Counted from the first letter of the stretch, positions 1 to 64,000 are shown. The stretch: DNA of 64,000 nt from Dictyostelium fasciculatum (GCF_000203815.1 NW_004457624.1:2994354-3058353); one strand, 5' to 3'. Translations and numbers: made by a program. Notes: a model not told the origin generated them from the letters alone.

Positions 1-211
1 CCGCACCCCAGCAGCAGCAGCATGTCAATAGGTAGATCTATTTATGTGTTGTTGAATGGTCTGTCTCTTTTCTCACCCAATTTATTAAATAATCTATTCG
101 ATTTATGATTTGTTTACTCTTTTTCCATCATTCACTCCATTTCAACTACTACTATATTTCATATGTTGTTATTGTTGTTGTTTGTTTGTTGAATCATATC
201 TGTTATATCGA

Positions 212-243
<32 letters not shown>

Positions 244-1192
244 TTCTCAAGCAAGCTCGCTGCCTACTCAAACTCTTAGTGACAACTAGTACACTGTTTG
301 TATTCTCAATGGTTCATTTAAAACAAACAAACAAAAAAAAAAGTCAGACTGTGTTGTGTGTGTGTGATCAGTATCGGGAGACTGACTGGCTGTCTGTCTG
401 TCTGACTGACATTGCCCCACCACATCATCATCATCATCAAATCAAATCAAATCACCTGATATGATATTATAAAATTAAAAAACACAACTACTATCTTTTT
501 AGCCAACCAATCCAACACCTAGATATATAGTTGTTAGTGAGTGGTGGTGGGTGTGGTTGATCAATCAATTAATATTTAGTGTTTAAAACAGTTTAAACTA
601 AACTGGAGGGAGGAACAAGGAAGGAAGGAAGGAAATTAAAAAAAAAGGTAGAAAGGAAACCATTCAACCATTCGTCCATTCGACCATTCACCATACTACT
701 TTGTTGTTGATTGTGTAAATGCATGTGGTAAATAGTGGAAAGTAGACAGCAGATGTATTGGGAACTGTTTGGACATATAGACTGAATGAGAGTTTATACT
801 AGTTATCTCTTCTCTCTCTCTCTCTCTTTTTTCTCGTTGTATATATTGTCTCTCCTCTCTATGCAGTTGGTTGCTCAATCATCAATTTATCAATCCGTCC
901 ATCTTTTTAATTTCCTTGCAATATTTGTAAACCGTGTATGATTTCAAATTATTATTATTATTATTATTGTTTATACATTTTATTTTATACAAGGGTAAAG
1001 TAACTTTTAAAAACATATATATCTCACCCTTTTTACTTTTACACTTTTTCCGTTTTATTCCTTCTTCCGAAATTGTTTATTATATCATTATCATATTTTC
1101 CAGTCGAATCATTATTATCATTATTATTTTTTTTTGATATGTGATCAAGTTAGTTTTCAATAATATTAACCTTTTTCTTTCTTGTTAATCAT

Positions 1193-1232
1193 AGATAGAT
1201 AAATAGATAAATAGATAAATAGATAAATAGAT
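1193..1232. repeat. (GATAAATA)n minisatellite, about 5 units
   Basis: agatagataaatagataaatagataaatagataaatagata, directly visible, upstream of the 1356 gene. Confidence 0.9.
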
Positions 1233-1355
1233 ATATATATAGTCATTGTTCTTCAACAAATTTGGAATTAATTTAAAAAACACAAAATATTCTCATCAAT
1301 TATATTGATTTAGTCGGTTTACATCTATATATACACCCTTTAATTTGGAAAAAAT

Positions 1356-2405
1356 ATGACAGTTCTTGTCGATAATAATAGTGGAGCTGGCAGCGCCACC
1401 TCTTCAACTTCTACACAAAATCCGGAATTGGAACAAAAGGTATTCAAAGTGTTGGTCGCCTTTTCACAGAGCTTGGAAAAATCGTTGATCACAAGCAGCT
1501 CCAATTTGGAGGAGTTGTCCAAGCAGGTCGGCGCACCCATATCGCCTTCGACCTCGTCCATCAAGCAAATCAATCAGATCACGATCGACAATGGCAACGT
1601 GGGACTGTACACGGTGCAGATGGTCAGATGCATCATCCAACGTGCTGACGAACTCTCCAAACAAATAGAAATCCTCACCCAAAATAACTCGAGACGATCT
1701 CAAAACAACAACAAACAACCATCAGAATATGAAAAAGAAATTGAATCTCTAAAGGAACAAATCAAACAATTGAAATCAAACAATAACGCTACAACCAATA
1801 TCCAACTCCCTTCTTCTTCTTCTTCTTCCGAAACTGTCAAAAGTGAACAATCACCACCACTTCAACAACCCGCGCCACAACAACAACAACAACAAACAAC
1901 TAAATCAGAATTACAAGAAAGTAAGGCTGATTGGGATACAAAGTATCAGACTGAATTACAATTAAATGAAATGTTGTCAGAATTTCTTAAAGAGGATTTC
2001 GAGTTGTCCAATAGTTTGGGCGAACCCATCAACGAGACGGAACCAATAGATATTCCCTCATCGTCTTCTACGACCACTACATCGCGATCCACTCCAATGT
2101 ATACATCAGCCAACAATCTCCGCGAATCATATACCTCTGCCTCTTCTACACCCAACGTTCTCAGTTCCTCTGGCACCTTTTCCAACAGTCCTCTCAACCA
2201 ATCCGTCAATGGCGGAAGTCCAAGTGCAAGCTATGGATCCCTCTCATCGGCTGCCGACTCTCCATCACGACACTCTACCAAAGAACCCAAAAAGGCAATG
2301 CTAACCGATCTCCTTGACCAAATCGATCTCGAAAGCAATAATACCACTTCTTCTCCATCCTCCAAAGAAAAAGATAAAAAGAAAGGAAAATTCAAATTCT
2401 TCTAG
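1356..2405 (+). CDS. hypothetical Ser/Gln-rich coiled-coil protein (349 aa), single exon
   Basis: Uninterrupted ORF from an ATG in an A-rich context (aaaaaATGaca). Central heptad-like region (ELSKQIEILTQ, KEIESLKEQIKQLK), poly-Q and poly-S tracts. No recognisable catalytic motif. Confidence 0.5.
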   Translation: MTVLVDNNSGAGSATSSTSTQNPELEQKVFKVLVAFSQSLEKSLITSSSNLEELSKQVGAPISPSTSSIKQINQITIDNGNVGLYTVQMVRCIIQRADELSKQIEILTQNNSRRSQNNNKQPSEYEKEIESLKEQIKQLKSNNNATTNIQLPSSSSSSETVKSEQSPPLQQPAPQQQQQQTTKSELQESKADWDTKYQTELQLNEMLSEFLKEDFELSNSLGEPINETEPIDIPSSSSTTTTSRSTPMYTSANNLRESYTSASSTPNVLSSSGTFSNSPLNQSVNGGSPSASYGSLSSAADSPSRHSTKEPKKAMLTDLLDQIDLESNNTTSSPSSKEKDKKKGKFKFF

Positions 2406-2856
2406 AACAATTATAAAATATCAAATAATAATAATAATAATAATCCGAACAATAATTAATTAATTAATAATTAATCTCTTCTCCATCCAACGATTCCTTT
2501 TTTTTTCCCCCCACACTGTATACGATAAACATATTTCAAATATTCTATTTCCTAATTTTGAAATAGGATAATCACAACAAACAAACAAACAACTACAAGT
2601 AGAAACGAATATTTAAATCTCTACACCAACAACAATAACTATAACAACAAAGATCTGTATTTTTGAATAATAAAATCAATATTATTGGTTGAAAATATAA
2701 TAACTTTGTTGTTGGTTTAAAAAATATTTATTTAATATTTATTGATTAAATTGATGATTTGATTCTTGGTTTTTAATATGAAAATAAACTTAATTGTTTC
2801 CAAAAAGAAGAAACCCAGTTTCTAAAACAAACACCTATAGTGTTTGGTATTTGAAT

Positions 2857-5800
2857 TTAGATCCATTTCTTTTCCTTTTTCAACTTTTCAAGTACATCAT
2901 TGCAAGTTGGATTACTACAAACTTTACCGTGACCGTGACCACAACTTAATTTGAATTCTTTGGATTTGGTTACTGTTGCCATAGTTGTCGTTGTTGTCTT
3001 TTTAATTTGTTGTTGTTGTGATTGTTGTGGTTTGGCAATTACTTTTTCCTTTTTAATTATTGGTTTAATTGGTTTTAATGTTTTGGTTACCTTGTCCTTG
3101 TTGGTGGTGTTGGTTACTGGTTTGGTTGTTGTGGTGGAAGTACCAGCAGTTGCAGCAATAGTTTTCTTTCTATGAACCAATTCATGGATAGTGAGTCTTT
3201 TTTGTTTCTCTTCTGGTTTGTTTTTGAAATGTTGTAGTTGTGATAATCTATTTTGTAAATCAGAGTCTTCATCCTTTCTAACTTGTGATCTATCGGTTGT
3301 ATGGAACCGGAATTCATGTGGAACTGTCAATAGATGTGATGATGTAGTTGCTGTTGATGTCAATGATGGTTTGACAATAGTACTATTTGTTGTTGTTGTT
3401 GTTGAGCCAATGTTGTTGGTGAAAATAGAATTATTCTGTACAATAGTTGGAGGATTGGTAACAACCTTGGGTTTGTTGGTATCAACAACTTGTTTTCCTA
3501 ATTTCAAATTGGTTTCCTTGACCTTGTTGTTAGTGTTGATCTTTGTAACAACTGGTTTGATGGTTGTTGTTGTTGTCTTTTTTGGCAAAGTTGTATTGAG
3601 TGTCTTGGCAGTACCAGTACTAGTTGAGGTATTGGTATTGTTATTGGAAAGGGATGGGAATACAATCGGAGTGGTGGTTGTTGTTGTAGTGGACACTGGT
3701 TTGGGATCAGTGACAATTCCAACTCTTCTGTCAACTCCAAAACTGAATGGTTCAACCTTTGTCAATCTTCTACGCTTACGAGCTTCAACCACTGTGGATG
3801 GGGTAGAGGTGGTAGTCGAGGTGGTGGTAGTATCTACACCACCATTCTCAACATTTGATTGAGGTTGTTGTTGTTCTGGAATATTCATGACAATGGTGAC
3901 TGGGAATTTAGGTGAGATCTCTGCTGCCGCTGTTGGTTGAGTAACAGGTACATTTGGAAAGACAAGTCCATTGGTAGTAGTTGGAGTGACCAATGGTGTT
4001 ACGACAGCTGGCTTAACTTCCATAAATGAACTTCTTCTTCCTTGTTGAACCTTTTGAACATTTTGTAAAAAGTTATCAACATTGAATGATGGGAATATAG
4101 TTGGGGTTGGAGCTGGTTGGACTGGTGCAGGTGGTGGAGCTGAAAGTGTTGACATGGACAATGGTTGTACACCAAAGATACTACCGCTGCTATTAATATT
4201 ATCAATATCATTAAAATTGAAATTAAAACTTGAAGAGGTGATGGATGGTTCTGGATCTTTTCTCTTTTTGATGGCAGATGTTGGAACAAAGCTAGCGGTT
4301 GGCAAGACCGATGAGTTGGAAATAGGTTGGTGTTGGACAAACTCTTGAACAGAGAATATTGGTAACTCGGCAAAAGTAGCTCTACGACGTGGTGTAACAA
4401 CTGGTATAGAAGAGGCAGCAGCAGTTGCTGTAGTAGAAGCAGTAGAAGTAGAGTATCTTTGTGGTGTGGTAATCACAGTACTTGTACTTGGTGGAGGAGG
4501 AGTTGGAGTAGATGGAAGAGTGACGGAAATGACCTTTGATATGGAAGGTGTCACATGAATTGAAGCAGAGATAACCTTGTTATTGTTGGGTGGTGTTTGC
4601 TGTTGCTGTTGGGAAATAGTAGATACCTTTGAACTCTTTGGAGTGTTCCATACCATATGACTGGCCAATGGAGATGTTGAAAGTCCATTGGCAGCTGGTG
4701 ACTCGGATGCAACCAAAGATGATCTAGAAATAGATGATCGGATTGGAGTCTTGACTGGTGTTCTCAACGTGGTGGTAGTAGTTGGAGTAGTGGTAGTTGC
4801 AACAGAAATTGGAGTTGGTTTGGCTTGAGCAACTGAAGGAAGAGGTGTTGGAGTTACTACAGTAGTAGTAGTCTCAACAGTTGCAACCGCAGCAGCAGTA
4901 GTATCCTTTTTCTTTTTTACAACCTTTTTTTTCTTTTTCTTTTTTTGTGCTTCTAGTGATGCAACAACATCATTTGGAGCACCCAATATAGTTGGAGCTT
5001 TGGGTGGTTCTTTAGGTGGATCATTTGCAGGGGCAACAATAGTACCTGCCGTTGCCAATTTTTTGTTTGTTGTTGGTGCAGTTGCAGCAGCTGTCTTTTT
5101 CTTTTTTTTACTTGTTGTTGTTGTAGTTTCAGCAGTTGTAGTTGTTGTTGAAGAAGAAGAAGAGTCATCAACTGGAACCTTTGTACTTAATCTCTTTGCC
5201 TTTTGTGACATCTTTTCAAGTTGATCCATTTGGAATGGATTTGGAATAGGTACATTCAAAGACTTTCTAGAAGGTGTTACTAAAATAGCTGATCCAAAAA
5301 GATTACTATTTATCTTGTTCTCCTTATCTTGACCATTAATGTCCAAGGAAGTAGTAGATGGTAACTCTGTTGTTGTTGTTGTCTTGCCAGCAGCCATTGA
5401 AGCTCTTCTAGTAACCTTTCCAGTGGTAGTAGTGGGAAGGGATGGATAGAGAACTGGTGTATCGGGAACAGAAGGTTTATATTGTGATTTAATGGCGGCA
5501 CTACTGCTACTTGTTGGTTGTAATGGAGTCTTTACACGTGGTGGTGGAGTTGAGAAACTAGTGTTGGCACTACCACTACTACTGGTGGTCGATGGAGTAT
5601 CAGGTGTATTTAAAACCAACGATGGATATAGAATAGGTGATTTTGCTTGTAATGGTGTCTTATTATTATTGTTGTTGATAACAGTGAGTGGTTTTGGTGG
5701 TGGTGTTGCAGATGACTTTAAAATGTTATCGTGCAACTTTAAAGGTATCTTTTGTGGTGTACCAAACAATGGTTTTAAAATAGATGAAGATGAGGAGGAG

Positions 5801-6119
5801 TTGGAAAGTGATGAATTGTTTTCTTGATTCTCGTTGTTGACACTGACTCTATTATTATTATTATTATTCTTTGTATCAAATGATGTTTCCATTGATTTTC
5901 TAAATGATGTTGGGCATGATGGATGTCCCTTTCTTCCAGCTGAATAGAATAGGAGGTTAATATGATGATGATGATGATGATTACTATTACTTCAAACTTT
6001 CAAGTGTACATACCAAACCAACGATCATCATTTTGAGAGGTTGCAGTAAAGTCTACAAACTGAGGTGCCTCAAATTCAAAGTGAGGATCTACGAATTTGT
6101 CCTTTTTAGGCGTTGTCAT
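2857..6119 (-). CDS. large low-complexity Ser/Thr/Pro-rich protein, 2 exons: complement(join(2857..5939,6014..6119)), about 1062 aa
   Basis: Exon 1 runs from the ATG at 6119 (MTTPKKDKFVDPHFEFEAPQFVDFTATSQNDDRWFG). The GTATGT donor is at 6013..6008 and the tattcAG acceptor at 5941/5940. Exon 2 enters the 1011-aa track ORF in frame (phase 1; joins G|AGRKGHPSCPTSFRKSMETSF...). Basic NLS-like patches are present (KRKDPEPS, RKRRRLTK). The C-terminus is LSCGHGHGKVCSNPTCNDVLEKL. Confidence 0.6.
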
Positions 6120-6120
6120 A

Positions 6121-6177
<57 letters not shown>
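6118..6177. repeat. (TCTG)n / (CAGA)n microsatellite, about 14 units, in the 5' leader of the S/T-rich gene
   Basis: Directly visible tctgtctgtctg... run. It produces the artefactual TDRQTDRQ track ORF at 6000..6182. Confidence 0.95.
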
Positions 6178-6471
6178 GTCAATATATAGTATAATATAAT
6201 ATAAACAAACTAACAAACTCTAAACAACAATATTGTATGTGAGGATGAAATAAAATCGAGAGACATGTCATAGGTGTTTGGAAATTGGCGCCACAACCCT
6301 GCTTCATCTTTTTTCAAAACTATTTCAAAAATTTGAACTTCACATGAACGAATCATATTTTCCTCACTCCTCCAACAACCTTTCGGTTGTAGTTGCTGAC
6401 CTTTGAATTCGTCAGGGTAAAGCTGGGCGATGGCATAAAGATCATCGTTGAACTTTTCTTGACCACCATTG

Positions 6472-7445
6472 CTAGTTGAACCATTTTGGAATGATGACAT
6501 GTGCATCGTTGGAGGGTAGTGGCACATTTTGGATGATAGTGCTCATCGCAGAGATGACATATTCCGTGATATCCTGGTCGTTGATAGTGTCGAGAGCAAC
6601 TAACGCATCCATAGCCCATGGAGAGAATTTATCTTTGGCAATCTTTGACGCCTCTATGAGTGCCTTGACTGCATTCTGTCTCACATCGCTATCAGGTATC
6701 TCTAGACACCCGATAATAGTTGGAATGAAGTGTGAGAATACTTTGATGACCGACTTTCCACCACCACAATACCGAAAGTACTGAGTCATAAAAGTTAGGA
6801 TTCCTTCGGCACTATCCCCTTCTTCTTGCAGAAACTCGCAAGCTCTTTTCAATATATCCGAGGTGATGAGAGGCATCATGACTGTGCTGTTTATCTTGAC
6901 CATCTCTCCAAGCATCGAGTAAAACTTGTTAATCACATCGACAAGTACATCGAGATCTTCATCAAATTCTTGATGGTCCATTTCATCTTGGTTGTCGTCG
7001 TCGTCGTCTTCGTCGTAATCAACCACTACTCGATTTTTTGCAAATATTTTCTCCAACTTTAAAAATATGTCCATCGTCGACTTGGTCTGACCAAATGTCA
7101 TTAAATTTCCACTTGCCATCTCTGTGATGAGATCGGTTGCAAGGAAAATTCGGTGGTCCAACATAATCCAATCAGTCTCTAGCGTACACGACAAGAGTAC
7201 GACATTGTATATCTTTCCAAACACGTTGAGTGCCTTTTCACTTGTAGCACCATCATGCAGCTTGACGAGTCGCATGCAGCCAGGCAAGGCAGCTAAGGAG
7301 TTCGATTCCTTTGAATACTTTCGATCACTGGACTCTTAGCCAACTTGATCAGTGGACCAACCAATGTATGCACATATGGAACCAACGGTTCATAGGGAAC
7401 AACAACAGCACTTACTCTTAATTTTAATTTATTAACCATTTTCAT
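6472..7445 (-). CDS. acidic ARM/HEAT-like helical-repeat protein. Core exon is 6472..7308; a possible 30-nt first exon lies at 7416..7445
   Basis: Track ORF of 271 aa with a D/E-rich tract (DYDEDDDDDNQDEMDHQEFDEDLD) and an amphipathic repeat region (NAVKALIEASKIAKDKFSPWAMDALVALDTI). The reading frame is open upstream to 7308. A candidate first exon (ATGAAAATGGTTAATAAATTAAAATTAAGA, then GTAAGT at 7415) can splice to the AG at 7310/7309 in phase 0. A simpler single-exon start at the internal ATG (MRLVKL...) is also possible. Confidence 0.45.
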
Positions 7446-8131
7446 TTCACAAAATAATTTTTTTTTCCTTCCTTCCTTTTCTTATATTAGATTAGAGACA
7501 AAAGAGATGAAGAGTAGAACATTAATAATTCTCGCTTTGGCTGTCGTTTCGATAGCAGCCATTGTTATGGTTGCTTCGGCCACCGAAACCAAAAAAAAAG
7601 TGAACTTTTTTAAAATTTTTTTTACATCCCGTCTATCAATTCCCGTCCCTTCGACCTTTTGTAGTGTCAAGATCTTATGGCCATTATGATAGAGAGAGAG
7701 AGAGAAAAAAAAAAAAGCGGCAGCAGCTACTATATGTCGAGGAAAAAATTCTTGCGTTCTCATGCTAGCATTTACATAAAACATCAATCATCAATATAAT
7801 AATAGATATCCATCGATATTTTCCATTATAACTTTCATCGAATACCGTATTCAGAAAAATGACATGGCGGGCATCCAAAATCATTATTTAAATAATTTAT
7901 AATTTATGAGGCTTCCCTAAATGTTAAAAATCAAAACACTCTGTACGAGAGAATTTTGCGGTCTCTCACAAATTTATATGAGTTTTGAAAAAAACCCAGC
8001 GTTTTGAAAAACAGCAAACTGTCAAATTTGACGATGTGAAATATCTTCACTTTTTCCTTGTCAACAAAGGCTTTAACAGTGGTGAATTTTTTCTTCCTTC
8101 ATTGTTTAAAAGATAGAAAGAGAAAAGAGAA

Positions 8132-9110
8132 ATGACGCTAAGACTTAATCTAAAAAATAGGAACCTTAATTATACAGATGTGATGATTGATAAGATTGAA
8201 CAATCAAAATATTGTGGATTGTTGGAAAGGATGTGTGAAAATGGTGCAACACCAGAGGATATTAAAGAGATCATTGGTCTTTTTAAACCAGATTGTATGT
8301 AACATTTGACTCCATCCTTGGATTGTCGTCATATTAATAGTTTTTTCTTTATAATGTCATAACTCAAAAGTATTTAAAGATGAAATTCATTTCAATATGA
8401 ATAGTTCACTTCGACAACTGAGACAATATGTATACAAAAATCTAGCCTATCTGATCAGTGTCGATGTGATAGATGAAAAGTATAAATTGACCATCCCTAG
8501 ATTTGTATTGGAACGCTATAAAATTGATCAAGAATGTTATCAATGTGGTCTTTACTTTCATATCCATTCTTTCCGGGATAGTCACGTCGTCAAGTACATT
8601 GGTGAAACATCAAGATTCATTGGTACGAGACAACATGAACATTTTACACTCAAAAAGGACAAAGCCACAATGAAAAAGATAGAGGCCATTTTCGAACCAG
8701 GATTCGCTGTAGCCTTTAACTATGAAAATGATACCTTCAAATGCGTTGAAGGAAAGACCCAAGTGTTAATCTTGTGTTTGCCATGCGACCACGCTCTAGC
8801 AAGATTTTTGGAATCTTGGTTCCTACAAAGATTCTACTTTGAACATAACTCATCTTTGGCTGATCAGAGCAAAGGAGCCATAGGTTTGGGCGAACTACTT
8901 TTCATTCTGCTCTCCAATCCAATGGGCAGAAACTTACCAATTGAAAATAACCATTTTCTCGTCTTTGGAGAAAACCACCACCTCCATTGCCAAGCTCTTT
9001 CACCTCCAATTGATCACTTAAAAGTCACCTTGGTGTCTCATACCGATTCTATCAGTGATCTAAGGGAAAAGGTCCTCAAGTCAGAATTTGCTCCCAAAAA
9101 TAAACAGTAG
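8132..9110 (+). CDS. hypothetical protein with a GIY-YIG-like nuclease motif, 2 exons: join(8132..8294,8371..9110), about 300 aa
   Basis: Exon 1 is MTLRLNLKNRNLNYTDVMIDKIEQSKYCGLLERMCENGATPEDIKEIIGLFKPD. The GTATGT donor is at 8295 and the aaaAG acceptor at 8369/8370 (phase 1); an alternative acceptor at 8378/8379 is also frame-compatible. Exon 2 carries CGLYFHIHSFRDSHVVKYIGETSRFIGTRQHEHF, which matches the order and spacing of GIY ... YIG ... R ... E motifs. Confidence 0.5.
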
Positions 9111-10164
9111 AGTGCAATATGCTTTTTAAACATCCAAAAGCCTGTAGCTCTGGTGCAATATATATATATATATATATATTTTCGCGAGTTTTATTAATTG
9201 ATCTTTTCAGTAGAATGAATGGTAGTAGACTATCAAAGGAGTAAAGATACTCAACTAATTTGAATTTAGCTATGTTTTCTGATGATTTTTAAAGGTCATT
9301 TGTAGAGATCATGATGATAGGCTGCGCCGCGATTGTTTTGGATGCAGAGTTGAATACAAGTGTGTTTGGTGGCTGATTATTCTACAAGTGTTCCTCTATA
9401 GAATCTATAGATAGTATACTGTACAGTTGCTTTGGTGTATAGAGCTATGTTGTTTGCCTGTTGATTGATGACAAGAAAAAACAAAAACCCCAAAGATTAT
9501 TATTTTAAATACATTTGTAATAAACAAAACAATCAAAATACTAGTGTACACTAGGTAGTAGAAAACATTAAAAAATGGTCAGAATAAATAGCGCACAATA
9601 TTCTTTTTTCAACATCCAAATCGTTGGTCGATTGGGTGCGACTTGACGAGTGGCAGACACTTGTTGAGGTATCTCCAAGTGAGGTCTCTACCTTTGGGCA
9701 GTATGATCGTGTTGAGCTTGCCGAGTGCCTCTTGGACTTTGACCATCTCGTTTTCCAATATTTCTTGGCCTGGGGTTGGTTTGAAAGTATTCCAGTCCTC
9801 GTTGGCGGTCGTTAGTCTTTTTAGATACACTGATTTCAGTGACACTCGTCCTCTTGCGTCTGATGTCATCGCTGAGTATCAAAAAACGGGTATAAATAGC
9901 GCGCAATGTCTTTTTTCCAACATCCAATCGGAGGGTTTTTTTTTGGAATCTCACCATTTAAGGTGGTTTTTATTAATTAATCTGTGATAAAGTTGGTGTT
10001 TGAGCCAGAGGCTTTGTTACTTGTTTTAGCCACATAGGCATGTGTGGTAACGGGAAGAGTATAGCTGGAACCAAAATTACCCTATAAGAAGGGAAGAGTA
10101 AGGAATTATCTCGAATCGTGGGTTACGTGCTCAAGCAAGCTTTTGTTTTGTAGTAGGGATAGGG

Positions 10165-12132
10165 TTAGGAATAGGGAGGGGGAGGAGGATAGGGAGGAGA
10201 GGATGGAGGAGACATTTGATCTGCATCCTGGGGGGGTAGGTCGGGTATCTCCAATGTGTCTAGTAGGGCAGCATTGGTGATCTTGTCATATTGAATAGAT
10301 TTCCTCATCCTTTCAATGATATAGGATTGGATAGTTGATACAAGACTGGTGAATAATTGTTGGCATAGACTATGGTACATAACTGTATTTTTACAGCGAT
10401 AGAAATAGGTGTTGAATATTGATGAAAAGGTAGTTGGAGGAGTGCCCATTAACATTAGGTAGGCTGTGTTGGTGTTATTGTCTGTAAAGTGTGATAGCCA
10501 GGACTCGGTCGGGCTGATCCTGAAGCGTTGCTTTTCAAATGCCTTGTTAAAGCATTCTTGAATTGGATCGATGAGAGACCATGCTTGGGGACATTCAAAA
10601 AGCGTGTGGAATGGGGAGTCCATGGGAGGATCTTCTGGGTTGATGTTGTTGTCCATACAATATAGACAATGGCCAGAGGTGATCTGTTTCATTATAAATA
10701 TTGAGTGCCTCCATGGCCCAGTTGTGATATAGAGTTGACGTTGGAATTTAAATAAATAGTTGGGCATTTTTTTAATTATGATTCTGTATAGTTGTTTATC
10801 GAAGTTTGTTGATAGCATTTTGTTTTGTGTACTTTTCTTGCTCCATTCGATATGATTAGAATTTTGATCTACCATTCTGACATATCTTTTGATATTTGGG
10901 ATAAATCGTTCATGCTCGGTCTCTGGAGTGAAGTTGGTGGTGAAGAAAAAGGGAAGAGGATTTGTGTTTGGTGTTGGGTCATCAAGGTTAAGTGATGCTT
11001 TGGCAAGAGCATCTGCTTGGTCGTTACCAAAGATGTTTTGCCTATCCTCTAGTGACGACTCGTCGTTAACCTTTAAGTGGGCTTTAATTTTTTCCAATTT
11101 GGTTGTTGCGTTGTTGATGTTCCTGGTGTTGATAATGTTTAGAATATCTAGCGCTACTGGCGCAAAAGGTTGGCCTAAAATTGGTGTGATTGAATTTGCT
11201 TGTGTAACTATACGGGTGACGTCTATCGAGACTTGGCTGTCTGTCTTGATGGTGAGGTGGTGATTTGGGGGGACTGATCTTAGTGCTTTGTTGATGGCTG
11301 ATAGTTCAGCATTGTTGATTGTCTGAGTGTTGTTTACTCTAAATGAAAAACTATTGCAAGAGGCAGTTGGGTTGGTCGATAAAAAAGTTGCCTCGTCAAT
11401 GACTAGAGTCGTGTTGTTGTCGTTGGGTTGTGGTGGTGGTGGTGGAGGAATATAGACACCGCACCCAGCTTTGATACGATTGGGTGATTTGGGAAGTAGC
11501 GTTTCCAGTGATGGTGAGAGGTGGGTTGTAGGCGCTTGGCAAGAGCCATCTGTGAATATTGTCCAGGTGAGAGCATTTTCCTCTTCATTGATTAGATTGT
11601 TGTTTTGTTGTTGTTGTTGTTGTTTTTGTTGTAAGTGGTCTAGCAATTCCTCAATGTCACTACGGAGCTTGTAAGGTCTGCTACCAGAGCAGATATGCTT
11701 TCTTACATTTTCTAGTTCAGACTCTCCTAGCTCTAAATTTAGTTGTCGTGCTTTCCTGCGCGAAATAAATGTATTGTCTTGTTCAAGGAGGGTCTGTATT
11801 GTTGTTGAGTGATAGCAAGTCTTGAGTCGATCAAGAGTTTTCGACAAGTAAAATGCTGGGTATAACGCTCTCTCGCTATAATCTATTTGTTGTATATTAG
11901 TGTTGAGGGAGCAGTTGTACTTTTTTAGGAGGGTATTGATGTGTTTGAGGTATGGGTTGTCTGGTTGGATGTATAAACAGTGATTGTTGTCTTTGCTGTA
12001 TGATTGCTTTGCCAGCCAGTCTTCTGCTATAATGCTTGTTGTGGTTTTAACTTTAGAATTAAGAATTCTAAAAAGACTGTTTAGCTTGAGAGCATTGAGC
12101 TCTGTTTCTACATTACGAAGCCCCAATCCCAT
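10165..12132 (-). pseudogene. retrotransposon ORF2 fragment: RNase H plus C-terminal Cys/His zinc knuckle, with a proline-rich tail
   Basis: TDGS...GCGVY...NNxAEL...TDSQ RNase H signature, followed by a CCHC-like motif. Frame-disrupted relative to the RT piece. Confidence 0.8.
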
Positions 12133-12403
12133 GTGCTCTATGTTTGCATAGTATATGTTGTTGTTGGTGCAGTTTAGGTATTCTTTTTGAATATTTAACT
12201 GCTCGTAGAATGATTGTGTTGAGTTGGTTTATCTGGTATTTAGCAAATATTATTATTGATGCTGCATAAGTGATTTGAGCTATTGTTATAGAGTTGATGA
12301 GTGTGATTGTTTGTTGAGTGATTAATCTTCTCGCAATGTGGTCTAAAAAGGGAGCTATTTTTTTGATGATATAATTAAAATGGTTTTTAAATTTGAGGTC
12401 GAG

Positions 12404-13696
12404 TTATAGTAAAACACCAAGGTATTTGTATGGTTGGTGTTTTAAAAGTAGAGGAAGAGGAATATTATTGATATGAATACGAGAGTCAGGTACAGATGAA
12501 GAGTTGATTGCGTATGCACTTTTGTTGCTATTTATCTCCATTAAACAGTAAGTAAAGTAGTTATCTGTAATGGTGACAAGGTTTTGTAGTTTTGGAGTGC
12601 TGTATGCGATTAGCGCAATGTCGTCAGCAAATGCGAGATTGCTGTAGCTGTTGGTAGATGAAGGAGACATAAAGTAACCATCTTGCGATGAGAGATGATG
12701 TAGAAGGGGATCTAGAAATACGTCGAATAGAAGAGGTGAGAGCGGGCAACCCTGCTTGACTCCAATAGTATCAATAGGATTGGTTAAACCATAGGGAGTG
12801 ATTATTTGTACTGTAGAGTGACTCATGATAGAAGAAATGATATCTATAAAATCCTGACCTATACCTTTCAGTTCTAATCCTTCTATTAGGTTGACGAGAC
12901 GTACCGAGTCAAACGCCTTTTTGACGTCGATGTATGCAATGTGTAGTGGACTTTTTTTGGTATTACTATTTAGAATGATGGAGTTGATGGCGTGGAGCGC
13001 ATGGTCTGTGGATCTAAACGGCCTAAAGCCAAATTGCGTGTCCGAGAATTGATGTAGAGGGTGGTTTGGGTCGTTGCTCGACTCGATAACTTTGGAAAGA
13101 CGTTTGGATAAAAGTGAAGTGAATGTCTTGTAGAGGCTCGACAGCAAGGTTATTGGTCTATAGTTGGAGGGGTCAGTGGAACTGCCACCTTTATGGATTG
13201 TATAGACAGTGCCTCTTCTCCAAGAGGCGGGAATTGTTCTCAACAACAAGCAGCCATTGTAAAGGTGGAGTAGAGCAGCATCCAGGTTGGTTGGACCGTT
13301 TTTCAGAAACTCATTGTAAACTTTGTCCAAGCCTGGCGATTTACCATTCTTCAAGTTTGAAATGGTTGTGGACAGTTCGTCTATAGTGATGGGGTTGGTG
13401 ATGGTAGCTGCATTTGGATTTGGTGATTTTACCATTTCAGTCAACCAGATTGGTTTTGGTGGTTGTACAGGTGGAGGTAGTGGTGCCAGTAAGTTGGTGT
13501 AAAAGTGTTCAATCTCCTCTCGCACCTCGTCTGGTTTCGAGATTGAAATTGGTGCATTGGTTAGAGGGTCGATCTTTGTCACCGTGGTCAGTTGTTGGTT
13601 GAGAATGCTATTACAACCCTCCTTGGCGATATTAAAAAAGTTATTAATATCAAAAAAAATCAGGTATTCATAAAACGTTGACATATTAACCTCCAA
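12404..13696 (-). pseudogene. retrotransposon ORF2 fragment: reverse transcriptase domain
   Basis: YIDVKKAFDSV, QGCPLSP, FADD and KYLGVLL motifs, in the canonical order of RT domains 1-7. Confidence 0.85.
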
Positions 13697-14631
13697 GTCA
13701 CTTTTGAGCTGTATCGACTAGAGATATTAAAATGAAGCATTTTAAAGTATATATTGTTAAATTAGACTATTAAATGACCATATGGTCAAGTTATCCATAT
13801 ATTTTCATTAAAATTATGATATCCAAAAAAATGAAATGAATTTTCTTCATTGACCACTAAATCTTTGAAATCAGGATTGTAAAAATTAGTATGATTATTG
13901 ATTTAATCAATAATAATGATACAACTATGTTAATATATCATAGTTATAATATATAAATAATAAAAAGAATGATAAAATTAAATTTAAAATTTTAGAGTAG
14001 TGAGCTGTAGCCTTAGATTTTTTACGAAAGAAAGGAATGTCTCACACTATGGAAAATGATGGTGGTGGTTTCTGTTGTCAGATATTTTGTCAGTGTTTGA
14101 TGGTCGGGGGGCGGAGGCAGCAGCAGATATGTAGTCCGGCGGCGGCTTAGTTGGCTCTGGGCAAGTATATTTTTTAAATTAATATTTCCTGTATTTTGAT
14201 ATTTAAAATATGATATATAGTTAGATTATCAGTTAAATATATATTATAATTGAATTTTATTGATTTATAATTAATTTCAGGATTAAAAATTGAATTTTAA
14301 AAATTAGTGATTAAAAAACGGGAAATTAAAAATAGGGTAGAATAATTGATAGGTTTTTATAATATTATTTTGAGCTAGAGTTGTAAGAGCCAATGTGCAT
14401 CTTGTTGTGATGTAAACCCACAAATAGCACAGGCACTGAATAATATCAACAATACATTGGGGACAATGAACAATTCAATGGTCGAATTGGCAAACAGCGT
14501 AGATGTCCTCAACCAACCCAAAACATGGTGACCACGAGAAATATATCTTATCACTATAAACAATTAAAATGGAAGGAATGATTTAATAAATATTAATTTT
14601 AATTTGATTTAATTTTATTTAGAAAAAGGTT

Positions 14632-15460
14632 TTACTCTAAAGCAATAGCTTCAATTTCAACAAGAGCCTATGTACATAAAAACAAAGTAATATTAGTATA
14701 TATTGATAAAATAGTTGGTTGTTCATGTGTGACTTGTTGGTTTTTTGTTTTAAACTTACAGCCTTTGGAAGGTCACGGACGGCAAAGGTTGATCTGGCGG
14801 GTGGTTCAGCTGGGAAGACTAAAATGAAGAGAGAGAGAGAGAGAGGAGGGTAAGTTGATGATGATGAGGAATATCAATAAATTATATATATATATATGGG
14901 CGTGTATAATATAATATAAAACATACAAGAAGCATAAACCTTGTTAACCTTTACAAAATCATTGATATCCTTGAGCAAGATGGTAGTCTTGACAACCTTG
15001 TTCATAGATGAACCAGCAGCTTCCAAGATAGCCTTCATGTTTTCCAAAGCCTTGTGAGTTTGGAGTTCAACATCATCCTTTGATACAAAATCCATGGTCT
15101 GAGTGGAGGAGGAGGAGGAGGAGGAAGAGTTGTTCATAATAATAACAACAACAACAAACAAGACAACTGCGTCAGTTATACATATTCAAAAGATGATGAT
15201 TCATTCTACATTCTACATATGTTCAAACATACATCCTTATCAAGACCTAAACAACCTGAAACCCAAACTTGACCGTTGGCTTTGATAGCTTGACTGTATG
15301 GGCCGATGGCAGCTGGAGCATTTGGAGTTGAGACGACTACTCTTGACATGTTTCTAGTTGTTGTTGTATATGTGTTGGTAGGGGAATATAAAAAAGATGA
15401 GGAGGAGGAGGAAGATGATATCTGTTGATTGGTTATAGTTCGAATGACACTTCTAAACAT
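14632..15460 (-). CDS. RidA/YjgF/UK114-family reactive-intermediate deaminase with an N-terminal presequence, 4 exons: complement(join(14632..14667,14760..14818,14927..15098,15233..15460)), about 164 aa
   Basis: Spliced protein: ...[35 protein letters not shown]|[57 protein letters not shown]|[20 protein letters not shown]|[11 protein letters not shown]. This aligns along the RidA fold ([11 protein letters not shown], VVKTTVLLxDINDF, PARxxxxVxxLPKG, EIEAIA). The donors are GTATGT, GTATGT and GTAAGT; all acceptors are (T)nAG; phases are consistent. The first 35 aa ([41 protein letters not shown]) look like a mitochondrial-type presequence. Confidence 0.85.
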
Positions 15461-16507
15461 ATATGATGGATGTGAGGTTCAATATACTTGTATTAGGGTG
15501 GGACAATGTTTGTGTCAAAGCTGATCGATTCATGAAAAAATTAAAATTAAAAATAATATTATTTTTATTATTCAAACTTTTGAAAGGTTTGAAGTTTTTG
15601 CAAGATTATATATACCTCAAAACTTTGCCGAGCTTACGCGGACATATTCAATAGAAAGAGAGAAGAGCCCTTATTAAAGAGAATAAATACTTAATAATAA
15701 TAACATCTTCTTTAGATTAAAGACCTATCACAAAAAAAAAAGAAGTCTGCTCATTTAATTTGGTTCAACTCACACACTGCTGCACTAAAATTAATCTAGT
15801 TTGAAGAAAGAAAGAAAGAGAGAGAGAAGAGTTTGTTTAGTTTTAGTTTTTTGGTTATTTGTATAACCAATATATCTATCATGCAACAACAACAATAGAG
15901 TCTAGGCAACAACCTTTGAAAGACAAGACAACACTGATTGTATATAACCCTAAAAACACAGTTATCAATAATAATAACAACAACAACAGAGTAGTAGTAA
16001 CGGACACTCAAAAGAAAGAGATAGAATTCTCAACAATAACCACAACAAATTTAAAGAGACATACATTTCTTTTCTTTTCTTTTCACAATCAACCAACATA
16101 ACCTACTAGACAAACATAACAACAAATAATAACAATCGTTGTTATCAAACCAATCTACTTTTGGTCATTATTTTAGAGATATCATAACGACCACTTATTA
16201 TATACAACCTTATACTATACTACTACTACTACTATCACTACAACACCATCATTTATTTATTTATCATTTTGTATAATAATAATAATAATAATAATAATAG
16301 CAACGGCAGTTAAAAGTAATCAAATCATTGTTGACTGACTGAATCACTCACCAACCACCCTCACAAACAATACAATAATAATAATAATAATAATAACTAT
16401 AATAGCCGATATTGAGGATCGTCATAAACTGTCTGACATTTCTATATTACAGTATCAATAACAACAACATAAACAACAACAACATATATATATATTTACA
16501 GTAAAAA

Positions 16508-17950
16508 ATGGAATACCTTGAATTAAATGCAACATCGGATTCCTTTGTAGCTGCTGTAGATGATATGTGGGTATTGAATGCCACATATCTTGTATTTTGT
16601 AAGTTCTATTGATACAAATAATACTTTTATAGATTTTGACCTTTTTTTTCCTTCTTTTTCTCTTTTTTTTTTTAGATACACAAGCGGGCTTTTGTATGTT
16701 AGAAGCAGGTGTGGTCCGTGCAAAGAATGCAAAGAGTATTATTATAAAAAGCATTATCGATACGGCGATAGGATCGCTGATATTTTGGGCGATTGGATTC
16801 GCCATTTCGTTTGGGGCAAATGGAAATTTCTTTATGGGGTTAAGTCAATTCTTTTTAATTGGATATACAAATCTTACTTTTTTTGCCTATCAAGTAAGAA
16901 AAACTAAAAAAAAACTTACATCTAAATAGAACTAGTTCTAATTTTTTATTTTCTATTTTTAAGTGGGCATTTTCAGCTACAAGTATTACTATAGTTAGTG
17001 GTAGCTTGGCAGAACGAGTTCATATAAATAGTTGTTTAATATATACGGTGGTCATGTCGGCGATTATATATCCGTTTGCGGCACACTGGGTATGGGCGCA
17101 AAGCGGATGGCTAAGAAAGATTGGAACCAACGGCATTATAGATTTTTCAGGGGGGATTGTTGTGCATATGGTTGGCGGTGCCGTCGGCCTAGTTGGCACC
17201 TATATAGTGGGTCCGCGTATCGGACGTTTCGACAGTGAGAGCGGGAAACCCAAGCCACTGCCGGGACACAGCATCACTCTATCGACATTGGGAGCATTTA
17301 TTATATGGTACGGATCCTATGGATTCAACACTGGTTCAACGTTGGGTATTTCAGGCGGTAGAATCGAGGTGGCCTCGAGATCGGCCGTCACCATGACCAT
17401 CACAGCTACTGCATCGTGTGCAACGACATTGTTGGCAATCAAAGTGTACAGCGGCAAATACGACGTGGCAAAAAGCGTCAACGGGTTGTTGGGCGGTCTG
17501 GTTGCCTCTAGCGCTAGCTGCTCGATGATCGAACCGTGGGGCGCCTTTGTCATTGGCTGTGTTGCCGCGTTTGTCTATTTGGGGTCTTCACATTTACTGC
17601 TTAAAAAACGAATCGATGATCCGCTCGACAATGGTCCCATTCACTACTCATGTGGTGTATGGGGTGCGCTGGCAGTGGGACTGTTTGCGACGGAAAAAGA
17701 TGTCAACAAAATCCTAATACTTCGGAACCCCACGCACACGTATGGGTTGTTTACCGGCGGTGGTATCGAACAGCTTGGAGTACAGCTGCTAGGTGTTGCC
17801 GTCGTTACCCTTTGGTGTGTCGTCACTGCTACCATTTTGTTTTATCTTATGCGAAAGTTTAACGTTCTCCGAATAGACCCTACAAGAGAATTGATGGGTA
17901 TTGATATGGATGCTGGTGGACCTGCATATCCAAATTTCCAAAATATCTAA
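16508..17950 (+). CDS. amt: ammonium transporter (AMT1/Mep/AmtB family), 3 exons: join(16508..16598,16676..16893,16964..17950), about 431 aa
   Basis: Exon 1 is [30 protein letters not shown], with a GTAAGT donor at 16599. Exon 2 (phase 1) is [47 protein letters not shown]...FFAYQ, with a GTAAGA donor at 16894. Exon 3 is [28 protein letters not shown]...[14 protein letters not shown]...[14 protein letters not shown]. These are hallmark AMT motifs. The A-rich ATG context is gtaaaaaATGg. Confidence 0.9.
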
Positions 17951-18501
17951 ACAAACAAATTTGGAGAAATTTTTTTGTGAATCACATATAAATAACTTGT
18001 ATCACATGCAACACTATCCAATCAATCAATCCTCCATCCCTCTATACAATGATATAAAATATTTATTTTCAAAAAAATCTTTTGAAATTTAAATCACACA
18101 ACATTGGAATAATATTTTTGGTGAAGGAAAACATGAATATATTATTTTTTTTTCAACAACAAACAACAATACCACCAGCTTCTTCACCAAGACCATCGAT
18201 TCAAATTAAATGGTTTATAAAACTTGTTCAAAATACATTCATTCCCAACTATATTATTAAAAATTGGACAACAAACAATCAAATAGACCATGTGTTGCTC
18301 CAATGTTAGTGACTCTATCATTGGTAAACTAACAAAAAAAAAAAGATTCCATTGGAAACAATGTAATCTTTTACACCAATAAAAAGACAGAACCCAGAAA
18401 TGGTTACTGTCTATAAAAAAAAAACTTTTAAAACAAACCAAAAAATAATATTAATTATTATTATATAAATTTTGTTTTCTATTATTCTATCTATCTCTTC
18501 C

Positions 18502-21500
18502 TTAGGTCAAGACATCAAAATTATTTATTCCTTTTGTATTTGAAGAGGTTGATATTGGTGATTCACTGTTGCCTGCAGGGGCTGTAATATTGACTGGTGG
18601 TGGAGGAGTGTTGGTAGTTCTAACATTCTCCATTGATTTACTCATGCCAAGAGGTACATTTTCAGGTGTTGATGCTGTCTTTTTACTTCTTAGACGAGGA
18701 TCGTTGAGTGTTGACTTTTTGGTTTCATTCTGGACAAAGTATTGACCACCACTGTCATCCTTTTTCTCTTGCCATCCAGATGGTAACTCTCCTTGACAAG
18801 ATTGATAGATTCTTTCAAAAAATGATTCAACATCTTCTCCATCAAATAATCTATTATGTTTTGGTCCAAATAATGTTGATCCTGCAATATGATAACCAAG
18901 ACTTCTATATGCTAAATAAATTAAATAAAAAAATGTAAATATTATAAATATAAATAATGATTATAAATTTCTTTTTACCTTCAAATTGAGATTCAGTAAA
19001 GAATTGATCAGTAGTTGATTCATGTGGAAAAGAAGGATGTTGTGAATGATATTCTTTGATAACTTCATCTTCATCACCTGTCAATGAAGATTTAATATAG
19101 AGAATGTATCCTACTTCACCTCTAGGTGGAACATCCGATGAATCACCACTATCTTGATAGTTGTTGCTAGTAGAGAGATTAGAGAATTGTTTTTTCTTTT
19201 GATAGATAATTTTTCCAACTGTCCAATGTTTTGAACTATATCCATTTTCCGATCTTCTAATATCATCCAAATTAATTTGAATATTAATTCCAAAATCAAT
19301 TCTAACTAATCTCATTAATTGTGCCATACTAAATAAAATAAAAAGTATTAATAAATTATTTTATATACTCTCTATCTCTCTTTTTCTTTCTCTCTCTTTC
19401 TATTTTGTTTACCTTGGAAAAGTCATATCAGGATCAGCTTCTGAATCACTCATAATAACATATTTACATCTTCTTTTAATTAATTCATAAGCACCAAGGT
19501 TTTCAATGTGACCACCATCTGATAGATTAATACACCAATCCTTGCTAGTCATATGAGTCCAACCAAATTCCTTGACAAGATGATAACAAGCAAAACCACC
19601 ATAAAAGAGACGACCAAGATGAGGATGACGGAGGAAAATACCCAAAGGATTGGGTAACCAATAACCAAGACGAATGTTGAGGATACCAAGAGATAGGACG
19701 AGTGTTGGAATGGTAGCAGTTCCCATTTTTGTTCCTACAGCTGCACCCGAGATGGAGACTGCTGTGGCGAGATCAAGACGACGATCAAGCTTTTCCATTT
19801 GTTCGGTTGAACGATATCCACAACTCTCTGACCCGACATAGTGCTGCGAAAAGATGAAAAAGTCGGATCCTCGAGTATCGGTTGGCATGCCAATATCAGT
19901 CTTGTCATCAGTCTCGCTGGTCGTATAGTTGAGTGTCGTGTTGATGATGAGGTAGGGTGCGATCGATCGACGGTTGATACGTGATACCTTTTCGCCACCG
20001 TATGGTCTGAATCTGCCGTTTCGAATGCTAAACATGTAGGCCTTGGAAAGACGGTCTCTGTAGTACTTGTGCATTGACGTTTCGTTGATATCCATTGTAA
20101 AAAAGGAGAGCATCGAGACAAAGAAACAAATACCGTTTCCCAGGCCAAAAACAGGTGCGTTTGGATCGAGCCAGACACCCAGCTCCAAGTAGGTCAAGAT
20201 GAGGAGGATGGGACCAATGACAGAGACGATAATGTGGAATACGAGACGTTTGACGGGTGAGATCTTGGGATTGGTGAGCAATGTAAATGCCAACGAATCG
20301 GCTAGAATGAGCGCAAAAAGGGAGATGAGAGGATACACTCGGAACGATTGATCGTTGCTGCCGAAATAGTAAAGATAGTGACGTTCAATGATTGGGAGCG
20401 ACTCGACAAACCCCATCGAGATGAGGAGGATGAATAGCCAACCAAACGATCGATCATACCATACCTTGCTGTCCTCTTTGCGTAATAACCAAGGGTGGTT
20501 GAGGTAGAGATGTAGTACGAGCGAGATGATCATCTCAATGTTTCTAACACCCGAAAAGTACTGTGAAATGTCCGAGTGGTAGATGGTCAAAAAGAAGACG
20601 ATCGCCGGTATCGTCACCTTGGGTCTAGATATTAGTGGGAAAATAACAATGTGAACCAGTAGATTCCAGGCGATTCGCAGAGTGAGGTAATAACTACCAC
20701 GAGCTTGAATGATGGGTACATAACGCTCAAAGAGTAAAAGCGCCCATACAAAAGGGAATATCGAGATGAGATTTAAAACGATACCACGTAAAATGAGTAC
20801 TGGAAACAGCATAAATTCAAATATACCATTGGCCAAGTAGTTGGCAGAGTTTCGAAGATGTTTGAGTGGTACACCCTCCTTCATTCCACGGCTATAGTGG
20901 AATGGAAAGTTACTCCATTCCGAAGTATGCGTACCTTCACTGAGAAGTGATATCAAACACGATCCAATAAATCCACCACCGCTAACCGTCGAAAGATAAT
21001 CCACCTTTCTAAAAAACTTGTGTTTTGCCAATGCCTGAAGGAGACCCAAATTAAAGGTTGCCGAACGAATACCTCCACCTGACAATGCCAACCCAACCAA
21101 TCCAAAATCAACAGATGGTTGTATTTTTGGTGATGTAGTTGATCCAGAATATGATGAATGATTAAAATAATGATGACGACTATTATTATTATTACTATTC
21201 TTTTCAACATTTATATTATGAAATGATGATGATGATGATTCCTCTTCAAAATCTTCATCACTACTACTACTACTACTACTATCAAATTCGTATGGTTCAA
21301 TCTTTGGTTTATCTTCATCATTATTATTCTGTTGTTGTGGTTGTTGTTGATTTTTAGATTGATTGATTTCCTTTTCAGTTATAAAATTTGGAATGATTAC
21401 ATTATCGGGAGCACTACTATTATTATCATTGATTGGATTATTTAAATTGATTGGGTCGACCAATACACCCGCACCGACAGGAGAGGCTGGTAGCACGGTT

Positions 21501-22123
21501 GGTGGTGAAAGTGCAAGTGGTGACGGTTCTTTTTGAAGCATTTGGCTTCCTCTAAGAGTTTGGGGTGTTCTAAACATGGTCACCTTTTTCTTGTTGAGAC
21601 TGTTGCTGCCGGGGTGGTCGAGTCCTGGTGGCGTCGAAATCCCTCTTGATGTGGACAGTGCCGATGACGTACTGGATCGTCGCATCAAGGGGAACAAACT
21701 AGAAATCTTGAATGGATCCTTTTCGTGTAATACATTGACACGACGTTTGGCCAACTCTTTAAGTTCCTCGGGGAATATATCGGCAAATCGTTTTGGCTTG
21801 GTGTTGATCATCTGTTTGATGAGAAGTATCGGGTCGACTATACTATCCTTTCGACGTGACTGATAGATCCCGCCGCCACCACTACCACTTCCACCGCCTG
21901 TTGACAGTGTACCACCGCTACTCTGACGCATCAAACGTTGTTGTTTGAGTCTTGACTGGAGATGATGTGTTCTCCAAACATACACCCTAAACACGCCCAA
22001 GATGATAAACACACCGATCGTCATTGCCATCCATGGTTGCAGCAACACTGGTCCTAAACTCAACCAATCCAAGTATACCAATACTCTCCCCTTTGCATCA
22101 AATCCAAATAATGTCCAAGTCAT
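18502..22123 (-). CDS. membrane cPLA2/patatin-like phospholipase with a polytopic hydrophobic insertion and a C-terminal WW-like domain, 3 exons: complement(join(18502..18881,18979..19328,19413..22123)), about 1146 aa
   Basis: The 904-aa track ORF carries an N-terminal TM helix (MAMTIGVFIILGVF), a GLALSGGGIRSATFNLGLLQAL oxyanion (GGGxR) motif, a nucleophile-elbow-like STVSGGGF about 35 aa later, about 450 aa of hydrophobic helices, and then INLSDGGHIENLG (catalytic Asp of the dyad, DGG) followed by a cPLA2-like acidic strand (KYVIMSDSEADPD). The track stop TAA at 19411..19409 overlaps an AG|GTAAAC donor. Splicing to the tttAG at 19330/19329 and on through a GTAAAA donor (18978) to the ttgcAG acceptor (18883/18882) is phase-consistent. 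The last exon encodes GELPSGWQEKKDDSGGQYFVQNETKKSTLNDPRL, a WW-like motif with the second Trp replaced. Confidence 0.65.
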
Positions 22124-22934
22124 TGAGACACTACTACTATTAACTAAACTAAACTAAACTATTATATATTCTATTATTACTATTATTCTATAATTAAAAA
22201 ACAAATATAAATATAAACAAATTAATAAAAAGTAAGGTTTATAAATAAACAATTTAATTCAAAATACATACATTTCTTTCTTTCTTTGTTATCTATCTGA
22301 CTAGAGGTAGGTAGTGATTATTGGTTGAATGAAAAGTGTGTTCTTCCAAAGCGAGTGTGTGGTTTTATACTTTACTTTTGTGATGATGAATGATAAAAAT
22401 ATTATTATTATTATTATTTTAAATATGATGAATATGAATATTCATTCATTCATCGTTCATTCATTCTGACAAATACGATTATCATAAAAAGATAAAGATT
22501 AAAAGATAATAATAATTTAAAATTTGAATGAAATGAAAGCATCGCGATCATTCTATTAATTAAACCTGATCGAGTAGCGGAATAGATAAAACAGGAAGGT
22601 CATCACGCGCGCGAAAAAACCACACTCTACTCTCTTTCATAGTCAAGTTTGATCATACTACTACTACTATTGCTAACTGATACTACACACTTGTTTGTGT
22701 GTTTCTATTGATTATCGAATCGACATTATATAAATATCTAGCCAACAACTACGTGTAAGTTAAATAACAAATTAAACCCTAAAATTAGAAAGAGCCGATG
22801 ATGCTCTTTTGCAAAAACTGACAATGATCATTATATATTTGGACACATATCATCAAATTAGGTTTAATATATCGACAAGAGAGAGATAATAATAAGAGAG
22901 AGAGAGTAAAGAGACAGAGAAAGAGTAGAGAGAG

Positions 22935-24226
22935 ATGGCAAAAGAAGGTAGCCAACAGTTGGTTGCAACAACAACACCAACTAAACCTGTAGCACCACCA
23001 ATCAATGGAATTGAAATGGAGCGTATAGACTATATACCTCTCAAGAAACAACTAAACAATGTATTAAAAGATAAAGCTGATATGTATTGGGACACACTCA
23101 AACAATTCTTTACTGGAAGAATGACAAAGAGAGAATTGGATCATTTCGTATTACTCTATCTTACTGAATCACATTGTATGTTCAATATGAAAAGAGAATA
23201 ATGTCTTATCCTATTATATACTTACCGTGTTTATAAATAACTTTACAGTAAAGTTACATAATGCATTTATTAGAGCACTATTACAAAATTCATTGTATGC
23301 AAATACTCCACCAACCCAAACTCTAGACCCACCAAAACCAATACCAAAGAAGAAAATACTTACCTATCAACAACCTGTTCAACCTGCTCAATCCAAAGAC
23401 AAGGAGCCGAGTGGTAAAGGACACAGATCAAAGGACAAGAAGGGTCGATCTTCATCGTCGTTGTCATCGGCAGATACAGCCGCTACCACCACCACAACAA
23501 GCAAGTCGAAAAAACCAAAGGCACCATCCTCCTCATCCTCTTCATTATCATCTTCAACCTCTTCGAGAAGAGTATCAAAGGCTGGAAATAACAATACAAC
23601 AACCACTGAAACTTCACTTCAAACAAAGGAAAAGAGAACTCATCCAAAATGTAAACTATTACAAAGCAGAGAATATAATATAATATATATATATATATTC
23701 TATACTTTTACTTACTTTTTTACCTATTTCTATTTTATAGATTCATTATTATATTCACCTGAAGTTCAATCATTAAAGGATAGAATGGAAACGATTGCAT
23801 GTGAATCTGGATTGAATGGAGTATCGAGACAATCAGTGATATATATGATGTTGGCATTGGAACGACACATCAAAGATATATTGTATAATAGTAATCCTCA
23901 ATTAACAGACAAACAAGATAAACATCATTATTTCTATCATACCCCCATCCCCACAGACTTTGACGACGAGGATGATTATAGTTCTGATGATGAATTCCTG
24001 CCACCCAATCAAAGACCACCTCCACAATATTTGGCATATCAATATGATTCTATACGTAATGAATTATTTAATCAAAAACAAGAAAAAGAACAACAAAAAA
24101 GAATTGATAATCATCCTACTACATCTGGTCTAACTTTGAAATCTTATAATCAACAAGAAAATGAAGATATTCAACTTGACAATAATAATGATGAAACATC
24201 TACTACAAATACTACCGATCAAACAA

Positions 24227-24265
<39 letters not shown>

Positions 24266-24801
24266 GGGACAATGATGGTGAAAAACAACCTGACAAAATG
24301 AATATAGAAAATAATAATAATAATAATAATACAACTAATAATAATAATGAAACCAAAATGGAAATTGATTCTACTAAAACAATAGATACACCAAATAATA
24401 ATAATAATATAAATAATAATAATGCTACTACTAATACTTCTACTACTACTACTACAACAACAAATGTAATTGAACCAAATAATAATAATAACAATAATAC
24501 GCAACAACAATTATTGGCAACCAAACCAAATCCAAACTATTTTATATCAAAGAATCCATTGTTGTCGTTTAGTATACCAGTTTATAAAATACCAACTGAT
24601 CTATTCAATAATAATATTTGTGATGAAATAGATGATGACAATACTAGTGGTGGGGAATACTCCTCTACCACTACAACAAAGAAGAAAAGTAATCCAATTT
24701 TATCAACTCAAGATGTTTACAGCACCATAGAAATGAACCCATACATATTAGGAGAAGATACACTAAACTTTGAAAGAATTAATCTTAATAGGTATAAATA
24801 A
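22935..24801 (+). CDS. transcriptional adapter 1 (TADA1/Ada1, SAGA complex subunit) homolog, 3 exons: join(22935..23175,23249..23650,23741..24801), about 567 aa
   Basis: The N-terminus (LKKQLNNVLKDKADMYWDTLKQFFTGRMTKRELDHFVLLYLTESH|LKLHNAFIRALLQNS) aligns with the TADA1 N-terminal domain, and RQSVIYMMLALERHIKDILYNS aligns with the SAGA-Tad1 histone-fold region. Intron 1 has a GTATGT donor at 23176. Intron 2 (23651..23740, GTAAAC...ttttatAG) is pure AT and is read through in frame by the track (spurious FYTFTYFFTYFYF). The C-terminal half has poly-N/T tracts. Confidence 0.75.
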
Positions 24802-25627
24802 ATAATAATAAATAATAATAATTTCTGGTTCTTTTTTTTTTCTAAAAATATCTTTGTGGTCATTGTCCCTTTTTTTTAGTTTTTTGAATTTTCTACAGGA
24901 CCACCCAAAAAGCTTAAATAGAAGCATTGAGGCTATTTTCAAGTATATTTTTTAGAGCAGGAGAGAGATGATCATAAAGGTCTCTTTTCAGTGAGTGGCA
25001 ACGCTCATTTCTACTTGTTGGCTACACTACCTTGTAGATATCCAAAAGCAGATGCTCTCAATTTTTGTTTGTTGAGGGTATGATCAGTGTGCTTTAGCGC
25101 AACATCCCTTCTCCACCCACACTATACTTAATTTAAAAGACAAAAAACAAAGAATAATTGTTATTGAGACTATACTCTAGAGTATTTAATATATTACTAG
25201 TTTTGTTTAAATATTATTTGTTTGTTTGTAATTTTAATTTATAAAAATTAAAAAGGAGTGATCGATTTATTTATTTCTTCTTTTAAAATAGAAATATTTG
25301 TTTGTTGTGATTAATTATATGTGTGAGTGAGTGAGTGTGAGTAAGGCGAGATGGTTGGTTGGTTATGGATTATACAGTATTGTTATTTGGATTATTATCA
25401 TGTTATGGTTATTGTTGATTGACTATTTATACATGCTGGAATTGCTGTGGTTGGATTTTGGGAATGAGGGAGGGGGGTGATTATTATATGTATTATTTTA
25501 TAATATCTGTGAATTTTGGCTTGTTGTTATTAATTATTAATTAGTATTATTATTATTATTATTATCTATGTCTATCTATGTCTATCTTCTATTGGTATAT
25601 ATTGTTATTTGTTATTTGATTATTTGA

Positions 25628-26849
25628 TTATTTCTTATGTTGATGACTTAATTCAATTTTAGTTGGATGACTATTAATTTCATGTCTTAATAAACGAGGA
25701 TGTTGACCACCAAAACAATCAAATTCACTGAGTTGTCCTGGATCGATAGCCGAAGCCTTTTGATTGGCCTCTTCCGATGTAAGGGCATTGGCATTGAAAA
25801 GGATTTGAGCAACCAGTTCCGAGCAGAAAAAGGCACGCTTTCCTTCGAAAATGAGGTTGTTGAAACCCATGGCAATAAAACTGGAATTGAGTACATCAAA
25901 ACTGACACGTCTTCCATGGTACTCCCAAACACTCATCATGAATGCTTCCTTTTGGTCTTCGGTAAATGGAACCTTTTGTTTGAGACTCCAGATACTTGGA
26001 CCTTCATAGTCGAGCAATCGTTTCTTGAGTGGATAGATATTGACACCGGCCAAGACATCGTATTCACGGAATGGATCCTTTCCATCGTATCCTAGTACCG
26101 ACTCGATCACAAACAACTCCTTTTCAGTGGGTGCAGGCTCACCCTTTTGTCGTTGGGGAAATGTCTTTACAACCAAGCCACAATGTGAATACGGTCTACA
26201 TGTTCTCTTTTTAATCCATTTACTAATAAGTGATTCTCCACCATCATAAAATATAACATCTCCATTATCCAATGAATCAATTGCATCTTGAAAAACAATT
26301 GATTTTGATTTACCTTTACTTGTCTAAAATAAATAAAAAATAAATAAAGACATTTAGGATAGGATAGTTAGAACAAAGGTTATATATATATTATATATAT
26401 ATACTTATATATTGTCTCTCATTTGTATCTACTTACAGATTTAACAATATCTAATTCATCTAAATCATCTTTTGAAAATAATAAACTGACAGTTGTATCA
26501 TCTTTGAATTTTGAATTGGTAGTATCCAACTTGATGGAATGTAATTGATTGGGTTGGTATTGGTCGAGTGGAATGGTGGCAGATCCAATTCTGTCACCAT
26601 CACAAGACTCTATATCAATTCGTATGTTTTTTTCCAACTCGTTGAATGGGAATTGGACATACCCCTTTTCCCAACTTGGTCTCTTTATAAATGGTGCTTG
26701 TAATATTGATTCATCATTATTTCCATATGATATCTTTGCTTTTAATTTTTTATCTAAATAAATAATAGAAAATAGAAATAAATAAATAAGTATTATGATC
26801 ACCTATGATTATCATCTTGGGACAGGTTTGTAAGTGTATACTTACTCAT
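25628..26849 (-). CDS. YiiX/DUF830-type permuted papain-fold (NlpC/P60-like) hydrolase with an N-terminal C2-like domain, 3 exons: complement(join(25628..26323,26437..26753,26846..26849)), about 338 aa
   Basis: The C-terminal exon has LDNGDVIFYDGG ... YSHCGLVV ... FDVLNSSFIAMGFNNLIFEGKRAFFCSELVAQIL, which matches the YiiX family pattern (GDIIF ... YSHxGM ... YD ... CSELVwkvy) with the His-before-Cys order. The middle exon (ISYGNNDESILQAPFIKRPSWEKGYVQFPFNELEKNIRIDIESCDGDRIGSATIPLDQYQPNQLHSIKLD) resembles a C2 beta-sandwich (D-x-IG...IPL). The proposed first exon is only ATG+A, followed by GTAAGT (26845), phase 1. The other donor is GTAAGT at 26436. Confidence 0.55.
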
Positions 26850-29800
26850 ATATGACTTGACATCTTTATTAGAGTAATGTGGAGCATTGTCACAATCAAA
26901 TACTATAGTATAGAAGTACAAAAAGAAGAAGGTGATGGGTTAGGGTTAGCCTTTACAAGATGTTCATTCGTCATATCTCATCGCAATCACAATCCAAACG
27001 TCGACTTTTTCATTGTTGTCCAAAAACCATCCAAAACCAAGATTCGATTATTTGAATTTAAACGAACGGCTCGGTGGTTTTTGAAAAAAAAAAGAAAACC
27101 TTGTGACGTGGAATGGATATATATATAAATAATCAAGTAGTACTACTATGGATACTTACAAAATACAGATAATAGGTCTTTACCTCCAACACTTATATTT
27201 TCATTCTTGGTGACAGAGTTATTATGATGATAATTTCTAATCACTTGTTTGGCAATGATCGAATTGGATATTGTCTTTGAATTGATCCCTCCCATTTATC
27301 TCTTTTTTGTTGTAACTATAGTTGTTATTGTTGTTGTTGTTGTCTTGTTTCTCTGTTTTTGTTGACCTTTTTAAAGTAATTGAATTGAAATTTGAAAAGT
27401 TGATTGACTATTATTATTACTAGCCACTACTCTATTATTATTAATTGGTACTGAACCTTGAATACACTAAAACCGGCTGATGTGTGTGTGTGTGTTTGTT
27501 TGTGGTGAATTCAGTATCAGAGTGTGTGTGTGTGTCTAAGACGAGATGATGAATAATAATTATATATCTTATGTTTAAGATGTATATATATGTATATATA
27601 ATATTATTTGTGTGTATGTTTGTATATGTATTAAATAATAAATAAATAAAGTTTTATAAATATAAATTAATTGTTGTAATAAAAGATAGGATAGGATAGG
27701 AGAGAGAAGAAAAAAAGTGTAGTATGATCTGTTTTTTGTTTGTTTAGCTATGAGATCATGGATGGTTTTGTGGGCGGTGATATCAAAAGGGTGGTTAGGA
27801 AAGAAATGTTCTTGTCCCTTTCTAAAAATCTAGACTCTTTGAATATCGGCATCATCGAGAAAGAAAGAGACATTTGCCCTCCCTCTCTGCACACACAAAC
27901 GCAATCATAATGAATGACAAGGACAGAGAGAGAGGAAAAGTTTTTGTAAAAACCAAGATACTCTTGGATGGTTGGATGATGTCAAGTTTGAAGAAACTAA
28001 AAAACAAAGTTAAAAAAGGGGCATCGTGTCTGTCTTGTCGCCCCCCTTTCTACTATCTTTTTGTCAATCGAAAAATACAAAATCAGATGATTTTTACAAG
28101 TCCGTGCAAATATCGGAGAATGTTCGAGAAAAGCTTCAAAAATAAGGTAGTACAGACATTGAGCTTAAGAGTAACCTCTATGGCCTCAGATAGGGGGTTG
28201 TCAGAGTAAAAAGGAAAAATGGAAAAGACTTTTATCGAGCCCGTGATCCTCAATCACAACCATACAGAGATTTCATTGTCTTGTGTGAATTATATTTTTA
28301 TTATTAAAAAGTGGAAATATCGCAGCATTCATTTTTTGCAAACAAGAAGCAGCAGCTGTAAAACCGAGTAGAAGGGAAGTGGAGTCGGAGCTCAAACTTA
28401 TCATCTTCTTTTTACTTTTTATTTAAATTTGCAGATACAGAATAGTTAAATGCCAAATACAAATAATAATGGGTCAATCAATGAATGGTAGTTGAAAAAG
28501 AAGAAATGAAATGAAATGAAAATTCGATCAATCAATCAATCACATGGTGACCTATCATCACACACTTCAATCGATGAACTGCTACAGTAGAAAATGATGA
28601 TGATGATGATGGTACTCTGCTGCTGTTGACTGCAGACTTTTGTACTACTACTTTGGAGATCGTGACAGATAGATGGATGGATCCAATTGACACAACAAAC
28701 ACGTGTTGCTATGATGTGAAGATGAACATACATTTTGAAAATAAGTAAAGTATTGAACTTATGTTGACCTACACTCTCTATAGTGTGTGTGTCAAGAAAA
28801 ATAATTGAATGTTTAGCATACACACAAACCCTCACACCACCCACCACAATTGTTACAATGGAGGATTTAACTTGAATTTCTCCCACCACACCCACACAAC
28901 GGTTGTATATAGAGTGAGCGGACAACATCTGTTGGTGGATTTTGCAACTGGATGAATGGCTGACACGACCCTTTTCAAACATATGGTGAATATTTATTTA
29001 TTATTATTATTATTATCAAGACCACCAACACCACCACCCCCCACTCCTCACCATTTTGGTGAATAATATTAAAAATTCATCCATCCATCCTTCCATCCAT
29101 CAACCAATCTATTATCAAACTAGAGAAACAAACAATAGGAAACCAAAACAACAATAATAACATAGCAACAACAAATTATTTATTTACTTATATTCAAGAA
29201 GAACAAGAAGAAGAAGAAGAAGAAGAAGAGATAACAACAATTGTCTTTGTCATAGTATAGTTCCAACCAACTCCAACAACAACAACAACACCAAACCAGT
29301 AACATTAAATTAATAACATACCAAGTACCGCCGAAACCAAAAAAGTATTATCAACAATCATATGGAACACTCTCTCTTTTCCATTTGTTTTCTTCTTCTA
29401 TTTCCCAATCAATCACACACATTCCTTATCTTTTAGATAGATAAACTCTATCTTTTTTATATTCCAACACCCTTATCACGTATACGTATACTTTTGTGTG
29501 TTAGAGAGAGTGGTTGTAAATTATATTATTATTATTCCATTAACCTCCACCAAAACAAAACCATTACCATCATTATCATCACTTGCAATAATCTGCTCTG
29601 CCTTGCACAAACAATCAAACAATCATACAATCAAATCAAATCAGCAGAAACAAACACAGCTGGTAGTGGTCAACAGTCAACTTTGTTCACCCTCATGTCA
29701 ATCGAACAACCACACCCACCATCATTTAGGTTAGTTATATACATATAATTCGTCATCACACTCTCTCTCCACTCTCTCTTTTTTTTTTAAATTGGTGATG

Positions 29801-30467
29801 ATTTAAATATTATTATTATTATTATTATTATTATTTAAAATAATCAATCTTTTATGTTTTGTTGAACAGAACAATAATTTAATTTAATATTATATTATTA
29901 TTCCATCCAGTCATCATTTATATATATTCTTTTTTCAATTAATCTAAAAGTCTATCTATAAACCAAAAGGTAATCATTTATTTGTTTGTTTTTATATATA
30001 TGGTATAAAATTATTTCCATTTGTTTCAGACAAGATTAATCCCCTATCGAGCTATCGTCTCTCACTCTCTCTCTCTCTCTAATTTAATAATTTATAGTTG
30101 GGTAACTTCCTTCTTATTCTTCTCTTATTATTATTGTTTGTTGTGATCAATCAATCACACCTTGTATAACTTTATCCAATACCATTCATACCTCAAACAA
30201 ACTAATCGCCAATTCATACCCTCTACACACCTATAAAATAACAACAAACGTTCAATCAAAAACTAACAAAAACTATTCTTTTTTTTTTTCTTTCTTTCTT
30301 TAAAATATATATTCATTTATATATTATTATTTGTAAATATTCACTCACTCTTTAAAAACAACTTAGGTTCTTAACAAATAATAATTCATTATTATTATTA
30401 TCCAAACAAATATTAAATATTAAATAGTCATCATCAACAAATAATATATCATACACAAAAGTAGAAA

Positions 30468-32630
30468 ATGAGGATAAAAAGGATATTATTCCCCATTTTG
30501 GTGCTTTTAATAATATTATCTATACATATGATTAATGGTCAGACTACTACTGATGCATTAACGACAGCGACCAGTTCAACTGGTACTACTGGTACTACTA
30601 CAACCAAACCAACTACATCATCATCATCATCAACAACGACATCTGGTACTACAACAACCAAACCAACTACTTCATCATCGACATCATCGACCACCAAGAG
30701 TTCGACCACCAAGAGCCCAACCACTGCAGTACCAACCGATTCATCAGATGATACCCCAGCCACCACTACGGGAGCCAGCACCTCTGGAACTACCAAACCA
30801 TCAGACTCGTCAGTTGACAGTACCGAACCTGAAAAGGTAGACTGTCTTCCCGAGGTCGTTGGTCTGTCAGGTGCCATCCCAATGAAAGAATCCACCGATT
30901 ACAAGCCATTCCCAGGTTGTGAGGTTTCTATTGATAACCTTGACGATGCAGCTGATGGTGGCAAAGAACTACGAATTGATCCATGTGAAACATGCACCAA
31001 GAAATACTTTTGTTCAGCCCTCACTGTTGGCTCTGAAGTTAGTTTTGGAACACATCAATTTATGGTACGTGGCACCAAGAGCAAGTACACCAGCACCAAG
31101 ATTTCCTTGGTCTCGGGTAGCGGTGTTTCGGCCTATGAAATGTTCTTTATGATCAATAACTCAACCGACTTGAGAATGGGATACGTCTATCCCAACGCCA
31201 ACAGCGAGCAACAGCAGCAGGTGGTGCGCAAGACCATGACAACCGATCTCACCTCGTACATGACCAACTACACGATTGAGTGGGCCGAGAACCAGGTCGA
31301 CTTTTTCGTCAACAACCTGTTGGTGCACCGCGTCGGCTATACTCGCAAGTTTGGTGACTCACCCGTCTTTGCAGCCCAGGTCAGTGCCTTTGTCACCGAA
31401 AATAAATTCACGGTCGCACCGACCGAGGCGATTGTCAGCTTTTACAACTACACACCCAACTGCAACATCACCAAGAACAAGGACCCCATCTACCAGTACG
31501 TCGGCACACCACTCTACTACTTTATGGAGAACTGCTCCAACTACCGTGCCGAGTGGGTCTACAACGACACATTCGACGAGAACTGGACCGACAAGTCGAC
31601 CAGTCTCCGTTACGTCAACTACACCAAAGCATACCACCGTGGTCAGAACGGCTTCTTTTTCAACCTCGACAAGGACACGATCATCTACTTTGAGAGAGAC
31701 GGTGGCTTTGCCAAGAAGCAGTTCAAGTACCTCAGTTTCTGGATGAACGGGCTGACCTTTGCCTCGTCGCAGCAGATGACCGTCTACCTGATCGCCAACC
31801 GTACCAAGGTGGCCAGTGCCAACGTCGGCGAGTATCTCAGAGGTACGCGTCAGCCAAATTCGTGGTACAAGGTCAACATACCGATGAGCAAGTTTATCAT
31901 CAACCCGTCCAACATTACCAGGCTCCATGGTATCGCGTTTGGGTCGACCACTGGCCAGTTTGCGGGTTCTGTAGTACTCGACGACATTCAATTCAACAAT
32001 GGATCGATTTGTATGGACGAGCGAGAGGGTGTGCCCATCTACTCTAACGGATCGCTGGCCGATGGTCTGGCCGTCTATTCACAAGGTTCCAACTTTGAAT
32101 CTACCGTCGTTCAATACACCTCTCATCGTACCGTTCAGTGGTACCTCAACAATCAATATGATATTTCCGTAGGATTCGAAGCTGGTGCATTGGACACTGT
32201 CGAAAACAATGGTCTCATCATCTCTGTCTACTTTGTACCCAATGCCGATACATACACGGATCCCAACGACGTTTCACAGACGCCTATTCAACCAAAGATC
32301 AGGTTTTCGCTTACCAACCAGGGAACTGATATCCAACCTCTGGGTATCGCCGAGTATCTTGGAGGTGAAATTCCTCCCAACAGATGGCTCTCGTTCACCA
32401 TTCCATTTGAAGATTTTGGCCTTTGGGAGAGTGCCACTGTCGATGGTTTCAAGCTAAAGACCGACGGTTGGGACTCTTCAGTCACTCAAGGCACTCTTTA
32501 CATTGGAAAGATCAAGGCTGCCAAATTTGTTCCTCCACCATCTGAAGAATCTTCAGCCTTTATTCTTAAATCTTCTTCATTGTTTACCTATGTTACCATT
32601 ACCTTGATTTCCTTTATTCTTTATTTTTGA
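30468..32630 (+). CDS. secreted mucin-like glycoprotein with a GH16/ConA-like beta-sandwich domain and a hydrophobic (GPI-signal-like) C-terminus, 720 aa, single exon
   Basis: Signal peptide MRIKRILFPILVLLIILSIHMINGQ. Thr/Ser-rich repeats (TTTKPTTSSS, repeated). NYTIEWAENQVDFFVNNLLVHRV fits the conserved GH16 strand (IEW-x3-I-x-F/W-x-V/D...), but no ExDxxE catalytic motif is seen upstream. Many N-x-S/T sites. Hydrophobic tail LFTYVTITLISFILYF. Confidence 0.7.
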   Translation: MRIKRILFPILVLLIILSIHMINGQTTTDALTTATSSTGTTGTTTTKPTTSSSSSTTTSGTTTTKPTTSSSTSSTTKSSTTKSPTTAVPTDSSDDTPATTTGASTSGTTKPSDSSVDSTEPEKVDCLPEVVGLSGAIPMKESTDYKPFPGCEVSIDNLDDAADGGKELRIDPCETCTKKYFCSALTVGSEVSFGTHQFMVRGTKSKYTSTKISLVSGSGVSAYEMFFMINNSTDLRMGYVYPNANSEQQQQVVRKTMTTDLTSYMTNYTIEWAENQVDFFVNNLLVHRVGYTRKFGDSPVFAAQVSAFVTENKFTVAPTEAIVSFYNYTPNCNITKNKDPIYQYVGTPLYYFMENCSNYRAEWVYNDTFDENWTDKSTSLRYVNYTKAYHRGQNGFFFNLDKDTIIYFERDGGFAKKQFKYLSFWMNGLTFASSQQMTVYLIANRTKVASANVGEYLRGTRQPNSWYKVNIPMSKFIINPSNITRLHGIAFGSTTGQFAGSVVLDDIQFNNGSICMDEREGVPIYSNGSLADGLAVYSQGSNFESTVVQYTSHRTVQWYLNNQYDISVGFEAGALDTVENNGLIISVYFVPNADTYTDPNDVSQTPIQPKIRFSLTNQGTDIQPLGIAEYLGGEIPPNRWLSFTIPFEDFGLWESATVDGFKLKTDGWDSSVTQGTLYIGKIKAAKFVPPPSEESSAFILKSSSLFTYVTITLISFILYF

Positions 32631-32894
32631 AATCACCCCAAAAACAATATATAAAACTCAATTATTAATAATATAACAACAATAATTTAATATACAATTA
32701 AATATAATAATTAATTTAATTAAATTTGTGTAAAACCCTTTTTTTTAGAAATACATATAAAATAAATAATATATTTTAAAAACAAATAATTCTTTTTTCT
32801 TTTATTATAATTAATAAATCGTAATTACTATTGTCCAGGTGGAATATTATATATATATCTTTATAAATATATAGATAGAGTTGTCTATTTTTGT

Positions 32895-34834
32895 TTAAAT
32901 TGTAGACATGAATGCAAATTTGCCTGGAATAAGGTTAGTTTTACCTTCAATGATCGAACCACTATTATGTGATACGAGTGGGAATGAAGTGCATTGCCAT
33001 TGATTGGCAGAGTTGACATAGGCTAGACAAGCATTTGACAAGTTGAGTGATGGATTTGGATTCTTGAAATAAATTGAACTAGTAGTTGAAACTGTTAGAA
33101 TATTCACTAGAAAAAAAAGAAATAAATAATTAGTATCAAACTTAATATTATTAATATATATTATTTTTGGCTTACTTTGAGAATCTCTAAGAGTAAGTTT
33201 AAATGGTGGAGATAAGAGGTTTGAATAATAATCAAAGGTTGAAGAAATTAATGAACTGGAAACCTTGGTAGCATAGGAATCGGCGTATGGGGCAATCTTG
33301 AGATGATCACTGGTGGCTGGAAGATTGGAGCCAAGATCCAAGAAAATGTTAGAGCCGATGGTGAATGGTGTGGCGGGTGAGACGTATCTTTGCAAGATGG
33401 ATGCAGTGGCACGAGTTTGTTGATAGACAAGGGTGGCTGTGACCATGACACGGTTGGAAGATGGGACTTTAGTGGTACCATAGTTGCTGCATTGTGAGGG
33501 ACTAGAGACACATGCATAGTTGTCTGGACACTGGTATTGGAATGCATCACATCCTTGGTATGGTTGGACGGGTGCGCCGGCGGCAAGACATCCAAATGGA
33601 GTTGGGTTGGTGCCGGCTGGACATGGGTCGCAGGTTGCGGTGGCTGCCTTGCATCCGTCGGTGCATCTTAATGGGAGGCTTGGAGGACACGATGGCAATG
33701 GTGGACATGTTTCGTACGAGACGGTGCATTGACCGGTCCAACAAAAGAGTGATCCGCCTACTGGCTCGGTACGCATGCAATACATGTCGAGAAGACAGTC
33801 GCCGGCGTTAATACTGGCTTGAGAAAGACAAGAGAACGATGCACCGCAACGAGACTCGCCAGCTGGACAGTCGGCAGCCAAGATATTGTCGGCTTCATAG
33901 GGATTGTCGGTAGTGTAGATGTAAAAGGAGACAGAGCCTGCAGCGCACTTGGTGAAGCCTTGAGCTTTTTTAAAGGTGACTGCCGAGCCCGAGGTGTAGA
34001 TGATGTTGGGGTTGATGAGACCGGGTGTGCGGAAACGGGTGGTCGAGGTGGCGCCGTTGCAGTTGATGTTTCCGTCGGCCGAGTGGATCAAGTTGAAATG
34101 GACAGAAGTGTAGTTGTTGACACTACCGACGACGAGTGGGGGGTATGCGAGTGTAAAGTTGGCGGTGGCCGGGTCGTTAAAGTTGACAAAGCTGTTGGCA
34201 CCCAATACAATCGATCCAAAAGTCTCCCTTTGGACGGTAGAGTAGGTGGCAAGGACATTCGTGTAGGCGTTAAAGTTGAGAGTGGTCGATACAACGTTGG
34301 CAATATAGTTACCGAGGTTCCAGGTAGACGATAGGAAATTGACCGATCCACCATTCATGTTGACGGCAACCATCGACACACTACAATAGGAAAAGTTGAG
34401 TGAACCGGCGCCAGAGATGGGTGCTTGGAATTGGTAGTTGCAAAACTGTCCTCCCATGAGCTTGGATCCGTCAACAACCAATGGCACGTTGGACAAGAAG
34501 TTCTTGGCATTGAAAATGGTTGAAGTACCCAAATTGACGGTTGGTGGTGATGTCTGACTTGTAGACACTTGGAAACCGGCAGCAATGGCAGCAGTGGCAC
34601 CTGGAACAACTACAAGTTTACCTCCAGTGAATAAATTGGTACTGGATGCAGTCAAAGCAGAGGTATAAGCAAAATAACCAGTTGCAATCTTGGCAACCAA
34701 TAAACTAGTACTATCAAGTTCTAAAATAGTATCACTAAATGTTGATGTTGATGTAAATGATAAATCAACACTAAAAAAGAGAGAGAGAAAAAAAAAGATA
34801 AAGAGAAAAGAGAGAAGGTTAATGTTTGTTTTTC

Positions 34835-34866
<32 letters not shown>

Positions 34867-35208
34867 CCCTTCATACTTTGATAATTTTAAAGTTGAAATT
34901 GTACTACTAGCTGAAGATGATTGAATAGAGACTGGAGTAAGGATGGCCAAGGTTTGGAGGGATTGGATATGGCAATTGAGAGAGAATTGGAATTGGACGT
35001 TGAGACCGACGGTGATGGAGAGAGTGTCGAGGATGAGTGTAGCATTGGTCATACTCAAGACTTCATTGTCTGCCAAGGTAAAGGGTGTGGAGACGGTTAA
35101 CACTGTATCTACAATGTTGAGTGAGAGGGCAACTGGCATAAAGCAGAGACCCAAGATTACAGCCGTGGCAAGTATCATTCGAATTAGAGGAGAGGAGGAG
35201 GAATTCAT
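32895..35208 (-). CDS. secreted cysteine-rich glycoprotein, 3 exons: complement(join(32895..33106,33176..34770,34877..35208)), about 712 aa
   Basis: Exon 1 is MNSSSSPLIRMILATAVILGLCFMPVALSLNIV... (signal peptide), with a GTATGA donor at 34876. The intron (34771..34876) contains an A30 run, seen as poly(T) at 34840-34866 on the plus strand. The ttttttAG acceptor is at 34772/34771. Exon 2 has NxT-rich beta-helix-like repeats (NFxxxTxNF), then a Cys-rich region (CPPLPSCPPSLPLRCTDGCKAATATCDPCPAGT...). A GTAAGC donor at 33175 leads to a short last exon; an alternative acceptor at 33093/33092 is also in frame. Confidence 0.65.
34840..34866. repeat. poly(T) about 27 nt (A-run on the minus strand), inside intron 1 of the Cys-rich glycoprotein gene
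   Basis: Directly visible. It is translated as a spurious KKKKKKKKK in the 659-aa track ORF. Confidence 0.9.
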
Positions 35209-38059
35209 TTTTTTAAAAAAAGATAGAGAGTTGTGGAAAATAGTCTGGAATTTGTTTTTGTTTTTTTTTTAGACAAGGGAGAGGCTGGAATGTGAAAAAG
35301 AGAAAAGGGAAAAGGAAAGAAATAATATTAGAAAGAGATAATATTTCTTTTAGAGGGAGATCCGCATCAAAACCAAGTCAAATGTGCAGGCTATAAGTAC
35401 CTTACCTTTTGGTGATCTTTGGAATAATTAAAAAGAAAATCTTTAAATTTGATGATTGGTGGTCAAACGAGTGGTGGTCAAAGTCAAAGAGGAGGGGGGG
35501 GCAATAAGAGGCTTTGCACAAGCGAGCAGTTGTCGTGTCGGTCGGTAGGCAAGGCAAGGCTAGATAGATATTAATAATGAATGTTTCTTTCGGTTTCTTG
35601 TATTGACGAGGAGGTAATTGGTCCGTTGTCTGGTAAAAGGGCAAACAAACGAGTAGAGGAGGGCTGGATAATGTAATTGGAGGGATGGCCAGAGCTCTGA
35701 TTTTAAGAGAAAATCGACGACACACTTGGGAAAGGGATCTCTTTGTGTTGTATCAACAGGCTAGGCTGGCTGGCTGGCTGGCGGCTCTCTTCGTTTTTTA
35801 TTGGCAACAAATGAAGTGGTGTTGGGGAGGAGGATGAGGGCGGTCAGTCGACTTTTGTTTGTTTCGGGATGTGGGAAGATCTGATTTTTGTTTTTTTTGT
35901 TTTCAAGACTTCTTAGTGTGTTGTTGCAAAAGTAGAGAAGTGTAAAGTGGGTAGTAGGGTAGTTGTTAATGTTTGTTGTTCTTACTGAAGAGTAGTGAAA
36001 TATTTGCGAGTGTATAAATACTCTTGTTAAAGTGACTCTTTGTTAAAATCTCGGTTTACCTCGAGTGCCAGAGATTACTGTTTTGGGTCACTTATGCTAG
36101 CACATGATGACTATGATCATCAAAATGGAACGGGTGCCTAGCAAGCACTGTAATTGGAAAAACCAGCTTGGCGTTGTTGGGCAACACAAACAAGAGTCGA
36201 GATCAAAAACGGGAACTTTGCAGGTTTTGCCCAATCAAGTAAAACTTGAGCCTGCAGCTTGATTCCATTAAAGGAAACAAAAAGTTTGAAATCCAATTGA
36301 AACGATACTACTCCAGTATGCAACCAAGGGTACCTTTGGCAAGACGAAACTTTCGAAATGATTGATGTTTGATGCATGCTGATTGGGTGATTCTTTCGAC
36401 TATAATAGTGTGTATCTTTCCTTCTCCTCCCTCGCCTTATGATTTTTAAATACCACATATGATCTCTTCTCTCTCTCTCTCTTTTGGAGCCAACACCAAT
36501 CCATCCATCCATCCATCCACATCCTAATCAAATTGATTGATTGATTCCTCTCTCGATCGTGGTTAAACTTGCATCGCAACCAAGTTACACCAATCCTTTT
36601 CGTCTTTAGATTCTATTGTTAGGTTGTTGTTTGTTTTGATTGATTGATTTACTGATTTAACCTCTTAAACACCTATATACGATGTAATCACATTTGAGAT
36701 GGTTGTGGGTGATGGGAGAGGCATGGGTTGGGCTGCCCAACTTGTCGATATCAAATGTGATCATCCATCCCCGTCTTTTGATCAATTGTGTCATCATGAC
36801 TAAAAACAGTTGTTACTATATCTAGTGTGTGTGATCTAATATTAAACTATCTCTTCTCTTCTCTCTATCTCTTCTTAATGATATGACATGTCTTGGGTAT
36901 TAGCTTTTGGAATCTCTCTCTTCATGTGATGTTCAAAAAAAATCAATTTTTTTAATTTTTTGAACCCTCTATCATCTTGTTGGTAGGCTTTACAACCAAG
37001 ATTCCTTCATCACTTTATATATATATATCAAAGAGACAGGAGAATATATAACCATGGTAAGATAACTCTATATGTCAATCACACAAGTTATCATTCATTG
37101 CATTGTTGGTATATGGTGTGTGGACAGGTTCGATCACCGAGCTAGGAGTAAAGATACTACAACACATGCCATCATACGTAACCACCACAATAATAGAAAT
37201 AGATATCTTACAAGAGGAGGAGCATGCATGCAAGAGAGGAGTGTAGTAAACACAATCTATTAATGATGTTGGACAGTTAACAAGGAATAAAACATGATGA
37301 TAACCAATTCGATAGGTAGATTGATGTAACCCCCACTAACTCGACTCAATACACAACACCTTACCTTATATAGGCATTAGTAGCATATGAAAGTCTAATT
37401 GACCCATCAGCATACCCATTCTTTGCTTTCCTTTTTGTAGTCATTGGTTTGTTTGCCTTTTCAACCTTTGCTGTGTAGGTATAATAGATAATAATAGAAT
37501 AGTAATAATAATGGACGGATGGATGAATGGCTTCAACAAAATCACACACATTTAGAGATTTACTTCTTCTTCTTGTCAAGAACACAGTTTATTAATAATC
37601 CATTTGATCAATTCAAACTATAGTTCTGAACTTACCTCAACCAAAAAGAACATTTTCAAGGGATTAACTTTAGCTACTATTGCATCGGCTACTTTGGGAT
37701 TGGGTATTTTCTTTGTATTCTTGGCTGGTGGTATCTATGTTTAAAAGAGATGGAGATTGGTTAAAGATTAAAAAAAAAATAGATATAATAATAATCATGT
37801 ATACAACAAACAAACAACATAAATCACAAGTACTTGCTCATTTCAAACAAAAATAGAGAGAAGAGGAGGGTTTTATATATTAATAATAATTTGTATAAAC
37901 AGCAGTATCGAATAAACTCTCTCTTTTATCCCTCCCCCATCCCAATCAATTAATAATAATTAATAATAATGATAATTAATGGTCTAGCTATTCTATGGAT
38001 TTATCAATTATTTGGATTATTATTATTATTACAAATTTGGAATTTGATTTATTTATTAT

Positions 38060-39163
38060 TTATTCCTTTCCATCACCAAACAAACGATCCAATTTTTGTT
38101 CAAATTTATGATAGTCTAAGAATTTGTAGAGGTCTTCTCTAGACTGCATAATGGGAACAACATTCTTTTGTGTACCATCCTTTTTAATGGATTCATACAC
38201 TTGGAGTGTAGCAGCACTGGCAGCACGGAATGCACTGAGTGGATATAAAACCAAAGATACTCCATGATTGTACAATTCCTCTGCTCCAAATAATTCAGTC
38301 TTTCCAAATTCTGTTATATTTGCTAAAACTAAAATGAGATAGATAGGGGGTGAGTTAGGGATTAATAAGGTTGTTGGATAATTTACATACTTGGTACATT
38401 TGGTAATGCCTTTTTAAAAGCAGCATATTGTGATAATTCAGTTAAAGCTTCTGGGAATAACATATCGGCACCAGCTTCGATATAGGCCTTTGATCTTTCA
38501 ATAGCCTTTTCCAAACCTTCGTTGGCAAGTGCATCGGTACGTGCCATAATAACAAAGTTTGGATCTTTACGTGCACTAACTGCTGTCTTGATTCTATCTA
38601 CCATTTCTTCCAAACTTACAATTTTCTTTAAATCAAAAAAAAAAAAAGAGATTACATTAGTATGTTTGATTGATTGATTGATTGATTGATCACAGTTTAG
38701 TATTTATACCTTGCCTGGACGATGACCACATCTTTTAGCTTGAACTTGATCTTCAATGTGACAACCAGCAGCACCAGCTCTTTCAAACTCTTCAACAGTA
38801 CGAGCAATATTGAATGAACTACCAAAACCAGTATCAGCATCCACAAGCAATGGTAACTTGGTTACTCTAAAAAACAAAAGAGAGAGAGGTATGAGTAACG
38901 TAAACATATATATATATATATAGTGACTGATATGTAGTTATGTACCTTGTAATTCTTCTAATATCTTCAACTACATCATTGATTGTAGTGATACCTAAAT
39001 CAGGTAGACCATAACTAGCAGCAGCAACACCTCCACCAGAGAGATACAAAGCTTGATAACCAGTCTTTTCAGCCAAGATGGCAGAGTAGGCATTGATGGC
39101 ACCTACCACTTGAAGTGGTTTACCATTAGCTACTGCATTTCTAAATAATAATCCTGCGCTCAT
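38060..39163 (-). CDS. prpB: 2-methylisocitrate lyase (PrpB)-like member of the isocitrate lyase/PEP mutase superfamily, 4 exons: complement(join(38060..38328,38391..38625,38710..38866,38946..39163)), about 292 aa
   Basis: The spliced protein aligns along its whole length with bacterial PrpB: [129 protein letters not shown]. Donors are GTACAT, GTATAA and GTATGT; acceptors are ttttAG, taaAG and ttttAG; all phases are consistent. Confidence 0.85.
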
Positions 39164-39753
39164 TATATATATATATAACAGTTATAAAAGATAAATAGAT
39201 AAATAGATAGTTATCTAACAACTAAAGAGAAATGAATGTATTTTGCACTTTGATCATCTTTGGTTGCCTGGTAAAAGATTTTTAAATAAAAAGATAAAAT
39301 TTTTAAAGATAAAAAACAAGAAAGAGCAAGATAGAAAAAGTACACCATCAATATTATTATTCTTACTTATTATTTTTAACACATAGTACTATCATTTATC
39401 TATCTATCTATCTTTACATAGATAAAGTTAGAAACGGTCTTAAACTCGTTTGAAACTTAATGGAAAATAACTTGATAACCTGAGACAGAGGTTATCTCTT
39501 ATAAATTTCCAAAAGATTTTTGGTGTAGATCTTTTGTTTTGGTCTACTATAAACAAGTAACTTCTCTGCTGTAGTGGTAGATAGATACCAGTAACAAATG
39601 CATTTAGTTTAATGCTTCTAGTATATTCTATTTCCGTGACAGATATATGATCATTTAAAAAGTATGTATAGTACTACATTACATACTACTTGGGGTTGTT
39701 TGTACTAATATAATATATTATCATCTTTCTCTCTCTCTCTCTCTCTTTAAATA

Positions 39754-42700
39754 GTGAAAGAAGATTTGGAATATAAATGTTTATTATTCAAGAGATTATT
39801 AAACAATGATAGAGTGTCAAAGGTGATTTGGTTGAATGTACACAAGATATTGGTTCAATATACAAGGAGTTTTAAAAGTGAATATCATCAGATCACTGCA
39901 TACACTCATTATCCGAGGGCAATGCTATTTAAATATCGTGACTATGCTAGTGTTAGATGTCTATCTACACTACTCAATCGGTTTGGATGGGAGCAGATTG
40001 ACAAGTTGTTTGTCAATGATTCAACTCATTTCTTGGATGATACAATGATTGAGGAATTGTCGTATCTGCGACCCGACTATATATACCATCACAGTAATCG
40101 TAATAGTGAATGGGGAAAACAAGTCTACGGGATTATACAATGTGAAGAAGAGGTTCAAAAGGATTATCAAGCATACGTGGACAACCCAAACAATTGGAAA
40201 CATCCAGATACCCTAGAACAAGAGCATCCAACCCAATACTTGATTGATCAAATAAGACAATGTACATTTACCACAAAGTACACCTCAACACAAAAGAAAC
40301 AATACATAACTCAAATACTCAACAACTTTAAAACACCTACAATATCTCAACAACAAAAACAACAATGGACAAAAAGATTTGGTTCAATTGAAACTAAAAG
40401 ATCTCAATCAATTTGTGAACAATTAATAGAATTTTATACAAATCAAATTAATCAAAATAATAATAATAATAATAATAATTTGGATGATACATTGGAAGGA
40501 ATAGGATTATTAAATTTATTTAGATATTATAGTTCACAACATGATAATTTATTGGTAGAGAATACTATAAAGAATTATCCACAATCAGTGGAAGTGTTGG
40601 TAGATGGTTTGGTCGAGTACGAAGACCACTTTTTCTGTCATTTCCATATGTTTGACGTACTTTGTAAAGTGGGTACACTACAACAAGTACAATATCTTGA
40701 TAAAAAGATATCATTGTCACCCACAGACGGCGTACGACAATCAAAGGCATCACACAAAGCAATGGATTGGGCAGCATCTCGACCAGATTCAAAGGCTGCA
40801 TTTGAAATTACAAGATTCCTACACCTAAATCGTGATGAACAATGTACACACCACGCAATACAAGACAACAAAAACACAGAAGTGGTTTTATACCTTATCA
40901 AACACAAACCAGTCCTCCAACACTACTATAGTATCCAGAGTGCCATCATGTCGCTGGATCTGTCGTTGATCAAATTTATGCAAGATCATTATCAATACGT
41001 AGATATAAAGGGACATAGAAACAGCCGACCAGTTGTGATATCTCGTTATCTTGTTGACGAGATGACATCAAGTCTCTCTGATGACAGCCTGTGCTCTATG
41101 ATTACCTATCTCTTTCAACACTTTCAGGAAGAGATTTCTATCTACACCATGTTTGCCTCTGCATGCTGTAATGCTAGAATGTCGGCTGTCAAACTACTCC
41201 ATTCTCTATTTCCTCCCAGTCAAAGCAGTGGTACAGCTCTTGTCAGTGAAAGAGCACGAACTACTATTCTAGATGATGCGTTCTTGGTTGGTGTGGATGA
41301 TGAAATAGTTGATTTTCTCATCCAGAATAGACCAGACGTTCAATTTGGAGAGGATACATGGACCTATATTGGATCAAAAGGTACAATCAACCAATTGGAA
41401 ATGGTTATAAAAGAACATGCAAGTAGGAATAATATTGGATTGGCGGTGGTGGTGGACTTGGATCAAGTTCATCGTATCATATTGACAAATGCAATCAAAT
41501 ATGGTAATATTGATATGATTCAATGGTATCATCAATACCAACGCACCATTTATGATCAATTGATGTTAAAACCCAATATTATTGCACATACTCTATTAAA
41601 TGATAGACCAGATTGGATTGTTGATTTTTATTTAAAAGAAAATCAACCAACTCTCAATACTCTTCATTATCTGTACTATCGATCATTGGTTTCAGGTCGT
41701 GTAGATATTGCCAAAGCTATTGGTGAGCGTTTAGTAGAAGACACTCAACACTTGCAATTATCAGATCGAGAATTGAATCATATATTCATCTCAAGAAAAT
41801 TGGTTTCATTACAATACCTTGCACAAATTGGGTCAATCACTCAATCCATTTTAGAATCTCAACCTTTTATTCTTGCCAATTTTGATTCCATTCAATCAAA
41901 TACAATTAAATTATTTCAACAATTTAATTTAATATTTCCAAGACAAACTATTCATTATAGAGATCAAGATGAAGAAAAAGAAGAAAAAGAAGAAAAAGAA
42001 AATAAGATTCCACCTTTATCAATATCTCAACCAAATCCAACATTATTTTTAAAAATATTTAAAAATAGTTATTTAATTTCAAAAATAATGTCATTTACAC
42101 ATTTACCAAATCAAGAAAGATTGAATTGGAGTAGAATAGAAGAAGCTATTGATATTTTCAATTTATCACCAAAATACTTTAAATTGGTGTACAACAACAT
42201 GTCAACTGGAAAGATTAAAAATATTGATTCAGCATTTATAGAACGTGTCATTACTTGTCGAGACTTGGAAATATACCGATTGTTGTTAGATGACCATCTA
42301 GATACTTTTACATTTGACCATATCGTCACACTGGCAGGATGCTATGACATTCAAATGTTGGATATGCTAATGTTGGCACTTGACCGTCAAAAGAAACATT
42401 TAGAAAGATCAAAAGGAACGAGACAATTTGGTTGGATATCATATGACGCACAGGTGTTTACATACATGATATTCGCTCGATACAAGTACTGTGACATATC
42501 GGATTTATTTTCTGGATGCACTATCACCAAAAAGTACACTCCAAAACCTGTCATTGCCAAGAACAAAATACTACGCGAGTTTGATCAGTCGAGTTTTAAC
42601 CAGTGTCGAGCAAGTTTGGAAATAGGAGAGATGTTTAAATCGGCACTGCCTATGCTCAGCCTCGAGGAACTCATCATAGTGGCACACGATCCTCGCTTAA

Positions 42701-44020
42701 ATACACTCATGACCACCCGAAACAACCATCAAATGAAGAGTTTTGATAGTTCTCGCAATCAAAACAAAAAAAGAGTTGATTCGATTCTATCACCTCAACA
42801 TCAAAGACATTCGTTATGCACTGAAATTTTTAGATAAATCATCGTTCCCGTCGATACACGCCAAAACGATCCTCCACCTAGTCAGCAATCAAATACCACC
42901 CGCTGCTCAGCATCTATTGACTCCTCCGTATTCCCACCTAGTCAATTCTCATAAATGGAATGAACCAGATCTCAGTGTATACATTGATACATATGGTCTT
43001 CCAGACCCCGACACTCCACTCTTGATCGATCACACAGAGCTCACTGAAAACATGCGTCAAGTCGAGCCGTCATACTATGAACTAAACATACACGTGGATT
43101 GGAGCAACTACTCTCACGACTTGTTCTTTTCCAATAATATCGCTCCCTTTTACGCATATACTGGTATGACTTGGCATAAATTGGTCATGTCATCTCCCTA
43201 TTGTGATGGGTTTGAAAGAATATTTTCTTATTTGTACCCAATCCATTATCAAGACAAGGTCGACAAGTTATTACAACAATTCAACAACAATCAGAATGTG
43301 GAATTGACAGAGGAGGATAAAAAGTTTATCTTTACTCTGCCAAGAGTAGACCCAAGTTTAAATGTCGATCAAATGTACAATTTCACAAAGTTGGTATTAC
43401 TCTACACAAATCAATCACTTCAACAAGAAGAATTGGAGATTGATGAGGGTAGTACTGAGGAGTTTTGGGGGTCTTTGGCCCATGACGCTGGTAACAGATA
43501 TATTCAGCCAATGGGGTTCTATTTCCCAACCTATGCCATTTTCCTCTTGGAGACTATTAAATCGGATTGTCCAGTAATAGCAGACTATCTATTTAACCAG
43601 AGAGAAGATGTTGAAGCCCAAGTAAGAGTACAGATTGAAAATATTAGAGGTCATATCAACCAAGTTTTCAAAATCATTCTATATATTGGTACACCCGATC
43701 AATTTGAAGTGATTAGACAAGCATCATTGGAAGGTGCACAACTATTAAAAGCATTTTTCAACAAATCAACAACTCCCAACTGCATAGATATGGAACCTTC
43801 AATGTTGGAATATGTCATTTCCAAGATGGACAAGATTAATTTAGCCACTTATTTACTATCCGTTACCAATGCCACTCCCATTCAATATTCAACTCTTAAA
43901 AATCTTTGGATATCAACTTTTCCCAATGGAGCCCACTCTGGTTTCTTGCCTAAATTTAAACCTATCAATTATTCTTTAATTCAAATTTATAAACAAGATA
44001 AAGAATTTTATAATAAATAA
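39754..44020 (+). CDS. large ankyrin-like-repeat protein, interrupted: a 1027-aa ORF (39754..42837) and a 425-aa ORF (42743..44020) overlap in different frames at an A7 run (about 42765-42771). Either a pseudogene or a single gene with an error or frameshift. The 5' exon was not found
   Basis: Both ORFs are non-low-complexity and of similar character (NAIKYGNIDMIQWYHQ-type helical repeats). Frame A and frame B are both open across caaaacaaaaaaagag; a 1-nt change in the A7 run would fuse them into about 1450 aa. 39754 follows an acceptor-like site (ctctctttaaatAG|TGAAAG) with no in-frame ATG nearby, so at least one upstream exon is missing. Confidence 0.5.
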
Positions 44021-44095
44021 AATAAATAAAATAAATAGATAAATATTTTGAAAAAATGAATAAATAAATAATATTATTTATTTTGTTTGCCTCTT

Positions 44096-45925
44096 TTATT
44101 TTCTTGATTTCTTTAAATTTGATCCTTCTATTTGTTGTTTTTGTTTCTTTTTATTCTTTCTAGTCTGATATTGTTGTTGTTCAATATTAATATTATCATT
44201 TTCAGTTAATCCCAATTCTTTTTCTTTTTTTAATTTATATTGATTTTTAACAAATAGGAATAATCTATTATAGGTTGAATCTGATTTAATATTTTTCCAA
44301 GTACCAACCAATTTAACGTCTATTTGGTAACCAGAATGATAGAGATATAAAAACATCTCCATGTGAAATCCATTAATTAATCTTTCCATAAATGATTTTT
44401 GGTCAATGGCAAGATAATATTTTTTTAAACTTGTCGTGGAAACTAGTTGCCCTTGTTGATTTAGGAAATAGTGGAGCATGTCTACTTGTCCTGATTTGAT
44501 CATCTCGGGCAGCATTTGTTTGAGTGAATATTGTTTGGGGTACTCTGTCATCATATATTTGATGATTTGAATACTTCCACTCTTGAGGGCACTGTCTAGA
44601 TTATATACTATCCATTTTGGATGCCTAGAGTGAACGTATTTGAGATAATCCAGTCCTGTGCATCCATTGGTCATGACTAGTTTTTGAATCCTTTGACTTT
44701 CCTTTTCCTCTTTGATGTAGAGGTTGTAAAGTAGTCTTGACTGACACCTAGCAATCACTTCAATATCCGTTGACCATGTCACAGGTCTCAATTGATTGAT
44801 TCCGGTTTCGTGGCCCAAGAAACCAAGTTGTTGGGCGAGTTGGATGACTGGTTGGACGAATCGATGATTCCAGTTGTTTGATACAATAGATACTGCCGAT
44901 TCGACCGAGGTCAAATGTGGTTTGATCATGTTGATATCCTCTTCTTGAAATGCAAATTACAGTGGGTTGAATGTCGGGACTTTGGTTGGAGGACAAAAGT
45001 CAAAGCGTTCTGCGAGTTGTACGGGTGTAACAACTTGAGATAGATAAATATACACTTGTTCACTTTTGATGGTGTATGGCGTAAAACTATTGAGAGGGAT
45101 GGGATAGTCGTTGTCACGCATCAACATGATGACAGATACCGCATCACTGTCCTCTCTCATCATTGCATACTCCATTGCCTGCTCTCTCTCGCCGCTAAAC
45201 ATTTGAATGACGGTTGGCAAGTCCTCCAACCTGACATGCTTGAATATCCTATACGAAGTGAATGCATTGGTACCTGTATTCATCGCATCCATTGTCTTTT
45301 CAATATGAATCTGTTGATCTTCCATTTCCAACTCTAGCATTTCAGTTATACCCAATCCTTGTAACATCATCTTTCCTTTTAGGTATCTATTAATATACGA
45401 CAAATTGTTTAGTTGGTGAGGATGTCTAACTAGGAAATCATCCAAAGCTAATTCCAACGAATCAAGGTATTGATTATACTCGATGCTGGTCGATCGATAA
45501 TTTGCCTTTAACCATTTAGCAGCTTTAATCATTCCAAATGATATTGGTACCAATTTAAACTGACTTGTCATTTCATCAATTGGAAACATGATACGATGAT
45601 CAATTAGAAATTGTAGTACATGTTGATGTCCGTGTTTGAGTGCCGATAAATAAGATCCTTCAGTTGACAACTTGATTGGGTGTTCCTGATCGAGTAGTAA
45701 TTTGATGATTTGTAGATTACCAGCTTTACAAGCCGACTGTACCAAGTCACCACCCAAGAATGAGTTTCTCTTTACTTGATAGAGGTATTTGAATTGTTCT
45801 AGATCATCTACACGTCTACATATCATTGCGATTGATTTCTCTGTAAACGGTACATGAATACCTCTCTTTAACTTGTCAATCAATAGGTTGGTGTGTGCCT
45901 GTTGGTCGTGTTTATTTGATAACAT
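44096..45925 (-). CDS. ankyrin-like-repeat protein, interrupted by a single in-frame TAA (44959..44957): a 322-aa ORF (44957..45925) followed 27 nt later, in the same frame, by a 277-aa ORF (44096..44929)
   Basis: ...TFNPL*FAFQEEDINMIKPHLTSV... read on the minus strand. Both halves carry ANK-like helix pairs (ACKAGNLQIIKLLLDQEHP, ALKHGHQHVLQFLIDH, ALKSGSIQIIKYMMTEYP). The 17-nt stretch from the GTAATT after the stop to the next AG is too short to be an intron. Confidence 0.5.
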
Positions 45926-46998
45926 CTGTTCGGCCGTATACCAATGATCGTACCGACTAATTCTCTCTATACAACAACCAACATCTCTTCTCTGTTGATC
46001 ACTTCGATTATGATGTTTAATAGTATCGATTAAAAATCTATTCCTATATATATGTAATAATAATTCCTTTGTTGTCGTCCTAAAATAAATTAATTAACAA
46101 TAATAATATTGATAATCAGTATCTGCGATAGTTTTTCACTATCTATATCTATATCTATATATTTACATTATATTATCGTTACTATCGTGTATTCATTCTA
46201 CATATATATATATATATATATGTATATGTATGTAAGTAACTTTACTAAACCGAAACGAAACAACTACTATTTTTTACATTTTTCTTTTTTGATCAAACTA
46301 TTTAAATTAATAATTATTTATTATTTAATTATTATTAATTACTATCATATTTTGATTGAACAAAACAACAACAATCAACAATAATAACAAAATAATAATT
46401 TATTCATAAGTTCATAACAACCCGAAATCAAGGGAAGATATTTTTCATGAATAATATCTTGGGATTCTTGTTGGCCATCTTTGCTCACAATAAAACTCTA
46501 TCCTCGATCATAGCTTTCTCTTATCTATTACACCCCCTTTTTGTACAAATACATATATAACAATGCAACAATTCGATAGTATGTGTGTTGTGTGCATAGA
46601 TAGATAGATAGAAAGATAGATAGAAGATATATAGATTTCAATATTTTCACTTCTAACTTTTATTCATCACTGTATTTAGACTCATTCAATGAAAGACCCG
46701 CATCCAGTGGTGCTGGTAGACGTGGTGGCTTCCTCCCAACCCCTACTGGTGGTCCAACAATCTATTCACCAGTTGGAAGAAACACCAACTTGGCCATTTA
46801 AATAGTACTTCTTGTCATTCATCACCCCTTTCAAGCAATAAATCAATCAATGATCATGGTGCTTTGTCGTCATCATCTAGTCTCTTGATCCAAGAGAAAA
46901 ATGATATGATTGTTGTTTTGAACACTCTTAAATTCCACTGTCAGTTTGGATGGCTCCCTCCCTGCTTGGTGCTATATATACATATTTGTCAAACCTAT

Positions 46999-49183
46999 TT
47001 AATCCACAAGCTTTAATTTATTTTTTAAATATTTCAATTCATATTCAATACTTTGTTGTTCGATCGTATCCAATGATGAATCATCATCTGCTATGGTGGT
47101 TGATTCAGATGATTGCTGCTGTTGTTTGATTTCATCAAGTCTTTGTGAAAAATGGGTATGTAAACAAATGTACATTTGTGATTCCTGTTCAGAGAGTTGA
47201 GCGGTGATAATCTCCAACTCTTCACCAAGATTACTAATATTGTTTGTATCATGCTCCAAAGAATCCTGTAATTGTGAAAGTGTCTGTCGTTTATCGAGTA
47301 ATTGTTGTTGTTGTTGTTTAATATCATTCAACAAGGCACCAGCCTCTGTGAATTTCTTTGCCTCTTTGGCTGTATTTTTAGCCAATTCCAATTGAGGTAT
47401 CGTTTCATTAATAACATTGATTGCATTCTTTAATACCAATAAATCTTTTTGTTTTGATAATTTAGATGATTGAATAGATTCAACATCAACATTGATTGAT
47501 TTAATTTTTTCATTTAATCTAAATTAAAAAAAAAAAAAAAGAAATAATTAATTAATATTCTTTTCTTTTCGGAATAGTATTATTTAATATTAAATACATA
47601 CTGTTCAATATTTAAATTAAATTGACTTATATCATTATTAATTAATTTAAACTTTTCCTTTTTAGTTTTAATATCTGTGAATGTATTTTGGAATCTATTT
47701 AAAATATCTTGGTTCTCTTGTAGTACTTGGTCGATTTCACGGATGGTATTAAATGATTCCAAATCCTTTGGATGTTTCATTTCAACTAAATTATTTTCAA
47801 GTATATCCAATTCATCCTATAAATTAAATAAATATTTAATACTCCATCATTGCATAGTTGTTATTCTATAGTTTGTTTACTTACAACTAATTGATTAATA
47901 TGATCATCTTTTTCTAGAATATTTTCTTTTTTCTTTTTTAATCTATCATTTTCTTTTGTAAACTTTGATGCTACACTGTCAATCTTTTCATCACATGATT
48001 CAATGTCTCGGTTTGTAGATTCCATTTGTTTCTTTTTTTCTTCAAGTATGAGTAGAATATCATTTATTTCTTGTTGTTGTGATTTCTTTTGATCCAATAA
48101 TTGATTCTTTTCATCGATGAATGGTGATGCTTGTTGATTGATGATTTCTTGCAGTGCAGATTGATCTTTTTCCAATAGATCACGATCCAATTGTAAATGA
48201 CTCTTTTCACGATCGATTGTTTCCTTTTTAACGTTAATGTCATCTTGAAGATTATTGATCTTTTCTTCGACACTATGTTGATAGATTCCCAGTTCTTTGT
48301 CCTTTTCCAATCGAATCGATTCCAATTTCTCTACCAATGAACGTATGGTTTCACGTTGATCTTTGGTTGCATCATAGGTATCGTCACCGTTCATCAAAGC
48401 ATCGAGTGATTTGATTAAATTACGTTGTATTTCTCGGTTTCTTTGAATGACTGATTGCATCTCTACATCCAATTGACTAGCCAAATCATAGTCTTCACGT
48501 TCAACAGCCTCCAACTGTTGTTCTTCAAGTCCCTCTACCTTTTTTATATTATCCAATAATTCTCTATTCAGTTCTTTTCTTTGTTTGTATAGTTTCTTGT
48601 AATCATCTTTTATAACTTCAACTGTGTATCTTAGAATACTATTCTTTTCTTTCCATGTTTGAATTAATTTTGAATTATCATCTATTTCTTCTTCTTCTTC
48701 TACTTGTTTTTGTTCTTCTTGAGTTGTAGTAGGTATCTCTATATTGTTGTTGTTGTTGTTGTTGCTTTCAACTTCAATTGCAGGGTCATTTATCATTTGA
48801 GGTAAAGTATCATTTGATATGATAGGTTGTTGTTGTTGTTGTTGTTGTTGAATGAATACATTTTGGTCTTCTTGTTGTTGTTGTTGTTGAAGAGGATGAG
48901 TAAATGATGATGAATCGAGTTGATTCAAAGACACAGGTGGTTGTTGTTGTTGTTGAGTAGTATGTGTTGCAATTTGTTGTACCGATTGTCTTGGTTGTGC
49001 AGGTTGCTTCTTGACAATATTTAAAGATTGAAACATATCCATCTTTTTTGGTGAGGTTGTTGTCGTAGTTATGATAGGTGTAGTTGCAGGTGTAGTAGGT
49101 TCATTTTGTTGAACACTCGTTGTTGTATCATTATTATTATTATTAGTATTTGCAGGTTTCTTTGTAAATAAACCAGAAAACAT
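46999..49183 (-). CDS. long coiled-coil protein with a Q/T-rich N-terminus, 3 exons: complement(join(46999..47518,47602..47816,47885..49183)), about 677 aa
   Basis: Exon 1 (track ORF 47861..49183) ends ...HINQLVV; GTAAGT donor at 47884..47879; tttatAG acceptor at 47818/47817. Exon 2 (DELDILENNLVEMKHPKDLESFNTIREIDQVLQENQDILNRFQ...NIEQ) has a GTATGT donor at 47601 (phase 2); taatttAG acceptor at 47520/47519. Exon 3 (QLNEKIKSINVDVESIQSSKLSKQKDLLVLKNAINVINETIPQLELAKNTAKEAKKF...) has a continuous heptad character. Confidence 0.65.
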
Positions 49184-49702
49184 TGATATAGTATCTAATA
49201 TATATATATCTCAATATGCAAGATATAAATAGTATTGAATGTAGTTTGTGAGAGCGAGATAAATAGTTAGGTTTGCCGTATCAGAATTATGTATTCATGA
49301 ATAATTTTAATTTAATATTGATATTTTCGCATTTTGAAGCAGTGTGGTAGACGATCATTCTCATCCCCATTTGGGATATTATCCTCCTCATCATCATCAT
49401 ATATTATCTATATCTACTATTTCTACTATATCTACTTATTGTTATTATTATTATTATTATTATTAAAATCACGATTCACATAATAGATAGATATATTGAT
49501 CGATCAACCTAAAGAAAGAATAGAGGATCAATGAAAGTGTAGAATAGAAAGACGAATTTAAAAAGAGGCATTACATTGTAAGTTACAAGATAGCAGAGAG
49601 AAAGTAGATGTAGTATATAGGATTGTATTTAAATTAACATATACATCTTTCTATTCAATCAAGTTAAAAAGAGACAGAGAGAGAGAGAGAGAGATATAGA
49701 AA

Positions 49703-50753
49703 ATGAAAGATTCTATAAAACAACAACAGACTATAAGTAACATATCGGCAACGACACCAACAACTTCTATAAATCCAACACACCATAAATTAATTGAAAT
49801 ATTAAGTGGAAGTGGAGCAGGTATCATAACATCATTGTTGACGACTCCATTGGATGTTTTAAAGATCACTCTGCAAGTACAAACACAATCACAGAGTGTC
49901 ATTAGTACGACAAAAAGTTTTATTGAATCGGGAGGAATCGGATCACTGTACACTGGATTAAAACCAACTCTTATAGGCAGTGTGACGACATGGGCAATCT
50001 ATTTCACAACCTACTCGTCACTCAAAACCAATATATCGAAATACTTGGACTGCGACATCAACTCTCCCAGTCTCCTAGTATTCTCGGCTATGGCCGCAGG
50101 TGCAAATACAAGTATATTAACTGCCCCAATTTGGGTTATAAGAACTAGATTAATTGTATGTTAAATATATATATATATATATACTTTCAATATAATTAAT
50201 TTATTAATGTTTCCATTTATTTAATAAGACACAAGAAATGTCAGGAAGACAAAAAAATTATAATGGTATGACACATGCATTTGTAAAAATAATGAAAGAA
50301 GAGGGAGCAGCTGGATTGTACAAAGGGTTGGGACCAAGTTTGTTGGGCACTCTGCATGTTGGAGTGCAATTCCCAACCTACGAACATTTGAAATTGGTGT
50401 TGGAGCGACATCGACCAGAGGGACAACTCACATTTGTAGATATTCTCATGGCATCGTCATTGTCCAAGATCATAGCCAGCATGGTGGCCTATCCCCACGA
50501 GGTACTCAGATCACGTATGCAAGACAGCTCACCACACTCCCCGCATCCCTACCAGGGCGGTCTCATCAGCACATTCAAACGAATCGTGCGTGAAGAAGGA
50601 TTCCAAGCACTGTACAAGGGCATGGGTATCAACCTTCTCAGAGTCACTCCTTCCTGCGCCATCACATTCACATCGTACGAATTTCTTAAAAAATATTTTA
50701 CAACTACTTTAATAAATCATCATAATGATAATGGTAGTGATAATAAATCATAA
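49703..50753 (+). CDS. mitochondrial carrier family (SLC25) protein; folate/FAD/NAD/pyrimidine-nucleotide carrier-like subfamily, 2 exons: join(49703..50155,50229..50753), 325 aa
   Basis: Three carrier repeats with signatures PLDVLKITLQ, PIWVIRTRL and YPHEVLRSRMQ; G-x3-G and Y/F-K-G motifs (LYTGLKPTL, LYKGLGPSLLG, LYKGMGINLL). GTATGT donor at 50156; aataAG acceptor at 50227/50228; phase 0. Confidence 0.85.
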
Positions 50754-51465
50754 CAATGATATCCATCCACCATAGTGCAACTACTTCCATTGTACAATAA
50801 TATTAATATGTTTGTGAACAAATATAATACCATTTTAATTTAATATTTGAATATTTAATATTTCCGGTTATTTATTATAATTAATTATAGATGTCTTCTA
50901 CTCTTAAGAGACAAAAATATAACTCAATATGTATCAAAATAAGTTACAATAGATTATTTTTAAAACAATAGTCTCAGACTATTGTTCCTTTAATTCAATC
51001 TGGAGTGCTAGTATTATTTCCTTAAAAATACCAAAGTATTTTAAATTCTTTTTTTTTCAATACTACTTGTCTACTAGTAACTCCACTGGATTCATTTTGT
51101 ATCTTTAGTTATAAATATATTACCTAGGTGCACGCCTTGGGTTACAAGAGATGAAATGGAGATTCACAACAAACATTCTTTCATTCAATTTATCATCATA
51201 TTAGCCTATACACAACACAATCCATTATTCACAAGAGTGTTATTTCAATATTTATATATATATACATATTATATATACACCAATACATGTAGCTGCTGTG
51301 TATATTCAGATCTTCTAGAAGGAAGGAGGAGGAAGAGGAGAATAGAATGTGTACTTAAGAGAGGTTGAATGACAACTATTTGATATTTATGGACATTCAA
51401 CATTCAACAAACATTCAACATCATTTACTTATTACAACTTTTGTTATCATTCATTGTTGATACGT

Positions 51466-51520
51466 TCATTCATTCATTCATTCATTCATTCATTCATTCA
51501 TTCATTCATTCATTCATTCT
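51466..51520. repeat. (TCAT)n / (CATT)n microsatellite, about 13 units, in the PKS 5' leader
   Basis: ttcattcattcatt... run immediately upstream of the PKS ATG. It generates the SFIHSFIHSFIH extension in the track ORF. Confidence 0.95.
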
Positions 51521-51543
51521 ACACAGTTGTTTCTATACATCCA

Positions 51544-54500
51544 ATGGAAACTCAAGCCATTCCTATCAAGGAACAAGACATTGCGATCGTTGGTATCGGA
51601 TGTAGACTACCGGGTGGGTCGCGAACACCACAACAATTCTATGACCAGTTGGTCGATGGTTTGGATGGTATCACCAAGATGACAGAGGATAGATGGTCAA
51701 GATCATTTGTGGATCAAGGTTACATTGCTACTGATCGCGCTGGATTCTTGGACATGAAAGAGTGGACTCATTTTGACAACCATTTCTTTGGGATGCTTGG
51801 CAAGGAGGCTGCTTCCATTGATCCCCAGGTACGCCTCTATCTGTCTGTGCTTTGGGAAGCTTTAGAAGATTCACATATCGATCCTGCTTCCATAAGAGGA
51901 TCCAATACATCGGTATTTCTCGGTCAAATGTACGATGGAAACCAACACATTCTTTCTCAGGATCTCGCCACAATGATTGCGCAGGTCAAAACAGGTCGTT
52001 CAGACTCATCGATCAAAGCATCTTATTGTTATGATTTCCGTGGTCAATCGCTTTCGATTGACACTGCTTGTTCATCGTCACTGGTTGCAGTGCTCCAAGG
52101 TATCGATACCATCCTCAAAGGTGAAAGTGACCTTTCAATCTGTGGAGGTGTCAATATCTTTATCGAACCAAAAACATCAATCCAATTCACTGGCGCGGCT
52201 ATGATTGGAAAGAAGGGTGTATGTGCAACGTTTGATGAATCAGCCGACGGTTATGTCCGTGGTGAAGGTGTTGGTGTTGTCATTCTCAAGAAACTGTCAA
52301 AAGCAATTGAGGATAATGATAATATCTATTGTGTCATCAACGGTGGTAGTTGCAACGTCGACGGTAATTGGGAGAAGCTTTCACCAACTGCCCCCTCATC
52401 GGCTGCACAACATTTAAACACACAAAATGCTCTCAACAAGGTCGGAGTGACACCATCGGATATCTATTACGTTGAATGCCATGGTACTGGAACACCGACG
52501 GGTGACCCACTCGAAATAGAATCAATATCACGTGTGTTTGCAGGTTCACACAGCCAATCCAACCCACTCAGAATTGGATCGGTTAAAAGTAATATTGGAC
52601 ACACTGAAAGTACAGCCGGTGTTGCATCACTCATTAAATGTGCAATGATGCTCAAGAATAGAATGTTGATCAAAAATATCAATTTCAACAAACTTAATCC
52701 AAAAATCAATCTACTCAATGGTGAAATCAAGATTGTACTTGAAAATGAACCATTTCCAAATGATGGTAGAATAATTAGAATGGGAATTAATTCTTTTGGT
52801 TTAACTGGTAGTAATGCTCATATTATTCTTCAAGAATATAAAAATATAGAAAATTTTAATATTAATAATAATAATATTAATGATAATAATAGTACTACTA
52901 CAGTTGTCTCTATGGATAATGTTGGTAAGTTAATTTTAAAAACAAATTTATTTATTTAATTTTAATTTATTAAATATTTATTTATTTAGATTATTTAATT
53001 CCATTTTCATCAAATAGTCAAAAATCAATTGATTCTTATATTAATATGATCAAGAATAATGTTGAATTGTATAGTAACAAGATGACATTTGAAGATTTTG
53101 TTAGATATCAATCACAATCTAAAACAAACCATCCAACTTGTAAAAAGGTTATCATTGCCAAGGATTGGGAAACATTCTCCTCTGAATCAGTCCAAACCTT
53201 TGAAAAACAACAAACCTATGTTTCAAGTATGTCACAATTGAACAGCTCACCAAAACCAAAGATTGTGATGGTATTTTGTGGACAAGGTGCACAATGGAAC
53301 GGAATGGGCGAGAGATTGTATCAATGTCCAATATTCCGTAATGCTGCTGATCGTGTTGATAGATTATTATCTCGCCACTATCAATATTCAATCATTGATA
53401 AATTAAGAAAGAGTAATCAACAGGAAATACATCATCCAATCCTCGCCCAACCAGCAACATTTATCATTCAAGTTGCATTGGTACAATTGTATCAACATTT
53501 TGGTATTACTCCATCCATTGTAGTTGGTCATAGGTAAACATATTAAAATTAAAAAAAAAATATATTATTTGTTCTAATAATCTTTAATTATAATTTACTT
53601 TTAGTTTTGGAGATATAACAGCAGCATGGTGTTCAGGAATAATAACATTGGAAGAAGCTGTTAGAATAGTATATTTGAGAAGTGTTGCCCAAAATGATAC
53701 GATTGGAAGTGGAAGAATGTTGGCAGTATCATTATCATTTGATACATTCAAAGAGAGATTCCAACCGTCACAGTATGATTTGGTCGAGTTGGCATGTTAC
53801 AATTCGGACAACTCTATTGTATTGGCAGGAAATGAAGATCAACTCAAATCAATTGATCAACAACTCAAGAATGTTAATGTGTTTAGTGCATTCCTTGGTA
53901 CACCATGTGCATTTCATTCATCGGCACAAATTGAAACAAAGGAATTTATATTCAACAATCTAAATAATATAGAGTATCAATCATCTCAACCAACCATTCC
54001 ATACTTTTCAACTACAACTTCACAACAAATCATGTTATCGTCTCAAATCGATGCTCAATACATTTATGATAATCTCAGACATCCAGTATTATTCCAACAA
54101 ACAATCAACAACATAGTTGATTTCACAAAGAATGATAATGATGATGGTAATCAACAACAATATATTTATTTAGAGATTGCACCACATTCAACATTATCAT
54201 TCTATTTGAAATCATTGTTACCACAAGGAACAAGCAATATTCAATCACCACTCAACAAAAAGAAAGATGAAATTGAATCAATTCAATCTTGTCTATCACA
54301 ACTTTACTTTGGTGGTGTTTGTGTTGATTTTTCAAAACAACTACCAACGACCAATGATAATGAATGGAAGAATAGATCAAGACATCTTCCAAGATATCAA
54401 TGGGACACTGAATACTTTTTAGAGGAGCAAGAAATATATAAAAAGATTAGAACTGGAGGAGTGACAACTACTCTGCTTGGTTTTAGTGACAGTGAATCAC

Positions 54501-57500
54501 TCAATACCTATCACACATTGATCGATGTCAACAGACCATCGTATCAATATTTAAAAGGTCACAAAGTAAAAGGAAAATATTTGTTCCCAGGTACAGGATA
54601 CATTGAAAACATTATCAATGCATTCCCAAACCAAGACATCCACATTCACCATCTCCAATTCATTGCACCATTCTTTCTCAAAGAAGGAGCTCCTTGTCAG
54701 TTAAAATCAACATTCTTCCAGTCATCGTCGATTGAATATCAAGCTACATTCCAATACTATGATGATAAACTTGGGAAATGGATTAAATCTGCAGTTGGTC
54801 GTCTATCTGCCAACAACAGTCCAACACCGAATCCAACCAAAGAATTTGATAGCGTCGATCAATTACGACAAACATTCAATGTTGCAACCATGAATACAAC
54901 AGAGGTCTATCAAAAGTTGACAAAGGTTGGATTAATGTATGGAGAATCATTTAAAAGAACCAAACAAGTATTGTTTAGCGAGGATGGTTCGATATTGACA
55001 GAGATTGAATGCAAGTCTAGAAACCATTTTGAAGAATCAAATACCGTTTTGAATGCATCAGTTCTGGATTGTCTATTACATTCTTGTATTGTAACGTTTA
55101 AAGGTGAACATCCAAAATGTGAAGTTGTATTTGATAGAGTTGAAGATTTCCATATCTACTCTAACAATATTCCAAAACATCCATGCAACTCTTTGTTTAC
55201 AACTACCAAACTCCAACAACAACAACAACAACAACACACCAATTCACAAATTGGAAATGAATTTAAAAATTCAATTGATATTATCGATAAAGATGGAAAT
55301 ACTGTCATTAAATGTGGACAAGTAGTATGCACATCTTTGACAAAAGTATTAAAAGTACACCATGCCAAAAATCCATCCAAATTCATCAAACATACCATTT
55401 GGCAACCTAAAAATGCTCCTTCAACAGAGATGTCACTTTCATCGTCAGACATACTTGGATATTTCGGAAGATTCTTGGAGTTGTCAACAACCTCTCATAA
55501 AGTCATTAGAGTACTAGACTTTGGATTCAATTATCGTATTACCATTGATCTCTTTACAAAGTTAATTTCACTTTCCCATCCAAACACTATCATTGATTTT
55601 ATTACATACGATGATACTCTATGGGTTGACCTCCAAAAAGATAATCTGTTGATTAAATCGTACAATCCAGAATCAATCAATAAGTCAAGATCATTAACCG
55701 ATCAAGGTTTTCTTGCAACTAGTTTTGATTTAATTCTATCAACTATGGAATACATTTCTGAAAACAATCAAATGGCAGGTGAATTTGAAGAGTTATTAAA
55801 TCCAAATGGTCAACTCGTCATTATCAACACTACCCGTAATCAACCACCCTTTATCGATAATAATCATAATAATAATAATATGATAGATCTTTTGGAATCA
55901 CATCAACTCAATATCACTCATAATAATATTGAATCAAAAGATGAAATTGTTTTAATTGGTAGAAAATCAAGTGTTGAAGAAACAAGTATTGAAAAATATG
56001 ATAATTTATTATTTATTACTCCATCCTCTTCATCATCATCTTCATCTTCTTCATCATTGGCAAAGAGATTAATTCAACAATCATCAACAAATTTGATTGC
56101 AAAGAAAATTAGTTATTTTTCAAATGATGATATTATGGATGAATCTAAATATCAATCGTTATTAGACTCGATATCATACGATAGTGTAAATTGTCGTAGA
56201 GTTGGAATAATATATTTAGAATCATTGGAAGAAATGAACTCTAAAAACCTTGAAGTCAAAACAATGCAACTTATCAGATTACATCAAATCATCAGAAAAG
56301 AACAACTACCAATTAGATTAATAACATTGATAGCTAGTCAATTAAATCATTGTCTAAGATCCATTGCAAGAGAATATGGATCAAAAGCAAGAGGTGAAAT
56401 GTTCCATTTTAATTCCATCACTATCATTTTGGACGATAGTAGTAGTCAAGTAACACTTGAAAAGATATTACAATGCGCAAACTCTGAATATCTTGGAGAG
56501 AGTGATCTTCAACTTGTATGTCAAAACAACAATCAAGACGATATTCAATTATTTGTAGAAAGAATTATAGAATCACCTCAATCATTAGAATTGGATTCAA
56601 AGTTTAAAGTTGACAACATTCAAGATTTAAAAGTTAATTTTGAAATGGACAACAAATACCATCTAAGACAAAAAAAAGAAATCATATTAGATGATGAAGT
56701 AGAAATCCAAGTTAAAGCAGCGTCTATTAATTTTAAAGATTTAATGATTTTAGAAGGTAATGATTGAAACAAAAAAAAAAAGTATAAATTAAAAATAACT
56801 AATTAATTAACTTAATTTAATTACTTTACTTTAGGCAAAGTTGATCAAAGATTATTCCCAATGGGTGATATTTATAATCCACCACTTGGTCAAGATTGCT
56901 CAGGTGTTGTGACAAGAATAGGACCAAAGGTTACAAAATTCAAAGTTGGTGATGAGGTTTATGGTAATGGACTTGGTTTTGCTTCATCGACAGTAGCATT
57001 TGAAGATACGATTGTACTAAAACCAAAGGAACTGTCATTTGTTGAAGCAGCTTCATTACCCTTGTCTATGGGAACTGCTTGTTTGGTTTTATTCAAAAAG
57101 GCAAATATCTATCCAACAGAGTCTATTCTCATTCATAGTGCAACTGGTGGTGTTGGATTGGGAATGTTAAACCTTTTAAAATTCAAAAAACATACTGGAA
57201 AGATATTTGTAACGGTTGGATCAAAGGAAAAGAAACTGTATCTTGAAAAACAATATGGTTCATTTATCACTGCAATTTTGGGTTACGACAACTTTACTAA
57301 AAGTATAACGGAACAGACACAAGGCAAAGGAGTAGACTATGTCATCAACACACTCGACTATACAAGAATGCAAGACAATTTCAAATGTCTCTCGAGAAAT
57401 GGAGTGGTTGTTGATTTGTCGGTTGATCAATTCTTCCAAGCTCGTGATATCGATATGGGGTCACTCAACTTTGACAAGGGATACCTGACATACCACTTTT

Positions 57501-58798
57501 CACGTAAACAAATGTATATCCACCAAAATATTAAACAAATGGTGGAAGAAGGATTGGAGGTTCCCCCAATAACAGTATTCCAAAGTCACCAAATTGGCCA
57601 AGCATTTGATCATGTACGTTCAAGAAAACATATTGGCAAGGTGGTAATAGATTATGAAAATGTTCAAACAGATGTGATTGATCCAATTTTATCACAACCA
57701 CATAAACCAGTTGAAAGAGTAGATTACGATTTGGACGGTATTCAAGAAACACTTCTCATCACTGGACAAACTGGTATTGCAGTAGAGTCGCTTGGTTATC
57801 TCGTCAAACATTCATCCAAACTACGTGATATCATTGTTGTCACTTATTCAACTCCAAAATTTGAAATTCAATTATTGGTCAACGAGCTCCAAAAGAAATC
57901 CATCAAACTTTATTTTGTTCGTTGTGATATTGGAGATTATGATCAACTCAAATCATCTGTACAAGATCTTTACAAAAGAACGCCAACTCTCAAACCAGTG
58001 TCGGTCGTTGTTCACTGTGCCAACACTTATGTGACGATTGCACCCGATGACATTGAGCTGGAGAGTCATCATGCAGCCATGTCGGGTAAAGCAACCGGAG
58101 CATTTAATCTTCACAATCTGTTTGAAGAGCTTGGTTGGAAACTAAACCATTTCCACATGTTATCTTCGGTTGCCAAGTATATCCCTGTCGACGGTCTCAG
58201 TTACTCGATTGGCAATGCATTCCTCGATGGCCTATCAAGATACCGAAGAGACCTTGGATTGGAATCAACCTCTATCAACTGGGGTTCCATTGGACAGGCT
58301 GGAAAAGCAGCGTCAGACAAAAGTGTCGGTTTAATCCTACATACGATCGGTCTAATGATGATGCCATTATCAGCCATCTATGGTATATATAGAGGCTCAT
58401 TCATCAACACTACCACACCAATCACCAATCTCATTTGTGCCGATCTACAAGCCAAAAGTCTTGTTTCAGAGTTGCCACATCTCGAACATTTCTATTCACA
58501 TTACTTGAATGTTGCCAACAGTGGCAATGGGGGTAACCTATTGGATGCAATTGGAAGTGCCGGATCAGTTGTTGACAAAAAGATACTGGATTTCATTTCA
58601 GATGCACTTTCAATCGAGAAACATTTGTTAAATGGCGATACCAAACTCAAAGATTACGGTGTCGATTCAATGACTGCCATTCAAATCAAAGGCCAAATCG
58701 AATCAGAGTTTAACAAACCTCACATACTCAATCAATCACATATTTCAAATGGTACTATTAACTCTATAATTGAAAGTGTTAAAAAGAGTTTGAAATAA
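51544..58798 (+). CDS. pks: type I iterative (fungal/dictyostelid-style) highly reducing polyketide synthase, KS-AT-DH-(degenerate MT)-ER-KR-ACP, 4 exons: join(51544..52924,52990..53533,53605..56756,56835..58798), about 2346 aa
   Basis: KS: IAIVGIGCRLPGG, DTACSSSLVAVLQG (active-site Cys), ECHGTGTPTGD, GSVKSNIGHTESTAGVASLIK. AT: VFCGQGAQWNGMG and VVGHS|FGDITAAW, where the GHSxG motif is split by intron 2. DH: LKGHKVKGKYLFPGTGYIE. The MT-like region has no intact GxGxG. ER: LGQDCSGVVTRIGPKV, HSATGGVGLGMLNL. KR: LITGQTGIAVESLGYL. ACP: DYGVDSMTAIQIKG. Introns are 65, 71 and 78 nt (GTAAGT, GTAAAC, GTAATG donors) and lie in interdomain or motif-adjacent positions. There is no TE, no reductase and no type III (chalcone-synthase) C-terminal domain. 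Confidence 0.95.
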
Positions 58799-58952
58799 AA
58801 AAAAAGATTAATAAATAATAGTAAAATTCTAACCTTGCTTGATTTAGTTTTTCTATCTATCTTTTCAAAAAAACATAATTATATTTATTATTATTTCTTT
58901 TATAAAAGACTGCTGTAACTTTGTTGTTGTTAGAGATAATCTTGATATTAAT

Positions 58953-60100
58953 ATGGATGATGACGACGATTTAACATTTGAACAAATTAAAAAGTTACAA
59001 CAAGATCGAAAGAACAATTCATCAAATTACAACACAGAGATTGTAGTTCAATCAAAGAGCGGTAGTAGTAGTAGCAGTAGTGGTGGTCGAAAGAGTAGTA
59101 GTAGTAGTAAACATGGAGACGATGACAATAAAAGAGGAAGAAAGAGAAATATAGAGGATGAAGAACAAGATCAATACGATAGAGATAGAAGAGACAATAT
59201 CAGAAATGCATTCGATTCATATACTGCTCCAAAATACATACTTGATAGTATACCTACTGATCCTGATGATACAGATGATGTATGTAAACATAATATATAG
59301 ATATATAGATATAGATAGATGGATATATTTAACTAACTTCTTCTTTTATCATTTAGCCATTAAAAGAATATAGACCAAAGACAGTTGCAGAACAAGAGAC
59401 TGAATATCAAAGTAGATGGAGAAAGAGAGGACTCAGTCCTCCAAGAGACTACGATCCATTTACTGGAAAGGGTCAGGTAAAAGGTAGATCGTACAAAGAC
59501 ATTATGATTGAGAATCAAATGGCCAAAGAGGAAAAAGAACTCAAAGAAAAGATTGAAAGAAAAAAGAGAGAGGAACAAACCAACCAACGTAAAGATAGAA
59601 GACAACAAGAATTGGAAAGAGAAAGATCGGACAAAGAAAGAAAAGAAAGTGAAAGAGGAGAAAGATCATCTCATTCATCCTCTTCTTCTTCCTCTTCTTC
59701 GACATCATCGATTAAAAAGAAAAAGATTGGTGATGATGATGGTAATGTTAGTTCATCATCTTCAAATATTAGTTCAGATACCAAATGGTATCTAAAAGTA
59801 TATAAAAATGGAACGGTTGTTGGTGATCCGATAAGAATCACATCTGACCGTCCCGTGACACTTGGTCGTGATGCAACAAAGAATCTGGTGCATCTCGAAC
59901 ACCCAAGTTGCAGTAGTACACATGCTTCGATTACCATCATGAGAGTTGGTAAACGTCCCATTCTAATGGACTTGAAAAGCACCAACCAAACACATCTCAA
60001 TGGCACTCCAATCGACCCTTACCATCCAAATGATCTATATCAAGGTGACAAGATTCAATTTGGTGGTAGTAGTCGTGACTATGTTATCTATCACACATAA
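58953..60100 (+). CDS. SNIP1-like FHA-domain protein with an acidic/RS-like N-terminus, 2 exons: join(58953..59279,about 59357..60100), about 355 aa
   Basis: Exon 1 is MDDDDDLTFEQIKKLQQDRKNN...DRDRRDNIRNAF...DPDDTDD, with a GTATGT donor at 59280. The catttAG acceptor lies near 59356. Exon 2 is PLKEYRPKTVAEQETEYQSRWRKRG...ERERSDKERKESERGER...; then the FHA core WYLKVYKNGTVVGDPIRITSDRPVTLGRDATKNLVHLEHPSCSSTHASI...MDLKSTNQTHLNGTPI...GDKIQFGGSSRDYVIY, which closely parallels the SNIP1 FHA domain. The exon-2 start could not be fixed to the nucleotide; it may be off by one. Confidence 0.7.
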
Positions 60101-60207
60101 GTAGAGAATAGTAGAGTAACCAATAAATGTTATGAATGAATGAAAAAAAAGAAAAGGTTCTTTCTTTATATTTTGTACAAAAGGTCCCCCTCTAAATGTA
60201 TTATTAT

Positions 60208-61063
60208 TTAATCTTGTTTGATTTCAACCAAAGTATTACAATAAGAGTATCGAGAAAAAAGGACAAATAGATATCTAAACCAAACCAACTGACTTGCATG
60301 TTGTTTCATAGCCTCAAAATTCTTTCCAAATAGTTTGTATGCCGTATACAATCGATCGTATGATGAGAATATCCATTTGGAGAAAAATACATCTCCAATA
60401 CCAATATACTTTCTAATGATATTAACAGATTCCAATTCATATCCTTTAACCTTTGTATTATTCTTTAAATATAATCTATATAATTTGAAATATATTTAAT
60501 TAATTTCTATTCAATTATCTAACTTTTCTTCTTACTTACTTTACACCATTTGATACAGATATATGATTTGGATGACCAGAGACACCACCATGATCAAAGG
60601 TTAATATTTGAGTGATACCCCATTGATCTACGTATTTTTGGATATATTTTGATATGACGGTTACATCCCAATCCTTGTCCATTCCATCGGGTAGATTGGT
60701 ATCGTTGACGACAGCCACATGGTCACGTGCCACACCATAGCATCTGCAGCTATTGACCAACTCTTTTTCTCTAATCTTTCCCAATCCATCGGCATTACCA
60801 TTGGACAGACACACTACGTGCACTATAGATTCTTCTCCTTGTATACTTTGATAGTATTCTAGAGTAGGACTAAAGAACATACATTCATCATCTGGATGTG
60901 CTATTGCTAATAGTATACGTGTTGTTGGTGTAGTTGTCATATCTCCTTGCTCCTTTTCTTGATTGATTGTATTACCACCACTATCTTCTTGATTGATAAA
61001 TGTAATGAATAAATAGGCCAATAATAGAATAAATAGTGAAGAGCACACCAATACTACTTTCAT
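60208..61063 (-). CDS. pigL: N-acetylglucosaminyl-phosphatidylinositol de-N-acetylase (PIG-L, GPI-anchor biosynthesis), 2 exons: complement(join(60208..60450,60545..61063)), 253 aa
   Basis: N-terminal TM segment (VVLVCSSLFILLLAYLFITF), then LLAIAHPDDECMFFSPT (the LmbE/PIG-L zinc-site motif), HVVCLSNGNADGLG and VSGHPNH. The exon 2 C-terminus (HASQLVWFRYLFVLFSRY) matches the PIG-L tail. The donor is non-canonical GTAAAG (60544..60539); the acaaAG acceptor is at 60452/60451; phase 0. Confidence 0.85.
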
Positions 61064-61449
61064 TCATATGTATGAATGAATGATCATCAACCGATTTAAA
61101 TTGAAATCAATGAAGGGTACCCCCTCCACAAACTAAATAAATTAAAAAAAAAAACAAACAAATTCTCAAAGCCCGCTCAGAGCAAAAGATAAAGATATCT
61201 TTTATTAAACCTCTAATCTTAATCTACCCACCCATCATTACAACAACAACAACAAAAATATATCGACGCGTCGACAAACTGCAATAATGAATAACAACAC
61301 AACAACTAGTAGTATAATATAGAAAGACACACATTATAAATATAATCAAACAAACCAACCAACCAACTTTGTAAATAATAATAATAATAATAATAATCAG
61401 AAAAGAGGAGAGAGAGATAGAGAGAGAAACAATCAACGTTTAGCGGGGG

Positions 61450-64000
61450 ATGATGGATTTTAGTCGAGAAAGAAAGATTAGATCTGTCACTGCCTACAAA
61501 CAATCTAAATTTGATGTAGAAGAGTTGCTGGTATCGTTGGACAAGTTGTTGAATGAAGCACCACCTGCAGCTACCAGCACCGCCGCTGCAGCTTTGACTA
61601 GTCGTGGAAAGAGCGGACTCAGTCTGCAGCAGTGCTGTCAAAAGTTTACGGCAGAGGGTTTCAACATCCTACAGAAACTAAGGGAAAAGACAAAGACATT
61701 TGATACATCAGACGTATCGTACTTTATCTTGCGAGGAGGTATCACTATCCTCATCAAGTGTCTGTGTTTTTGTGGTCGTACCACACTCTCCAATGAAATA
61801 GCACTCGAGATATCGCAATACCTTATCGACAATAACCATCAAACGGCAAGACTGTTTTGCAAGCAGATCATCAACCATCTCTGTGACGACATTGAGTGTG
61901 TCGGTGTCTCTGAAACACTCCCAAATTTAATTTCACTCTATCCTATTAGATCTGTATGTACTATACATACGTGACTCTCTTATTACTTAATACTATGACT
62001 AACCATGATGATTTGATTATTATTTGTCTTTAGATATTTATTGAAGATTTATGTATACCAAAATTGATTGAAATCTATTATAAGGGATCGATTAAACTTG
62101 CAAATGGATTGATCAATAACCAACAACCTGCGATGATACAAATTGACAAGGTGATTGACAAACCATTAGAAACACCCAAAGAAGGATGGGCTAATTTATT
62201 GGTCAATTCAAAGGTTAAAAGTAACGCTGTCACTTGTCTCAGTAACAGTTCATTAAATCGAAATAATAATAATAATAATAATAATAACGCCAGCGAGCAA
62301 ATGAAACGATCGAATCTAAGAGACAGTGGTGTATTGTCACCATTGGAAACTGCTAGTAATGGAAGCAGCCCAAATGAATCACCAACCATATCAAGTGCCA
62401 ACAGTAGTTTTAGCAACCTAAAGAATCTTTTACCCAACCTCAACAATCTCAATATCAACAACAGCCATGCATCACTACCAACCAGTCCTCCACAAGTTCC
62501 ATCACTCAAACTATCGGCATTGAAACCAATCATTCCAAAATTAAATCTACCCATTCGAATTGAAAGCTCTGCAAAAATGACTAGAAGTAGTAGAAGAAGA
62601 GAAGACAACAACTCTTCAACTCGTAGTACCACTGGTGAAGTTAAATTATTAGATTCAAGCTCAACAAAAGAATTAAGTGATATTGCTACAAAATTGGGTG
62701 AAACTTGTAAGTCAAATAGAAAATAAGAAAAAGAAAGAGATTACTAAATATTTATTTATTTATCTATTTAGTTGTAACTGCTGATTTAACAGCTTTAATA
62801 TCATATAAACAAGCAGTTGATGCACATATTAGTCAAACCAATTCAATTAAGAGGGCATCATATGCACCAAAGAAATTAGTGTATGATCAATTAATCGGAC
62901 AAACTCAACATTTACTTTCACAAAACAATAGTATCGATATGCAACAATTCCGTTCATCAAATATTTATAAAGTTAGATCAAGTATATTAAAAACTTTAAT
63001 TGCTGCTACCTCTCATAATCTTTGGTTACTTCAAGTATGTTTGAAAAACAAAACAAAAAACAAAACAAAAAAAGAACTTTGGTTAATTAATTAATATTTC
63101 TTTTATAGTATGTAAATAATCCAATGAATTTAATATATTCAGAAGTATTATTAATGTATAAAGGAATGATACCATATGATTTTGATTATTTAAATTTGGT
63201 ATTTCAATTTGCCTACAATTGGGCAGACTATGTAGAATATATTCATAGAATAAGATGGAACGATGTTACAAAGGGAATGACACCTGAAAGAAAAGGTGCC
63301 TATAGAAAGAAATTAGATGTATTATTATGGAGATTTAATTATAATATTTTAAATATTTTTGAAACAAATGTATGTAAAACAAAAAACAACAAATAATAAT
63401 AACATAATAATAATATTTGTTTATTTTAATTTTTTAGGTGATTGATGATTTAGAACATCAATTACATATGTTGGCAGATTATATGGAACATTGTCCAACA
63501 AGAATTATGCCATCACAAGTAGTAGATGTTTGTATTGAAGTTTTATTAAAGATTAAACATTATTGGTTCAAAGGAAGAATTTCACACGATAGATACAAAG
63601 ACATACACGTCATTCATTACTTGTTGTGTGTCTTTGATGAAATTATCACTCAAAACATGCATCCGCCATTGAACGATCTATTGTTGGCCATTTTCATTGA
63701 ACGTGAAGACACTTTTAATTTCATCAAACACTATACACAGTTGCTGACCAGTAGCGAATGGTTGGAAAAGGAATTCGAACGTGACAAGACAAAGGGTGGA
63801 AGTATCAAATTGATAGAGTATAGATGCCGTGTATTTAAACATCACTCGGTTTGTGTAGATATGATCAAACGATCCATTCAAGTAGACTCTAGAGGAGAAA
63901 CTGAAAAAACTGAACCAGACCAAGTCCACATCTCTGAACTGGTTCAAAAGATGGAATATCTCTTGCTTCCTGGTAATGGTGTCATCCTTCCATTCCTTCA
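61450..64000 (+). CDS. multi-exon hypothetical helical-repeat protein, 3'-partial (runs off the window): join(61450..61953,62034..62706,62772..63034,63109..63369,63438..>64000)
   Basis: Four introns of 65-80 nt, with donors GTATGT (61954), GTAAGT (62707), GTATGT (63035) and GTATGT (63370), each ending (T)nAG. All junction phases are consistent and link the track ORFs 61450, 62064, 62879 and 63124 to an open frame from 63438 through 64000 (VIDDLEHQLHMLADYMEHCPTRIMPSQVVDVCIEVLLKIKHYWFKGRISHDRYKD...). Exon 2 has a poly-N tract and an S-rich region. Confidence 0.6.

Follow-up and report, generated by a model that had tools for sequence, protein, structure and literature searches.

Two convergent genes that adjoin each other in the nuclear DNA of Cavenderia (Dictyostelium) fasciculata are, in the deposited assembly, each interrupted by exactly one lesion, a +1 frame change at or near an A7 run in the plus-strand gene (DFA_12218) and an in-frame TAA codon in the minus-strand gene (DFA_12220 plus DFA_12219). 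The genes encode all-helical repeat proteins, are lineage-specific, and are unrelated to each other. The reading that we favor, with a probability of about 45% and with the split between the two lesions derived from prior expectations, is that the TAA is real and the frameshift is a miscall in the reference sequence. Considered separately, the TAA probably represents a true nonsense mutation of very recent origin, judging from error-rate and loss-of-function priors; similar priors tilt the A7 frameshift towards a homopolymer-length miscall of the dideoxy and 454 assembly and leave a real slippage indel as a plausible second choice. Interruptions of this sort are ordinary, being either very young mutations that kill a gene or sequencing errors.

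The analyzed window spans 64,000 nucleotides. In it, the plus-strand gene starts with a short exon (39664–39697, plus strand) that carries the ATG and encodes MYSTTLHTTWG-, and to which the GenBank model DFA_12218 (P0001) maps. Splicing of a canonical 57-nt intron (39698–39754, plus strand; GTTTGT...CT-rich...AATAG) links this exon to the long open reading frame (ORF) and reproduces the annotated N-terminus. The upstream coding segment (39755–42772, plus strand), about 1007 codons in the frame of the ORF at 39754–42837, is collinear with the paralogs DFA_06564 and DFA_03515 up to position 42717. The downstream segment (42773–44020, plus strand) contributes about 415 codons and a TAA stop in the +1 frame. 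The first-pass annotation had described a frame switch with long ORFs on either side, and this is what we find: ORFs of 1027 aa (39754–42837) and 425 aa (42743–44020) overlap by 95 nt, the second being in the +1 frame. The frame changes somewhere in a poorly conserved linker at 42737–42772 (plus strand), where the downstream frame opens at 42737 and its paralog homology starts at 42761–42773, beginning with ELIRFYHLNIKDIRY. The A7 run, which belongs at 42766–42772 (plus strand) and not at 42765–42771 as initially given, lies within this interval and is where the surplus nucleotide most probably sits. The frame is restorable by either A6 or A9 in place of A7; deletion of one A results in a 1421-aa protein with a paralog coverage of 97–99%, and the paralog proteins align collinearly across the frame junction. 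The chance of the downstream ORF being stop-free, based on composition, is 1.6e-10 for the minus-strand gene and 1.6e-12 for the plus-strand gene.

The minus-strand gene faces the plus-strand gene tail to tail across an AT-rich spacer between the two stop codons (44021–44095), which measures 75 bp instead of the 76 bp reported earlier. The ORFs of both genes were correctly delineated at the outset, but each gene reaches beyond the limits it had been assigned. The two ORFs of the minus-strand gene, 322 aa (44957–45925) and 277 aa (44096–44929), are in the same frame and are separated by the TAA (44957–44959, minus strand), exactly as first described. The N-terminal half, which is the main exon (44960–46079, minus strand), contains the leader motif LLHIYRNRFLIDTI, RYDHWYTAEQML and ANK repeats, and is 100% identical to DFA_12220 (P0004). 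Its open frame extends to 46079/46093, paralog homology begins at 46069–46093, and annotated upstream micro-exons reach 46348. This annotated 5′ part of DFA_12220 (46080–46348, minus strand), consisting of a 198-nt intron, a 20-nt exon, a 45-nt intron and a 6-nt first exon, has no homology support. The C-terminal half (44096–44956, minus strand; 286 open codons and a TAA stop) aligns to the C-terminal halves of DFA_04295, DFA_03595, DFA_00646 and DFA_04379 and is annotated separately, from the ATG at 44929, as DFA_12219 (P0005, 100% identical). The interrupting TAA maps to a linker between two helical-repeat halves (residues 308–326, pLDDT <50). DFA_00646 and DFA_04379 each span it in one tblastn HSP; in the alignment with DFA_04295, the AFQEEDI block is located immediately 3′ of the TAA and, by eye, the GLEN prefix pairs with NPL*F such that an E is opposite the stop.

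Each ORF pair represents one ancestral gene with a single lesion, which is how the first-pass annotation had seen them: both lesions are bridged by collinear alignments to intact paralogs of this genome. No paralog is split at the positions of these lesions, and all four ORF segments retain a coding codon-usage signal in their respective frames. The original ORFs were single, about 1430 aa in the plus-strand gene and about 670 aa in the minus-strand gene, with one single-nucleotide lesion each: an additional base within or beside the A7 run, in a variable linker, and a point substitution that would have created the TAA in the linker between two repeat domains.

Both families are indeed lineage-specific, as had been proposed. 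The plus-strand family is an orphan one and has only three members, all from C. fasciculata, and the full-length relatives of the minus-strand gene are likewise all from this species. The ankyrin-like character that had been attributed to both proteins holds for the minus-strand one and is weak in the other, so that only the minus-strand gene fits a recognizable ankyrin-repeat family, of which it is a divergent member. Its A...G....I..LL-type motif occurs three times against 0.22 expected (P ~0.0015), and its N-terminal half scores 22.1 bits with Pfam Ank_2, just below the 27.3 cutoff, while the C-terminal half has no Pfam Ank match. Paralogs P0006 (Ank_3, 24.0 vs 22.3), P0010 (Ank_2, 42.6 vs 27.3) and P0011 (Ank_3, 25.3 vs 22.3) pass their cutoffs, and most HMMER matches to residues 10–150 carry an ankyrin annotation. 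AlphaFold predicts an entirely helical structure in which short helices are paired (mean pLDDT 67.7); a Foldseek search against the PDB gave no match at E <= 0.001, and the weak matches include ANK domains (Espin1-AR, FEM1, EuHMT1) alongside PPR and other solenoids. Dictyostelid ankyrin proteins that carry the leader motif at the N-terminus (e.g. DFA_04295, DFA_03595, PPL_01262) share with the minus-strand gene the leader, the RYDHW block, the ANK repeats and the C-terminal helical repeats; unlike them, it falls just below the Pfam Ank cutoffs. In the plus-strand family this leader motif is present in two copies, and there is no significant ANK match. Membership of the plus-strand gene in Pfam Ank was rejected: its one match, a single Ank_3 repeat, is sub-threshold (17.6 bits vs 22.3), DFA_06564 and DFA_03515 have no Pfam match at E <= 0.1, and the motif is not enriched (2 observed vs 0.54 expected, P ~0.1). 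The suggestion that the two genes are paralogs of one family did not survive comparison of the two proteins either. The best BLASTP E value was 0.48, and the hhalign comparison of the two profiles (probability 7%, E 0.005) covered 88 columns containing one ANK-like helix pair. What the two genes have in common is limited to a leader motif of 14 residues and an all-helical, repetitive make-up of a generic kind.

The sequences flanking the lesions bear no mark of decay. We found no relaxed constraint in either gene, be it as extra lesions (there is no second one in ~2040 codons) or as a branch accelerated relative to intact paralogs. The plus-strand branch is 0.51 upstream of the lesion (0.45 and 0.68 for the paralogs) and 0.74 downstream of it (0.74 and 0.87). 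Of six trios that include the minus-strand gene, five give it a branch no longer than the paralog branches in both halves; in the remaining one, with P0007 and P0017, the branch of its C-terminal half measures 0.91 vs 0.82. The paralogs in these comparisons are ~35% identical. Open downstream ORFs and branch lengths like those of the intact copies mean that the lesions are either very recent or not real. The recent pseudogenization proposed initially has therefore gained no positive sign in its favor; pseudogenization, if any, can only be very recent and would be indistinguishable from sequence error on present data.

Roche 454 chemistry has a tendency towards homopolymer-length errors. The C. 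fasciculata genome was assembled from dideoxy and Roche 454 reads (PMC5282741). In the D. discoideum reference, a missing base was shown by RNA-seq to be an error, and in-frame TAA codons turned out to be TTA in 100% of RNA-seq reads (PMC5282741). The D. discoideum genes clcD and DDB_G0279477 display the same lesion types as those described here, a 1-base frameshift and an in-frame TAA, and their models likewise dodge the lesions via implausible introns (PMC5282741). Those errors are proven by RNA-seq, whereas the C. fasciculata lesions are known from the assembly, and the D. discoideum work-arounds are introns of <5 bp, in contrast to the 20-nt and 328-nt introns and the split gene model found here. 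The GenBank introns, 42614–42941 in the plus-strand gene (328 nt, 57% AT) and 45053–45034 in the minus-strand gene (20 nt), are both implausible; the lesions are masked in the GenBank models by artificial introns. Lesions are rare in the window, since every other ORF junction in its host genes is a canonical intron, and none of its conserved genes carries one. The window contains no Ns and shows nothing else that would point to poor sequence. A literature search gave no mention of the locus tags of the two genes, and a metagenome search returned no copy of the locus. Being 2.2 kb apart, the two lesions could have arisen together, for instance in a poorly assembled patch, in which case the TAA would be an error too.

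Explanations in which the sequence is correct and the genes nevertheless function as they stand can be weighed against these data. It is hardly credible that the lesions are spliced out as part of short or unusual introns that had escaped recognition. Frame-restoring GT..AG pairs do exist, and the GenBank models contain the two introns given above, but the candidates are 55–71% AT and have no GTAAGT-like donors, as opposed to the real introns of the window, which are 57–95 nt long and 75–94% AT with donors of this type. The 94-nt candidate at 42740–42833 in the plus-strand gene (...TTTTTAG acceptor) would remove LIRFYHLNIKDIRY, a block conserved in both paralogs. For the TAA, there is no in-frame candidate that is <42 nt or AT-rich, and the 17-nt GTAATT...AG stretch around it (44960–44944), rightly dismissed as an intron from the beginning, is shorter than the window introns and not a multiple of 3. 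An intron across either lesion was rejected on these grounds, the candidates being too AT-poor and removing paralog-conserved blocks. Programmed recoding, in the form of +1 ribosomal frameshifting or transcriptional slippage at A7 and readthrough of the TAA, is most improbable, in agreement with the first-pass annotation. The intact downstream ORFs and the slippery AAA AAA A are compatible with it. However, the 0-frame reads AAA AAA AGA GTT at the shift site, with no stop or rare codon: AGA, directly after the A-run, is the commonest Arg codon (117/242), and the stop is 21 codons beyond the run. Programmed +1 frameshifting was rejected for this reason, and in the annotations the paralog proteins run uninterrupted through this part. 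For slippage by RNA polymerase II, moreover, an A7 run is short. Among stop codons, UAA is the one that leaks least; TAA terminates 11 of the 14 long ORFs in the window, including those of both genes, and its context here, TAA TTT GCA, matches no known readthrough motif, which led us to reject stop reassignment and readthrough. A tolerated split, in which the halves are made as separate proteins with the downstream parts under selection, is very unlikely. It would suit the position of the TAA between two folded helical halves with an ATG close behind, the lack of decay downstream, and the low conservation and low confidence of the linker at the frameshift. Against it, the gap of 27 nt between the TAA and the ATG at 44929, nine codons on, is too small for a promoter, reinitiation past a 380-codon ORF is inefficient in eukaryotes, the plus-strand downstream ORF has no ATG until ~104 codons in, and the paralogs are unsplit at these points. 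Since the lesions are located in disordered linkers and the downstream halves are maintained, one could still envisage a recoding switch that acts at a low level, or fission under way with DFA_12219 expressed from the ATG at 44929, and not gene death or error, but we regard this as very unlikely.

The remaining alternatives treat both lesions alike. It is a minor but real possibility that both are genuine, as the first-pass annotation had it, and that two neighboring dispensable genes have just been knocked out, in the wild lineage or while the sequenced strain was propagated in the laboratory. Young unitary pseudogenes and strain-specific loss-of-function alleles likewise have a single lesion in otherwise intact ORFs, intact paralogs in the genome, and membership in species- or clade-restricted families, in which loss is expected; they differ from the present case in that here there is evidence of neither relaxed constraint nor a second lesion and the lesions are known from the assembly alone. 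The lesion-free conserved genes of the window fit two real losses, and the A7 site itself does not discriminate between error and mutation because homopolymers are true mutational hot spots too. Miscalls are not rampant, given that just one of the window's ~15 coding homopolymers of >=7 nt coincides with a frameshift. Two real losses would, however, require independent and equally recent events in adjoining unrelated genes that show no acceleration, and the 454 reads offer a ready alternative for the A7. The converse, that both lesions are reference errors around which the three GenBank models were built, with both genes intact and functional, is unlikely but better founded than the initial ranking of assembly error as a lesser alternative would imply, given the 454 reads and the D. 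discoideum reference errors (PMC5282741). It is consistent with (i) the perfect preservation of the genes apart from the lesions, (ii) the short distance between these, (iii) the type of assembly and the implausible introns of the annotators, and (iv) the dictyostelid precedent of one gene for which two TAA codons and a 1-bp indel in the reference are all false (PMC5282741). Its difficulty is the TAA: stops arise from only ~4–5% of substitutions, so a stop-creating error implies many silent errors nearby, or bad luck, in a window free of Ns and other signs of poor sequence.

A real TAA combined with a miscalled A7, the reading that we prefer, would have different consequences for the two genes. 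If the A7 is a miscall, the plus-strand gene is intact. If the TAA is real, the product would be a 382-aa N-terminal fragment, the C-terminal half would go untranslated, and DFA_12219 would be an annotation artefact.

Two convergent genes lie tail to tail in the window, each divided into two open reading frames (ORFs) by a single lesion. The gene on the plus strand (the plus gene, locus DFA_12218) comprises a 1027-aa ORF (39754–42837) and a 425-aa ORF (42743–44020) that lies in the +1 frame and overlaps the first by 95 nt, with an A7 run at 42766–42772. The gene on the minus strand (the minus gene, annotated as DFA_12220 for its N-terminal half and DFA_12219 for its C-terminal half) consists of ORFs of 322 and 277 aa in the same frame, separated by a TAA at 44957–44959. 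All elements described in the first-pass annotation are present in the sequence; the frame switch at or near A7 and the convergent adjacency stand, but the coordinates of the run and the spacing, which is 75 bp between the two stop codons, had to be amended. The lesions are 2.2 kb apart. Both genes extend past the limits originally drawn: the plus gene starts with an exon of 34 nt (39664–39697) and then a 57-nt intron, and the main exon of the minus gene reaches 46079, with two dubious annotated micro-exons farther upstream.

The plus gene is 95% identical, across the aligned part, to the hypothetical protein DFA_12218 of Cavenderia fasciculata, and the halves of the minus gene are 100% identical to DFA_12220 and DFA_12219, respectively. 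Neighbouring long ORFs encode a type I polyketide synthase, a SAGA-Tad1 subunit, an ammonium transporter and mitochondrial carriers. Judged from these identities and this gene content, the window is nuclear DNA of the social amoeba C. fasciculata (formerly Dictyostelium). Scans for tRNAs and Rfam families across the window gave no match. On the minus strand, 10168–13717 holds the remnant of a retroelement: an RVT_1 ORF (12404–13696) ends at an in-frame stop, 96 further codons stay open (12116–12403), and the frame then changes to that of an RNase H ORF (10165–12132). Either this copy has decayed or it shows another pair of lesions. Within an intron of the gene at 32895–35208, a homopolymer of 29 nt (34838–34866; A on the minus strand) precedes a long CT-rich polypyrimidine tract.

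Removal of one A from the A7 run yields a plus protein of 1421 aa, of which the intact same-genome paralogs DFA_06564 (1393 aa) and DFA_03515 (1464 aa) cover 99% and 97%, respectively, both being collinear with it from end to end. At the DNA level, paralog homology in the upstream frame reaches 42717 (...LIIVAHDPRLNTLMTT) and restarts in the +1 frame at 42761–42773 (ELIRFYHLNIKDIRY versus IMRFVHQNIKDIRY and IIRFVHQNVGDIR), and the +1 frame is not open before 42737. These limits confine the shift to 36 nt of poorly conserved linker that holds an A4 and the A7 run. An exhaustive HMMER search matched four C. fasciculata paralogs (DFA_04295, DFA_03595, DFA_00646 and DFA_04379) to both halves of the minus gene; two of these, DFA_00646 and DFA_04379, each give one tblastn alignment that is continuous through the TAA. 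The AFQEEDI block of DFA_04295 aligns directly 3′ of the TAA and, by eye, its GLEN prefix lies opposite NPL*F with the E facing the stop. Intact paralogs of both genes exist in the same genome, and the alignments bear out the earlier claim that each ORF pair is one ancestral gene.

An intron or a recoding event could in principle join the ORFs without any lesion; the first-pass annotation had judged the 17-nt stretch at the TAA too short for an intron and recoding less likely. Every other ORF-to-ORF junction of host genes in the window is a canonical intron of 57–95 nt and 75–94% AT, with GTAAGT-, GTAAGA-, GTATGT- or GTAAAC-type donors and T-rich acceptors ending in TAG or CAG. The polyketide synthase gene (KS-AT-DH-ER-KR-ACP; 51373–58798, plus strand), with three canonical introns of 65–77 nt, served as an intron reference set. 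All GT..AG pairs that restore an open frame around either lesion were enumerated and compared with bona fide introns of the window: they are 55–71% AT, which is coding-like. The best-looking of them (42740–42833, 94 nt) would remove the LIRFYHLNIKDIRY block kept in both paralogs. The in-frame candidates enumerated at the TAA all measure at least 42 nt and none of them is AT-rich; the GTAATT...AG stretch around the TAA spans 17 nt and is out of frame. Introns across either lesion were accordingly rejected for their low AT content and the loss of a paralog-conserved block. Recoding fares no better. Of the 14 long ORFs in the window, 11 end in TAA, both genes discussed here among them, which rules out its reassignment. 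The context of the in-frame stop, TAA TTT GCA, is not known to favour readthrough. The plus gene would require a +1 shift at the 0-frame site AAA AAA AGA GTT. Known +1 sites feature a stop or a hungry codon; neither is present here, because AGA is the most frequent Arg codon of the two genes (117/242) and the 0-frame stop lies 21 codons past the site.

Only two genes lie behind the GenBank/UniProt entries DFA_12218, DFA_12219 and DFA_12220, all three of them artefactual models that rely on implausible introns or on a split; the last two are halves of one gene. The DFA_12218 model crosses the frameshift by a 328-nt, 57%-AT 'intron' (42614–42941) and contains a second, in-frame 'intron' of 135 nt (about 41504–41638, plus strand), which is probably false, or at best alternative, because both paralogs conserve the 45 residues lost to it (GNIDMIQWYHQY...DFYLK); the model lacks about 155 paralog-conserved residues. 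On the minus strand, the DFA_12220 model employs a 20-nt 'intron' (45053–45034), where the real introns observed in the window measure at least 57 nt, and ends in another frame at a TGA (45001–45003), 45 nt short of the in-frame TAA. The DFA_12219 model is the downstream ORF begun at its first ATG.

The minus gene is a member of a dictyostelid family whose proteins combine an N-terminal leader motif, an RYDHW block and ankyrin repeats with a C-terminal half of helical repeats. The copy in the window falls just below the Pfam Ank cutoffs and several paralogs lie above them; more remote matches are to ankyrin proteins from Cavenderia, Heterostelium and Synstelium. For the minus gene, AlphaFold predicts an all-helical protein folded in two halves (pLDDT 67.7), and a pLDDT below 50 at residues 308–326 marks a linker around the stop; Foldseek returned weak solenoid matches and nothing stronger. 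The plus family, profile search included, has three members, all in C. fasciculata, in line with the lineage specificity proposed earlier. The plus gene has no significant Pfam match, and the model of its C-module (pLDDT 53.9, below 50 in the lesion region) is too poor to interpret or to fold-search. The proposal that the two genes are paralogs of one family failed, as BLASTP and hhalign detected no relationship. The sole common sequence is a 14-residue leader motif, [FILVM]xx[ILV][FLYIW]x[NQ]xx[LIFV]xxx[ILM], that many dictyostelid proteins of the ankyrin family carry N-terminally. In the minus gene it lies at 46034–45993, and in the plus gene at residues 12–25 and 765–778 (about 39787–39828 and 42046–42087, plus strand). 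Every member of the plus family has two copies, as does P0013, an ankyrin protein of Heterostelium (residues 6 and 659), which suggests a tandem two-module architecture for such proteins. A word-index protein search omitted DFA_12219 despite its 100% identity and presence in the collection, so that the lack of extra matches there, transcript-derived ones included, is uninformative.

Neither gene shows a trace of decay beyond one base in open frames, codon usage or branch lengths. Downstream of the lesions, 415 (plus) and 286 (minus) codons remain open (composition-based chance 1.6e-12 and 1.6e-10, respectively), and all four segments flanking the lesions retain the codon-usage signal of their own frame. 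The three-taxon branch of the plus gene is 0.51 upstream of the lesion (paralogs 0.45 and 0.68) and 0.74 downstream (paralogs 0.74 and 0.87), and paralog-invariant residues are retained as well as in the paralogs. In five of the six trios the minus-gene branch exceeds those of its paralogs in neither half; in the sixth, with P0007 and P0017, its C-half branch is slightly longer (0.91 versus 0.82). Such preservation points to lesions that are either very recent or not real.

Roche 454 sequencing tends to misjudge the length of homopolymers. Dideoxy and Roche 454 reads underlie the C. fasciculata genome, and RNA-seq of D. discoideum revealed reference errors of both kinds, namely a missing base and, in frame, TAA codons where 100% of reads have TTA, masked in the annotation by impossible introns (PMC5282741). 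Ranking assembly error as the less likely alternative to recent pseudogenisation was, given these precedents, an overreach; the observation is confirmed and its interpretation partly supported. Of about 15 homopolymers of at least 7 nt in long ORFs of the window, the A7 run is the only one linked to a frameshift, and no conserved gene of the window carries a lesion. Metagenome scans with sequences spanning each lesion gave 0 matches, and the three locus tags were not found in papers or supplements. Weighing indel-error rates, how often lineage-specific genes carry strain-specific loss-of-function alleles, and the share of substitutions that create stops (roughly 4–5% of all), we put the probability that the TAA is real at about 0.75, a figure that reflects rough priors of our own and not a measurement. 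On the same basis we lean towards a miscall at A7, and a genuine frameshift there is possible, if doubtful. A single low-quality patch behind both lesions is unlikely; their 2.2-kb adjacency keeps it alive.

The practical worth of these findings lies in the correction of three database gene models and is mostly a matter of curation; both outcomes are ordinary, and neither would surprise a specialist. If errors, the lesions add to the known reference-error problem of dictyostelid genomes; if real, the TAA would be a dated case of birth-and-death turnover in the expanded dictyostelid ankyrin-like families.
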